Shown one piece after another: positions 1 to 64,000 of a stretch of 64,000 bases of DNA. Under the pieces are notes generated by a model. It was given only the letters and a program-made list of their open reading frames with translations, searched no databases and was not told the DNA's origin. This DNA is from Euprymna scolopes. Taxonomy: Eukaryota. Each line of letters opens with the position of its first letter. Position 1 is the stretch's first letter. Made by a program: the position numbers and the translations under genes. Where the stretch lies: NCBI GenBank assembly GCA_053919585.1, contig CM132788.1; one strand, written 5' to 3'.

Positions 1-819
1 TTAGAACTGTTTATATACCCCCTAGATAATAATATCTAGGATTTGCGAATGCGCATCGCGTCTAGATTTATTTACGTCGACTTTTACATAATTTTTGCTA
101 TTTCAGCCCCTCTCATGTTGATTCGGCTTTTTCGTATAAAAGTGAAACTGAGCCGGGAGCATTCAGAAAGCAATGGACATTTGATCAATGTCAGTGAAAA
201 CCGTCATATCAAACAATTGCTTTCATTTGGACACTCCCCTAATAAAGGGGGAGCTGGTTTTCCTCATGTTGGGGAAACAAAACCAGACAAAGTCGGGTAA
301 AAAACAAACCCAAAAGAACTATCTCGCAGTTAAAAATTAAGTGCGGAATTTAATTTCCTTTGACCTAATTAAATTCGCCGCGCACCTGCCACTTGTGCAT
401 TTAAAACGTTAAATTGAAATTCGTTTCAGTTACTTTCCTTTCATGGCCGAGCGGTAACTTATCAAGTTGTTCACCTCAACGTTCCGGTTCGATCCTACCA
501 AAACTTTTTTTATTTTACTTTTTCTTCTTTTTACATCATGTTCGCTGTTTTTTTTTTTTGTTATTCCGATTTTTTAGAAGAAGTTTAACATAGGATTTGG
601 ATTTCAACACCCCCCCCCCCAACACACTTCCCTACAAAAAACTTTTTTTTCGCTGTTTTTTTTTTGTTTGTTTTTGTCCGTTTTTTTTTTATATTTGTTT
701 TCGAGCCTACCTTCCTACCAAAACTTTTTTTTTTCCTTTTTTGATCTAGCCCCCCACCCCCACCCCACCCCAACATACACACCTACAAACACCTGGGTAA
801 CGCCGGGTATCCCTGCTAG
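1..819 (+). mobile_element. 3' part of a non-autonomous Helitron-like element with an internal tRNA-like segment
   Basis: Ends in a GC-rich subterminal hairpin plus CTAG|T (ctgggtaacgccgggtatccctgCTAGt, 793-820). Internal A box TGGCCGAGCGG (~445) and B box GGTTCGATCC (~486). The 5' end is not identifiable. Confidence 0.55.
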
Positions 820-860
820 TTATATATAATTATAAGATATATATATATATATATATATAT

Positions 861-1086
861 TAAAAATAAACTAAGATGAATGCACAAAATGTATAACGAC
901 TTTTGCAACTTTTACCCATTTTTGACCCCTTAAAAACTATTTTAACCGGCTAAAGACCCATAAAAGAACGATCCATAAAAATTCCAATCATTTGAGGCTT
1001 CTATAGCTGCTCTGCAACTTTTAGTTTTGGAGGCGAGAGTTTGAAATTATGGAGACAGACAGACATATAGCCATTTATATATTAGA
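861..1086 (-). mobile_element. 5' module (~230 bp) of Helitron-like family H, inverted
   Basis: Reverse complement of 1316-1548; begins TCTAATATATAAA on the - strand; same module and same boundary at 5035-5277. Confidence 0.65.
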
Positions 1087-1087
1087 T

Positions 1088-1300
1088 TTTAATTTTTAAT
1101 CAGTTCATATGTGTGTCACATTAGTACAGTGGTAACGTCATCAGCTTTGAATATTACAGTTTTGGTTTCGATTCTAGCTAATGGCACCCAAATACTTTCT
1201 TTTTTTTACTTTTGAAATCACAACTCTATAATAATGTATACGAAATCTGGGTAAATTAATATATCATATTTAAGCGTCTTTTCGACTAGGCAAAACCAGA
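1088..1300 (+). mobile_element. 3' module of family H (tRNA-like segment plus tail)
   Basis: Direct repeat of 1540-1745 and of ~21320-21712. Confidence 0.65.
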
Positions 1301-1315
1301 CGCCCCCCCCCCCAG

Positions 1316-1775
1316 TCTAATTTATAAAACTCACTGTGTCTACCTGTCTGTCTCCATATTTTCAAACTTTATCTCTTCCGAAACTAAAAGTCGTAGAGCA
1401 GCGCTAGGAGCCTTAAATGATTGGATTTTTTATGGACTGTTCTTTTATGAGTCTTAAGCCGGTAAAAATAGTTCTTAAGGGATCAAAAATGGGTCAAAAA
1501 TGAAAAAATCGTTATACATTTTGTACATACATCTTATTTTATTTTTAATAAGTTCATATGCGTGTCACGTTGGTGCAGTGGTAACGTCACCAGCTTTGAA
1601 GGTTACAGATTTACTTTCGGTTTCGATTCTGGCTGATGGCACCCAAATACTTTTTTTTTTTTAACTTTTGAAATTACAACTAATAATATATACAAAATCT
1701 GGACGGATTAAAATATCATATTTAAGCATATTTTATGACCAGTCACAGTGGTAACCCTAACCCTCCCTGCCAGTT
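1316..1775 (+). mobile_element. Near-complete family H Helitron-like element (5' module, tRNA-like segment, tail)
   Basis: Starts TCTAATTTATAAAAC. Its tail is homologous to the copy at 21655-21712, which ends ggcaacaccgggcaacataCTAGt. Confidence 0.6.
1562..1644 (+). pseudogene. tRNA-like sequence embedded in a repeat
   Basis: Acceptor-like stem GTGTCA/TGGCAC, A box TGGTGCAGTGG, B-box-like GGTTTCGATTC; the anticodon arm is degenerate. Confidence 0.55.
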
Positions 1776-1821
1776 AAAGAGTAAACTATAATAGATATTA
1801 AAATATTATAATTAAATACTA

Positions 1822-1825
<4 letters not shown>

Positions 1826-1887
<62 letters not shown>
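1826..1887. repeat. (TA)n microsatellite
   Basis: Seen directly. Many others occur, e.g. 4279-4322, 13198-13266, 19700-19755, 26920-26979, 29673-29746. Confidence 0.95.
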
Positions 1888-1890
<3 letters not shown>

Positions 1891-2379
1891 TAACCGAAAA
1901 GGGGTGGGTTATAAGTAGTATAATGGATTCATCTGAACCATATAAAATATAGTAGTTTTGCAAATAAGAAACACTTTCTTTTTGGGGAGCAAAGACTAAT
2001 GACATAGATAAGGAAGACATTTTTAATAACAATAACATGAATAAGTTAGCTAAATTAAACTGGTGCAAGAAACTAGATTTGATATCCAGAACGTTTTTGT
2101 TCTTGTTTTGTTTTGTTTTGTTTTTTACGGGAGGTGGTGTTTGATCAATACTACTGGTAAGTCATATATACTATTTTGTTTTTAAATCTTCGAGACCGTG
2201 TTTCATGGTAAACAACTGATAATCCCCAAAATAACATTAGGACTATTGTAGATTCTTGAAAACAAATTAATATAGTAATTGCAGAAGGTCAAATTAACTT
2301 ATTAACTAAATAATTTTCCAATTAATAACTTGGACTTTTTTTTTTAGATAGTTTTCAAGGTTGAAAATCTTTATATATA

Positions 2380-2738
2380 TCTATATAATTATAAAACTCA
2401 AATGATCTTGTAACGATGTATGTAACCAACCTTCTGGTTTACATCCGGTTGCGCATGCACGCGTGACCTGCACACTGAAATATTAACGTTATTATTTCGA
2501 AATTATTATTTAACATGGGGTTTAAAATAACTTAAACGTAATACAGAAATGAACGATGTAAAAAAAAAACAGAAAGCAGACAGTATTAACAATTGTTTAT
2601 TTGGATAATTTAAACGCAAAAAAAAAAAAAAAAAACAACAATTGGGACGCTGAAATATTAACGTTGTTATTTCGAAATTATTATTTAACATGGGAAGAGT
2701 GGGATTTAAAATAATTTAAACGTGATACAGAAATAAAC

Positions 2739-2771
<33 letters not shown>

Positions 2772-3086
2772 GCAGATATATCAAAATTTGAATTTAACTA
2801 TAATAAGTATTATGGTATCTGTTCAGTGCACATTTACCTATAAGTATGGCCAACCACTTATAATTCAGTAACTGTAAAAAATGTTTTTCAAAAATAATCA
2901 ATTATTATAAACAGAACGACTCATAGAAATCTATCTATATTCTTTTTTCATTTTAATATACTTTCATAGAAATGCTTCTGTTATGTCAAAAAAAAACTAT
3001 TTTCTTTATGTCACAAGTGTAACGCTCATACATGAATTCCATGGCTAATATTACATACTGACCCAACGGGTCACGGGTAGTCTAGT
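2380..3086 (+). mobile_element. Non-autonomous Helitron-like element
   Basis: 5' TCTATATAATTATAAAA and 3' hairpin acccaacgggtcacgggt plus CTAG|T. Internal tandem duplication 2476-2580 / 2650-2780. Confidence 0.6.
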
Positions 3087-3092
3087 ATATAT

Positions 3093-3767
3093 ATATACCC
3101 GTTCATATACACTTTTTCATCATAAAGCTAGAACCCAGAATTAGATGGAATCGAGCAATTGCATTAACAATGGAAAACACCAGACCCAAAATGGGTTTCG
3201 ATGTACTGCATCTCATCAGTGACGTGCTCCGACATAGGCGTGAACCCAGGTCGTCACATGCATAAGTGTGCAATACTGACTGCCTAACCGTATGGGCCTC
3301 AGCACAATCCATTGGCTATGCCTCAATTTTAATTTTTATATTTTATCTAGTTCTGCATTCTACTATGTGACAAGTCATGCGTCCTATACAACTAAGATAG
3401 TTACTGTTGGTATGCAGGCGGTAGACATCACATCTACAAACATTAAGTGAAATTACCCGACTCTCCAGATACGATTACAGAACAACCTATTTGTTGAGGG
3501 ACATCACGTCTCTATGAAGGATGAACCGCCTTTTCTACTATTAGACATTAAGAGGAGATTATACATAGATATAAATACCCGTTCACATACACTTTTTCAT
3601 GATAAAGCTACAACCCAGAATTAGATAGAATAGAGCAATTGCATCGACAGCGGACAATGCCAAACCCAAAGTGGGTTTCGATGTACTGCATCTCATCAGT
3701 GAGACATATGCACATAAAGTTATGAACAGTACGTAAGGCCTGAGCAAAGCCAAGCTGAATTGCTAGT
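3093..3767 (+). repeat. Duplicated segment (3093-3310 / 3572-3750) ending in CTAGT, Helitron-like
   Basis: Both copies start ataccgttca(t/c)atacactttttcat; the second ends gcaaagccaagctgaattgCTAGt. Confidence 0.5.
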
Positions 3768-3768
3768 A

Positions 3769-4272
3769 TATCTATAAAAGTGAAATTGTGTGTGTACATT
3801 TCCCTACCAAACTACTCTGTCAATTTTCAGTCTATGGACTTGAGATTTGATATAATGGTAATGAGATTTGAGAAATCTTTTTAATCAGTTTTCGGCCAGA
3901 AATTTGGCTGTTAAGGAGTCAAAGTTCAACGATTTGACCTTTGAAAACTCTACCAAACTCCTTTGCCAATTTTGGGTCTAAACACTTGAAATTTTAGATG
4001 TAGGTTACTTGGACATGGATCAAACTTTTTAATTTGATTAGATCCCCCCTAGCAAACTATTCATCCAATCTTTGGTCTAAATATTTGAAATTTTATATAA
4101 AGGATATTCAGACATGCAGCAAGCTTTTTAATCAGTTTTTGGACGAAAATTTGGCTGCCAAGAGGTCAAAGGTGAAAGAGTTGACTTTTGCAGACTCTAC
4201 CAAACTCCTCCTCCAATTTTAGGTCTAAACACTTGAAATTTTAGATGCAGGTTACCTGGACATGAGTCAGAC

Positions 4273-4280
<8 letters not shown>
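3769..4280 (+). repeat. Helitron-like 5' end with internal degenerate tandem repeat (about 4 units of 100-150 bp)
   Basis: Recurring ctaccaaactcct...aattttgggtctaaacacttgaaattttagatgtaggttacttggacatg; homologous to 21085-21200. Confidence 0.6.
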
Positions 4281-4327
<47 letters not shown>

Positions 4328-4991
4328 TAAAGTTATGAACAGCACATAGGGTTCGAGCAATATATATATAAATATATTTGTATCAACTACTTAAAATCCA
4401 GAAAATATTTACTGTTTATATGATAGTACTATTGATATGTATTAAAAGTTTTATTTATAAAAACATACCACTACACATCGAGATATATTTCAACTTCAGG
4501 TTGCCGTTTGAGAATAATAAATTTTACAGTTTGTATGTAAAAAAATGGAAATTTGCATTTAGTATAATTTATTCATATCTATATCTATAATTTCAAATAG
4601 TATAAAATATTTTTTTAATAAATTTGTTTTCAATGTTATCATAAAGTGATTCTTAAAACATAAGTATATGCTCATTATTAGGGATAGAGCGTTATTAAAG
4701 TTAAGTGAAAGTAAAAATAATCAAATATAAAAGTAAATACTTTATAAGTTTAATCATTTAAATGGTATGAATATAAAATACAGAAAATCCTTTAAACGTG
4801 TTTTTTTTTTTCAAATAAAAAATCGCATTAGCAAGAGAAACAAATTATTTAACAAAAAAATAATTGGTTTCAATTATTAATGTGAAAAAAAGTGTATACA
4901 TCAGGTAAGAAATCTGGTTCGTTATAATTACAAGTAAAAATAGAATAAAGAGTATAACTGTTTTTTCCTCTGATAAAAGGATTTGTTTATT

Positions 4992-5034
<43 letters not shown>

Positions 5035-5277
5035 TTTAAAAATAAACTAAGATAAATGTATAGAATGTAAAGCGATTTTCTCAATTTTGACCCATTTTTG
5101 ACCCTTTAAAAAATATTTTTACCGGCTAAGGACCCATAAAAAAATGGGCTGTAAAAAATTCTATCATTTGAGGCCCATAGCGCTGCTCTGCGACTTTTAG
5201 TTTCGGAAGAGATAGTTTGAAAATATGGAGACAGGCAGACACACAAACAAATATATAGCTTTTTATATATTAGATTT
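5035..5277 (-). mobile_element. 5' module of family H, inverted
   Basis: Colinear with 861-1086. Confidence 0.65.
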
Positions 5278-5285
5278 TCATATTT

Positions 5286-5291
<6 letters not shown>

Positions 5292-5367
<76 letters not shown>
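5292..5367. repeat. Compound (TA)n(GA)n microsatellite
   Basis: Seen directly; a similar one at 6449-6508. Confidence 0.95.
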
Positions 5368-5372
<5 letters not shown>

Positions 5373-5792
5373 CTTGAATGTGCTGAAATTTCATTGCAAC
5401 ATGCGCAATAGGATGTGGGTTGTCCTTGTCTCAGCAAGATATTGCTATTATCAAATTGGATGTGTACACAATACACGGCGTTTATAAGCTTTATTTATAC
5501 TTGTAATATGTAAGAACATGACTGTAACAATAGCAGCAGGTCCTTCAAACGCTGCAATTTATATGCTGCTTATTGTTGTGCAAAATTATTGGATCCAACC
5601 ATGGCCTCTTGGTACATATGTGTTAGTAGGTCAGGGTTCAGCATATTTCATAAACTCTAATATTTTTTTTCCTTGTCTGACATTAATGCTGCACAGTGTA
5701 TCGAATGTCCTGCTGAGAGGGGATGAATGTTACTGGAAAATGTCCTACTTGGTCTTTCTGAGTATTAAGTTAATGATTAAACCTATTGCAAT

Positions 5793-5993
5793 ATTTGGAT
5801 TATTCGAATGTTGGTTGTTATTCTCACAACATCTCAGCTGATGTTACTTCCGACCTTCTTCAGGTGAAATTTTTTTAACTCAGGAATCTTTATGTTGAAT
5901 TCTGGAACCTTCTTTAGTTCAACAAGATGTACCTGAAGAAAGAGGTTACATCAACTGAAATGTGAGAGTAACAACAAAGATGAGGATAGTAGT
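5793..5993. mobile_element. Family P pair A: two 3' fragments in inverted, tail-outward orientation
   Basis: - copy 5793-~5910 (reads CTGAAGAAGGTCGGAAGTAACATCAGCTGAGATGTTGTGAGAAT) abuts + copy ~5916-5993 (gatgtacCTGAAGAaagaggttacatcaactGAAAtgtgag). Confidence 0.75.
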
Positions 5994-6443
5994 TTCATCC
6001 CTGTGGGGAATCGTCAGGTTAAGCGAACAGAATTTGTATTAATGATTTCTTTTATATATCCACATTATATTTAGTTCAGATAGGCCTGTACATGTAGATA
6101 TTTAGATGACTCGTCTAAATTATGTTTGAATGAAAAGTTTGAAATTCTAAATGTTAAAGATTCTCAAAACCTATTAAGCTGTAGAAATGAAATAACAAAA
6201 AACTGTACATGCAGAATAAAGTTTACCTTAAGATTACAATATATATAACAAAAAAATAAAATAAAGAAGCTCAGCCATCGACTAATGGAAACATTAACCT
6301 GTGATAAGTAATAACAATGAATCCAATTGGTTAGCTAGCTAGACTAAACGTCATGTGGATATATATAAAAACAATCAGTAACATGAATTCCATGCACTTA
6401 GGCTATCGATTCCCTCTGCATAGCTTATTTGCCATATATATAG

Positions 6444-6514
<71 letters not shown>

Positions 6515-7369
6515 TTAAGTTGATAAGTTCCTATTTTTCTGATGAGTTAGGGCAGAATAATTACATGAATGATTTTGAACTATGAAACAGGTGCTGTCAA
6601 GAATTGAGCATTTTAACATAAATAAACGTAAGATGGATAATACCTTTAGATTTGGAATATAAACTTTTTGTTATTTATTTGTAGATGCTCTGTAGGTACA
6701 TTAAACTTCATAAATTAAAGGGTTAGTATAAATGAAGTGTGAAATATAATTGAATAAGCATATTTTTCCATAAATGATCTTAGAATTTAGCATTGTTTCC
6801 TTTATTATACTTATATATAAAACAAAACGCTGATTAATTAGCAAATGATCCATATGTATCTTAATGAATGTATATTTATAAATTTTTTATTTTCACCTTT
6901 AGAATTGAATTTATATTCAATTTTACAATCTGTAAGACTTAACAAAATGGCCTTTTTCTTCAGGAAGACAAAAGAATTCAGCCGCCATGTTGTTGATAGT
7001 GACTCCATAATTGCCACTTGTCAATGCGTCTGACAAGTTAATCAGATAATCCCGAGAGAACGTTGATCTCGTGTTGTCAGTATGACTTTTTTATGCTATT
7101 CACTCTGCTGATAATTTGACATGTTCTGCAACTTGCACAAAACTCTCCCTGCTTCGTTATCATCTAAGGAAACATAACTTATACTTTATATGAATTCAAA
7201 TCAGAATAGGAATATTTTTCTTACAATATTTCCGTCTGATTCTTTTAATCAATTACCTTATTATTTTGCAGCCCTTACCTCGTTTGCTTTCGATTATTGG
7301 TTCTGTATTCCATGTTTGAATTCTGTTATGTCTATTGTGTGACTTTCATTAATACTCTTAGATAAAATA

Positions 7370-7663
7370 GTAGAGTAAACTAGGCTTTCAAACCTTGGTA
7401 AAAAAGACCAAATAGAAAACTTTGAAAGGATACCAGAAGAAATTTAATTTTCAAGCCTTTTTAAGAAGACAAGTCTAGCAGATGGAAAACTCCAAAACAA
7501 TATGAGAATATATTAGACTTTCAAGCATTGGTAAGGAAACTAGTCTAACAGATGAAAAGCTCCAAAATGATAACAGAATATACTAGACTTTTAAGACTTT
7601 CTATGGAAACTAATCTAGTAGATAGAAAACTTCAAAAGGATACCAGAATATACTAGACTTTCA
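7370..7663 (+). repeat. Degenerate minisatellite, ~70-bp unit, about 4 copies
   Basis: Unit tagactttcaagcattggtaaggaaactagtctaacagatgaaaagctccaaaatgataacagaatatac. Confidence 0.8.
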
Positions 7664-8692
7664 TGATTTGTATAAACCAAAGATCATGCAGAGGAACTTA
7701 AATAAATTAGATTAGTAATAGACTGTTATTATAAAAGTAATCTCTGCACAAGACTACTTTCCACATATGGAACATAATCCTAAAATTATGCCATCGATTT
7801 TCCAAACATTTACTGCTTATTTATAATACTATTGTACTCTCTATGACAAAAATAATGGGTGAAAAAATGATGCTTTGCAAGTGTTCAAACTCGCTATTTA
7901 TCCAGTTATATTATTACAATATTTATATAAAATCATAGAATTACACCAGCAGTTTTATTTTGTGCATATAAATTATCATTTCTGATAAACTAAATAAAAA
8001 AAAAACAAGCAGCAATTAGTTTTTACGTTTTAATCTTGTTCAGTGAGTAAGGAAAATATCACACTCCAACAGTTTCCTATGCTAGAATAAGTATCGCCAG
8101 GAAAAAAAAACGAAGGAAAATAAAATATATTTGTGCTAACATAATGGAAAAAAAAAAGGAAATATAGACCAGTCTGAATCAATTATCAATATGCCAGATA
8201 ATTTTTATTTGAGTTTGGTTTTTAAAATCCAACAAAATTATGTTAAATTAAGGTTTCATTTTTCTCCAAAAATCCTCAGTCATTTATGGAACGTTGATGT
8301 TTTTCTATGAATTAAAATGTATATAAAACATTATTGTTTAGGTTTTAAGAAATGTATAAGATGGCTTTCTTTTGAACGTAAAAATATATACTTTCTTTTT
8401 GTATACTTTTTTTTATTACGTTTCATATTGAAAGATAAGGGCCCGTACGAGTTTTGTTTAAGAAAATTATTTTCGAAAAGTACATTCTTAATTCAATTTA
8501 ATATAAATACTTGAAATATGTATGTGATACTTTAAACAAATAAGGACATTCATGGCATTTTTCTGTATTAGCTTGTGAGAGCAAAGATAATTCTCTAATC
8601 TTTTATGTCTGGGAGAAAACAAGTATTTCCCCTTTAAATGATATGCTTGAATCAACACACTGTGAATTATGTAAAATAAGAAGAATATCAAT

Positions 8693-8850
8693 TTTAGGGT
8701 CACTCCAGTGAAATTCAACAAGGGTGTGTCGCGAAGGTTCTCAGGTTTTCACCATTTTGAAAGAACAAATCCCTTAAAATCTCAATTTTATAATTGTTTA
8801 CCAGTTTGTAGCTATTTTGAACATATTAAGTTTCTCTCAGTTTTAAAGGT
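8693..8850. repeat. Old dispersed repeat, inverted partner at ~11090-11290
   Basis: gtgaaattcaacaagggtgtgtcgcgaaggttctca versus tgagaaccttcatgacacaccctaagtgaatttcgc. Confidence 0.55.
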
Positions 8851-9049
8851 CAATAATTCCAATTATGATTTCAAGAATTAACTAAAATGTGTATTTCTTT
8901 AATCTCTACCATATGAAGTTCATAAAATAAGACCAACCAATTCTTTCAGCTGATCCAATATAGAAAAATTACAAACCAAAAATTGAAAGATTCCCTGTCA
9001 CCGGCACTCTTTTATTTAAAAATAAATAAACAATAACAACAACATCCGT

Positions 9050-9480
9050 TTTACATGGTGTTATACATTGACTGGCTTCAAGAAATTGACTTTCAACTTA
9101 TCTCTGGTCATGTCTTTCTTTATCCTTCATTTCCCTCGGGTTCATTTTTATTCATTACTCCTATGTTTTCCTTGGACTTCCTCTGTGAATTGAACCTACT
9201 ATCTCAACTGTTCTACATCTACTCATGCCAGAACTTTCATTCATTCTTTCAACGTGGTTATACCATCAAAGTCTATTCTTCTGTACACATCTCCCTATAC
9301 TGTCCAGATTTAATCTTCCTCTGAGGTCATCAAAACGAAGTCTGTTTTTAAGACTCCCATTGCACATGAATCGTTTTATCATTTTTTTCTCTGCAATGTA
9401 TGTTCTCAACTTCACTAATTAGACTTTACATCATCACACCATGTGCAAATATCTGATAGACTCTTCCCTTCGTCAGCAGT
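9050..9480 (-). mobile_element. RTE-clade LINE 3' fragment
   Basis: The - strand translates SLKNRLRFDDLRGRLNLDSIGRCVQKNRL*WYNHVERMNE (RL.W.GHV.R motif); homologous to 56673-56790. Confidence 0.7.
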
Positions 9481-10311
9481 GGTAATTCTCTACTGGTTAA
9501 TAATGGCAGAACCTATGATGACAAAGTGAGAAAAACGGAACCGAGGGAAAGAGGGATAATAAAGACCTGTTCAGACAGAAGTTACTTTGAAAATCAATCT
9601 CTAAAAATCGTTTAATGCATGCCAGCATGTAATACAGACATTAAACCGAATATGATAGTAATATATATGATGATGATGATGATGATGATAGCTTGTTTTT
9701 CGTGCAAGTAAACGATCTTTTTAATAATTGAATTCATGTTTTCTGTTAAAATTCCAAGTTTACTGTATGACTAGATGACCAACTGTTCATATTGTATCAT
9801 AGTCATTCAAAAGTTGGACTTTTTTCTAAAATACCGTCCAAGGTTTTTTCAATATTTTATTGCCATATATTCTACACTATTGTACACTCTCCATGAAAAT
9901 TGATGGAAAAAAACTCATACTTCACTTCATTTGTACTCCTAGCTATATAAAATCATAAAATTACATCAATAATTTAATTATTTATATTATTTCTTCTTCC
10001 GCTTATTCATTTAACTTTTCTGATTGAGAGGTCAGGTGTTTTGGGATATTATACTCTCCAGTTTATATGATTCAGTGGGTCAGCTGTCTTTAAATTCCAA
10101 TCGGCGCAGTCTTGTCTAATCATTTATTCCCAAATTTTATTTGACTGGCCAATCTTCCTGAGATTAAAGACATCCATGTTTCTGCAACGGTTTATCCAGG
10201 AGAATTATTACTCCCCACATGACCCTATCAGCATAACCTGATTTGTCCTTAGGATAACCTTTGTACTGGCAAATGTAATGCTTTCGGTATAAGTCATCGT
10301 CGTCATCATAA

Positions 10312-10314
10312 TCA

Positions 10315-10386
<72 letters not shown>
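10312..10386. repeat. (ATT)n(ACT)n compound microsatellite
   Basis: Seen directly. Confidence 0.95.
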
Positions 10387-10389
<3 letters not shown>

Positions 10390-11334
10390 GATAACGTAAA
10401 AAAAAAATAAAAAACCCATTTATCATTGACTATTTATTTTGAATGATGGATTGCGTTTCCAATCCATTTCAGACAGTGAGGATTGTCTTAACTTATTTGT
10501 TTTCTTGTTCTTTCCCGTCACTTAAAATTGTTTCATTCAGAGATGAGAAAAAAAAAGCACATTTTTTACTTGCAAACTTTTGATGTGATGGATATATTGT
10601 ATTTATTTATAGAAAAAATATACAAATAAATACACATTGATCTTTATCAAGTGAAAGATCGGCTGGTATTTTTTGGGAGGGAGTATTTATTGTCTAGTAG
10701 AATTCAAATAATGGATATTAAAAAAACTTCCAATTGTTTTATGTTTTATTATTTATGAAAACCAAAATCCAGTTGAGAATAAGAGTTAATGAGATTTTCA
10801 GGACTATGAAATGGATTGCAAAATATGTTTAATTCATAGGATGACTCGATAAGTATTTGTTGATATTGAACTTGAAAAATGACAATGTTGTAGTTTGTAG
10901 CAAAGCATTCCCACAGTAAGGTGTTCCAGGAAGATCTTTTAAGGAAATTCTGTTCATAGCAGTTCCGTTTTCTTTTAGGTACACAGAGGAAGAAAGAGTT
11001 TTATGCAGTGTTGATAGAAGAGTTCTTGCTAAAATGTTTTTATAAAGTAAGGGAACCAGAGCTTGAAGTATCAACTACTTGAAATTATTGGTCTTTCTAA
11101 TTAGAATTATTGGTCTCCAAAAATGAGGGAAATTTAATATTCTCACAATCTCTAAAATTGCTTGCAATTTAAATGACTATACCCCTGACTGGTAACAGAT
11201 ATGGAGTTGAGATTTTCTGGAATTTCATGGATATTAACACATGAGAACCTTCATGACACACCCTAAGTGAATTTCGCAGAAATGGCCATATTAATCCAAT
11301 TTTTTTAAATTCTAAATATTATCATTGCTCAAAG

Positions 11335-11500
11335 AATACCCGTTCCAGGACGGGTAAAGTTAATTTCTGTGAACAGTCTTGCACAACTTTTATGTTTTTT
11401 ATGAAGATTAAAATCAAGATTAAAATCTAGATTAAAATCGAGATATAATAAACATAACTAACTTCTTGTCCCATAGGAAAACCTCACACGGTAATTTAAT
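11335..11500 (-). mobile_element. Helitron-like 3' end fragment
   Basis: Hairpin tacccgttccaggacgggta; homologous to 58403-58560, which retains ACTAG. Confidence 0.5.
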
Positions 11501-11609
11501 CAAATATCCACTTTTTTCGGGTGTTTTTCCTTTCCCCTTTTTTTTTTTTTACTGATTATTTATGATGAAAAACGCAGGGTGTTTAAAATATTGAAGAAGA
11601 AAAAGAAGA

Positions 11610-11661
<52 letters not shown>

Positions 11662-11977
11662 TAATAATACAAAAACAAACACCATCCATCATTTTCAAAA
11701 TACATTTCTAGAAACATACCAAACTAATCTTACTTAATAGAGATAAAAAGTAATAATCTTCCAAGATAAATATTTACTATTTGTTTTTTAGCCAAACTTT
11801 ATAAATCTTTTTGTCTGTTAGCTTTCGTGTTCTATGAAAATTTGGAATGTAACATTTAGATTGGAAGGCATACAAAAAAATAAAAACAACAACAACAAAA
11901 AAAAATTAATTCAAAGAGTACAAAATTACAATTAAAGGGAGTGATTGGAAACATTAGGATTAACTACTTTCGTTCTC

Positions 11978-12135
11978 ATTAGATTACCAATTGTGGTTAT
12001 GTCCTTGACAATCAATCCGACAACACCTTTGTTGATGTCGAGCTGGGGTATGGTTCTATTCAGTTCTAACAAGTCGACCTTTCCAGGCTTTATCCTCTCT
12101 CTGAAAAGGGGGTTAGTTTATTGGTAATCACTGGA
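11978..12135. repeat. Unclassified dispersed repeat, direct copy at ~13716-13852
   Basis: Shared cagttcta...gacctt(t)ccaggctttat/ac...ttagtt(t/c)attg(g/c)taatc. Confidence 0.6.
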
Positions 12136-13191
12136 GCCATACTGGAAAATGCCGACGGTGCTGTTTAGGCATCTTTTGTAGGTCAAAGTGTGTTGATGCT
12201 AGTACAGTGTCTTTTTAGAATCTCATTTGACCTTGTGTCTAGCTTCCTGGAGAGGAGATAAACTCATTAGATCACAACGTTCAGCAAAGTGGGTTGGATT
12301 CATTCTCATCTCATTAGCCCTTACCCTCGACTGCATTTTAGCTTAGATAAATGATAAGTCAATGCTAAAACAAAATACTTTTTTTTGAGGTATTGTTTTT
12401 TTTTTGTTTTTTTTTAGACAATTGTACAAGTAATCACGCGCACTCACTCACACACACACACACACCCACACACAAATAAAACAGGAAAAATAAAGATGAG
12501 GATTCGGATAATAAGGTTCAGTACTTCTGGCTAGTTATGTTTTATTATAAAAGTATTTTTTATATATATATAGTTTATCAAGAACATCTGGTCATTAAGA
12601 AACAAAAAAGATCTGTTGGATCATCTGGAACAATTCCAGCATTGTAATATTTTCTTTCTTCCCTTCATAATTTTCACAATCTTTGAGCATTTTTATATGA
12701 AAATGAATGTTCGGACAAAATAGAAAAATTACAAAGATCCAAATCATCGTTTTTTCCACGTTGTATTGTTAATTAGGAATAGGATCTGAAACTAAAATCA
12801 AATATAAATTTAGATTGTTGTTGTTATTATTTTATTTTATTTATTTATTTTAACCGACTTGATTCTGTTGTTGGCATTGGTGTCTCCAGTTCGTTTGAAA
12901 ATCAGGAACTTACAAGTATAACCACATGAAGATTGCCAACATATTTGGCACTAACCAATCTATTCAGCATTGCCCGGGTTAGTAGTAAGTAATTTATTTC
13001 TAACATAACAGATTCCCTGTTGTAACATGCAAAGTAAATCTTACTGTAAATCTGAAACAATTAATGAGGTAAAACTTACAACAAAAAAAAGTTTCTTGAT
13101 TATTATAATTATTATTAAGATTAAGCCTCCCTTATTTTGCTCATAAAAATAAATTTGCACTCATGATTGTTAACCAACCTACATTAACTTT

Positions 13192-13267
<76 letters not shown>

Positions 13268-13269
<2 letters not shown>

Positions 13270-13605
13270 TTTGCTAATGGGCTGGGAGACACGGTCAAGT
13301 CATACTAAAGACTCAAAAAATGCTTGTTGAGGCCCCTCTTGCTAAACTCTCAACAGATCACGAGTAAATGGAGTAAAAAAAGTAAAATGGTTGACTACAG
13401 GCGAGGGCAACCTAAAGGCTCCCTTTTCATTAGTTACTATATTATGATATAGTAAAGTGTACCATTTCTTTCTCATGATTACTCCACTTACCTTATAAGG
13501 CTTGATGTTTAGCAAGGAGGCATTAAGTACAATTTTTGGGTCTTTGGTATGGTTTGATCAAAGGTTAATACTAATACATTAGCGAACACCTTAACATTTA
13601 TATCA
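13268..13605. mobile_element. Two SINE copies tail-to-tail with a Meta-domain-like core
   Basis: + copy gtcatactaaagactcaaaaaatg...cttgctaaac; - copy reads cataccaaagacccaaaaattgtacttaatgcctccttgctaaac, resembling the MetaSINE core GTCATACCAAAGACT..AAAAATGG. Confidence 0.6.
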
Positions 13606-13896
13606 ACTGGATCGGTAAATATTCTAATAAAAGAGTGCTGCTTGCTTTATTTTACATGTAGCAGCCAATGACAAGGGAATTGTTAAATTAATCCTTTGCC
13701 CCCCAAATCAACAGAGATTAGACCATTCCTGTAATGATCGCGTTCTTGTTGATTGCAATGAGATGTTCATTCTGTTCAGTTCTAGAAGATCCACCTTCCC
13801 AGGCTTTACCTTCTCTCTTTGAGAAGGGATTAGTTCATTGCTAATCGCCTGAAACGTCCAGCCACGTTTTGCTGACTTCCTAATGGAATTTTCAAA

Positions 13897-14175
13897 CCCT
13901 GGATGTTATTCTCTCAACGTTTCAACTGATGTAACCTCCAACATTTTTAGGGGCATTTTGTCGAATTCAGAAATCTTTATGTTGAACTCAGAAATCTGTA
14001 AACTCACTTATAGTGAGGATTGAATCTTCAACCTCCGGAAGAGTGTCACTTATAATTAATCATTACTTAGTTCTTATATCCGTTTCATTAAGGGACCTTG
14101 TGTTTACATTATCTGAAATGTTGTGAGAATAACAAGATGAGAACGGTCGTCTGTAATATCTAAATAATACCAATT
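13897..14175. mobile_element. Family P pair B: headed - copy (13897-14097) plus + tail fragment (14101-14175)
   Basis: - copy starts GGTCCCTTAATGAAACGGATA...GGAGGTTGAAGATTCAATCCT and ends GGAGGTTACATCAGTTGAAACGTTGAGAGAATAACATCC; a + tail follows immediately. Confidence 0.75.
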
Positions 14176-14440
14176 TTCAATCCACATCTGAAAAATTCTG
14201 AAACCTAAGCATAACATTTTTACAGCAGCATTACCCCTCACGAAGCATTCATCAAATGATATCTTTGGGTGCAGGGTCATTGTTTTTGGGCTAATTTTCT
14301 TGTTCACCCTTTTCAAACTGTTGCATTTGAACTTAACCTTAACCCACCAAGTACAAAGAAGCAGTTAGTCAATTTTAAGGTTAGACATGTTTTGTTATAG
14401 TTCTTCTCCAACAATTTTATTTGCTTGTGAATTATAAGGT

Positions 14441-14770
14441 TTCTCATCTAATAGGTCTGTCATTGTTTGTCAAACTTCAGCTCCTGTCCAATCGCCACAA
14501 CGTGTCATCCCTGTGCTTGTTTTACAAATATTTCAATGGAATGTGCTTCAACAAAATTGCAGCACTTGTATCCCCCTCAACATAAATACTTCCGACAAAC
14601 CCAACAATCAGCAAAATTCCATCTTTTTATTGTAGAGGTTCCTGGATGTCAGAAAGTTTTCTATTCTATTAACTTCTTTCTTCAGAACTGCTAGCCTTTT
14701 GGAATTCTCTTCCTGGTCTCTATTTCTATTACTGTACTAACATGCAGAGATTTAAATGTAATGTGATCTA
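14441..14770 (+). mobile_element. CR1/Zenon-like LINE 3' fragment
   Basis: Encodes LQLLSNRHNVSSLCLFYKYFNGMC-like RT C-terminus; homologous to six other copies in the window. Confidence 0.75.
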
Positions 14771-14819
14771 AAGATACATTACCTGGAAGTACTTCTTTCA
14801 AACTCCTTGGCTTAACGTT

Positions 14820-15445
14820 CACAGGGAATATGCGTTGGAACAGATACATTGATACATCCAGGATCGCTGCGAGGAAGGTGGGCTATCTCTTCCATGCTAG
14901 AAAGTTACTTAGGCTTGAAAGTATCCTGTACATCTACAGGGCCACCATTAACCCATGTATGGAGCATTGTTGTTAAATTGTGCTGGTGCATTCTCTACTA
15001 GTTTCTTACTCTTAGTCAGAGTTCAAAAGAGAATTGCCAACCTGATAGGTCCTGAACTGTCATCTATGCTTTAACCTCTGTTCCATTGACGAAATGTTGC
15101 ATCCCTCTGCCTGTTCAAGTATTTTAATGGTGGATGCTCCAACGAACTACAAGTCCTTGTACCCCCTCAACGTAAATACCCTCAACAAACCCAACAAGCA
15201 GCAAAATCCCACCCCTACACAGTAGAGATCCCTCGATGTAAGAATGCCTTCTACTCTAATAGTTTCTTTCCCAGAACTGCTAGACTTTACAACACCCTTC
15301 TGGGTTCTTGCTTTCCCAACTGTACTGATATGCAAAAGTTCAAGTGTAATATGAACAGACATCTTGCTGCTCAACTCCCTACATAGCATCCCTGAAACTT
15401 ATGGCTCCGATAGTAGCCCCCTACATCAAAGTAGTATTATCTAAT
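14820..15445 (+). mobile_element. CR1/Zenon-like LINE 3' fragment
   Basis: AARKVGYLFHARKLLRLESILYIYRATINPCMEHCC...RVQKRIANLIGPELS plus 3' UTR; stops and frameshifts. Confidence 0.8.
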
Positions 15446-16380
15446 GGGTGTTATTATTAGACGAACGGTACTAAATATTTGTATATGTTTTGTTGTTCTT
15501 ATTTAGTGTTCTTATTTAGATGATGACTTATATATTTGTTGTTGTTCATGTTGTGTGCTGTGAGAGATAGCATATTGGTGACATTAACAGGCACATGTAA
15601 AGAGAGAGACAGTTGTACATTTTTATAAACACAAAGTTCATATTAATACAATTTCACTTTACCTTTGTTTTGGTGATGATGATTTTCACAAAGTTCTTAT
15701 AACGTAAATGGACAATACCTTTTCTGTTGAATAACAACACAAAGATGCAGATACAAAAAGATGAAGATGTTCTTTTTATTATTCCATATGACCGGTCAAT
15801 GGCTTTGCATCCAGGAATTCAAGTCTTACATGATTTCTTCTTCTAACCTCGCTCCCAAGGTTCCATGTCAGCTCTCTCTATCTCTCTTCTCCCCGACTCT
15901 GATCTGACTCTCTCTAACTAACTTCAAACTCTTTCCTATATTGAGAAATCACATGTATGTCTGGTCAACATGACTATAATTCACGTTTTATCAACATGTG
16001 CGATTTGCCCGTTTTTGAAACAATTTCTGATGACCAGGAAATTTCCCATTTTCTTGTTGTTTTACAAAGGAATTTAACCTACTTATCTGATTCTGTAACC
16101 CATATTTTATTATGCATTCTTTCTAACAATGTGAATAGTTTCCAGCCAAATTTTTATTTATTAAATATTTTAACAGAATCAACAATTTACTGGATATTCC
16201 ATTTAAAACCTATTGTTCTTTAAAACTTATTTACAGGGTTCGATTCCCATTTTATCTGATATTATTTTCATTTAACTAATTCTCTTTTTTTTTTTTTTAC
16301 TTACATGAAAAGGGCTGTCCCCTTTTCATGTAACAGTAGCACTGTGCCTTGTTTGGAGTAAAAATGAAAAAAAAAATAAA

Positions 16381-16452
16381 AATGTTGCTGCATCACTCCC
16401 CACTTAGAATGCCTCTATAACTCTTTCCCATTATTCACAGTAGCTCCTTATA
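16381..16452 (+). mobile_element. 3' UTR fragment of the same LINE
   Basis: cccacttagaatgcctctataactctttcccattattcacagtagc matches 54277-54322 and 62886-62932. Confidence 0.6.
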
Positions 16453-16598
16453 TCTCAGTGACAATGTTCTTTATTTGAAGAAGAATGGTGATGCCAAGTA
16501 ATTTTTGTGTGAAAAAATATGGTTCTACCTGTAGAGTCCCTCTGGTATTTGTCTCTATCTGATCTTTTATACCTCTTCTGCTGCTGCTGCTGTTGCCG

Positions 16599-16638
<40 letters not shown>

Positions 16639-18489
16639 GCTCCACCTCCTACTCCTGTTTCAGTATTTAAGATGAATGTCTTGGACTCTAGGGTGGGCAA
16701 CAGCAGAAAATATCTCACGTTTATTCTCCATGCAGTCTGATGCATAGATATCAGTAACAGTGCATGTAGTCAAATCACTTCTTACACACGTATACCAGGT
16801 ATTTTTTCATCGATCATGCTCCCTAGTTCCTGTGATATCCATATGTGTAATGGAGTTGATGCAAGAGGTGGCACATTGTACATGACTAAACTACTTGAGA
16901 CACTGCATGAGATATCTAAAATCCCACCAATACCAAATTTCTGATGAAGCATAGTTGAAAGGATCCTTTTTCCAGTTTGCAGCCACAAAACCGTTGCGGA
17001 TCAGAAATATGACTGATAAAGTCATGTCTTGCTGCCATTAATTCAATATAGACAAGTTCTTGTTAAGTCGTCCTCTTAAATAATCAAATTCTACCTAATT
17101 TCCATAACTACCGGTCATTATGCTATTGTCTCACTGATCAGCTTACACTCATAAACCCTTATCCTCGAATGGCCTTCAGGCCTTGATAAGTGGTGACTCA
17201 ACTGTAAAAAAAGAAATAATAAAAGATGACAGTGAACAGAGTCTGAAAAGACTTTGCCCCAAATTTGGAATCATAAAATTAGGGTGAAAGAAGTCAATTC
17301 ACAATTGTAACAGAAAATAACTCTCTTCAGTCCAGATCAAAGTGTAGTATCTACCCTAAGCATTTATTTATGGAACCCAAAGCTTAATAATTTATTTATG
17401 AAACCCAAGTTTAATAAGCTATAACCTTGTACTTGTTTCTTAAGCTCTCCTAAACACTAGCCCAGTCCAATAATTTATGTAACTTATTTACAAATTCCTG
17501 TCTTAGACTCACTTATTTTAAACCTATATTTTATATTGTATGGCCATACCCCTATTGTCACTGCTGATTTAATATTATTAGATTGAGCTAGTGTTCATGA
17601 GAGGTGGTGAAAAATCAGGGTGTGTCCATATTTTGTGCCTTGTCACTTTTAGTATGTGCATGGTATCTCCCAAAATAAGGGTTGGGTAGGTGAGATGGGA
17701 TAGCTTAAGAGCTAAGGATGAACATGGATTTTTACAAATGTTTCTGATGTCTAAAGGCGCTCAATGCTCCACTTCAAACCTATATTTTGTTATATTCTAT
17801 CTGAAAGGGCGAGGGGCGGAAGGTTGAATATCAACTCTTCAACTACCGGCCCAGATCGAAGTGTTGTATCTGAGCCCGTCCTTGGTCATGAGTGATGCTA
17901 TAGCGATAGGGGAACTTTTTTAATGAAAGGCACTGAATCATGTACTACCTGACTGAATATGTATATGGAGGAGTAAAATACCAACGCTACATTACATGAA
18001 CTTTCACCTTTGACATTTTTCCTTCAAGTTGTTTGATTAAGCACTTATGAGTGGTATAAGGTTTTAATTCGTTACTAATAGTTTCATTAGTGTGTGTGTG
18101 TGTGTGTGCGCGCGCGCGTGCACGCGTGTACAGACGATTTACTTTGAAATATTTTTTTTTGTGAATAAAAATGCTTTTGAACTTAACATAAATAATCATA
18201 AAATAAAAACATTATGAATGTCAGTAAATTGAAATAAATATTATATTTATTGTAAATTTACTTTTATGGATGAATTTATTACAAATGAAGATTTAATAGC
18301 TGCCTGTCTAAAGCTGTAACTATACTATTACTTTTATTAATTGTAGTATTTATGCTCAATTCTATTTACTATGCATTTCAGACTACTGTATGTGCAATTC
18401 AGGGAGGAGGGTAGTGTAGTATCTGTTTTGCTGCCATAGTACTATCCTCCCAGTTCCGATTCCAACCCTAAAAAAGACTATTTGTATTA

Positions 18490-18580
18490 GTTGGATTCTT
18501 CAGGTTACTGTTCTCATCGTTGGTTGTTATAATCACGACATTTCGACCGATGTAAACTCCGACCTCATTCAGCTTCAACT
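18490..18580 (-). mobile_element. Family P solo tail fragment
   Basis: The - strand reads gCTGAATGAGGTCGGAGTTTACATCGGTCGAAATGTCGTGATTATAACAACCAACGATGAGAACAG. Confidence 0.75.
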
Positions 18581-19697
18581 TTTCCAACTTAATGACATAA
18601 TAGTCGAAATAATTAGGGTTAATTACATCGTTGCTAGAAAAACAGGTAACCAAATTAGAAATATGACAATATATCGGTTTATTTACTAATATAAAAACGT
18701 TTTTTTACTATTATTTTATACATATTACTAGGTTGATTTTAACATAATATGTTCAGCATGTTATAATGTTAAAAAATATATTTTTTTAAAATTTCTACAT
18801 TATCGCCTTTCTGTACGTCGTTTCCCAACGTGATTATTTAATAATTTCAATTGTAGTATTGTTTGCTCATGAAATTATTAATTGAACTAAACTATTATAA
18901 AATTAGAACTAATTTGGTTAAGATAATATTGTTTCAATGGCAACTATCTTAAAGCTGAAAACTTTAATATAATCCGAACCATATCTTATGTTACATGTGA
19001 ATGTATTAATATAATACAAAGAAAAATAAAATAAAACTTTGGATTTTATTAACTTGTAATTTCACCGATCTTCCAAGTTTACAATTTTAAGTTTTTACTT
19101 TTAAAAGTAGCCGAGAAAGTTTGAAAACAAAATATTGTGCTTAAAGGTTAACAACCCTTTAGTTTCACTACATCCCTCTCTGCATGCCTCCAACTGCCAT
19201 CCTTAATTTTCTGAAGGCCGTTCGTCGCTCTCTCTCTCTCTCTCTTCTCTTTTGTTGTTGTTATTGTTGCTATGCTTAGTAATTCAGATGTAACCAATTC
19301 ACCTTACCCCCGGGCTCCTCCCCCCATCTTCAATCACAACAACGCTTTCACTGGTAGTCAAATTTCTCTCCATGCTAAAAACACACCCTCCCCTCCATTT
19401 AACATTCATTGTACACTATTCTAGTTCTTTAGAGTTGAAAAAATTAAGAAAAACACCAAAAAGCTGACTCATAGAAGCTTTTATATTAATGCCTTTAGCC
19501 TGATGATTTCTCGCAGGAATGAAACATAAATGTTTTTATGAGGCTTACTTGCTATACATTTAACACTATTACTACAAAGCTCTACTCGTGTATTGAGCAT
19601 ATACATGTATGCATATATAGTTATATTAAAAGATAATATATTATGTATATGTTTGTTTTACTTGAACAGTTCTCTCCCTCTCTCCCCCCGCCTCTCG

Positions 19698-19768
<71 letters not shown>

Positions 19769-19835
19769 GAAATATTGTTTTTCAATTATATTTCACCTTT
19801 TATTTATACCAATCCTTTAATTTATGAAGCTCAAT

Positions 19836-20261
19836 GTAATTGCAGAGTATATAACAAATAAATAACAAAAGTTTATATTCCAAATTTCAATATGTTGACC
19901 ATCTTACAATTTATTCCTTTAAGTACCTTGACATGCACAATTCTTGGCAGTATCTGTTCCATTTTATTATATTAATTAATACATAATAATAATAATATAT
20001 ATATATAAGTTGTATAATAATAAAATGAATGATTTTATGAATGATATATATCATTCACAAAATCATTCATTTTATTATTATACAACTTATATATTAATAT
20101 TATGTATAAATAATTAATTAATTAATATAATAAAATGGAACAGGTACTGCCAAGAATTGTGCATGTCAAGGTACTTAAAGGAATAAATTGTAAGATGGTC
20201 AACATCTTGAAATTTGGAATATAGACTTTTGTCATTTATTTGTTATATGCTCTGTAATTAC
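19836..20261. repeat. 426-bp near-perfect spacerless palindrome
   Basis: Arms are reverse complements around atgatat|atatcat (centre 20047/20048); about 7 substitutions plus indels in one AT-rich tract. Confidence 0.95.
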
Positions 20262-21084
20262 TATAAGTAATATATATATGTGTGTGTGTACACACACAAT
20301 GTTAAAATTCCACGTATACTTCTAGAATAGTGATTTAAAGGATATGAGGGGTTTTTTAAGCATGAAAACGATGTTACTTTTTGTATTTAATATTTTATCT
20401 TTGCTATTTCAAGCGGTTCTCTGATCTTGGTCACAAAAATGTATCAAAATAAAAATGAAAGACGTTGAACAAAACTGGAAATTTGTAGTATGAACAGCGT
20501 TCATTCCTTGCAAAATGTATTTAAACTCTGTAAATTAGAATTTACAACAAGTTATTATTCAATAAGGAATAAAAATAGAAAACTTTAACTTTTCCTTCTT
20601 CCATTGAGTTTCAAAGAATGGATCTTATCCTCAGAGGAAAGTATTTAGCCAAATAATAATCATAAGCAAGCTATAATTTTGCTGGTCAGCACATAAATTG
20701 AAAACTACAAAATATGAGAGGTTATATTAGTATAAACATTAATAATAATGCAGAAATACACAGGTTACAAGCATATTCCAAATGAAGTGCAGACTCAATC
20801 CAGAAATGTTGAAAATGTGGTACAATTCAAAATTAAATGATGATTGTTTATGTGTAGAAATGCAAATGAAAGGATCCAATAGTAATGGTAATAAGCCAAA
20901 TGGTTGATCAGTGAACATAAGCAAATTCCAAATGTGAAGATGGCTTTTTTAAATTGTTGTAGAAGATCTTTTCATAGGAAAAGATTCTAAGTGAAATCCT
21001 AAATAATAGTCCCTTACGTCCAAGTAGCAATATACCTAGCTAGTGATGAATGTGAACCTTGTCTATCTTTGTGTGGAACGGTCT

Positions 21085-21712
21085 CTACCAAACTAATCTG
21101 TCAATTTTTGGTCTACAGACTTGAAACTTGATGTATAGGGTATTTGGACCTATGGAACAAATTTGATTGGTTGTTTAGCTGGTAAAAATTCCTACTAAGG
21201 CGTCAAAATTAATAAAATTTGAATTCGGCAGACGTAAGTCAGCTAAATGCGTATCTTCTACACATATGCAAATATACATATATATGTTTGTCTACATAAA
21301 TTTTTAAAGTTTTGATATGCATATAGATTTAGCTCTGATGGTAATGAATAACACTTAGTAGTTATATATTTTGGTTTCTATTCTAGCTGATGGCACTCAA
21401 GTAATTTTTTTTAAGTTTTAAAATTGCTAATATATATTTGGTACAATATAATAGTGAATACACACCAACCTGAACCCCTTTTCTAAAAATTGAACAGCAA
21501 TCAGATATCTTACCAATATCTGCATAAATCAAAGTATCATATTTCAGCATATTTTATGACTGGGTCATGCAAAACGGCCATTACTATATATCGGGTACAA
21601 TATAATAATCAATAGAGAATTAGCTCTATAATAATAAATACGAAATCTGCATACATTAAAATATCATATTTAAGCATAGTTTATGACTAGGCAACACCGG
21701 GCAACATACTAG
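21085..21712 (+). mobile_element. Composite Helitron-like element
   Basis: 5' part matches 3803-3930; 3' part matches the family H tRNA-like module and ends ccgggcaacataCTAGt. Confidence 0.6.
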
Positions 21713-22033
21713 TATGTATGTATATATATATATATATTTGCTGTCCGATCTTAGGTCTCTGCAAGTGCTGATATATCCTTTGCTTCTTTGAACATGCTCG
21801 AGCCAACAAAGACGGTTTGCCATTATTAGGACATCAAGTTTATGGATATTCAATTTCTCAGGTAGAATGTCTGACTTAATGCAATATTTAAATACTGACT
21901 GCTAGCTCGGCAGTTTAATTTCGGTCCTGACTTAAGACACATACCTGTCTAGCCACAGTAAAGAGCTGTGATATAGAGATACAGTCTGTCTGTGGGTGAC
22001 TATATTACTCCTCTCTCTCTATTTCTCTATCTG

Positions 22034-22109
<76 letters not shown>

Positions 22110-22439
22110 GTCGGTGTATGTGTGTTATAAGATAATATATTCCGTATATATTTTTGTTTCAATATTTTCTTCAAATCAATATATAAGTAAAGCAACATAG
22201 AAGTATAAAATACATATATGGCAATTCAGCTACACAGGAACATTTGTGTTTCATTTAACTAATTGTTGTTGGCTGCAGATCATTAGTTTATCATAAGTCA
22301 AGCTCATTAGTTACCCAACTCCAGTATTAAGACTATAACGTTTTAATCCTCTTCTGTCAAAGAGTTTCACGTAGCACTAGTAATTCATATGAAAAATGAG
22401 GATAGGGCTACTGGTTCAGTAGAAAAACTGGTATTGGTA

Positions 22440-24930
22440 TAGGTCTTTGTGGTTCTTCCACTACAGCCAGACATGAAGGCATTTACTGAGAGGGCATTGA
22501 TGGTGTGGGAATTTAGCCTGTTCCAAATAGAGCCACTCTACAGGAGCCAGGATGATGCTGGATCTGCATCTTCATATTATGTTCCCTGGTGGATGGGTTG
22601 AGGGCTGGAGCGAATAAGCTTTTGCCACAGTTGGGGCAAGATATGTTATAGCAGACATTGCCAAAACCGTTTATTATTTTGTAGGTCGGTAATATATTAG
22701 CACACTGTCCGCAGAATTTTAGAGTAGGAAGGTTGAGACATGTGAGGCATTCAGAGTAGGGCAAATCAGAGATGCCTTGTACAAGTTTTGTTGCTCTATG
22801 CTGGACCCTTTCCAGAGTGTCCTTTTCTTTTTTTAACTTCGGACACTAAACCACAAAAGCATATATTAGTGTGAGTGGATTAGGGGCTTGTTAAAAAGCA
22901 GGAAAAATGTTGTATCCAAAGTTGTAAACGTGTGTTTGATGACTCCGAGAATTCAGTTGGCTTCGTTAACTTGGAATTCAACATGCTTAGTGAAGGACAG
23001 CCTTTGGTCAATGATTACACCAAGATCCTTCTCTTCATTAATCTCGTTCAGAGTGCAGCAGCTTCCATCATTATATTTCATGGTGTATGAAGGGTTGGGA
23101 TTGTTATTACCTAGATGTATTGTTGTACACTTCTCAGAATGGAACTGCATACACATGATGTTTGCCCAGGATTGCAGTTGGTTTAGGTCATTCTACAGAC
23201 TATCCTGCGAATCAGTAATGACTTGAAAAATGTTGGTGTCATCAGCAAACATGAGAATGAAACTCTCCAGCATCTGCGGGATATCAGCAATGAAGAGGAT
23301 AAAAAGCAGTGGACCAAGAACAGAACTCTATGGCATTACTAGTCACATTCGCCCAGTCAGAACATTTCCATTGACCACGTCTTTCTGTTTTTGGTGTGTG
23401 AGAAAACTACGAACCCACTGTAGAGTATAATCCCTGGTTCCGAAGGTATTCAATCAATGAGGAGTCGCTCATGAGGGACAATGTCAAAGGCCTTAGCATA
23501 ATCCAGAAAGATGACATCAACTAGTAGATTTTGACTCAATGCCTCTGTCCAGATGTCCAATGAGGTTAGTTACTATTGACTTGCCAGAAGTAAATCTATG
23601 CTTACAAAATCTTTTTCTTGGGGTGGTCTATAATGTCCTCGAATATTAGTTGTTCCATGATTTTGCAAATAACTGATGTGAGAGAGACTAGTCTGTAATT
23701 AGACTTGTCGCCTTTCTTAAAAATAAGGGTTACAATGGCAGACTTCCACTGACAGGGTACATATCCATTAGTGAAGTTGGTATTGAACAGGATACAGAGA
23801 GAAGTAACAAGGATGTGGGCCAATTCCTTGAGGATCTGTAGGTGTATATAGTTTGGCCCTGGTGACTTGTCAGTCTTGATGAATTGCAGAACTTCTAGAA
23901 TCTTTGCTTCAGTTACAATGACCTTAATTTCTGAATCCATATGCTTGGGAGTGAATGATGGAAAGAAAGATGTATCCTCTTTCATGAAGACACTGTAGTA
24001 CTGTTTATTCAGCACATTGACATTATCTTTATCATCGCAGACAAAGGATCCTTCCCCATTACACATATCTGAGATACCACACTTGATTATTCTTCTGCTA
24101 TTTACAGTTTATATTTACATTTAGTGCCAGGAAGCTTTATTGTTGGAATATGTCTCTCTGGCTAATTTAGACTTAAAGTCTTTTCTAGATTTTATAGTTG
24201 CATGTGAAGCCTCGTTCCTGGCTATGATGTACCTCTGGTAGTCATGATCATCTCTTGTATTGAGATAGCAGATCCAGGAGTGGTGCCTTTTCTTGACTTT
24301 ACAAAGAGCAGCACTGTTCATCCACAGGGGTTTTCTCTTGTCAGTGCATGGGTCCAAAATATTTGTAGGTGTGCATTTTTTTACAGCATCTATAATTGAT
24401 GATTCTAGAAAGTCAGAAATTTCTGACTTTCTAGAATCATCAATTATTGAGTATGTCCTTCCAATTCAAGTCCAGCAAGTTCCTATGGCAGTGTAATCCA
24501 TCTTGGAGCAAGTCTTGCTGGCGGGAGTATACCGATGGCCAAATGAGAACTTAAATGAGATGCCCACATGATCGCTTGCTCCAAGGGGATCAAGTGTCGT
24601 TAACTGATCAATCATCTCATACTCATTGCTAAATATAAGATCATCACTTGTGAAGTTTTGGTTTCCTCTGAACCTCGTGGGTTCAGTTATATGCTGCAGG
24701 AAGTAAGTGTCCATGATACATTCAACAAACCTAGAAGATGGACTGCTGGTATTGACATTCTCGGGGAACTCAGGCATGGAAGTCCAGTTGATAGTGGGAT
24801 GATTAAAATCATCTGCTAGAAGTTTGTGTGTACAGTTCATGGAAGATGCCCAAGAAAGTAATCTGTGTAGGTCTTCATCCTATGGGGTAGCCACTGCTGG
24901 GTTGTCACTCCTTTGGCGACTACCAACTAA
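22440..24930 (-). mobile_element. Decayed CR1-clade LINE ORF2 (APE endonuclease plus reverse transcriptase)
   Basis: Colinear ORF fragments: DFNHPTINW and LGASDH (endonuclease); KPLWMN; KSPGPNYIH, NYRLVSLTSVICK, LFILFIAD, MFADDT, EEKDLGVIID (RT). Many stops and frameshifts. Confidence 0.93.
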
Positions 24931-26460
24931 CAATTCCGCCTTGTTTCCCCTTTTAAAAAAATCTATCGGCTCTGTTATATTGTGTTAAATGGCATTTCGG
25001 TAATTATGGCGTGTACCATAATTTTATTGGAAAGAAGATATGCAGTTGCTTAAAATTTTATTTTTCGAGTGTTTTTCTTCTTCTTTTTTTAAGATGATTA
25101 CTTGCTGAACCTATTGGCGTTAAAATTAATTTAGTATTATGTATTAAAAATAGAAAGCATAACACTACTTCTTTTAAATTACTTAATTAGTCAACACACT
25201 GCCATTTTTCTAAGATGGGCGCTTGTCGAAATGGAACTAAAGAATGGATAATATGAAAAGAAGTAAAATATTTTTAAAATAATTTATTTAAAACCAAAGA
25301 AGTATGCTGTGAAATAAATATGTTTATAAATATTTTGTTTTAAATAATTTTATATAGCTTACTAAAAAGATTTTACTTTTTGTTTGGCCTCTTCTCCGTT
25401 CCCATTTTATATCGACAACCTGCAATGTTATCTATGCCTGTATGTCGGCTAATTTACCGATGTAAAAAGTGTATTTCTTTCTTTCTTATTTCATGTGTAA
25501 TAGTACTAAATTGATTTTAACGCCTATACGTTCATCATGTTATATATTAAATACAACTTTTGAGCTACTATATATTGTTTTACATGCAGACGAGACGACG
25601 TGGTTACCAACGTTTCATTAGTTTTTAAAAAGTGTTTTTTTTGTTTGTTTTTTTTTCTACCCTTGGCCTTAACGTTTCGTTTAGTGACAATTGATTTTAA
25701 AATGTAATAAATTCGCATTTATTCAAGGTAAGTTTATAAATTAGTAGTTTCTTTTCTTTTTGAATTTGAAACTTATTTCCTTGCGATGAAGAACAGCGAT
25801 ATAAATCTAGGTTTAATTTGCACGAAGCGGATATTTTCAGCCTGAAATCATTCAGAGTTGTTTGACAGTAGTAGAGAAATGCCAAACATTCAAAACAACT
25901 ACAACATATGAGTGGGGGGCTGAGAAGAAGAAAAATGCGTATTTTGAATAATTACGTTTTGAATTTAAATATATTTTATTTAAACAGAAATCCAAAAAAT
26001 TAAATAAAACAAAAAATAATCTTTAACCTTGTTTTGATCAGAAAAGTAACTTGCAAAATAACGTGAGGTCACCGTACTTGTGTGCGCGTGTATAACTGGA
26101 TGGGTGCGTGTGTGTGTGGTCGTACGCACGCGCAAATTTGAGTATTCTCTCTTGTATTTTTACCGACCCCCGCTGAATTTTGTATTCCTTCCTTTCTTTT
26201 TTTCTACCCCTCTCCCCAGTGGATACAGAAGAATTAGGAGGAGGGAAAGAGGAGGGGTAGGACACGTGCAAATCTTTTTACTTGATTGAACTGTGAAACA
26301 TTGTTTGTAAATTGTAATTTAGCTGTGCTTATTATTATATTTTGTTTTACCATGGGTGAACCACTGAACCACTAAAGCAGCCTCCACAAAATCCACATGC
26401 TAAAGTATTGAGAGTTGTTGGGGTAACGAATAAATAAATACAAAATGTTCGATTGTCCAG

Positions 26461-26910
26461 AAGACAAACAAGCGAACAAACATAAATAACTGTTACCAAA
26501 GACAAGAAAATTTACTTTTGTGTGTTTTAAAATATTTGGTAGCACTTTTATTTACATTTATCAATGCCTTCTGAGTCTTATAAACTCGATGTATGTATTC
26601 AAGATGGCACCGGATTTTACTCGAAGTGGAACCTCGATGTTGTAGAAGAAATAAAAATATACAAATCGGGTGAAAATTAATTTTTCGACTAATTGGTGAT
26701 TAGCTGTATTTACGTATGAATCTACGACGTCTAGGTAAAAATAAGGCGTCATTTTGAATACGTCGGATTTCCAAGTCTCGGAAGGCATAAAAATGTAAAT
26801 AAAAGCGCTTTAAAATATTTTAAAGCACACACACACGGTAGGTAGGTTAGTAGAAATGTAACTTTTACCAACGGGTAACAGTTATTAGGTATTTGTTGAC
26901 GTTTTGTTTT
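26461..26910. mobile_element. Old foldback/MITE-like imperfect palindrome (~450 bp)
   Basis: Nested inverted matches: aataactgttacc/ggtaacagttatt, ttaaaatattt..ctttatttacattt..atgccttc/gaaggcat..aaatgtaaataaaag..aaatattttaa, gtattcaagatggcac/gcgtcattttgaatac. Confidence 0.75.
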
Positions 26911-26916
26911 GATTTT

Positions 26917-26982
<66 letters not shown>

Positions 26983-27632
26983 TTATTTATTTTTTTTTTT
27001 TTTTTGGAATTCTACACAAATCACCAAAATGTATATTTGCTTTTAGAAATAGATTTCAAAAGGTTAGTGAAACTGGTCTGGCACTCTCTACATACCTACA
27101 AAAGTTAAAAACAAAACGGATTTTTCAGATGATAAACATACTTTTTTTAATCATGTTAAATTTTTAAAAGGGTGTTTACATTTTTCTGTGTACGGCTAAA
27201 TAACGCACAATAGTTCGTTTATTTCACTTTTTGACTGATGTTATCCGAAATAATTCAGTATTTTACAAACGCCTGTTCGGAATTTCAAGCGGAGTGGAGA
27301 GGTAGTGGTGAATCTCTTACACACTAAACTGAACCCCCCTTTCTAAAAATTGAACAGCAGTCAGACCAGTATTAAAGTCCTCGCATGAATGTTTGTCTCT
27401 TTAACCGAAAAGTCAAAATTGAGTAACGAATATATTAAAGGAGAAGTGTGCGCCTGCGTCGTATACGAGCGTCTGAAAAAAGAACAAATGTTTAATAAAA
27501 CAAATTTATAAAGGTGGAGAAAATAGATTTTGTTTGGGAGAGGAAAAAAGAGGTTCATTTGTTTCTCATTAAATTATTGATTGGTTCGTTTGTTGTTCAC
27601 TCCTAGTTTTCGCGTCGCTTTTCTTTCACGCT

Positions 27633-27669
<37 letters not shown>

Positions 27670-27790
27670 ATAACTTAGTTTTCTCCCTTTTTAACTCCCG
27701 TGTGAAACTTTACGATATATTTTTTTTTTTTCAGTTTGAGTTTCTCGTTTCTTTTCAATGCTTCCCAGTTATTTCCAACCTTTCCTCCCA

Positions 27791-27843
<53 letters not shown>

Positions 27844-29669
27844 AATTCCATCTGAAACCTCAGCGAGACCAGCTTCCTTCCTACCTATACGTCTATTTAA
27901 CTCTTCATCATCATCTGGGTTTTCTAGTAGTACCATTACTGCCATCAATCTTTGTCTTCCTACGGAAGCTCTGACATTTATAAAGATAGTGTGTCTGCTT
28001 CATTTTGAAACTATCAGCAGGCTCAGAGATAAAGATGCGGACAAAACTAAAAGAAACTCAACGAAAAAGATTACGTATCCTTTTTCTTTTCTTTTTTTTA
28101 TAGAAAATCTTAGTCGAAGTTTTAAGCTGTCGTCGTCGTCATCATCATCATCATCATCTCATGTCATTCGTACTTCATCCAAACTACTAACTATATTTGA
28201 TGGACAAAATTACAATCGTATAGTAGTAATAAATAAATAAATGAACACTAAACATAGTAACTAAAACTTAGCAATAATGAATCTTAACAAACAAGATGTT
28301 TAAATTTTTCCCTTTCTCCTAATTGTTTTCGTCCGCGTCCAAATTAGTTGGTGAAAAACTAACTTGCTAAAAAAAAATGAAAATTCGTTTTTTGTTTCTT
28401 TCTTTGTTTAATCGTTTTATTTATAGAGAATAAAATAAATAAATAAATAAGTGAAAAAGGAAGTGCTTTTTTGCTTATCACCCACAGAGGGGCACGTGAC
28501 TCCCTTACCCTTAAAAAGGTGGTCGTTCCACTCCAGCCTCTAAGTCGTATTAAAAAATGTTAATAAATTTAATTAGCTTTAGGTTAGAGACGCGGGTTGT
28601 TCTATTAAAGAAACCAAAGAACTGAATGGTTGAATAAATTAAAATTCACACGTGAAACCACAATCTCTGTATTAATGCAACTATTAGACACGATATTGTG
28701 TGTGAGTGTGTTTCTCGCCTATGCATAACTTTGATAAATATGGATACAATTTTTTTTTTTAATCTATTTATCATGAATCAAATATATATTGAAATCAAGA
28801 GAGGGAAAATGAAAACGAATTTTTGTATTATTTTAGATTTATACCCCCCCCCCAGTCCTACCTCCATAAAATGAGATTTTACTTTTTTAAGCGATTACGT
28901 GTGAACATACTGAAAAACTTGGCGGAAAGAAGAAAAATATTATTTTAGAATTCAGAAATTGAGTTAGTTTGGCATATAAACTTAACATGAAATGATCTCT
29001 ATTTCCGAATAATTCTAATAGTTTAAGAAAGTTAACCATAGTTTTTAATATACTTACATCATGTGCATTTATTTATTTATTTTTCGGTGAGGTTTTTATG
29101 CGATTATATGTTGCGTTACGATCTTGCCACCGGGACTTAGGGTTAGTGGCAAAAAAAAAATTGTTAACAGCCCTAAAAAGTTTGAATGTCCCAGAAACGG
29201 GAGACTATTTTACGTTAAATTTGTATACGAAATTGATGTTCCACTCTAAATTATAGATTTACCCCCCCCCCATTTTTTTTCAGCGTGTTAAAAATAAGTA
29301 GAGAGCTTCATTTTTTTAGGGGGATAAATCAACGGAGAGTATTAATCTACAAATTGCTTTTTAAATTCCCAATCGGGTAGATACCGTTAGCCTTTAATAA
29401 AGCAAAAAAAAATAAATAAATAAAAATAAGGCTTTTCCCCAATCTCCGACTTTTTTTTTTTTTTTTTTTGTCAATTTGTTTCAGTCTTCTGTTTTCCAGT
29501 AAAAAAAGAAAACTAATTGTTTTCGTTCCTTTTTATTCGAGGGGCGAGAACATTTTTATACCTAGTATTCTCAGTCTCATTTCCTTCCCTCATTTATTCT
29601 TGGATAAATTTTGCTTCAATATAATTGCCATTATTTTTACTACTGGATAACTGCATGGTTGACGTGTTC

Positions 29670-29749
<80 letters not shown>

Positions 29750-31417
29750 TTTATTGCTGATACCGCCAGCTGATAGGAAAGAATTGAAGTGGGGAGAGAG
29801 AGAGAGATGGGGGGGTAGATGGCGGGGAACTAAAGAAAAAAAAGTGAAGGCAAGGGACAGTTCAGCCGGCGCTGAAGGGCTGGAGGTAAAAGGAACGTAG
29901 AGATTATATTTCTCTCCTAGCGGTACAAGATTTTTGTGGGCACACGTGCGCGCGTGTGCGTGTGTGAAGGGAAGGACCTCCCCTCCACGACTCCTTAATA
30001 CAACTATCATTAATTTCTACTACTGTCGCCGCCGCAGTTACTACTACGACCAGTACCGCTACGTCTACTACGCACACACGCATGCACGCATATAGCTAGC
30101 TACACCTTCTCATGTGCGATGATGATATATGTTTCCTCTTTTTCCTCCATCACCAGTACCGCCAAGGCAGCAGTAATCCTCGGACTAGATAGATCTCATC
30201 TTCTTATCTGTGCCCAATTCTACTGATGGGAAAACTTTCTCTTTTTCCTTTTTCTTCGTCTTGCTCCTCCTCGACAATTCTTTCCGTGCTATCATTTTCT
30301 CCGTGCATTCTAAGGAGTGGCAGATAGAAACATATAACTACCCTAAGACTTCCCTCTGTCTGTCTCTCTCCTTCTCTTGCTTTTTTTCTACCTCCCCCTC
30401 TTTCTCTACTTCCTCCCTCTCGTTCTCTGTTCTCACTCTGTACTCTCTATCTCTCCCTCCACCATCCCAGCAAAGCAGTCAACCACACTGCCTGGTTCTT
30501 AACAGACTGCACCCTAGCCGTGGATAGGCACTCACGCAGTTCTCAAATATATCGTTACTAAAAACTGAACAATGTTAGAATGTATCCAGAGGTGTTACTG
30601 ATCTAACTTTCACAAACCGACGAGGGGGAAAAATACACGCGAAACAAGAACTACCTCTGCTCTGCTCCCAATATTGGAAAAAGTAAAAAAAAAAAAAAAA
30701 AAAAAAATACCATTTCCTTTTTTACACTACAGAGAAGCACCTTTTTCTTTTTCATCACATTTTTACCAATACTGGTCAGATTCCTACATTTTTGTTCCGT
30801 AATTATCGGATATTTTCGTGACTACAAAATCGGCGTTTTTCTTCTTTTTTTTTTTTTGTTTATTTTTTTTATCTACGCGGAAAGAAATATAATTTAAAAC
30901 ACAAAAATCAAGTAATTATCCTGGCTTTTTGTGCAGTAATTGTTGATTTTTATTGTGGAAAAAAATACGACCAATTTTAACGCGTGCGTGTGTGTGTGCG
31001 CACATAAGAATTCCATCTCTGTTTGTCAAACGAATTCTTTTGCTCTTCCTAACGGTGAGTTAGTTTTCTTCATCCTTTCTGATTTCGACAATTCTTTGTA
31101 CTTAACAAAAAAACAAAAACAAAAAAAAACAAGGTATTGTTGATACCATTTATTTGGTGTTAAAAACATCCTTTTGCATAAAATTAAATTTCTAAAAAGA
31201 AATTCCTGGATTGAAACTAACTTGGATAATTGAATACTCTAACCGGCGGAATTACCTTTTTTTCATTGGATGAGGAATTTATGATTATTCTATTTCAAGA
31301 GGAGACGGAGGTATACTTCTGTGGAGTGCCATCGTTACAACAACAAAAAAAAGTAATCTCTTATACGGAATTTATTTTTTCCCCTTTGGATAATTTTTAA
31401 TAGTTTTTCGTTTGTTT

Positions 31418-31450
<33 letters not shown>

Positions 31451-31575
31451 CTTGATTCATTGCATTTTGAAAAGAACAAAAACGGGTGATTTTTTGCATA
31501 TAAAAAAATAAAATTATTAATTCGAATTGATTATCTATTCTTCAAGAAAGATTACCTATCCTTCAAAATATTAAA

Positions 31576-34500
31576 ATGGGTTGTTCCTTAGGAAAACATG
31601 CCAAAAAAGAAGCCGAGGAAGAGAATCTAGTGGATAAACCTGCTGAGAAAAACGAGGAAAATGTTTTATTTGAACGTCCAGCAGCCGGCAGTGGAGAAAA
31701 TGCCCAGGAACCACTTCTTCCTGATGATGCCACAGAAGTGGCGGCTAAAGAACCGGCTCCAGATACCAACGCAGAAATGGACAGTGTAAAAGACGAGCCA
31801 AAAGAGGATGATTCACTGACTGCGGAAGTTGCCAAAGCGATGGCGGCGTCCTCTGTCAAAATAGAAGAACCTGCCCTCTCCGAAACTACTGTCACCAAAG
31901 TGACTACAGAGACACATACAACTTCACATCATGTTGATACAAAGGGTGACAAAGTTGAAAATAAGGCTGTTAGTGATGATATTAATGCCACTGCTATAGA
32001 AGTAGCATCTGAAGTGGTCAAATCGGTAACAGAAGAATGCAAGACCATGGTCACCCGTGAGGTGAGCAAGGTTTCAAGCAGTACCTCAGAAAAGGTGAGC
32101 AAACAGAGCAGCGGCGCTTCCGAGACCATTAATAGGACTAGCGGTGACGTTTCTGAGACAATTACGAAACACACAAGCAGCGCCAGCGAATCGGTCAGCA
32201 AGCTAAGTTGCAGTAGCACCCAGGAGTACACAAGTATGGTCACGTCATCAGTGAGCAAATTTACAGATGCTCAAGGTAATGAAATTGAATCCACACCTAT
32301 TGTCGAAGTAAAGGAAGATGTTGTTACCGAAGTGAAAGAAAAGTCCGAACAATCCAGCAAAACTATCGAAGAGGTCATTGACGATGCAAAACAAGCTGCC
32401 GAAGAGAAAGCAGCCCAGAATGTTGCGGAAGGTACAGCTGATATATCTACAAAGGTCGAAGAAACTGTGATGCCCGTTGTCGAAGAAGGTATTTCTGAAG
32501 TTATTACAACTGCCAAAGAATCTGTACCAAGCTCGTTATTAGATGCAGCAATTCCAGTAACTGTAGAACATGATGCTGCAGTTGTGCAAGAACCAAGCAT
32601 TGCAATTTCTTCAGATGTTGACGTGAATAAAGTGGAGGAACTTGTCCAAGAGTCATCCACGGATGCCCCTGCTGTTGTTGAAGAGGCAGCTGTTGCCCCT
32701 GTTGAAGTTGATCTCACCGAGACAAGTGTGGACAGTGGTAAAATTGCTGAAGCTGATATTACCGAGACAAGTGTTGATGCCATGCTTGTGCCATCAAATG
32801 ATCTCCAAGAAACCAGTGTGGATAGTGGTGCCGTGCAAGAAGCTATCACTGAGACAAGTGTTGATAGCCTCCTTGAATCCTCCCCGAATAACTTTCCGCC
32901 TCCACCTGCTGTGGAAGGAGAAGAGGCAGTTGTTGAAAAAGCAGAAGATATATTTAAGAGTGAACATGAAAAGCAAGTTGAAGCAAGTCAAATCTTAGCT
33001 GCTGATATGATGACTGCTGAGGTTCCTTCTGCACTACCTTCCCCTAAGGGTGCATACGAGGAAGACATCTTAATGCTAAATGAGCAAGTTGAATTTTCTT
33101 CAAAAGAGAATGTTGAACCTATTGTCGAAGAAGGAAAGCAGGAAGTTCCTCTGCTTGAAGCGCCTGTCAGTGAACCAATAGAGGTTGCACCTGAAGCTGT
33201 ACAAGAAATTGAACCAGTAGAGGCTCTACCCGAGGTTGTAGAGGAGACTGAACCAGTTGAGGCTGTACCTGAAGTTGTACAGGAAACCGAACCAGTTAAG
33301 GTTGTACCTGAAGTTGTACAAGAAACTGAACCAATTGAGACTGTACCTGAAGGTGTACAAGAAACTGAACCAGTTGAAACTGTACCCGAAGTTATACCAG
33401 AAACTGAACCAGTAGAGACTGTACCCGAAGTTGTACCGGAAACTGAACCAGTTGAGACTGTACCTGAAAGTGTACAAGAAACTCAACCAGTTGAAACTGT
33501 ACCCGAAGTTGTACCAGAAACTGAACCAGTTGACACTGTACCTGAAGTTGTACCAGAAACTGAACCAGTTGAGACTGTACCTGAAGGTGTACAAGAAACT
33601 CAACCAGTTGAAACTGTACCCGAAGTTGTACAAGAAACTCAACCAGTTGAAACTGTACCTGAAGTTGTACCGGAAACTGAACCAGTTGAGACTGTACCCG
33701 AAGTTGTACCGGAAACTGAACCAGTTGAGACTGCACCCGAAGTTGTACCGGAAACTGAACCAGTTGAGACTGCACCCGAAGTGGTACCGGAAACTGAACC
33801 AGTTGAGACTGTACCCGAAGTTCTACCGGAAACTGAACCAGTTGAGACTGTACCCGAAGTTGTACCGGAAACTGAACCAGTTGAGACTGTACCCGAAGTT
33901 GTACCGGAAACTGAGCCAGTTGAGGCTGTACCCGAAGGTGTACAAGAAACTCAACCAGTTGAGGCTGTACCTGAAGGTATAGAAGAAATTAAATCAGAAG
34001 AGACAGAAGGTGAATTAGAAGAAAAACCTGTTGAGCAAACACTCAGTGAAAAACCAGAAGTATGTGATGTACCAATGAATGAAAATGTTGAAGCTGAAAG
34101 TGAAGAGGTCGTGGATTCCAAGGTTGAAAATGATAACGTATTGGCCGAGGCATCTACCATTCCTGCTGTTATAAGTGAGGGTTTAGAACAAACAGAAAGC
34201 GATGCTGCTAGTGAGGCAGTGGTAACATCAACACCCGAGGAAACTGAAACGGCAGAAGTAATCAGCCAAGAAGAGAAGGCTGACGTTGCCGCCGAGAATT
34301 TACCTGTTATCGAAAACAATGAAACTACAGAAGTTGCTGAGAGTGAAATTGTCTCAAACGGACCCGAACAACCAATAGACATTACTGGTCCCAGTGAAGA
34401 AGTGAGTGCCGGCACTACTGCTGCCAATCTTGTAGAATCTGTCTTAGATAGTGTGAAATCAGAAATTGCCGCTGTAATGGAGGCGTCACCTGCACAAAAG

Positions 34501-34611
34501 TCTGCAACTCTTTCCGAGAATGAGTTGGATAACGAGCTTAGTTCTTCGCAGGATATACAGTCACTTCCAAATGGAGAAAATCAGGTCCAGACACTGGAAG
34601 GTATGCCATAG
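31576..34611 (+). CDS. Intronless 1011-aa acidic, Glu/Val/Pro/Thr-rich, predicted disordered and N-acylated protein; putative membrane scaffold (AKAP-like architecture)
   Basis: 3036-bp ORF in DNA where chance ORFs are short; higher GC than flanks; aaaATGG start context with an in-frame TGA 48 nt upstream; MGCSLGK N-terminus; in-frame repeats with synonymous variation. No recognised homologue. Confidence 0.93.
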   Translation: MGCSLGKHAKKEAEEENLVDKPAEKNEENVLFERPAAGSGENAQEPLLPDDATEVAAKEPAPDTNAEMDSVKDEPKEDDSLTAEVAKAMAASSVKIEEPALSETTVTKVTTETHTTSHHVDTKGDKVENKAVSDDINATAIEVASEVVKSVTEECKTMVTREVSKVSSSTSEKVSKQSSGASETINRTSGDVSETITKHTSSASESVSKLSCSSTQEYTSMVTSSVSKFTDAQGNEIESTPIVEVKEDVVTEVKEKSEQSSKTIEEVIDDAKQAAEEKAAQNVAEGTADISTKVEETVMPVVEEGISEVITTAKESVPSSLLDAAIPVTVEHDAAVVQEPSIAISSDVDVNKVEELVQESSTDAPAVVEEAAVAPVEVDLTETSVDSGKIAEADITETSVDAMLVPSNDLQETSVDSGAVQEAITETSVDSLLESSPNNFPPPPAVEGEEAVVEKAEDIFKSEHEKQVEASQILAADMMTAEVPSALPSPKGAYEEDILMLNEQVEFSSKENVEPIVEEGKQEVPLLEAPVSEPIEVAPEAVQEIEPVEALPEVVEETEPVEAVPEVVQETEPVKVVPEVVQETEPIETVPEGVQETEPVETVPEVIPETEPVETVPEVVPETEPVETVPESVQETQPVETVPEVVPETEPVDTVPEVVPETEPVETVPEGVQETQPVETVPEVVQETQPVETVPEVVPETEPVETVPEVVPETEPVETAPEVVPETEPVETAPEVVPETEPVETVPEVLPETEPVETVPEVVPETEPVETVPEVVPETEPVEAVPEGVQETQPVEAVPEGIEEIKSEETEGELEEKPVEQTLSEKPEVCDVPMNENVEAESEEVVDSKVENDNVLAEASTIPAVISEGLEQTESDAASEAVVTSTPEETETAEVISQEEKADVAAENLPVIENNETTEVAESEIVSNGPEQPIDITGPSEEVSAGTTAANLVESVLDSVKSEIAAVMEASPAQKSATLSENELDNELSSSQDIQSLPNGENQVQTLEGMP
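33172..33990 (+). repeat. Coding minisatellite, 39 bp x 21 (EPVETVPEVVPET)
   Basis: 21 in-frame units counted, 819 bp, no indels. Confidence 0.97.
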
Positions 34612-35994
34612 TTGTTTACCGGCTTTGTCTTTTAGTGTGTCCTATATTTGGAGTTACCCCTCCTGAAACAAACAAACACAAACAAAAAAAAAAGCTTACT
34701 ACGACAGACATACATTTCTACTACTACTACTACTACTACTATACTACTACCACTACTACTACTATTAGCCTGAATGTTCGCATGCTACTCTTTGCCACTG
34801 GATTGTAATATTGGGACTTGCTGCAGGGGACCTTTTCTTTGTGACTCTCTCTAGAATTTATACAAAGTGAATGTAAAAAAAACGATTTAAACAAATATAT
34901 ATATATATATGTATATATATATAACATGTATGTACGCATGCAGCATACATATTTATGTATGTCTCTGCATACATACATACGTATGTATGTATATATATAT
35001 GTGTGTGTGTGTGTCTATCTGTATGCACACATGCCTATGATTCCTCTATATTCCTTGGGAATATACTAAACATGCACCAAGTAGTGCGCAACAGACTTGA
35101 AGAACGCACGTGCAAAACATTTTTGGAATTGAAGTCAGTGACAATGGCTGCTGACTGTTGTGGTTCTAGGTATTCTTTTCTGCTAAAAAGGCATAATCGT
35201 ATTTGAAATGTCACGATTCTTCTTTACCATTTTAATTGACTCGACTTTTTTTAATGCATATACAAAAAATTGATTAAATTTTTGTAAATGACTTTTGTGC
35301 ATATATTTCTTGTGGTGACACCCTGCAGAAAAGTCCATTGTTTTTTTTTTGTTTTTTTTTTTTTTTTCCTTTTTGTTTTATATTTAAGAGAAAAAAAAAA
35401 AAGCTCCCCAGCTCACCAAACATTATGCATCAAGCATGCTTTCCAGTATTATGAGTTGAGGATTTTCTTTTAAATTTTCACCGTTTTTTTTTTTTTACAA
35501 AAAGTAAATTTGAGGAAAAAAACATTCAAACATGTTGATATTTAAAGCTAATAATATATTGTCCATATTTTTCTTAAAACTGAACAAATAAACCATAATG
35601 CAATACTGAATATATAAAAAAAATCTAATTTTTGTGAAAATATTTTTTAAATATCCATTTTTTTTTTTAATTGGAATAATTTTTACTTTTTATATCATAA
35701 TTGCTGTATAGTTATTTTCATATTTTATTTTTAAACATTGGTGTGCATATTATGATCTTTGATAACTTGTTTTTTTTATGAATATTACTAGCTTGTTTTG
35801 TCTCAAATTGTTAAACTATATTAAAACTCATATAAATATTTTAAAGGGCAGTTACTTCCCTTTTATGAGATTTTAATCTTTTCCAAAACTATAAAAACAT
35901 ATTTTAGTTGAGAGAATTAGATTTTAGCATTTTCCCTTTTTTTTTCATAACACAATTTGTTTTTATTTTTAACATTAGTTATGAAAAAAGAATT

Positions 35995-36560
35995 ATACAT
36001 GAAGACTTTGCTAATACACCCTTCAAAATTGGGATTCTATTTTCTTTCTTTTTTTAGATGATTAAACACCTTGAAAATAACTTTGTAGTAAAAACATCGC
36101 AAAAGTTTTAGAAATTTGAATGGAGATCAGTTTTGCGTATACATTTATGTAAAATGATCACCTCTTTTCAAACAAGGAGTTTCTAACCACATAGCATTTT
36201 AAGGGCGTATCACGAAAGGCCATGGTACAATGAAAGCAAAATCTCTTAATGTATGCACATGATAAAAGTACACAATTTCTAATAAATGGTCCGGAAAACT
36301 TGGCAGTAAAAACAAAAATGTTACATGCCTACCTTAAGCTTACCATTAACACTAAGTCCGGATGGCCTCACCCCTCAAAAGGATTTAATTGAAGCTAGAA
36401 AATGGTTACATGTCAATACTATCTGATCGAAAATGGGTGATCTTTTTACGTTAAATTTATATACTAAACTGATATCCCAATCTAAAATCTAAATTTGTTT
36501 TATCATTAAAAAAAAATTATTGCCAAGTTTTCAAGATGTTTGTGCATACTTGCCAAAAAA
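35995..36560. repeat. Old dispersed repeat, inverted homologue at ~59090-59620
   Basis: taaaatgatcacctcttttcaaacaaggagtttctaaccacatagcattttaagggcgtat versus the reverse complement taaaatgatcatctatttttagaccagaaatttctaactggatagcgttttaagggcatat. Confidence 0.6.
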
Positions 36561-38372
36561 GTAGAATCTCATTTTTTAATTTTTTGATGAATAAGCATCG
36601 TCCTAATGTATAAGAATGTAAAAAAATAAAATAAAATAAAATAAAAAAACAGTAGTCCCTTTAAATTAGCACAATAATATTTTTGCACAAACCAAAACAT
36701 AGTAGTAGTTTTTATTTTTTGTAAGTTTAAAGAAAATTTGGTTTTTTTTTTTTCCAATTAGAAATTTCTATTATTTATGAATGAAAAATTTTGGTTACAT
36801 ATTTTTATTTTCTTTTGCTGAATGTTTCTGCAGAATACCCCCCCGCCCCCCCTCCAAATACATGTTCTTTACTAACAGGCCTAATGAGAAACATTGTATG
36901 TGTCACCTTGGTACATTTATCCATACGTATATGTGTAAATATGTAATAGTGTACTTTTGTTTTTTATTCTGAGTCTGTGTAAGGGTTAATTAGTTGGCTA
37001 TAAATGGTTCCCACATACCAAGACTATTTTTACACAAAGCCGGAAAGGTCAAGTACTTTGTGGCAGCATCTTGTTTTAACTCTATTTTCACATTTTCTCT
37101 TCATTTTTTTTTTTTTTTTTAATTGGAACATAAACATAGTTACTACCAATACCGTTGTTCTGCTAGACAACAAACTGCTGACTGACTGACTGTTTATGAA
37201 GATTCTGCAACTGCAGTTTCTGCTTTCCAATTCATGCATTTTTTTTTCTTATTGACGCACAGCGTTTGGTTGGGGAAGCATCAGATTTCTTCCTTTTTGT
37301 TTATATATATTAAAAAGAAAAAGAGAAAGAAAATGCCAACGAATTGACCACGTCTTGTGGTAACTTTAATTTTATTCGACAATGATTGTGCAGTAATAGA
37401 TATACATTATGGGCAAAGATACATTATAGTTAACAACGAAAAAAAGAGATATAAAGAAATATTCAATAAATGTTACCAAATGCAAGAAAAGTTACTTTTC
37501 CCCTACTTACATTTTTTTCTTCAGAAAGTGTTTTAAGATTTATTCATTTCAATCATCATTCAAATGATAATTCAAAATGGTTGTACATTGACTTAAGCTG
37601 AAAACACAAATTGATGGGATTTTCGTCTTGATAAAACAAATATGCAACAAATAACTATTACAAACGCAATAAAATTTTCTACATAACTAGAACGAGATAT
37701 TATCAAAAAAGAAAAATAATTAAACTTCATTGATTTCCGGAAAGTGGCAGCAGCCATTTTGAATTATCACTTTATCGGTATGAATAAACTTTAAAACACT
37801 TTCAGAAAAAGAAAAAAAATATACAGATAGGTATAAAAGTAATTTTTCTTGAGTTTAATAGCAGGTATTTGTTGAATTTTTTTCACTCCTTTTCTCATTG
37901 TTAACTATAATGTACCATTGCTACATTCTGATATACAAACATGTCCTGGGATCACATATAAAAAAAGATGTATATATGAAGCAAAAATTGCCTATTTTTC
38001 TCCCTCTTTCTATCGCCACAACAATGATACCTAATACTCACATACATTGTCATCAATCACTTATATTTGGGTGTTTATTTGGCGATCTTGTTGGATTATC
38101 GCTGGAACAAATGTACGCGTATAAATAAATATCTGTAAAATGATTTTAAAAAATAAATTGTAATTTTCTTTTTAATTCATGAGAGATCACATTCTAACCT
38201 GCAGATCTTGTGGTACTTTGTAAAACATGGCAAACATGGCTATACATTGGAGTTTTCTTTTTATTAAAACAAAAGTGAAGTTTCATGGAATGGCTTGCTG
38301 TTGTTACCCTCACAAGTGGTGATTACATTTGGAAAATTATATTAAATACCAAAAAATATAAGGAAGAAAAGA

Positions 38373-38446
<74 letters not shown>

Positions 38447-40106
38447 CCTGCTTCCAAGTCATTTATATGAATATGTCTTATGAAAATGCAAACATATATC
38501 TCACTTTCTTTTTCTCTCATATACACGTGTGCGCGCGCACACACACACACACACACTAATTCCATATTTATCTCCCCTTTTTACACTTACCACATTTAGG
38601 AATTTCAAACTTATGTCCTGCTCCTGACCTGTAAAGTGTTCCAAATATTCCAAAACAAAATAGGTAAAAAACATCTAGTTTCTTTTATATGGTGCTAGAC
38701 AGCAACTGACCTTTAAAATGTTGGTACTTTTGAACTTTATTTAATGACTGTAGAAAGTTTGTTTCAATTAATTTGGGTTTTTGTATAGCCTATTTCTATA
38801 ACGGCATGTTATTTTCTTTACCTTAAAAAAAAAAATTAAACCAGACCAAGAAATGCGTTAATTTTTTTTTTTTTGCACATTGATAAAATCACATACTCTT
38901 CTAAACTCCCAAACCCCTAAAAAAGAATAGTTTCTACATTTTTAGGCACTTATATATGAACATTCTCAAAAATATTATCAGAAAGAAGGAAAACAATAAA
39001 AAAAAACAATTTAGAATTTAAAGTGGGAGATCAATATTATGTATAAATGTAACATAAAGTGATGCCTTATTTTCGGACCATTCTCGAGTTTTAGAGTAGT
39101 TAACAAAATTCTTTTACAAGTTACCCTAAGTTTGAGTGACTGCCAGTTCAGCCTAGTTCAGGCTAGATTAGAAGACCATGACGAATGTTTCGGAAAAAAA
39201 TCATTTATTGGAGAATAATAATTTATCAGAATGTTTTGCAAAAATCATTTATTGGAGAGAAAGAACACAATTACAATAAATAAATAGAAATCAAAAATGA
39301 TATTATCAATGAAAAAACATTTAAAATGTCTGGTACAAATGAGTTCCCTGAAAGAATTTAAAATACCGGGTACAAAATTAACTTAACATTGGTAAGAGGG
39401 GACAATACAAATTGAAGATTATTCGAAACGAAATGGCAACAGTCAAGAAAGTTCCAAAGCATCAATATCATTATTCACATGTCTAATGAAAATAACACTA
39501 ATAAACATTCAGGCAGTATAGTTTACAGCCAAGAAATAAAAAAACCCAAAAAACAAACAAAATATACAAATAATTTTTACCAAACGCAAGAAAATGTAAT
39601 TTTCTACTGACCTGTATAATTTTGAAGTATGGAAACTGATTGTAAGATTTACCATCTCTGATTTTGTTGTCACTTTCACTAAGACAAGCACTAGTAAGTA
39701 AAAAAAAAATGGCAGCCGATTTTGCTTGAAGATGGTCACTAATATCAGATTAAAAGATCATTTTAAAAAAAAATGCTTATCCTACCATTAATCCTAAGTC
39801 CAGGGTAGGGTTGCCACTCGAACTTAGAGTTAGTGGTAAGGTAAGCAATTTTATTTTTAAAAAAATTAAATAATAACAATAGTGCAGATTGATTGAGCAC
39901 CTTGGAATTTTACCGTATTCAAGAGACAGATAGCGATGCAATCTTATATTGAAATTAAAAAGACAATTTTGAAAGAGTTTCAGGACTTTAAAACTATTCA
40001 GGCCGGTAAAAATATAATTTTCTTGCATTTGGCAAAAGTTATTTATTATATATTTTGTTTGTTTTCGATTTTTTTGGCTCTTACTTGAATGCCCAACAAC
40101 AACAAC

Positions 40107-40140
<34 letters not shown>

Positions 40141-40253
40141 GCACCAGTGTAGTCTCAGATGCGTTGATGTATGCTGAGACCTTTGAGTGAATGAAACAAA
40201 TGTTGAAAAGAGAAGAAAACTAAATTCATTGAGGAAAAGCCAAGTTGTACATA

Positions 40254-43043
40254 CCTTACTTTGGGGCAATTGCACTGCTTTTTTTGGTAATTTTTTTTAT
40301 ATTACTAATGTTAAATAGTGATTAGATTTAGTTTATTATCTCAAAGTAAAGATATATGAATTTAGAAAGTATACTAAAAAAATGAAGTTGGTGAACCTAT
40401 TATTAGTACATTTATATAAGGAATAAACGTGATGGCGCAGTTGCCCCATACTCTGGGGTAACTGCGCCATTCATGGGATAATCTGTCCCAATCAATATAA
40501 AATTAAAGTATGTTGTGCAAAAACAGTTTGAAATCAATTTTTAGTCCTTCAAATAAAGATCACAAAGTACAGGAAACAGAATATTAAAATATTCTAGAAA
40601 ATCAGAAATAAGTTAATTTTTAGAAAATAAGACACAATGTTGGGAACATACAATATAAAATGAACAAAACTCCTTTACCATACATATAGTCAAGAAGAAA
40701 TGAACTGTCAATTTGTTGACAGGATCACAAAATACCCTACAATATTTAGGATACAATGAGACCTTTAGCACTGAAAAGATCTTTTAAAAATTAATTTCCT
40801 CTTCACACACACTCAGGTTTATCAAATTTTAATATAATTTGGTATGTTGGTGTTACAGTAATATCTGGGACATCGGGCTCTTGGAATGCTAGAAACCCAG
40901 CCATCACTTTCTGTGCTTTTACTTTGTGAAAGTACCGAACATCCCAGGCAACATTTTCAATCAAGTTCAATAAAGTGCCTATAAAATGATAGTCTTTATT
41001 TTTGCCTCTACCTTGATAGTGCATTAAAGCATAGTCACCCTTTTCAAACTCTTCAATCTGTAATGGTTCTGTAGGATTTAGATCAACGACAGTGTCATTA
41101 TTTGACTGAAAGTTCATCCACGTCACTGTCAGATGACTCGTGCACAAGTCTCTGCAAGGCAAGTTTAATTTTCTTGGTAGGCGGCTTTCACGAGGGTGTC
41201 CCAGAAGTTGATGCTTGTAGGTTAGCAACAGTGACACTTTTGCCTGGCTCTACCTGAATTCTCTTGGCTTTTGCTCTTTGTGGTTTTTGAGATGCATCCT
41301 CCCTGAGCTTCCTCAGGTGGTCAATCACTAAGGGGCTGGCAATTTTTCAAGGTGACTCAGCTGGTGTCTTTTTCAGTTTTGCTATTATGCGATTCCTGTT
41401 CAATGAGTAAATACCACATGCCCGAAACCCACTTTTAGCAAGTTCTAAAAAGTTTTCCATCCCCTCTAGTAGGTTATAAAGCAGACCTGGAAATGCATGT
41501 TTCGGTAAGGCGGTATAATGCTTCTCTTGTCCTTTTTTCCAGTCGGTAAGAACCTCACGCCATACACTTTTCATAGGCCCATAAACAGCTACATCAAGGG
41601 GTTGCAAGATGTCAGTACTATTAGGTGGCTAGAATATATATCTGATTTGCAGATCTGCAATATTTCTGCACCAAAATTGGTGCTCAAATTATCCCCAATG
41701 ATAACACTTGAGTGTTCGATCAGACACCCTCATTAGTGCCACTTGAAAAGTCTCATCTGTGCCGTGACGGGGCTTGTAATTCCGTAGTCGATGGAAGTAT
41801 GAAACAGCAACTCTTTTGAACCAGTCAGTGAACAAGTAGTTATCGAACCACCGAGATTCACTTCTGTTATATGTGGCATGAACTGCACCACCTAGAAACC
41901 AATTATCCATGAGGCATTCACGTTTATAAACAACATAAGATGCTAGCACACTCCCACTGGCAGAACAAGCAAACATAACCGATATGGAAGTCTTTGAAAC
42001 ATTCATTACCCTTTCAGCATGTTTAATAGCCTTTCTAATCACTAGTTTTTTCCCCTTAGAATTATCATCCAAATTGACAATGTTTTCAGGTGGGATACCC
42101 TCGAGAGACACGCTAAGATTATCAAAAAAATTATCCACTTCACTAACACATACTGCTGCCCGCTTCCTGCCAATATTTTGACAAACACGATGTGTCAGTT
42201 GTATCTTTTCATAAATGCATCCACCCAATCCATCCCAGGCAAATTGTCTGTAAATTGGACTACATTCCTACCAGCTTTATCTAAATAGAATTTAACAAAA
42301 TAGCATAATTCAATCTTGTAAAAAGCATACCCAAAGTCACTAAGGGCAGCAGCATGACCTACTATACAATCCTCTTTCTCTGGAAGCAAGTCTTCCAGTA
42401 ACATTACTTGGCCGAGTATCACTAATCCTCTCACGTAATGATCTCCTGGGTATGCCCATTTTATGAGAAACTGTTGATTGACTCGCGATCAGACACCCTC
42501 ATTAGTGCCACTTGAAAAGTCTCATCTGTGCCGTGACGGGGCTTGTAATTCCGCACCATTTTAGTGGTTACGACTCGAATTTACCTGTAAATAAAAAAAA
42601 AACTCTTTATTTAATTATTATTATTATATATGCATTAATATCAGGATATAAAAATGACACAATTACCCCTTACAAAGATGGCGCAGTTACCCCATTAGTA
42701 CATATCAGGTATTATGCTTCAGGTTATTATCTCAAATGTTTGTCAGAACATACCTTATAGTACTGACCAGAATAAGTGATAGTATTTTGAAGTATGCAGG
42801 CAACTTTATTCATATCTTACTAGAGCTTAGCGTTTCCAGCTAATAATGTTGCAAAAAAAAAAAATCATTTTCCTCAAAATAGAATACATATAATTCATGA
42901 AACAATGAAAATTAGGGATTATGAAGAAAAATGACTAGTAATTAAATTCCAATTGGCTATATTTTCATAATTGCTAAAATTTTTGGCAACCACGCATATA
43001 AAGAACACTTTTCGTTAGTTAGCACAATTACCCCAAAGTATGG
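40254..43043 (-). mobile_element. pogo/Tigger-like (Tc1/mariner superfamily) DNA transposon, 2790 bp
   Basis: Imperfect 23-bp TIRs (ccttactttggggcaattgcact / agcacaattaccccaaagtatgg), each flanked by TA; encloses a decayed transposase. Confidence 0.85.
40803..42559 (-). pseudogene. DDE_1 (CENP-B/pogo-type) transposase pseudogene
   Basis: MVRNYKP start and GIPRRSL psq-type HTH; NLPGMDWVDAFMKR; IVNLD; SVMFACSASG; IIGDNL; PPNSTDILQPLDVAVYGPMK; SGFRACGIY. Split by frameshifts. Confidence 0.9.
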
Positions 43044-43452
43044 TACTCATTAAAAAAAAAAAAATAAATAAATAAAAAAATTTTTTAAAAAGAGAAAATT
43101 ATTGATGCTTTTGTCTTTTGTCGTATCCATGGTAACTGAGAAGAGGAAATATAGGTAAATCTTCCATTCAGTTCCTATTCTCTCAATAATCGTAGCCATA
43201 CCCCACACCCCTTCCACTTGAAGAATAGATTTTTATTTTTATTTTACTAAATGACTATTTAAAGTATCACCTGTATATTAAAAAGGTTACCCTACTTTTT
43301 TTCAACTAAATTGCCTATATGTGAGTGTTTATCTTAACTAATATTTCATACTGGATGATTCTCCACCACCCTGCTAAAAAAATGCCACCTGTCTAATCAT
43401 TAATAAAATTCAAAATCCTTTCTGTAATCCAACCATTTTTGATACAAATGTA

Positions 43453-43536
43453 TTAGGTTGATGCAAAAATAATGTCACTTTTTGACGTATATATATCTGA
43501 TTAAAAAAAAACGACATTATTTTGGCACCAACCTAA
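43453..43536. mobile_element. 84-bp mariner-type MITE (MADE1-like)
   Basis: TA|ttaggttgatgcaaaaataatgtc...gacattattttggcaccaacctaa|TA. Confidence 0.85.
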
Positions 43537-44953
43537 TATTTCAGTCGATGCCTAACTTGTCCACTAATTTTCAGTTATTAATGTCTAACTGTTTGTTTTA
43601 TAGTTGTTAAATAATATGCAGGGACACTGATAGTTTCATCAGTAGGAGGTATAATACTGAATGAGCTTCACATTCACTGAACCATAACCTCTCAGGTTTT
43701 TATCTATGAAGTTAGTGATAATGACCTTTTCTGAACTGAAGAGGGTGCATATTTGTGGCATATCATTGAATGTTAAAATAAAGACTGTTGGATATTCATA
43801 ACTGAAACTTGGTGGTTTATCAGGCATAAATTGAAGTTTATTTGCACCAAATATGGTTGGATTGTAGAAATATTGTGAATTTCATGTATCATTTTTTAAG
43901 GCGAAGGAGGTGTTACCCTATATTTACTTGACTAAAAAGAAAAAAACAAAAATGTGTATAGGTTTAATGGAACAAAAAATTGTTTTGTGTGTGTGTGTGC
44001 GTGTGCGTATTTTTTTTTTTTTTTTTTTTAATTGGCTATGGAATACTTTACATCCTATTTTATGGATCGAATTCCTATAATCTGTGATCTTTTGAACTTT
44101 GATTATTTTTTTTATCATTGATGATTATTTTTTATCTTAAAAATTTGAACTTTTAGTGACCATGCATTTTCTGTAAACTGACAAACTTCCATGCATTCGG
44201 AAAAAAAAAACCAACAACAAAAAAACAGAACAATCATTACATCGAAAAGCTATATAAAGTCAGGATGAAAAAAAAAAATTTTTTTTTTTAATAAGTTTTT
44301 TTTTTAAGATCACAATATCGTCTTCCTAGAGAACTGTGAATTTAAGGGGGAAAAAAGAAAAAATAGAATTAAAAAAAATGTAAAACCTAGATATTTTTTA
44401 CTGCTTGCTTAGCCGCTACGATTTGATGATATCTGATATCATTAATAACCCCAAACATATTTATAACTGCTGTGTGGATATAACAATAATAATGTCTGAT
44501 TGATATTCAGACTTTTTTGTTTAATACAATATTTTAGGAAATTGATTTCAACATTTTCATTTGATATGAGTTTGATGTCTGTGGGAAGATCCGATTCTTG
44601 TCATAAAAAACTCGATTTGCATATTTAAAAAAATTATGAACACTTTTTTTTTTTTTTTTTTGCTATATTCTTTAATTTTAATTTCAATTATATTTTTTTT
44701 AAATGTTCAACATTTCTCTTTTTTCTTACCAAATGTATTCTAAACTGATTAAAAAAAGTATAAAAACTGAACATTTTTGATGTTATTAGTTTTAATCATC
44801 ATTAACACCTTTCCTTCCTTTTGTTTTCCAGTCGGAGATCAAGAAATGCATATCATAAAAACATTTACAAAAATAATAAAAATAAAACAACAAAAAACAT
44901 TAGAACAAGTTGTACATTTTTATGTTGGGGAAGTTTTTAGATGAGGGTTGATC

Positions 44954-45531
44954 ATTTGGATTATTCGAACTACTGGTTTCATCTTGGATGTTATTCTAAA
45001 CGTTTTGCCTGATGTAAACTCCGACTTTCTTCAGCAATCTTTATGTTGAATTTGTAAATCTGTAACAGAATTTCACTAAATCCTTTATTCAATCCTCGTG
45101 AATGGATTGTTCTCGTCCCATCAGCCATAACCATGTAGAAGTCTTATAAAAATTCATTATTATATTCTTAGTTCTGAAACTTCAACCTCCAGAAGATTGT
45201 CACTTAGAATTGATTATACTTGGCACTTTTATCCGTTGAGCCAGGGTCTATGTGGACACAGGATGCAAAAGACAAAGTACAAATCAGTACAGGAGATCTT
45301 AAGATTATGATTAAGAAATACTTAAGATTTCTAACCAGTAATGGCTGATGGACCAAGAACAATGTAACTCCTCCATCTGTAGATGAAATAAATGGTTCAG
45401 TTCAAAATTTTTTTACAGATTTTTCATTTCAACAAAGTGTACTTGAAGAAGGTTGGTACTTTGTTCGAAACTTTGTGAGAGAATGAGAGAATAACCTCCA
45501 AGATGAGAACAGAGGTGTGGATAATCCAAAT
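44954..45531. mobile_element. Family P pair C: full - copy (44954-45248) plus + 3' half (~45320-45531)
   Basis: Outer ends atttggattattcg... and ...ggataatccaaat; - head GACCCTGGCTCAACGGATAAAAG; hammerhead-like cores at ~44995-45035 (-) and ~45442-45480 (+). Confidence 0.8.
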
Positions 45532-45611
45532 TTTACATTTTTATTTCTGACATTGTTATTAGTTTTAAAGTCCAACACCTTTCTATTTCATATTTCGAAA
45601 TTTTTCAAATT

Positions 45612-46120
45612 AGGATGGTTAGTATTTTCATATTTTCGACTGATGTAATCTTTGACTTTCTTCAGCTGCATCTCTTTGAACTTGAAAATCTGTAGGAATT
45701 TCATCCTGAAGCATTTATTTAATCCATGGGTGTAGATTGTTTTCATTCTATCAGCCATGAGCAAGTAGAAGTGTTAATTGTTATATTATCCTTAGCTATT
45801 ATCACCAGTAGTATGGGCACTTGGTGCAACGGATAAAGGCGTTGATTGAGTGACAGGTTTCTGGAGATTGATAGTTGAATCCTTACTACAGATGATAATA
45901 ACTAAGAATATGATAATTAACACTACTACCCGGTTATGGCTGATGGAGCAAGAACAATCTACATATGATCTGTTTTGTTTGAAATTCTGTAGAAATAATT
46001 GAGTTTGACATAAAGATTCTCAAATTTTTAAAGATGTACCTGAAGAAGGTCTGAACTTACATCGGCCAAAACGTTGTGAAAATAATAACCAAGATGAGAA
46101 TAATAATCCAAATAATCTAA
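45612..46120. mobile_element. Family P pair D: headless - copy (45612-~45812) plus full + copy (45815-46120)
   Basis: + head GGGCACTTGGTGCAACGGATAAAGGCG...GGAGATTGATAGTTGAATCC; tail gatgtacCTGAAGAaggtctgaacttacatcggccAAAAcgttgtg...aataatccaaat. Confidence 0.8.
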
Positions 46121-46557
46121 CACAAAGTTCGATTTAATTTTACTAAGATGCTTTTTTAATTCTCTAATATATTAGCGCAATACTGTAAAAAATAATCTTT
46201 TTAAGTTAGATATTATGTGTTGCTGAAAGATTTCCTTTCCTTGTTATCATTTTTTTTTTTTTCATAACATTTTGGCCGCTATGCTGTTTGCCATTAACGA
46301 TTATGACCATAATCCTCATTGAAGGAATTTAAGAAGAAAAACTAATACTGCTATATATCGAGGTGGCCTTGATGAAGAAGGATACAAAATGAGTTGTCAA
46401 GAGAGTCAAAAGTTAAAATTTGACATAACATGCATAGGAAATCGTGGGTGAAAATTAGGAAGTGAAAGTCAGGGACCACGTGACCAAGAAGTGAGGGACA
46501 GAAATCGGTGGGAGGCAAGGCGAACACAGGTGTTGGCATGTAGCTTTTCATATATAG

Positions 46558-46617
<60 letters not shown>

Positions 46618-47318
46618 CATGAGTCTAAGATAAAGCAAAATAAAGAACTATATAATGTACGGGTATAAATACCTTTATATCAATTAATGATGTAATTATG
46701 TAATTAATAACGAATTGGCTACAGACCTACCCCTACAAAGACTCCCCAACCAGAGACTTACCCAGTTCAACAGAACAGTTCTAGTGAGCAAATACGCATT
46801 TCAGAGCCTTCGTTTTTATCTCTTTTTTTTTATAAAATTTTTCTCATCCTTATATCTAACTATATCATCATAATGGTATACAACAATTCGAGAAGGGCTT
46901 TATAACACACTACTGCAGGAATGTTTCCCTGCAGATTACAACATAATTGTCTTTAAATCCAACATCAACTTGTCATAAACTATTCCATAAGTAATTGAAT
47001 TTAGTTCATACTGCATTGATCAATTTTAGTACTTTCATAGTGTTTTTACTGACAGCCATTCTGTCTTGTTAACCTTTAGTGGTTTGTGGTCTTGATAAGT
47101 ATTTGTCTAATCGTAAAGAAAAAAAATATTTAAAAAGCATGACATACAGAATAACAGCATTCTACTTCAGTGGCTCGAATAAAAGAAGGTTACCAATTAT
47201 AACAAAAGGTGCTCAAAAAAGGTCGGAGAGTGCAGCAGTCGAAACGCGTAAATTGCAAGAGTTTCAAACATGTAAATAACAATATCTAATTTCAAAATCG
47301 TCAAGTGTAGATATTATA

Positions 47319-47711
47319 CAGCCAGTAAAGGTACAGAATAGTTAATACTCGAAAACTCTAAAAACAACAACACATATTTTTTTATAAAATGCATTAGAAT
47401 GAGATTCTTTACCGAACCTGCCTTGTTTTAATACGTGGAAATGATTTGTAAGATTTTATACTGTTACAAAGAATCTCACAAATCAATTCGACACAAAAGA
47501 AAATGGCAGTTTCTGCCTTTTTTATTTTATTTACAAGCTCGCAAGTGTTAATTATTCTATACTGTTTATCATGTAAAATAATCTTCCATGCGTTAAACTT
47601 AGCCAGGTATGGTAGAGAATTTTATTCTAATGCGTTTTATATGAATTATGTGTTTTTCTTTTGTTTTGGATTACAAGTTCTCGAGTATTAACTATTCTGT
47701 ACCGTTACCTG
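47319..47711. mobile_element. MITE with long TIRs and TA flanks (Tc1/mariner-type ends)
   Basis: ggtacagaatagttaatactcgaaaact / agttctcgagtattaactattctgtacc; arms continue ~120 bp; TA|CAG...CTG|TA. Confidence 0.85.
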
Positions 47712-49342
47712 TACAACGTGGTCTTAGAAGGATGCATTTCTTTTCACGTTTCACTTAGACCTATTACTTTATCTATGAATGAAATGGTGCATCTTGAAAG
47801 ATAAACTTCTTAAAATAAAACTAATTCAATATTATATGAGTTAGAATATCAGTTGTGGATACCTACGAATGTGTAATGTAAAAAAGTAAATAGTTTTGTT
47901 TATTTTCACATAAAAATGCATTCTGGTGGATTTAATTTCACAATTAAAATATGTTTCAAAAAGGATATTTTTAAATTCGTTTTAGTACTTGGCACTCACA
48001 TTTTTGGTTTCAATAAAAAATAATAAGTCACGTAGAGCCGAGAAACACATGCATAGACACATAGAAGTGGTCCCATCATGTTATTAGTATAGAGATCTAT
48101 ATAATAACATGCTAAGGCAATTTATGTTCGTACATATGTTAACACCATGCACCTCTTGTATAAAAGATAGTATCACCTATGATGCAATGCCAAAAAATGT
48201 TCTTTTTAATTTCATCTGATGTTGCTGTTAAACGTCAAACAAAAAATAAAATATACTTTCCTGAGTTTCAGGCTAGGATCAGAGTATAGAATCTGTTTAA
48301 AGATGGTGCAATAATATCATTAGGTCTTCATTCGTATTAGGCATCCGTAGAATGAAAATATATGATAAACTCCTACAATAGTTTGGGAGATAGAATCCCC
48401 CACACTCTCCCCATAGCTAGAGATATTCAGAAACTCTATTAACCAGAGTACTTAGATAAGTATGTTTTGGTTTGAACAAAGGCGTTAGAATAATATCGTG
48501 AGGTCTGTGTTCGTGTTGAGTCTCCATAGAATGGGAATATTTTTTTAAGCACAGATGAACTATACAACAGTAGAATCCTCATGAATCCTGCTAGTTTTTA
48601 TTTATTGCTCATATCATGGAAAATTAAGTATCCTGGATTTAGAAGTTAGAAGTTCGTCTTAAGTTAATAAATTCAGCTTTACTTCTTGACTAGCCAATTT
48701 TAATTTGCTATTGTTGTACATTGTTATTATAAATCCAGTAAAAATTGATTATACACAAATGATACAAAATAGTGGAAAATTTCACCAACGTTTGTATTGA
48801 TGAATGCCTTAGTGAACTTAGAAGAAATGTGCTTTTGTTTCTATGCTATAGTTGTAGAAGAATTAGCCACTGTTTCTATCAGGCATTGGCCATTGTTTCT
48901 ATTTGAGCTTTTCTTTTTATTACTAACTCACTTGTTTTTGGCTTTGAATTTGTTGCTATAAATTTTGGACTTTTCAGATTTGAAGTTCTTTTATTTGAAA
49001 TCTGTTATTACATGTAAAATATGTATTTTTTTTTTTGTTTTAATGTATTTGCATGTTGAATTCTTTTTTCAGCGTATCACAGTACTTATGTTTTTATTTG
49101 ATATTTGATTATTTTCACAGAAAAATTAAGAAATGGTAAAAGAGGATAGTGTAGTTCCAACAAAAGAAATCTTTGTATTTAAAGGAGTGAGGTTATTTAT
49201 TAATATTAAAAATTTGTTTATTATTTAATAAGTTTTTTTTTTAAGTTTAGTGTTTAAATTTATATGCAATACATATTTTGAGTATTCTCTGCTCTCATCA
49301 GACATTCAGTGGTTTGAAAGTATGGGTTGTTATTGTTGTTGT

Positions 49343-49382
<40 letters not shown>

Positions 49383-49740
49383 TAAATAAATAAATAAATA
49401 AAGTTGAGTTAATAAACGTTTCTTCCTGTAAATATTTCTTTTATACATTTTGATTACAGAAAATACATGCAAAAATAATCTCTAGATTCAAGATTGAATT
49501 ATATTTTAAAAGAACTTCCATTTTAATTTGTCTAATTAGCAATAATTTTCAATTAATTGGTCAAGTGACATCACTTTTATCCTCTCTCATTGTATGCTCC
49601 TTGACCACCCTGCTCTTATTTTATCTATCACTCTCCCCCCTCCTCTCTCTCTCAGCAGCTGAAGGTAATAAGAATGGATAATAATAAGTTTATAAAGGTC
49701 CATTATAAACAAAGGGAATATTAGCAAATACCATTTAACC

Positions 49741-50062
49741 CAGGAGTGTTCAACAGGCGGCCCGTGAGCCACAACCTGGCCCACCAGACTAGTTAATGTG
49801 ACCCTTAGATAATATTTTTTTATACTTACACACTTTAATTTCGATTTTTTTTTTTTGAGATCGTAAAACCAGTTTTATCGTTCTTAAATCGACCGCACAA
49901 AATATCAAGTTTTTATTTCTAAATGTATTCACAATATTACTGAATGTACTTAATTACTTAACTATAGTTTTCATAAGGGTTAATTTTCTTACGATAACTG
50001 GCCCTCATTGTTGTGACAAAGTTCAAATGTGGCTCAACGTTAGAAAATATTACACACCCCTG
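49741..50062. mobile_element. hAT (Charlie-like) MITE, 322 bp
   Basis: CAGGAGTG...CACCCCTG termini with a perfect 8-bp TSD ATTTAACC; subterminal ggcggccc motifs. Confidence 0.9.
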
Positions 50063-50076
50063 ATTTAACCCATAGC

Positions 50077-50128
<52 letters not shown>

Positions 50129-51075
50129 TAGACAGAGCAAAAATGAACTAGTTTAATATTTATAAATTATTAATTTAAAAACTATAAATTACATATTCCA
50201 CAGATGTACCATAATTTTATTGACACACAGAACTTTACTGTTTATAAAAGACCCTTATGTTACAATTAAGTCTCATACATCCATATAGACTTATAGAATT
50301 TTGTACTTTCTCCAAAACGACACTTGAAAGAAATCACCAGACGATAAAAGATCATCACCTGTTGTTTTTCAAACTGTCTTCATTCTGTAATTGATTAATT
50401 GAATGGGTTGTAAGAGCCTTTCTGAAACAGTAAGGACCTTTCTATGTCAATGAAACCATAGACTATATCCCTGGAATATGTAATGTATAGCTTTTAAATA
50501 AATAATTTTTATTTTAGGTCTGGCATTCTTACAATGCAGCACTTTACTGATTTCTTTTCAACAGAAACCCTAATGCCATACATATATATATATATATATA
50601 TATATAAATGATAGATTTAGTTGTATCTAGTCGCATATGATTGAAATAGAATATTGAACAATAAAAGAGGTTACCATCTTCCATTAATAAGATCATATTT
50701 CCACAACTACATAGGTATCAACTTTTATTCAAGAGAACACTGGAACGCAATGAGAATTGTTAAGTAGACTAGTTTTTGTCAATAAACGAATGCTGTATCC
50801 TGGAGTTCCAATCTAGCTGGCGGCTTATAGTGAAATGGCAAACACAAGATAGCAGCTTCTCAAGGGGTAATCAAAACGGGAAGGGATCTTGCGTTTTATT
50901 TGGAGCGCCAAGATATATTTTACGTGTATTTATCTTGAATTTGCTCAGATGTGTCATAATCATAATGCAATTAACAATCCAGGCTCGAGTGTGTATGCAT
51001 ATGCCAAACCACAACTCAATTCAATGCATGATAATACACGTACATTTAAGCAAAATATGTCACTCAGATAACTGC

Positions 51076-51259
51076 TAGTGTTGAGTTTAGGAAACCATGT
51101 GCGGCCATTTTGAATCTGAAGAGAGGAAGTTAGTACATAATAAAAGTGGAATCGAGTAAGCCATGTCTAAATTAATGGTGTGAAAATACAGATGCTCCGG
51201 TTATGTATTTACTTCTCAGATTCAAAATGGCTAAATGTGTATTATTGACCTCAACACTA
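51076..51259. mobile_element. Palindromic MITE
   Basis: tagtgttgag/ctcaacacta ends; inner gccattttgaatctga/tcagattcaaaatggc; no clear TSD. Confidence 0.7.
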
Positions 51260-51869
51260 TTTACAGCGCAGTTTAAAATAATTCATGTCTGTATTAGTAA
51301 TGATTATTCACTCTTTATAGTGAGAGAAAATTTTATCTTTGTGCAAGTAATGTTCATTTGTATGTGACATCCATTTTGAGGAGAATATTATTTATATATA
51401 AAGACTCAAGTGAAATATGGCAATTAGAAATAAAATAACAGAAAAACTTCTGAATATATTTATCAGTGAATAATATTTGTGTATACCAAAAATTACGAAA
51501 AATCATAAAGTATAAATAAATAAGGACAAGAAAATCTATTTGGTATCCATAACCAATCCTTGGCGCCAACTTTCGTACAGAAACGGTTGACTGGCAAAGT
51601 TAAAAATATTTTTTAACCTATTTTCTTGCTACAGAAAATCAATGTACTTTTCTAACAGAATAATGCCTCAATCGTAAGATAATGGTTCTTTTCAAATAAA
51701 CAAACTCCTACAAAGATTTGTAACAAGTTTCCCCATAGTTGCATGATGAGAGGATCTGCCCTCTATTAAAGATGTCTCTTTTCATAATACAACAATGCTT
51801 TATTCACTTAGAATTCTTGTTGAACTGCACACACTAAAATGCAATACCTGGAATCATAACTACAATTCA

Positions 51870-52150
51870 TACGCCTTTCCGCAATGCGACCATATTTGGT
51901 ACAAAACTCGCTCATTCTGTGCCTGGCTTGTCTATAAAGTTTCAATCATAAATGTCCAACAATCTTTATTTTATTGATATTCAATTATGTAAGGGGATAT
52001 TTTGGTGATCGTCTCATCAATAGAAGATGTGATTCTAAATGAGCTTTACCCTCATCAGACTATAGTTCCCACCTATGAATTTTATCTATGGTATAATCTC
52101 AAAGATAATGCCTATCAAAACAATCCCCAGATTCTTTAGCTAAACAATAG
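51870..52150. repeat. Unclassified dispersed repeat, direct copy at ~56295-56560
   Basis: Colinear blocks caatgc(g/a)accatattt...aattatgta(a/g)gggga...gtgat/gtcgtctcat. Confidence 0.7.
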
Positions 52151-52517
52151 AACAATGCCTTAATCACTTAGAATTCTTCTTCATTCATTCATTTCTTAAG
52201 AATCAGATTCTATTGTTGGCATTGGTTTCCTTGATATCTTTCTAGTTAGAATTATTTTTTGAAAGATATTGAGTACTTACAGGAAGGACTACATAAAGGT
52301 TGCCAACATCCTAAGTGAAAGTATTTTTATGAAACGAACTGAATATAAACTTGATGCATCCAGCTTGTCATTCTGTGTTATTAATACCTTAGCCACCATC
52401 ACCTGACCGGATTCTTGTTGAATTGTAGGAATGTATTGCAGGATAGTATTTGCCATTTTTACTACACTTGTTCTCTTCAAATGAAAATACCCCTGATCTA
52501 GCAACAAAATCTCATTT

Positions 52518-52765
52518 CACTGTCGTGCTCCTTAAATACTGAAAGAATTTCTACCATATAGCTTCTTTCCTCAGACTGCTTGCCTTTGGAATTTCCTTTC
52601 TGCTCCATGCTTTCCTGACCATACAAATATGCAGAAATTTAAATGTAAGGTGAACAAACATTTTGTTTCCCAGCTCCTCATTCAGGTTGCTCTCTTATAT
52701 AAACTTTGCCCCTATCACAGTAGCCCCTTATATTCGAATGGCAATATACCTCGTTTGAGGTGAAC
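52518..52765 (+). mobile_element. CR1/Zenon-like LINE 3' fragment
   Basis: Matches 15215-15440. Confidence 0.7.
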
Positions 52766-53315
52766 AAAAAAAAAGATATTTCTTAAGAGTTGAATTATTT
52801 TGTATCTTACTATATTTACGCCAACATTAGATTGGATAACATCTAGGTTATTTCTTGTTTACACTCAGACAAAAACTGCATATCAAACTAATACGAGTAC
52901 ATGTACTTGTTATTTGTTTTTTATTCTCTGTGTGTAGTTGATTTTTTTCCTATGATAATTCTTTCTATTATCAAGACGATTCAGTAGCTGAACGGTTCTG
53001 CTTAAATTAGTGCAATTGTCGACTGAAAGGGCTGCAACATAATATCGGTAACTTATTCACAAATTCCATTTTTTTTTTTGTGTGTGTATTATTTTACTTA
53101 CTATTTTCTGAAGCATGTCAGCCAGAATTGATAACAATTTACCTTAAACTCAGCTTCAAGACTTGTATATATTGTATATTGTATAGTATGGTATTAATTA
53201 CAAATGTTAATGTTCTCTGCAGTTATTTTTGGCATCAGGGTATCCCTCTCATATATTTTTCAAATGAATTTTTTCCTCTCATTTAATATTTTTCAAAGAA
53301 GGTTTTCGTCTCTAT

Positions 53316-53349
<34 letters not shown>

Positions 53350-53787
53350 AAACTTAACGTCTGTGCGTCCCCTATAGAAAGAAAGGTTAGAGAATCTACA
53401 AGAAATCTAAAAATGTATTTTAATGTAAAATTAAACGGGGAAGACAATGGAAGTGTTCCAGAATCTCCAAGTGCACAATAAGGGGCCTATGAGGACATAG
53501 CTCTTTTACATCCTTAAATATATTCTATTTTTATAAAATTTTAATCATATTATATAAAATTCTCTAGGTTAAACCGTATAAGACACTAATTTAGAAAGTT
53601 TTCTAACATTTCAGCTTCTTCTACCTATATTAGGAGACACAACAAGAAGAGAGGAGCAGTAAAAATGAAAAAAAAAACAAAAACAAACCCAAAAACGTAA
53701 TATGGTATTATGAGCATAGTGAAAAAGTACATTGTAGTAATCCCTATTAAATTCCGAACAACTGCTAATATAATGTATTAATTTTCT

Positions 53788-54335
53788 CAATGAAGTCTGC
53801 TGCAAAGAAGGTAGACTCCCTCTACCGAGCTAGAAAACTTCTCATATTAGAGAGTATCCTATATTTCTACAGAGGCACTATTTGCCGATCCATGGAGTAT
53901 TGTTGCCACATTTGGGCTGGTGTGCCAACTACTAGTATCTCCATCAGACAGAGTCCAAGAAAAAGTCTTAAAATCTAATAGGTTCAACACTATCTACTAA
54001 GCTCCAACCCCTGTCTCATCGCTGCAATATTGCATCCATGTGCTTATTTAACAAGTACTTAAACGAAATGTGCTCCAATGAACTTACTGCACTTGTGTCC
54101 CTTCAACGTAACTCGACAATCCAAAAGCTCCATCACTTCACTGTGTAGAGGTCATCAGATACCAGAAAGCTTTCTATTCTAACTGCTTGATTTTGGAATC
54201 CCAATTCCACTCTCTGTTTTAACAAATGTAACAAAATTCAAATGTCATGTGAGCAAGCATCTTGCTGCACAGCTTCCCACTTAGAATGCTTCTATAAATA
54301 TTTCCCCTAATTCAGAGTAGCCTATTACATCTTAT
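53788..54335 (+). mobile_element. CR1/Zenon-like LINE 3' fragment
   Basis: KSAAKKVDSLYRARKLLILESILYFYRGTICRSMEYCCHIWAG plus 3' UTR. Confidence 0.8.
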
Positions 54336-54532
54336 ATAGCTCGTAATGAAAGTAAAAAAAATAAAAAATAAACAACAATAAATTATGTAGATTAATGTAG
54401 AAAGCACCATGGAATTCCCACGAGGTCCCACTAGTAAAATAATAATCTTATAAACAGAATAAAACAGTAATGTACACTAAACATAACACATGAACTTCTT
54501 GTATTTCAGAACTATTGAAATGAGAATTGATA

Positions 54533-54968
54533 ATTTCGATTATTATGGACTTCTATTCTCAGCTTGGTTATTTTCACAACACTTTAGCAGATGCAACCTT
54601 CAACCTTCTTCAGATGCATCTTTTTAAACTTGTGAATCTATACAAACTAATGAATTGAACCTTCCAAAAGACGTTGCTTAACAATCAGTTCTGAGATTGC
54701 AGGTTCAATCCTGACTACAGGTGATGATAACTAGGGCCAGAACAACAGCATATTCTTTTCATTGTTTTGACTCTCTAGTGTGTATTCGTTGATAAATTAT
54801 ATGCTTTTATATAGAGTGATGTGGTTCTCGGTTGATTAACTGTCGGATATTTATTCAAGAATGAAAACAATGATAAGAATAGTCTGTTGTCATGGCCTTA
54901 GTGATAACTAAAAAAAATGAACATTTCCACTCGGTCATGGTTGATGGAATGAGAATAATCTACACTCA
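54533..54968. mobile_element. Family P pair E: - tail fragment (54533-~54645) plus + copy interrupted by a MITE
   Basis: - core reads gatgcatCTGAAGAaggttgaaggttgcatc; + copy has an intact B box GGTTCAATCC (54702-54711) and body cggtcatggttgatggaatgagaa. Confidence 0.7.
54732..54900. mobile_element. hAT-type MITE nested in a family P copy
   Basis: TAGGGCC...GGCCTTA ends with ~40-bp imperfect TIRs; 8-bp TSD atgataac/gtgataac. Confidence 0.75.
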
Positions 54969-55621
54969 TAGACGATGTCTTCTTCTGTAAAAATAATTAT
55001 CATTGTCACCTAAATATTATTTAAACAACTAAAACAAAGATATCTCGTTCTTATTTATTTATGGAAAGTTTTAATAATTAACTCTTTTTAAAAAAAATAA
55101 ACATTCTTTTCTTCTTACCATGAAAATATTTGTCATCTTGATATTCTTTAAATAAATGTTAATTTTTAATTCTTTTTTAATTATAACGATTAAACTTGTA
55201 TTAAAATTAAATTAAAATAAAAAATAATGCAAAAATTAGGTTTTTGAAAATTAGTCAAGTCAATAGGACGACAGAATTCGATTTTGGAACAATTCATTTT
55301 AAAATCAGTAGTGTTAGAATTTTTATTTTACCTTAGTAACACCAGTTAATTTTCAATTACTTAGGTATGATTTGCCAGATGCAATGGGTTACATGATATG
55401 ATTAATAGTATGTGACCTTAGGGTCAGCTTAATCCCGTATGATGGTTTGTTGGTTACTTTAATAGATTGAAAGTTGGAGCTCAGTTTCTGCCAGAATGTT
55501 AGCCTAGATACACGACATGTAAGATTCAGATTGGTAGACAGACAACTGTTTCGTGATGTTTCAGTCAAAGGCTACTTGAAGTTAAGGAAATGGATATTCA
55601 CTATGTTTCGGAATTTTCACA

Positions 55622-55945
55622 AGGACCCATGACACAACAGGTAAAATTGATAAAACAGTAATAATCAGTTCTAAATTACAGTTTTCTGGAAATTGTAGGT
55701 TCAATCTTCAGTATGCTGGACTAAGAACACAATTATGGATTTAAAACTTCTAACCGGTCATGGCTGACAGAATGAGAGCAAACTACTCTTTGTGCATTGA
55801 ATAAAGGGTTCTGTTCAAAATTATGTATAGATTCCTGAGTTTTATGAGATGTAACTAAAAAGGTTGACGATTACATCGGCCTAAATGTTGTAGAAATAAT
55901 ATCCAAAATGAGAACAGTAGTCTGAATAAATCAAATAATCCAAAT
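55622..55945 (+). mobile_element. Family P full-length solo copy (~325 bp)
   Basis: Head ggacccatgacacaacaggtaa, B box GGTTCAATC, body taaccggtcatggctga, decayed hammerhead-like core, end aataatccaaat. Confidence 0.75.
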
Positions 55946-56609
55946 GGGGTTATTTTTTTCCTCAATATAGTGGTTTACCTGAGAGAAAAGAATCCAGAGA
56001 ACAACTTTATGGAAAATGGGCAACATAAGGTACATTAAGAGATATACAACACGTGTGTGTGTGTGTTATAAATTGTTACATGCCATGAAAATGTGAAATG
56101 CCAAGGAGTCATGAGACAAGTGAACTGAATCTTATTTAAAAATAGTTCTTTTATCGTGAGTTTCTTCTAAAGAAATAACTTATAGATTAGAACAGGTGTT
56201 GTTCTCAATTAAACCAACTCGGAATAACGATTGAAAAGATCGTTTGCATTAATTACAAGGGCATAATATTCCACCAGTTACATAATACAAGGTGACCTTT
56301 CCCCCGAAGAAATGCCAATGCAACCATATTTTGTATACAAAAACTCCACTCTATGCCTGGTTTGTCCGTCTAGTTTCAATCAGTCTTTGTTTTATTGCCG
56401 TTTAATTATGTAGGGGGACACTTTGGTGGTCGTCTCATTAGTAGGTGATGTGATCCTGAATGGGCTTCACACTCACCGCACCAGGACGACCCCCACCCTC
56501 AAAATAATGTGCATTGAAACGATCTCCAGCTTCTTTAACTGAATAAGGTAATCATAGCCCAAATCAGAACAGTGTCAAAAGAGGCAACACTTGTCTTCAA
56601 CTCTCAGTG

Positions 56610-56800
56610 AGGGTTGATGACCTGTGTTGCATGGAGAAAAATAATATAAGAATAATACAATGGATTTGAATCGTGAGTTTGAAAGACAGACTTAGTTTTG
56701 ATGAGTTCAGACAAAAATTAAATCTGCATAGTATAGAGAAATGTGTGGAGAACATGATACTTCAATGGTATCATCATGTTGAAAAAAAAAAAATGCTCTC
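56610..56800 (+). mobile_element. RTE-clade LINE 3' fragment
   Basis: SLKDRLSFDEFRQKLNLHSIEKCVENMILQWYHHVEK; homologous to 9230-9360. Confidence 0.65.
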
Positions 56801-58402
56801 TGAGGAATACAATCAAGGAGTTGATCCCGGACCTGAAATAGATATTGTTGTATGCGTGTGTCTAGGTGTCCTGCTAAAAGTTAGACACAATATAAGATAG
56901 ACTTATAAATCTTACATTATTTAATTCAGCATGACCTTGACTTGGTTATGGTAAAAGTATAATGTAATATTTATTCTCTTTGGGTCAACAGAGACTAAAT
57001 TTGTCCATAGGAGAGGGTTACTTTTTTTTTCTCTCTTAATGAGTAATCATTTATCAAGGTCAAAAGCCACTCGAGAATAAGAGCTAATAAAATGGATAGA
57101 TTGTCAATGGAATGATGAAAAATATTATGGGAGGATTCAAAATGATGAATGGAATTCACAAAATTTGATTACTGAAGATTTATGCCAAAAAATTTTGAAC
57201 ATACTGTTGTTTCAAAAAGGACACTGTCAATTTCTTTTTCTTTTTTTAATGTTCTTTTTTCATTTCTATTATATTGAACCACTTGCCAGAGAAAGAAAGA
57301 GGAAGAGGGGGAAGGGTCGGTCAGAATTTGAGCTAAAGAAAAAAGTTTTAAAAGATGAAACACCGGATTGTGCTGCTACTCCATAATACGCGTCAAAGTG
57401 GAGTTAGTACAAATAGTCACATTACCAAGCAGTTGCGTACAGTGGTCTGGCAATACCCTAGTGAGGTCTGGGATCAACTCCTTGATTGTATTCCTCAGGG
57501 ACTCAAGTATAAATACTGAGAACTATTATAAGAAAGGGAGATGGTTTGAATATGATCGGATGACCCCCCCCCCTGCCCGCCCCAATTTCGATGTTCAGGG
57601 CCACCGTATTGCCCCCCCCCTTCTCTGCACGTCACTGGTCGAAAAGAGATTTAGATAGGTTTTAAAAGATAAATTATACACTTGTTAGCTCTTATATTTT
57701 GTTTACCGGGCAACGCCGGATAGCTCTGTTTGTTTCTAATTTAATATCACAGTGGAGTTAGTACAACTATTCAAAATACCAAGTGAATCATGGTTAAAAA
57801 TGGCAATCCAAGTTTTGCAAATTAATCTAATTATTTTTAGTTAAAATAGTAAAAAGGAAGAAGATACCGATGTTCAAAATGAGGTTGCGCTGACACCTGC
57901 TATATATAAAAAATCTCTATGCAAATGGAATGTGTTTTAAAAATGATGAAAATGTTTTTGTTTTTTTATCACTTTTTTTTTCTTTTTTATTTTTTTGCTG
58001 CACTGTACAACCTCCTATTTAAATTGTCAATTAGACTTAAAGCGTTTGCTAGTTGGATGAATATTTAAAAAATTGAACATTGCTCAACTCTAACGTTCAA
58101 CCTCTCAACATCACTACCTCCCGTCGTTCAGCGATCGACCCTTATTTATCTCTTTCTACAATGGGAAGGTCAACTGACTCACTGCAGTCATTTTTTTGTT
58201 GTCATTATTTGTTAGTGTTACCTTTTCTTTATCTTTTTTTGTGCTTTTTATATGACATTCCTAAAATGTTTCCTTTAATTTTTTTTCTTTTTGCTTCTTT
58301 TCTATATGATAAATTTGTTCAACTTATGGGCACAAAAGGCCATGAAATTCACTTGCCTTCTTTTCGGTGTTGGTAAACATAATATTTATAAAAAAAAAAA
58401 TA

Positions 58403-58560
58403 ACTAGAATTATACCCGTCCCAGGACGAATAAAACTATCTCCCAAAACAAAACAGTTTTGCACCACTTTTATGTGCCTTGATGAAGATTAAAATCAATA
58501 TATAATGATACTAAACCTTACCTCAAGAATCCTTATTCCAATTTTGATCAAAATACATTA
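58403..58560 (-). mobile_element. Helitron-like 3' end
   Basis: ACTAG followed by hairpin tacccgtcccaggacgaata; homologous to 11335-11500. Confidence 0.55.
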
Positions 58561-59627
58561 CATGATTTTGATTCAAGAAAATTTCTAAAATTTGAGGAGT
58601 CTTAGATAGAAATTGAATTTCAAGAAATCTTGTTTAATTTGTGTCCAATTAATTTGTGTCCAATTAAATGCAAATTTGAAATATTTAATTTTTAAATGGG
58701 AGATTGTACTCATAATTAAAACCCCTTAAAAATGCTCCAAATAAACCAAAAATGTGAGGATTGATATCTATTGTTAAATTTTCAGGAAAATCGGAGGTAT
58801 CTGAATTTTTACAAAGGAGTTCCAATCCCTTTTTACCTTCTTTGCATAAAACGAAATTAAACCAAATTTAACTCACATTGTGACCCTTTGTACACAGCAG
58901 ATGTGTTCCGAAATTCATAATGATCGGTTAATTATTTTAAGAATGAATTATATTATATTTCTAAAATTTCTCCCAGATTCAAAATTAATAAAATTAAATT
59001 TCTATTTCTTATTCAACCACTCATCTCTATTTTATAAGAAATGTTCCTTTCTATTCTCATAAACTTTTATTCTTGATGATTAAAAAGTTTTTCTAAGCTA
59101 CCATATGAATAAATATAAAGATATTAAGGTCCCATGCTAATTCATCCACAAGAAAAATGGGATTCAATTTTTTTTTTTTTTTTTTTTTTTTTACAATTAT
59201 GTGTAAACATTGTGAAAAACGTGGATGTAAAAAATATAATAGTTTCAAGTGGGGGATCAATTTAACACATAAATTGATCACCGACTTTTTGATCAAATAA
59301 TGTTTGAATGGCATATAACCATTTTCTTGTTTATTTAAATATAATTTTTTAGGCAGCTGTTGCCACTCAAATGTAGGGTTAGTGATAGGGTTCATGGAGG
59401 CATTTAATAACTTTTTTTTCTGTTCAGGCTATTTCTTAGAAATCATCGATTTTTGAAATTTATTACATTAATCATGGGCATGTGTTAGATATTTTAATTT
59501 CAGTATGCATGCATTCAATATTCCTATAAACCCGATTAGTTATATGCCCTTAAAACGCTATCCAGTTAGAAATTTCTGGTCTAAAAATAGATGATCATTT
59601 TATGTTAAATATCCCTTCTAAATTGTT

Positions 59628-60110
59628 ACCATATCTGGGCTGCGCTGGTGCATCAACCACAAATCTTTCCCTCTTCCATAGAGTGAAACAAACAAAAAAA
59701 CAAAAAAAAAAACAATTTCTAGCCTAATAGGTCCTGCACTGTCTACCAAGCTCGATCCCCTGTCACATTACCACAGTGTTGTATCCCCGTGTTTGTTATA
59801 TAAGTACTTTCGTGGAAGGTGTTCTGATTAACTTACTGTATTTGGACCGACTCAATAAGCAGCAAAATCTGACCCCATCTTCATACACATCCCTACATGC
59901 CGGAAGATTTTCTACTCTAATAGCTTCTATCTTTTGATAGCCTACCTTTGGAATTCTCTCTTTGCATCTTCGATCATACTCAGAAACAAAAATTTAAATG
60001 TAATGTGAACCAACATCTTTTTGCCCAACTCCCCATACAGGTTGTCCTCTATAAATCTGGACCTATCACAAAAACCTCTTATGCTTCAGTAGCAATATGC
60101 CTTGTTTGTC
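59628..60110 (+). mobile_element. CR1/Zenon-like LINE 3' fragment
   Basis: HIWA...LIGPALSTKLDPLSHYHSVVSPCLLYKYFRGRCS plus 3' UTR. Confidence 0.75.
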
Positions 60111-60554
60111 TCAAACAAAAGTATTAAAAAAAATTAATTCTAAAATGTTTAATCTTTTTTTTATTTTGTTTTTTGTTTTTTACCCCTAAGTTTTCAGGAT
60201 GTCATAATGTAATCGCCTAAAATAGTAGAATCTTAGTTTCTTTTTGGTGAAAGGGTATATGTGCATAGGTTTAGGGTTCTCATGTACAAATTTTCTGAAA
60301 TAAAATAATGTTCTTTTTAGGTTTAGGTAATCTGTTGCTGAAACAACACCTATTGTCAACTGTTTAATTGCATACAATTAGTTTAGCAAATGTTGTTATT
60401 TAACTGATAGCTGAGGAAAATTGCGTGTTCATGCCTTTCACAAATATTATTAACAGCAACTCTGAGTCAGATATTTTTATAGAGTCAGTAGTTAGGTTCA
60501 GGGTTTATAAACTTAATCAGGAAGGATTTTTTTTTTGTCAACTCCACTTTTTTG

Positions 60555-60660
60555 TGTGATTTCTGACTTTGACTAGACATAAGAGGCTACATCGTCTGAA
60601 ACATTGTTGTGATAATAACATCCAACAAAATTACTACAGAAGTCGAATAATCCAAATAAT
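60555..60660 (+). mobile_element. Family P solo tail fragment
   Basis: gaggctacatcgtctGAAAcattgttgtgataataacatcc...gtcgaataatccaaat. Confidence 0.65.
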
Positions 60661-62494
60661 CAGCTTGTTATTAGCTATGTACGATAACCTAAGAAAACAA
60701 TACAAAAAAAAATAAATAAATAAATAAAATAGGGCACACTATTCATTCATATGCGAACATATTAAAGCAGATTACAATGATTGTCCCTAACATACATCAA
60801 TAGAGGTGTTGACATCTAACTACTTTTTTTTCTTTTCCAAATGATGAATGCAAATGTGAGTGAAAAGTTTTCTAATATATGTGATAGTTTTCAGAACGTA
60901 TATCACATTGACCGAAACGGTTCAAGCATAGAATATACTCAAAGCTGTTATTGGTAGTGTTGTACTAGTTGGTGATTTGACATGTCCATTGTTTCATTAT
61001 GTGTGTGATTTGTAATTGCACACAATAAAGCATTAAGTGAAGTTTAATTATGAATTTGTAATAAGTTATGTTGCTATGAAAATAAACCAAAATATTTTTG
61101 TGCAAAAGATGAAGGCACAGATGATGATCATCAGTCTACTGTTCATTCCATAGGCTGGCATCTGTTGAGCAGCTTTTAGAAATTTACTTCTAAACCAACC
61201 TATCTCTGGTTAGATATTTACAATTTTCTTTGGGAGTCATTTTCTTAATTAAGATAAGATTTTTATAGGCTCGATGCTGGATAGTAGAAAAATTCCCACT
61301 CAAATTTCAAGAATCTCTACCGCTGATTCTAAAGTAGTGCTTCAAACCATAGAGATAAATCTAGTAAGTAGCACCATAAGAATATCAAGTGTGCTCTGCA
61401 TTTTGCTGTGTAGCTTGTCCATTTCACGACTTGGTAAAAGCATTTGGAGCTGCCGAATTTATCCATACATTGAGGCTGATTCGAACAATGAATTGCTGAC
61501 TGCTCCTGAGTTGTCTAATGTGTTTGTTGTGGAAAAGGGACAGTGATTATCTCAAGCAGGCGGTTGTAGACAGACATCGGGGACAACAAAATAACCCCCA
61601 ATGCTCGGTTAGGCAAATGATTCGTTTTACTACTAATCAATAGCACTTTGTAATCGATATAACCAAGCATATTTCAGATGTTTAGTCAGTGTTTTTTGTG
61701 GAAATAGCTCGAGACAAGGCATGAAGTCACTTGATGTAAGGAGCTAAAAACTACACTTTCAAGGTCAAAAACTAGCTAATGATAAATGTTATAGAATTGC
61801 TGTTTTTTGGTGGTTGGATAGATGCCAACCACAAAAACAGAAATTCTTCAGAATATCAGAAACATTGGTCATGGAATGTAAGGATTAAATGACAAAATAA
61901 AGATGTGTGAGTTACAAGGGTGCCGAAAGTAAACCAGTGGTCAACTTTCTATTTTCTCTAAGAGTTAATTCAGTGATTGGTCTGCTACTTAGTTTTAATT
62001 GATTTCCATTGTAAGCTTACTCTTTATTAAGAAAGATCGTAAGGGCAGATTTAGGTCGGATTTTAATGTGGAGAAAATCAACGATTACCTGTATCATAAT
62101 GACTAGAGATTTAAATTTAATGCAAATCCGAAATGTTTAAATGTTTTCATGTGATGTTATGACAATATTATGCCCTCTAAAAACTTTTGGAAATACTTCA
62201 AAGAAACTGAAATTTGAGAAACGTTGATTCATTGATGTTTAATATCTATAGTTAAAATTTCACAAGATCAGTGTAATCTGATTTTTTATGAGGAGCTTTT
62301 ACATTTTTTATCTCCTAAAGTAAATAAAGCTAAATACAGGCCACATTAGCAGCTGTGTTACAAAAGTGATACTGGCCAGTTAATTAGCTTAGAAGTGAAT
62401 CCTCTTCATACAACTATATATAAACATATGGACATCCCTTAACATGACATACATATTTAAACCTACATACTATTTAAAGTATGTGTCACAACTA

Positions 62495-62936
62495 AACTGA
62501 TGCACCAACCACTAATTTCTTCCTTGGACAGGATGCAAATAAGAGGTTTTAACCTTATAGGTTTTGCACTATCTACCATGCTACAATCCCTGTCTAATCA
62601 ATGCAATGTTGCATCCATGTGCTTATTTTACAAGTAATTCTATAGAATGTGCTCCAACGAAATTACTGCAATTGTACTCTCTCAACATAAATATCCCCAA
62701 TCAACCTGACAAATTAGCAAAATCCCATCCCTTCTCTATAGAGGTTCCTAGATACCAGAAAACTTTCTACTCTAATAGCTTCTTTTCTTTGAACTGCCTG
62801 CCTTTGAAATTCCCTCCTAACTCCCTGTATCACCTGATATGTATAAATTTAAATGTAATGTGAACAAACATTTCACTGCACAGTCTCCACTTAGGATGCC
62901 TTTTATAAATTTACTCCCTAATTCGCAGTAGCCTCT
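62495..62936 (+). mobile_element. CR1/Zenon-like LINE 3' fragment
   Basis: Matches 14990-15420 and 53920-54322. Confidence 0.75.
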
Positions 62937-64000
62937 CAAAGAAAAAAATTAATAGTCCTCTTTCAGAAAATACGGTAAACCTCAAATGCCACTATCACAA
63001 AGATAGTATTTCCGTTCAAGATTGCAGATAAATATCAAGCGACAGTGTTGCGGTATTTTTGCTGCTTTTTATTTAACCTATAAATGAACTGTAACTAAAT
63101 CATGTGTTACTTTGCTTTGAATGTATATTTGTTGTAATTAATCTTTGTAAGTAGGAATTCGTTGATAGTTTTTTCTTTACTTGTAATTATTTATTATTTC
63201 AATTAAGAAAACATTTATTGAAACGGTAATTCTATAGACAAGAATACTTCTACATCTAACACTAATTAGCGTTTATTAATGTCATTACATTATTTTACTA
63301 AAAGCTTAATAACAGTCGTTAATTGGACAAATATCTTCTGTTCATATGCTTGTTGCTTTTTCTGAATCTACTCTGAAAGTCTTTTAAAAATAATTATGAC
63401 AAAAAAAAAGATAAGTTGTTAGATATCCAAATCTTGTATTTCAACCTTTACTGAAATCTATACAATAAAATAAAGTCGATCTATTTATTGATATTTGTCC
63501 TTCTTACAAAATCAATATTTCATTCTGACTAACCAATTCTACTTGTAGAGCAAGTCACCATGTTCTTCAGAACAATAAAATGTAATTCGATTTAATCTCT
63601 TTTAGAAAATACTTTATTCCTTCAGGAAGATTGTTAAAATGGCGATATTTTTAATTAACAGACTAAACAGCAACAGTTTATAACATTATTAAGAACAAAT
63701 TTCTACATTGTTCTATCGATTTTAGAATTTTGATTAACAATTATATATGTTTAAAGTGAATATCCAGCTATTTATTTCTTTAAATTATTTGTTTTAAATA
63801 ACATTTTAATATCATTTTATTATAATGGTTATTTATATAAAAATTACCAACTTAATAATTGTTCAAGTTTTGTAAAATTTAAAATTTGATTAAGTTGTTC
63901 AGAAAATAATGACTGATTTAAAAAACAAGTATTCATTGAACTTGTGAGGGACTAATTTATTGAAACAAAAAAAATCCCTTCTAAATTTGTTTCGGAAAGT

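What the first reader, a model, noticed from the sequence alone, without database searches (positions are those of the whole stretch)
31576..34611. Orphan intronless acylated acidic scaffold protein built from short linear motifs
Seen: MGCSLGK start, extreme acidity, very few aromatic residues, no globular domain, and an ordered series of modules (helix 140-155, 11-mer repeat, 4x ETSVD, FPPPP, 21x 13-mer spacer, C-terminal helix). Known: MGC starts signal Gly2 myristoylation plus Cys3 palmitoylation (Fyn, Lck, G-alpha-i, smAKAP). Gravin/AKAP12, MARCKS, BASP1 and GAP-43 are acylated acidic disordered cortical proteins. Inference: a lineage-specific or convergent membrane-cortex signalling scaffold, isolated in about 30 kb of repeat-only DNA on each side.
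Basis: partly seen in the sequence, partly recalled or inferred. Interest (0 to 1): 0.75.

Follow-up and report, generated by a model that had tools for sequence, protein, structure and literature searches.

The report
Giant acylated first exon of Sp17-like gene
The long acidic reading frame is real and expressed, but it is neither orphan nor intronless. It is a cephalopod-enlarged, lipid-anchor-type alternative first coding exon of the conserved Sp17-like (RIIa/IQ, calmodulin-binding) gene, and it is spliced to exons lying outside the window.

Summary
Observation confirmed. The ORF at 31576-34611 (+) encodes 1011 aa: MGCSLGK start, pI 4.05, 249 D+E against 49 K+R, 7 aromatics. It has four ETSVD motifs, FPPPP and a 39-bp x 20.7 in-frame array, and AlphaFold finds no domain (mean pLDDT 35).

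Interpretation partly supported.
- Not orphan: Octopus orthologues match at E 1e-104, with conserved islands of 73-94% identity in a 17-36% background.
- Not intronless: RNA contigs from three studies leave the genome exactly after 34600 (GAAG|GTATGC) and continue E-T-G-Q-D-P. The last three codons and the stop are intron.
- That next exon is the box that follows the RIIa domain in Sp17/SPA17 proteins. In Octopus the MGC form runs on into 5-6 IQ calmodulin-binding motifs. In Argonauta the same tail carries an RIIa start, and that protein aligns full-length to mammalian Sp17 (E 5e-26).
- Abalone, mussel and clam have a short MGxxxS alternative first exon spliced to the same box. In the Mytilus genome this exon lies between the RIIa exon and the shared exon, with the same intron phase and the same split Glu codon as here.

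Likely function (inferred): a membrane-tethered, disordered, calmodulin-storing scaffold of the GAP-43/igloo kind. The AKAP reading is weak. Only this window's own first-stage notes overlap this finding; the scan had not found it on other DNA.

The parts
30338..31575 (+). Probable long unspliced 5' UTR of the same exon. The start is approximate. It holds 4 uATGs and a 40-nt T run at 31411-31450.
   Evidence: RNA contigs of X4, X14 and X1 are collinear with the genome over 30338-31400 and from 31464 on, at depths like that of the ORF. Assemblies break only at low-complexity runs. The uATG count and the in-frame stop at 31528 come. No single contig bridges the T run, so linkage to the ORF is inferred.
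31576..34600 (+). Coding part of the giant alternative first exon: 1008 codons plus the first base (G) of a split Glu codon.
   Evidence: ORF. Contigs 31464-33364 and 33885-34600 in three runs. Orthologous to Octopus P0001/P0002.
31576..31719 (+). Residues 1-48: MGC acylation signal (Gly2 myristoylation type, Cys3 palmitoylation type) followed by a mixed basic/acidic stretch. 94% identical to Octopus.
31978..32070 (+). Residues 135-165: conserved predicted amphipathic helix, 90% identical to Octopus. It fits the loose AKAP consensus at aa 140.
   Evidence: The consensus match itself is not above chance.
32071..32268 (+). Residues 166-231: Ser/Thr-rich 11-residue repeats (about six units), 59% identical to Octopus and predicted helical at low confidence.
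32710..32865 (+). Residues 379-430: four ETSVD motifs spaced 15, 15 and 14 residues apart. All four are conserved in Octopus (73% block identity).
32893..32907 (+). FPPPP with acidic flanks; Octopus has LPPPPPP at the same place. Candidate EVH1 or profilin-type proline motif (inferred).
32992..33066 (+). Residues 473-497: conserved island ending PSALPSPKGAYEED, 88% identical to Octopus. Partner unknown.
33171..33976 (+). In-frame 39-bp (13-aa, TEPVETVPEVVPE-type) tandem array, 20.7 copies. It is lineage-specific: Octopus has only a degenerate E/V/P-rich stretch there (18% identity).
   Evidence: RNA assemblies break inside it.
34420..34485 (+). Residues 949-970: predicted amphipathic helix that fits the AKAP consensus but is not conserved in Octopus (36% identity).
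34546..34599 (+). Residues 991-1008: conserved exon end (QDIQSLPNGENQVQT.E), 89% identical to Octopus.
34598..34606 (+). Splice donor GAAG|GTATGC, phase 1. The cut lies between 34600 and 34601.
   Evidence: Contigs of X4, X14 and X1 (three studies) leave the genome exactly after 34600 and share one continuation that reads (G)AA ACA GGC CAA GAT CCT = E-T-G-Q-D-P. Depth drops to 0 (X4) or about a tenth to a fifth (X1, X14) behind it. Both first exons of Mytilus use the same phase and the same split Glu codon.
34601..34611 (+). Read-through codons (G)-M-P plus the stop. This is the start of an intron of more than 29.4 kb, not normal coding sequence.
   Evidence: The continuation is absent from the window, and no IQ or RIIa exon lies in the window.

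Best explanation
The ORF is the first coding exon (about 4.3 kb with its 5' UTR) of the membrane-anchor isoform of the cephalopod Sp17/SPA17-like gene.

Other molluscs make two N-terminal proteoforms from this gene by alternative first exons. One exon encodes the RIIa docking/dimerisation domain. The other is a short exon of 22-31 residues starting MGxxxS, an N-myristoylation signal. Both splice in phase 1 to a shared exon (ETGHDP...DRFYNN), which is followed by an array of IQ calmodulin-binding motifs.

In cephalopods the acylation-type exon has grown to 835-1008 residues. It has gained Cys3, making a dual myristoyl/palmitoyl signal, and it became a very acidic disordered chain with a few conserved short motifs. 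This species added a 21-copy 13-residue spacer.

Shown here: the ORF, its transcription, the start codon, the splice donor and the identity of the next exon, the orthology to Octopus, and the gene architecture in Mytilus and in octopods.

Inferred: Gly2 is myristoylated and Cys3 palmitoylated, which fixes the N-terminus to a membrane. The roughly 1000-residue polyanionic chain acts as a flexible tether and motif platform. The IQ tail holds several calmodulins near the membrane and releases or exchanges them with Ca2+ or phosphorylation, as the 'calpacitins' GAP-43/neuromodulin and Drosophila igloo do.
For: - ORF and composition.
- Transcription and splice. Three studies show the junction exactly after 34600 with the continuation E-T-G-Q-D-P.
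- Octopus orthologues: P0001 and P0002 at E 1e-104 and 1e-98. Octopus sinensis isoforms X2-X5 join the same exon end (..NGENQVQTEE) to ETGHDPV..DRQYN and then 5-6 IQ motifs.
- Argonauta hians P0127 has an RIIa start plus the same tail: 66% identity over 95% of the Octopus tail. It aligns full-length to mammalian Sp17, 9fqr_Ic, at E 5e-26.
- Haliotis P0128/P0129, Mytilus P0073 and Ruditapes P0149 start MGGKLSR, MGGKFSR and MGNNFSL and join the same ETGHDP box. Their sister isoforms start with RIIa.
- Mytilus edulis locus L001: RIIa exon at 10001-10153, acylation-type exon at 17548-17640, shared exon from 19141. Both donors read G|GT and the acceptor reads CAG|AA, the same phase and split Glu codon as the window.
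- Disorder. Islands of conservation.
Against: - Only 30 nt of the downstream exon were seen for this species. Its IQ tail is inferred from Octopus and Argonauta.
- No RIIa exon lies in the window, so an RIIa-start isoform in this species is not shown.
- The Argonauta RIIa-plus-tail protein is a gene prediction over 270 kb, and its DNA could not be read.
- No RIIa-plus-tail isoform of Octopus came up in the search.
- Beyond MG, the cephalopod exon shows no sequence similarity to the short acylation exons of other molluscs. Homology of the exon itself, as opposed to its position and phase, is therefore inferred.
- Some unspliced RNA crosses the donor (X14 record 14, depth 6.5 against 16.7). A minor read-through product ending GMP cannot be excluded.
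- Acylation, calmodulin binding and membrane location are all untested.
Confidence: 0.8

Rival explanations
1. One reading: a stand-alone, intronless, lineage-specific (orphan) acylated acidic scaffold whose whole product is the 1011-aa ORF ending GMP.
For: The ORF closes 11 nt behind the donor. Octopus bimaculoides and O. vulgaris gene models (P0001, P0124) are read-through models that end GML. A low level of RNA crosses the donor unspliced in X14 and X1. A HMMER scan of 1.84 billion representatives with the N-terminal profile found no relative outside Octopus.
Against: The dominant contigs of three studies splice exactly after 34600, and depth behind it is 0 in the poly(A) run X4. The junction and the next exon are orthologous to Octopus sinensis isoforms X2-X5 and to the Sp17-like genes of other molluscs. 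RNA crossing the donor is what pre-mRNA would give.
Confidence: 0.07
2. The exon makes the protein an A-kinase anchoring protein. One of its amphipathic helices (aa 135-165 or aa 949-970) docks the RIIa-type D/D domain of PKA regulatory subunits, or of R2D2 proteins such as the gene's own RIIa isoform, at the membrane. smAKAP, AKAP12 and Drosophila Akap200 work this way.
For: The AKAP consensus fits at aa 140, 874 and 949. The helix at aa 135-165 is 90% identical between this species and Octopus, is predicted helical, and has among the higher confidence values in the model. It also has a high hydrophobic moment. The gene family itself carries an RIIa domain.
Against: The consensus is loose. 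There are 3 matches against 2.6 expected in shuffles of the non-repeat sequence (47% of shuffles reach 3); the strict form gives 2 against 0.7 (16%). The C-terminal helix is not conserved in Octopus, where a proline and charged residues take its place. No AKAP family is detected by Pfam or PDB searches. Binding could not be tested with these tools.
Confidence: 0.12
3. The ORF is a non-functional by-product: an expanded low-complexity or satellite-derived open frame that is transcribed but has no selected protein function.
For: A quarter of it is a young 39-bp tandem array. Most of the chain is only 17-36% identical to Octopus. There is no domain.
Against: A 3-kb open frame in 31% GC DNA is kept open in species as far apart as this one and Octopus. 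It has islands of 88-94% identity, a conserved start, a conserved exon end and a conserved splice phase. It is strongly represented in poly(A) RNA of several studies.
Confidence: 0.02

Closest known systems
Sp17 / SPA17 (sperm surface protein 17; an R2D2 protein of cilia and flagella)
   Same: Same gene family. The exon splices to the Sp17 box (E-T-G-x-D-P ... DRxYN). In octopods an IQ-motif tail follows. The Argonauta RIIa-start product of the orthologous gene aligns over its first ~145 residues to the whole length of mammalian Sp17 (E 5e-26).
   Different: This isoform replaces the RIIa domain with an acylation signal plus about 1000 acidic disordered residues. The invertebrate tail has 5 or more IQ motifs instead of one. 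Mammalian Sp17 is about 150 aa and soluble or axonemal. No such acylated isoform was found described in the papers searched.
Short N-myristoylation-type alternative first exons of mollusc Sp17-like genes (RefSeq models in Haliotis, Mytilus, Ruditapes; also amphioxus MGSCSSK / MCGCTSS forms)
   Same: Same position in the gene (Mytilus L001), same phase-1 donor with the same split Glu codon, same acceptor exon, and an MG start that fits the myristoylation pattern.
   Different: Those exons encode 22-31 residues, are basic rather than acidic, and lack Cys3. The cephalopod exon is 30-40 times longer, acidic and motif-rich, and shows no detectable sequence similarity to them beyond MG.
Calpacitins: GAP-43/neuromodulin, neurogranin, PEP-19 and Drosophila igloo (PMC9618489 names the group; Neel and Young 1994 for igloo)
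   Same: The whole isoform works like them on paper: an N-terminal lipid anchor, an acidic disordered chain, and IQ motif(s) of the AATKIQAxFRGH type that bind calmodulin. The tail hits PCP4 and the neuromodulin IQ weakly in the PDB.
   Different: No sequence kinship outside the IQ motif, and no Pfam neuromodulin hit. It is about four times longer, with several IQ motifs at the C-terminal end rather than one near the anchor. Descent of igloo or GAP-43 from this isoform is an untested idea.
Acylated acidic AKAP scaffolds: AKAP12/gravin, smAKAP, Drosophila Akap200; also MARCKS and BASP1
   Same: MG(C) acyl anchor, strong acidity, disorder, and candidate amphipathic helices.
   Different: No family signature is detected, the AKAP consensus is at chance level, there is no MARCKS-type basic effector domain, and RII binding is untested.
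Crustacean long acylated IQ proteins (Daphnia P0089, 1912 aa; ostracod P0100, 1237 aa)
   Same: Same layout: an MGxxxS start (with Cys residues in Daphnia), a long acidic stretch of about 150-790 residues, then many IQ motifs.
   Different: There is no detectable similarity in the acidic part, and whether these come from the Sp17-like gene was not tested. They may be independent expansions.

Membership tests
Sp17/SPA17-like gene (acylated isoform) | Exon joined to the Sp17 box exon (E-T-G-x-D-P ... DRxYN) in phase 1 | tested here: met
   The RNA continuation after 34600 reads E-T-G-Q-D-P-V in three studies. Mytilus has the same phase and split Glu codon. Octopus has the same junction. Only 10 codons were seen, so the DRxYN part is inferred.
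Sp17/SPA17-like gene (acylated isoform) | IQ calmodulin-binding motif(s) in the C-terminal part | not testable with these tools
   The tail lies outside the window. The Octopus orthologue has 5 IQ (Pfam E 2.6e-29), isoform X2 has 6, and Argonauta has 5.
Sp17/SPA17-like gene (acylated isoform) | RIIa docking/dimerisation domain (PF02197) | tested here: not met
   RIIa is absent from this exon and from the whole window. In this isoform class it is replaced by design. It is present in the Argonauta product of the orthologous gene. This isoform is therefore a product of an Sp17-family gene but not an R2D2 protein.
Dually acylated (myristoyl-Gly2, palmitoyl-Cys3) proteins | N-terminal M-G-{EDRKHPFYW}-x-x-[STAGCN]-{P} with Cys3, at a true translation start | tested here: met
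   MGCSLGK fits the pattern. An in-frame stop at 31528 lies in the transcribed leader. The start is identical in Octopus.
Dually acylated (myristoyl-Gly2, palmitoyl-Cys3) proteins | Actual lipid attachment and membrane binding | not testable with these tools
   Needs metabolic or click labelling and G2A/C3S mutants.
AKAP (A-kinase anchoring protein) | Amphipathic helix fitting the RII-binding consensus beyond chance | tested here: inconclusive
   3 consensus hits against 2.6 expected. The helix at aa 135-165 is conserved and amphipathic. The helix at aa 949-970 is not conserved.
AKAP (A-kinase anchoring protein) | Binding of the PKA R-subunit D/D domain | not testable with these tools
   No complex prediction or assay was available.
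AKAP12/gravin, MARCKS, BASP1, GAP-43 (sequence families) | Match to the family's Pfam model | tested here: not met
   No Pfam family matches the exon at E up to 10. For the full Octopus protein only IQ matches. PDB sequence and profile searches gave nothing above noise.
Calpacitin-like function (works like, not member of) | Lipid anchor plus acidic disordered chain plus IQ motif in one polypeptide | tested here: met
   Met for the Octopus orthologue P0002/P0123. For this species the anchor and the chain are shown and the IQ part is inferred.

The most novel reading that the evidence does not exclude
One gene may encode both halves of an AKAP-type docking pair. The RIIa-start isoform would supply the D/D domain, and the acylated isoform would supply a conserved amphipathic helix (aa 135-165). 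The membrane-anchored giant isoform would then recruit the RIIa isoform (or PKA-RII) together with many calmodulins to the cell cortex. A related reading: this acylated Sp17-gene isoform is the invertebrate counterpart, or even the source, of the GAP-43/igloo type of membrane calmodulin store.
Probability: 0.1. Interest if true: 0.75.

Novelty: new variant of a known kind. Interest (0 to 1): 0.45.

Why it matters
- It corrects an apparent orphan gene into a known family. It also shows that the public Octopus names for it ('golgin subfamily B member 1', 'IgA1 protease autotransporter-like') are artefacts of composition.
- Invertebrate Sp17-like genes carry a second, lipid-anchor-type first exon that gives a membrane-bound calmodulin-binding proteoform. 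I found no paper describing this.
- In cephalopods that exon grew 30-40-fold into a polyanionic motif platform. This is a clean natural case of how a disordered region, its short conserved motifs and a young tandem spacer evolve inside a single exon.
- If the protein sits at the cortex of neurons or ciliated cells, it would be a large local calmodulin buffer in animals known for elaborate Ca2+ signalling.

Tried and rejected
- Pfam on the exon: nothing.
- PDB sequence and profile searches of the N-terminal half: nothing above noise.
- HMMER scan of 1.84 billion representatives with the N-terminal profile: only Octopus, plus one spurious repeat protein (P0003, 15-residue DLTETIGD repeats).
- Search for the downstream exon, IQ exons and an RIIa exon inside the window, using tblastn with Octopus, Argonauta, Mytilus and chiton queries, an IQ regular expression and the 30-nt continuation: none found. 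The only hits were His runs in simple repeats.
- Reading the Octopus, Argonauta, Haliotis and P0175 loci: not on record, too long, or file too large.
- The bacterial-type promoter/terminator scan behind the ORF is irrelevant for this eukaryote.
- AKAP consensus as evidence: rejected as at chance level.
- Literature searches for an acylated Sp17 isoform or a cephalopod IQ/myristoyl protein: nothing pertinent.
- I first suspected a small 5' UTR intron (31066 to about 31475) from the sequence. RNA contigs are collinear across 30722-31400, so it is not supported.
Full report
**1. Observation**

The ORF at 31576-34611 (+) exists and encodes 1011 aa. It is the only long ORF in a 64-kb window of about 31% GC; the next longest outside it has 179 aa.

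The product is extreme in composition:
- pI 4.05
- 249 Asp+Glu against 49 Lys+Arg
- 7 aromatic residues

The listed modules are all there:
- MGCSLGK at the start, which fits the N-myristoylation pattern and has Cys3
- ETSVD at aa 382, 397, 412 and 426, and FPPPP at aa 440
- a 39-bp (13-aa) in-frame tandem array at 33171-33976, 20.7 copies, 89% matches, no indels

Pfam finds nothing even at E 10. AlphaFold2, run on a three-sequence alignment, gives mean pLDDT 35 and no folded domain. It predicts only isolated helices at 130-177, 201-228, 247-316, 449-480 and 950-969, with pLDDT at best 50-61.

**2. It is not an orphan**

A word-based search returned two Octopus proteins at E 1e-104 and 1e-98. 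These are O. bimaculoides XP_014778084 ('IgA1 protease autotransporter-like', 859 aa) and O. sinensis 'golgin subfamily B member 1 isoform X3' (1185 aa). Both names are composition artefacts. The genome is thus a cephalopod's, which other notes of the scan on this genome also say.

The alignment shows islands of conservation in a poorly conserved background:

| Residues | Feature | Identity to Octopus |
|---|---|---|
| 1-48 | N-terminus | 94% |
| 135-165 | helix | 90% |
| 166-231 | Ser-rich 11-mers | 59% |
| 379-430 | four ETSVD | 73% |
| 473-497 | ...PSALPSPKGAYEED | 88% |
| 991-1008 | exon end | 89% |
| elsewhere | background | 17-36% |

The 13-mer array is not present as such in Octopus (18% identity). 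The C-terminal 'AKAP helix' (aa 949-970) is not conserved either (36% identity; Octopus has charged residues and a proline there).

**3. It is not intronless**

Sequencing runs of nine studies hold the stretch, several of them poly(A) RNA. I laid four runs on 30300-36200.
- Contigs of X4, X14 and X1 (three studies) follow the genome over 31464-33364 and 33885-34600. The gap is the tandem array, where assemblies break.
- All three then leave the genome exactly after 34600, at GAAG|GTATGC.
- They share one continuation, which reads (G)AA ACA GGC CAA GAT CCT GTT, that is E-T-G-Q-D-P-V.
- Depth behind 34600 falls to 0 in the poly(A) run X4, and to about a tenth (X1) or a fifth (X14) in the other two.

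The last three codons (G-M-P) and the stop are therefore intron. The continuation does not occur anywhere in the window, so the intron exceeds 29.4 kb.

The start codon holds:
- Transcripts are collinear with the genome from 31464.
- An in-frame TGA lies at 31528.
- The context is AAAATGG.
- MGCSLGK is conserved in Octopus.

Upstream, 30338-31400 is covered at similar depth and looks like a leader of about 1.2 kb. No contig bridges the 40-nt T run at 31411-31450, so that link is inferred.

**4. What the exon is spliced to**

O. sinensis isoforms X2-X5 join the same conserved exon end (..NGENQVQTEE) to ETGHDPV..DRQYN and then to 5-6 IQ motifs. Pfam scores the IQ motifs at E 2.6e-29.

Searching with that tail brought up mollusc proteins that begin with an RIIa domain (PF02197). 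They continue ..R[DE]|ETGHDPAVHGA.LEDRFYNN.. and then carry many IQ motifs. They come from Mytilus, scallops, oysters, abalone and a chiton.

The best short hit is Argonauta hians P0127 (510 aa). It has an RIIa start followed by a tail 66% identical over 95% of the Octopus tail, sharing even the His run and the individual IQ units. P0127 aligns over its first ~145 residues (RIIa, the DP..DR.YN box and the first IQ motifs) to the whole length of mammalian Sp17, at E 5e-26 and 5e-24. The cephalopod gene is therefore an Sp17/SPA17 orthologue with a lengthened IQ tail.

**5. The acylation-type first exon is an old alternative**

Sister isoforms of the same genes in other molluscs replace the RIIa exon with a short exon that fits the myristoylation pattern and joins the same ETGHDP box:
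- Haliotis rufescens and H. rubra: MGGKLSRLADIVNKRRKSD..
- Mytilus trossulus: MGGKFSRLKNFVESKKRN..
- Ruditapes: MGNNFSLFQGCTSKKK..

Amphioxus isoforms start MGSCSSK or MCGCTSS in place of RIIa.

In the Mytilus edulis genome (L001) I located the exons:
- RIIa exon at 10001-10153
- acylation-type exon at 17548-17640
- shared exon from 19141

The acylation exon thus sits inside the first intron, downstream of the RIIa exon. Both donors are phase 1 with a G before GT, and the acceptor reads CAG|AA, so the split codon is Glu. The window's donor (GAA G|GT) and its RNA continuation (AA ACA GGC) have the same phase and the same split Glu codon.

This supports orthology of the junction. It identifies the window's ORF as the cephalopod version of that alternative first exon, grown from about 25-30 to 835 (Octopus) or 1008 (this species) residues and given a Cys3.

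The acidic part has no detectable relative outside cephalopods. HMMER with the N-terminal profile against 1.84 billion representatives found only Octopus and one spurious repeat protein. 'Lineage-specific' is thus right for the exon's content, not for the gene.

The Argonauta gene spans 270 kb. That explains why the exon looks isolated in this window and why neither the RIIa exon nor the IQ exons lie within it.

**6. How it most likely works**

Shown: an expressed mRNA starting with an MGC-type open frame, about 1000 acidic disordered residues with conserved islands, and splicing to the Sp17 box.

Inferred from orthologues: several IQ motifs at the C-terminal end.

Inferred from established knowledge:
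- N-myristoyltransferase acts on Gly2 with a small residue at position 6, and Cys3 is then palmitoylated, as in G-alpha-i and Src-family kinases. This would attach the N-terminus to a membrane.
- IQ motifs of the AATKIQAxFRGH type bind calmodulin, often Ca2+-free.

The whole isoform would therefore be a membrane-tethered, flexible, polyanionic chain ending in a multi-calmodulin store. This resembles the calpacitins GAP-43/neuromodulin and igloo (grouping cited in PMC9618489).

The conserved islands would be partner sites:
- [FL]PPPP with acidic flanks fits the EVH1/profilin type of motif.
- The 11-residue Ser-rich repeats and the helix at 135-165 may form an amphipathic helical segment.
- The four ETSVD units and the PSALPSPKGAYEED island have no partner I can name.

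The 13-mer array is a young spacer.

**7. The AKAP idea**

The loose AKAP consensus fits at aa 140, 874 and 949. Shuffles of the non-repeat sequence give 2.6 matches on average, and 47% of shuffles reach three. The strict form gives 2 against 0.7.

Only the helix at 135-165 is conserved. It is an attractive candidate because the gene family itself carries the RIIa domain that such helices bind. That is a lead, not a result.

**8. Rivals**

- A stand-alone 1011-aa product through intron read-through cannot be fully excluded. X14 has one unspliced contig across the donor at depth 6.5 against 16.7. This is what pre-mRNA would give, and the poly(A) run shows none.
- A non-functional open frame is contradicted by conservation of the start, the islands, the exon end and the splice phase.

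**9. Novelty**

The gene family is known. The long Octopus models are in RefSeq under misleading names, and the short acylated isoforms of other molluscs exist only as unnamed predictions. I found no paper on an acylated Sp17-gene isoform or on this cephalopod protein.

I rate it a new variant of a known kind. It is of moderate interest for three reasons: it corrects an 'orphan', it reveals a conserved two-promoter design of Sp17-like genes, and it gives a clear case of exon gigantism in a disordered region. Crustaceans have long acylated acidic IQ proteins of the same layout (Daphnia 1912 aa, ostracod 1237 aa). Whether these are related was not tested.

**10. Limits**

- Only the one read-laying run shows 30 letters of the continuation.
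- DNA of the octopod loci could not be read.

Noticed in passing
window 34506 and 34563: RNA contigs read G where the genome has A: at 34506 in all three runs and at 34563 in X4 and X1. Both changes are synonymous (Ala977, Ser996). This may be strain polymorphism or A-to-I editing, which is common in cephalopods. It cannot be told apart without DNA of the same animals.
   Followed up: partly
window 31339: In X14 and X1 one contig fits the genome only from 31339 rightwards and carries unrelated letters before it (ending ..AAAATGAAGG). The genome has AC just before 31339, which would be a GT donor on the minus strand. Possible causes are an antisense spliced transcript or an insertion/deletion haplotype in the leader.
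   Followed up: no
window 35404-36072: A stretch inside the intron behind the exon is covered by RNA contigs at about a tenth of the exon's depth. X14 and X1 have a loose end before 35652. This may be a transcribed repeat or an unannotated minor exon.
   Followed up: no
window 31411-31450: A 40-nt T run in the probable 5' leader breaks every transcript assembly. It leaves the linkage of the upstream 1.1 kb to the ORF unproven.
   Followed up: partly
L001 52660-58544 (Mytilus edulis): The Mytilus Sp17-like gene models run on into a Pex19 domain (PF04614) and end in a CAAX box (CTIL). This is either a true fusion or a read-through annotation joining two neighbouring genes.
   Followed up: no
proteins P0089 (Daphnia sinensis) and P0100 (Notodromas monacha): These crustacean proteins have a myristoylation-type start, about 150-790 acidic residues and 16 IQ motifs each. 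The layout is the same as in the cephalopod isoform, possibly through independent expansion.
   Followed up: partly
proteins P0180 and P0182 (Branchiostoma): Amphioxus Sp17-like genes also have isoforms that replace RIIa with MGSCSSK.. or MCGCTSS.. starts. The latter resembles the Cys-rich palmitoylation start of GAP-43. This hints that the two-start design is older than molluscs.
   Followed up: no
window 16604-16645, 9640-9720, 28140-28157: His-run 'hits' to the Octopus and Argonauta tails are simple CAT/CAC repeats, not exons.
   Followed up: yes

What the first reader, a model, noticed from the sequence alone, without database searches (positions are those of the whole stretch)
46033..46095. 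Consensus of the family P tail folds as a minimal type I hammerhead ribozyme
By-eye consensus of about 12 copies: GAUG-UAC-CUGAAGA-A-GGUCG-GAGKUUACAU-CGGCC-GAAA-CGUU|GUG-AGAAUAA-CAUC. It has the CUGANGA and GAAA core boxes, a 5-bp stem II (GGUCG/CGGCC), a vestigial palindromic stem III (ACGU) and a bulged stem I (UAC/GUG plus GAUG/CAUC). Palindromic mini-stem III hammerheads acting as dimers are established for PLEs. Caveats: no single copy here is intact (this one has AAAA for GAAA, 5822-5870 has GAGA, 18530-18575 has CUGAAUGA with a GUC site) and the proximal stem I is weak. Activity would be ancestral or reside in copies elsewhere.
Basis: partly seen in the sequence, partly recalled or inferred. 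Interest (0 to 1): 0.8.

Follow-up and report, generated by a model that had tools for sequence, protein, structure and literature searches.

The report
Decayed Penelope-type minimal hammerhead in SINE tail
The tail of an old, dead short jumping element in this AT-rich animal genome carries, once its copies are averaged, the sequence signature of the "minimal hammerhead" self-cutting RNA already known from Penelope-like retrotransposons, so it is a new example of a known kind rather than something new.

Summary
Iterative nhmmer finds 14 arms of family P in the window. A rule-based, CpG-aware consensus of their tails reads TAC-CTGAAGA-A-GGTCGG-(8 nt)-TCGGCC-GAAA-CGT-T-GTG. A min-HHR descriptor modelled on Cervera and de la Peña 2014 accepts it, and it found nothing in 20 Mb of composition-matched random sequence.

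The consensus also shows three published signatures that my descriptor allowed but did not demand. These are an unpaired base between A9 and G10.1, a G10.1-C11.1 pair, and a palindromic ACGU with no helix III loop.

The arms lie as head-to-head inverted pairs, one full-length copy next to a 5'-truncated inverted one. This is the scar described for Penelope-like elements, not a MITE.

The limits are real:
- No copy is intact, and copies are 58-86% identical to the consensus.
- Plain majority rule breaks two pairs.
- Rfam gives no hammerhead hit.
- There is no covariation.
- Helix I has only 3 contiguous pairs.
- A rival hairpin is predicted to be much more stable.

Catalysis is untested, and published min-HHRs cleave poorly in vitro.

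Verdict: a real but decayed Penelope-type minimal hammerhead motif, a new member of a known kind. Earlier notes of this scan describe the same kind of element on other DNA of this genome.

The parts
46033..46078 (+). Hammerhead-like segment of the focal copy. Helix I 5' strand TAC 46037-46039; CTGAAGA 46040-46046; extra A 46047; helix II 46048-46053 with 46062-46067 (5 of 6 pairs); AAAA 46068-46071 (G12 lost); CGT 46072-46074; U17 46075, so the predicted cut lies after 46075; helix I 3' strand GTG 46076-46078.
45816..46120 (+). Full-length family P copy (right arm of pair B). It has an A-box/B-box-like head at 45816-45885, a body, the hammerhead-like module, and a tail of about 45 nt that ends in AATAATC-type repeats.
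45612..45818 (-). Inverted, 5'-truncated family P arm abutting the head of the full-length copy (left arm of pair B). Its hammerhead-like segment is at 45627-45673. Both core boxes are kept, but helices II and III are broken.
44954..45262 (-). Full-length family P copy with head (left arm of pair A). Its hammerhead-like segment is at 44978-45042: CTGAAGA is kept, G12 has changed to A, and GTG is deleted.
45298..45531 (+). Inverted, 5'-truncated partner arm of pair A. Its hammerhead-like segment is at 45435-45507, with C3 changed to T and indels in helix II.
5793..5994 (.). Short head-to-head pair, both arms truncated near model position 100. The hammerhead-like segments are 5805-5871(-), which has GAGA for GAAA, and 5925-5984(+), which keeps both boxes but has deletions in helices II and III.
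13891..14157 (.). Head-to-head pair with unequal arms, 13891-14019(-) and 14100-14157(+). In the segment 13893-13958(-) the first core box is broken (G5 deleted, G8 changed to A), while GAAACGTT is kept.
18493..18609 (-). Solitary 5'-truncated arm. The segment 18513-18580 has helix II at 6 of 6 pairs, GAAA and a GTC site, but the first box reads CTGAATGA.
54538..54656 (-). 5'-truncated arm. The segment 54558-54621 keeps CTGAAGA, but GAAA has become AAAG.
55620..55929 (+). Solitary full-length copy with a decayed head. In the segment 55847-55912 helix II has 6 of 6 pairs, and both core boxes are mutated (CT-AAAA, TAAA).
60560..60653 (+). Solitary arm truncated inside the hammerhead-like module; GAAAC is kept.

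Best explanation
Family P is an old, dead, short non-coding retroelement of about 300-330 bp.

**Layout.** Its 5' end carries Pol III-type A-box-like and B-box-like motifs. Its 3' module, in the ancestral (consensus) state, carries a Penelope-type minimal type I hammerhead motif, followed by a tail of about 45 nt.

**The motif.** It reads UAC / CUGAAGA / unpaired A / 6-bp helix II (GGUCGG:UCGGCC) with an 8-nt loop / GAAA / a palindromic CG in place of helix III / U17 / GUG.

**How it most likely worked (inferred, not shown).**
1. The master copy was transcribed.
2. Its 3' module, taken from or shared with an autonomous Penelope-like element, was bound by that element's RT/GIY-YIG protein.
3. 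Target-primed reverse transcription produced 5'-truncated copies.
4. This often left an inverted 5'-truncated copy next to the 5' end. That accounts for the tail-outward pairs seen here.

**Possible cleavage.** The hammerhead could cut after GAAACGUU only when two motifs pair through ACGU, forming a double hammerhead with helix I made in trans. Cutting would probably be weak and may need protein, as reported for other PLE hammerheads.

**The copies in this window.** All are neutral relics. None can be active.
For: **Shown here:**
- The CpG-aware consensus passes a min-HHR descriptor: 1-nt bulge, helix II of 6 bp, loop of 8, no helix III loop, helix I of 3 bp.
- The descriptor has 0 hits in 200 simulated windows and 0 in 20 Mb of random sequence.
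- The consensus has three features that the authors of the family say emerged without being in their own descriptor (PMC4209133), and that mine allowed but did not demand. [quoted passage not shown] It also has the long helix II they describe.
- Most of the core breaks lie at CpG sites, with CG/TG/CA column mixes.
- Core positions are slightly better kept than other positions of the same base class: 0.83 against 0.75, P=0.025.
- Architecture: 8 of 14 arms form 4 head-to-head pairs. In pairs A and B, one arm is full-length with a head and the other is 5'-truncated. There are also solitary arms and variable truncation points.
[quoted passage not shown] 100-700 bp ... in opposite strands' (PMC4209133).
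- The same window holds an unrelated element with canonical type I hammerheads at 3717-3640 and 3233-3163 (Rfam HH9, E 0.015 and 0.099). So hammerhead retroelements do live in this genome.

**From established knowledge:** PLE hammerheads act as dimers with low in-vitro activity (PMC4209133, PMC6765202). One PLE hammerhead cleaves only with its protein and is not needed for insertion in vitro (PMC11167929).
Against: - No copy in the window is intact.
- Plain majority consensus fails the descriptor. The match depends on two CpG restorations.
- No Rfam hammerhead model hits any copy at E<=10.
- There is no covariation beyond shuffles.
- Helix I has only 3 contiguous pairs. The published min-HHRs usually have 4-5, though D. 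virilis has 2.
- A rival hairpin, GAUGUA/UACAUC, is kept equally well. It is predicted to dominate both the monomer and the dimer.
- No direct tandem of family P, which would favour dimer formation in cis, is seen in the window.
- No Penelope-like RT/EN gene lies in the window, so the partner is unidentified.
- The head is not recognised as a tRNA by ARAGORN or by the Rfam tRNA model.
Confidence: 0.75

Rival explanations
1. The hammerhead likeness is a coincidence. The conserved 3' module is a protein-recognition hairpin, either the GGUCGG/UCGGCC stem or the GAUGUA/UACAUC stem. The reverse transcriptase of a LINE or PLE partner would use it, and RNA cleavage would play no part.
For: - The rival hairpin is the predicted MFE and is kept as well as the hammerhead pairs.
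- The most invariant block is TTACAT in the loop, not the core.
- There is no covariation and no Rfam hit.
- Published data show that a PLE hammerhead is dispensable for insertion in vitro (PMC11167929).
- The element ends in short AATAATC-type repeats, as the tails of some LINEs do (the comparison is from my own knowledge).
Against: - The chance of the full descriptor match is about 1e-5 per family.
- Three non-required family signatures are also present.
- The inverted-pair scar is typical of PLEs, not of LINEs.
- The only LINE fragment in the window (24466-24840) shares no tail with family P.
Confidence: 0.15
2. Family P is a DNA transposon derivative, a MITE or foldback element. On this reading the 'tail' is a long terminal inverted repeat, and the hammerhead-like string sits in it by chance.
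For: Arms 45616-45816 and 45881-46091 are inverted repeats (69% over 216 nt). The element at 5793-5994 is nearly a perfect palindrome.
Against: - The arms of a pair are unequal. One carries the A/B-box head and the other is cut off at variable points (model positions 25, 28, 97-106, 190).
- At least four arms are solitary (18493-18609, 55620-55929, 60560-60653, 54538-54656).
- This fits 5' truncation of a retro-copy. It does not fit a transposase substrate, which needs both ends.
- I did not examine target-site duplications.
Confidence: 0.05

Closest known systems
Minimal hammerhead ribozymes (min-HHR) of metazoan Penelope-like elements (Cervera and de la Peña 2014, PMC4209133; also Lünse, Weinberg and Breaker 2017, cited in PMC6765202, not readable here)
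   Same: - Type I topology with CUGANGA and GAAA boxes.
- No helix III hairpin, only a palindromic ACGU.
- An unpaired base between A9 and G10.1, and a G10.1-C11.1 pair.
- A long helix II (6 bp) and a short helix I.
- Pairs of motifs on opposite strands a few hundred bp apart.
- Many dispersed, truncated, heterogeneous copies.
   Different: - Here the motif sits in a short non-coding element with a Pol III-like head, not in the pLTR of a coding PLE.
- Helix I has only 3 contiguous pairs.
- Every copy in the window is mutated.
- Activity and the PLE partner are unknown.
Schistosoma Sm-alpha / Sj-alpha SINE-like elements, and animal non-LTR retrozymes (Ferbeyre 1998 and Laha 2000 as cited in PMC6765202; PMC7229834; bioRxiv 10.64898/2026.07.22.740005)
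   Same: They are short non-autonomous retroelements that join a promoter-like head to a type I hammerhead. They are probably dependent on Penelope-like elements.
   Different: - Those carry canonical hammerheads with a helix III hairpin, and Rfam recognises them.
- They are usually in direct tandem arrays that can give circular RNAs.
- Family P has the minimal form and occurs as single or inverted copies, never in direct tandem in this window.
- The element at 3086-3717(-) of this window is of the canonical tandem kind.
CChMVd (+) hammerhead with an extra A between A9 and G10.1 (De la Peña and Flores 2001, cited in PMC4209133; details from my own knowledge)
   Same: [quoted passage not shown]
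   Different: It is a type III viroid hammerhead with full helices and is otherwise unrelated.

Membership tests
Metazoan PLE min-HHR | CUGANGA box (C3-A9) | tested here: met
   The consensus reads CTGAAGA, with per-position support of 8-11 of the 9-11 copies that have a letter there. It is exact in 6 of the 10 copies that cover it.
Metazoan PLE min-HHR | GAAA box (G12-A15.1) | tested here: met
   The consensus reads GAAA (G 8/12, A 12/12, 11/12, 11/12). It is exact in 7 of 12 copies. The focal copy has AAAA.
Metazoan PLE min-HHR | Helix II closed by G10.1-C11.1, usually 6-8 bp | tested here: met
   GGTCGG pairs with TCGGCC over 6 bp, including 2 G.U pairs, in the CpG-aware consensus. Plain majority gives one C-A mismatch at a decayed CpG. 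Across the copies, 72% of cells are paired.
Metazoan PLE min-HHR | Unpaired nucleotide between A9 and G10.1 | tested here: met
   A in 10 of 11 copies. PMC4209133 lists this as a conserved feature.
Metazoan PLE min-HHR | No helix III hairpin; palindromic 15.2-16.2 that allows a dimer | tested here: met
   GAAA-CG-T gives ACGT in the CpG-aware consensus. Majority rule gives ATGT, which still self-pairs through wobble (87.5% of cells paired).
Metazoan PLE min-HHR | Cleavage-site H17 (not G) after U16.1 | tested here: met
   T in 9 of 10 copies and C in one, which gives a GTC site.
Metazoan PLE min-HHR | Helix I of about 4-5 bp next to the core | tested here: inconclusive
   There are only 3 contiguous pairs (TAC/GTG). 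A distal GATG/CATC stem lies behind a 7-nt bulge, but its third base is an A/T tie at 5:5. The D. virilis PLE hammerhead has 2 bp.
Metazoan PLE min-HHR | Consensus families with compensatory changes in the helices | tested here: inconclusive
   The covariation score is 0.193 against 0.195 in shuffles, and 74.2% of cells are paired against 73.8%. Twelve dead copies of one family have no power for this test.
Metazoan PLE min-HHR | Residence in a PLE pLTR, or in an insertion with the PLE scar | tested here: inconclusive
   The inverted 5'-truncated partner arms fit. There is no PLE RT/EN gene in the window, and the rest of the genome cannot be reached with these tools.
Metazoan PLE min-HHR | Self-cleavage as a dimer | not testable with these tools
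   This needs in-vitro transcription and cleavage assays. Thermodynamic prediction does not favour the double hammerhead (-12.3 against -35.5 kcal/mol).
Canonical type I hammerhead (Rfam clan CL00010: Hammerhead_1, HH9, HH10) | Covariance-model score, with a helix III hairpin | tested here: not met
   There is no hammerhead match at gathering score. There is none at E<=10 in the whole window or in 45500-46600. The same models do find the unrelated element at 3163-3233 and 3640-3717.
tRNA-derived SINE | tRNA-like head with Pol III A and B boxes | tested here: inconclusive
   The three-copy head consensus shows TGGCnCAACGG and GGTTCAATCC by eye. ARAGORN finds no tRNA. The Rfam tRNA model gives no hit at E<=10 in a 96-nt search.
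MITE / foldback DNA transposon | Two equivalent terminal inverted repeats on every copy | tested here: not met
   The arms are unequal, with variable 5' truncation, and several are solitary.

The most novel reading that the evidence does not exclude
Family P, together with the similar families that earlier notes report in this genome, would represent a distinct class of SINE. It would be transcribed by Pol III from a tRNA-derived head and copied by Penelope-like reverse transcriptase/GIY-YIG enzymes rather than by LINEs. The minimal hammerhead module would serve as the recognition or processing handle. The obligatory inverted partner arms would turn read-through transcripts into long hairpin RNAs. 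I found no paper in the held library that formally describes a SINE-PLE partnership.
Probability: 0.4. Interest if true: 0.5.

Novelty: new member of a known kind. Interest (0 to 1): 0.3.

Why it matters
If the reading is right, this is one more family showing that minimal hammerhead motifs ride on short non-autonomous elements, not only on coding Penelope-like elements. It adds a lineage with a very large genome, said in earlier unchecked notes to be a mollusc or cephalopod.

It bears on an open question: what PLE hammerheads are for. They could serve processing, circularisation or protein recognition. A SINE that keeps only the 3' module isolates the minimal cis-requirement.

The copies in this window are dead, and the kind is published. 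The value is therefore mainly for annotation, because these motifs escape the Rfam models.

Tried and rejected
- **Rfam scans.** Gathering threshold on the whole window, E<=10 on the whole window, and E<=10 on 45500-46600 all gave no hammerhead at family P. This is expected for a motif without helix III and with mutated copies, so I do not count it as refutation.
- **MITE reading.** This was my first idea. I rejected it after mapping unequal and solitary arms.
- **Covariation on the 12 copies.** Uninformative.
- **Public metagenome scans.** I used two degenerate patterns of the tail. The first found nothing. The second gave 10 loci, all chance matches with no upstream core and no homology.
- **Sequence look-up in earlier scan notes.** Blank.
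- **Search for a PLE gene in the window.** I scanned 16 of the 28 ORFs of at least 90 aa against Pfam and found only a LINE-type endonuclease fragment and a DDE_1 fragment.
- **Taxon check.** The 1011-aa ORF in the ESM Atlas search gave no informative hit. The mollusc/cephalopod origin rests on earlier unchecked notes.
- **Weak family P match at 47186-47246.** It has GAAACGCGT, a 6-nt palindrome, and has no other relatives in the window. I left it out of the consensus.
[quoted passage not shown] 2017 (PMC5785218) is not in the library. I therefore could not compare with published mollusc min-HHR sequences.
- **Target-site duplications.** Not analysed. The copies are about 25% diverged.

Full report
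**What is at the coordinates.** The stretch 46033-46095 reads GATG-TAC-CTGAAGA-A-GGTCTG-AACTTACA-TCGGCC-AAAA-CGT-T-GTG-AAAATAATAACCAAGAT. It has the first hammerhead box, a near-complete helix II, AAAA where GAAA should be, and the ACGT palindrome. The window is AT-rich, about 30-33% G+C, and is clearly eukaryotic repeat-rich DNA.

**The repeat family.** BLAST of 45400-46300 against the window and iterative nhmmer find 14 arms of one family:
- 5951-5793(-) and 5854-5994(+)
- 14019-13891(-) and 14100-14157(+)
- 18609-18493(-)
- 45199-44958(-) and 45298-45527(+)
- 45818-45612(-) and 45854-46117(+)
- 47186-47246(+), weak
- 54656-54538(-) and 54881-55022(+)
- 55679-55929(+)
- 60560-60653(+)

Eight of these form four head-to-head (tail-outward) inverted pairs.

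My first reading was a MITE with long terminal inverted repeats. The anatomy does not fit that:
- In pairs A (44954-45531) and B (45612-46120), one arm is full-length and the other is cut off at its 5' side (model positions 28 and 25).
- The full-length arm carries an extra 5' head of about 75 nt with A-box-like TGGCnCAACGG and B-box-like GGTTCAATCC.
- Other pairs are truncated at positions of about 100 or 190.
- Several arms are solitary.

This is the pattern of a retro-copied element with 5' truncation. [quoted passage not shown] 2021, PMC8557442). Cervera and de la Peña likewise noted [quoted passage not shown] (PMC4209133).

The head is not recognised as a tRNA by ARAGORN or by the Rfam tRNA model, even in a 96-nt search. 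"tRNA-headed" therefore remains a by-eye statement.

**A proper consensus.** I aligned 13 tails with MAFFT, left out the weak 47186 copy, and took the majority base per column.

Majority rule gives ...AGATGTAC CTGAAGA A GGTCGG AGGTTACA TCAGCC GAAA TGT T GTGAGAATAACA... .

I then applied a rule blind to all columns: call CG where the dinucleotide column is a CG/TG/CA mixture. It changed five sites. Two lie in the motif: TCAGCC becomes TCGGCC (CA5/CG4/TG1), and GAAATGTT becomes GAAACGTT (TG5/CG3/CA1).

Helix II is 6 bp, including two G.U pairs. The third base of the distal 'CAUC' is a 5:5 A/T tie.

Copies are 58-86% identical to the consensus. Every copy has at least one disabling change.

**Is it more than chance?** I wrote a descriptor after the published min-HHR. 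It requires:
- helix I of at least 3 bp
- CUGANGA
- a bulge of 0-1 nt
- helix II of at least 4 bp, with a loop of 3-20 nt
- GAAA
- a 15.2-16.2 pair, with no loop or a palindromic loop of 2-4 nt
- U16.1, then H17

The results were as follows:
- Real window: 0 hits. 200 simulated windows: 0 hits.
- 20 Mb of first-order Markov sequence with the window's composition: 0 hits.
- The CpG-aware consensus passes. The plain majority consensus does not.
- My analytic estimate is about 1.4e-8 per position, or about 1e-5 for a 330-nt consensus on both strands.

Even allowing for a few dozen families inspected, chance is unlikely.

[quoted passage not shown] Family P has all three. It also has the "larger than usual" helix II and the short helix I.

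Core positions are slightly better kept than other positions of the same base class (0.83 against 0.75, stratified permutation P=0.025). This is a weak hint at best.

**What speaks against a working ribozyme.**
- Rfam finds no hammerhead at family P at gathering score or at E<=10. The same models do find an unrelated canonical hammerhead in this window when given a short stretch.
- On the 12-copy alignment A1, the hammerhead pairs are formed in 74.2% of cells against 73.8% in shuffles, with no excess of compensatory changes. The copies simply decay from a pairing-competent ancestor.
- A rival hairpin, GAUGUA (helix I 5' strand and upstream) with UACAUC (loop 2 and helix II 3' strand), is kept equally well at 74.6%.
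- That hairpin dominates the predicted folds. The monomer MFE is -13.3 kcal/mol against -7.0 for the hammerhead fold. The dimer MFE is -35.5 against -12.3 for the double hammerhead.
- Helix I has only three contiguous pairs.
- No direct tandem of family P, which would bring two motifs together in one transcript, occurs in the window.

These points do not remove the motif identification, because published min-HHRs share this weakness. [quoted passage not shown] An Anolis PLE hammerhead cleaved only in the presence of its protein and was dispensable for insertion in vitro (PMC11167929). They do mean that "folds as" and "self-cleaves" are inferences.

**Mechanism proposed.**
- Shown: the motif in the consensus, the PLE-type insertion architecture, CpG-driven decay, and the presence of other hammerhead elements in the same window.
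- Inferred: the master copy was transcribed, possibly by Pol III from the A/B-box-like head. Its 3' module mimics that of an autonomous Penelope-like element and recruits that element's RT/GIY-YIG protein. Target-primed reverse transcription with 5' truncation, plus a second inverted copy, gives the observed pairs. The hammerhead, pairing with a second motif through ACGU, would cut after GAAACGUU.
- Unknown: whether cleavage matters for mobility or the module serves only as a protein handle.

**Comparison with what is known.** The closest family is the metazoan PLE min-HHR. The membership table shows six sequence features met, three inconclusive (helix I length, covariation, residence in a PLE) and catalysis untestable here. 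Family P is not a member of the canonical Rfam hammerhead families. It resembles Schistosoma Sm-alpha and the animal non-LTR retrozymes in joining a promoter-like head to a hammerhead. It differs in using the minimal form and in never being in direct tandem here.

**Earlier notes of this scan.** Notes on other DNA of the same genome describe the same kind of element repeatedly: a tRNA-Arg-like head, a minimal hammerhead tail and a Penelope-style inverted arm. They say the genome is a 5.9-Gb mollusc, probably a cephalopod. I used them as leads only. The architecture, the motif and the presence of canonical hammerhead elements were re-tested here. The taxon and the genome-wide counts were not.

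**Verdict.** It is a new member of a known kind and of modest interest.

Noticed in passing
window 3086-3717, minus strand: An unrelated element in partial direct tandem (137-nt repeat, 88% identical, 480-nt spacing). Each unit carries a canonical type I hammerhead, at 3717-3640 and 3233-3163 (CTGATGA-GATG-CAGTA-CATC-GAAAC-CCAyTTTGGGT). Rfam Hammerhead_HH9 scores 18.5 and 21 bits, below the gathering score. The whole-window Rfam scans missed it; it appeared only in a 700-nt search. It looks like an animal retrozyme or a PLE-type partial tandem.
   Followed up: partly
family P consensus, corresponding to window 46033-46038 with 46058-46063: A 6-bp hairpin, GATGTA/TACATC, competes with the hammerhead fold. 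It is the predicted MFE and is kept in 74.6% of cells across the copies. TTACAT is the most invariant block of the whole tail. It could be an alternative conformer or a protein-binding hairpin.
   Followed up: partly
window 47186-47274 (+): A lone weak relative of the family P tail. It has GGTCGG...CAGTC-GAAA-CGCG-T-A, a 6-nt palindrome ACGCGT where family P has ACGT. The first box is decayed (TCAAAAA). It has no other copies in the window.
   Followed up: partly
window 43451-43538, both strands: A near-perfect palindromic hairpin that matches Rfam mir-548 on both strands (54 and 47 bits, below the gathering score of 90). It is probably a MITE hairpin rather than a microRNA gene.
   Followed up: no
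window 24466-24840 (-) and 41689-42228 (-): Transposon protein fragments: a LINE-type endonuclease (PF14529, E 3e-4) and a DDE_1 transposase piece (PF03184, E 1.3e-3). Both are below the Pfam cut-offs. No Penelope-like RT or GIY-YIG domain appeared among the 16 ORFs that were scanned, out of 28 ORFs of at least 90 aa.
   Followed up: partly
window 31576-34611 (+): A 1011-aa intronless ORF in a locally G+C-richer stretch (45%). It has no Pfam family and only low-scoring look-alikes of disordered, acidic proteins in the ESM Atlas search.
   Followed up: partly
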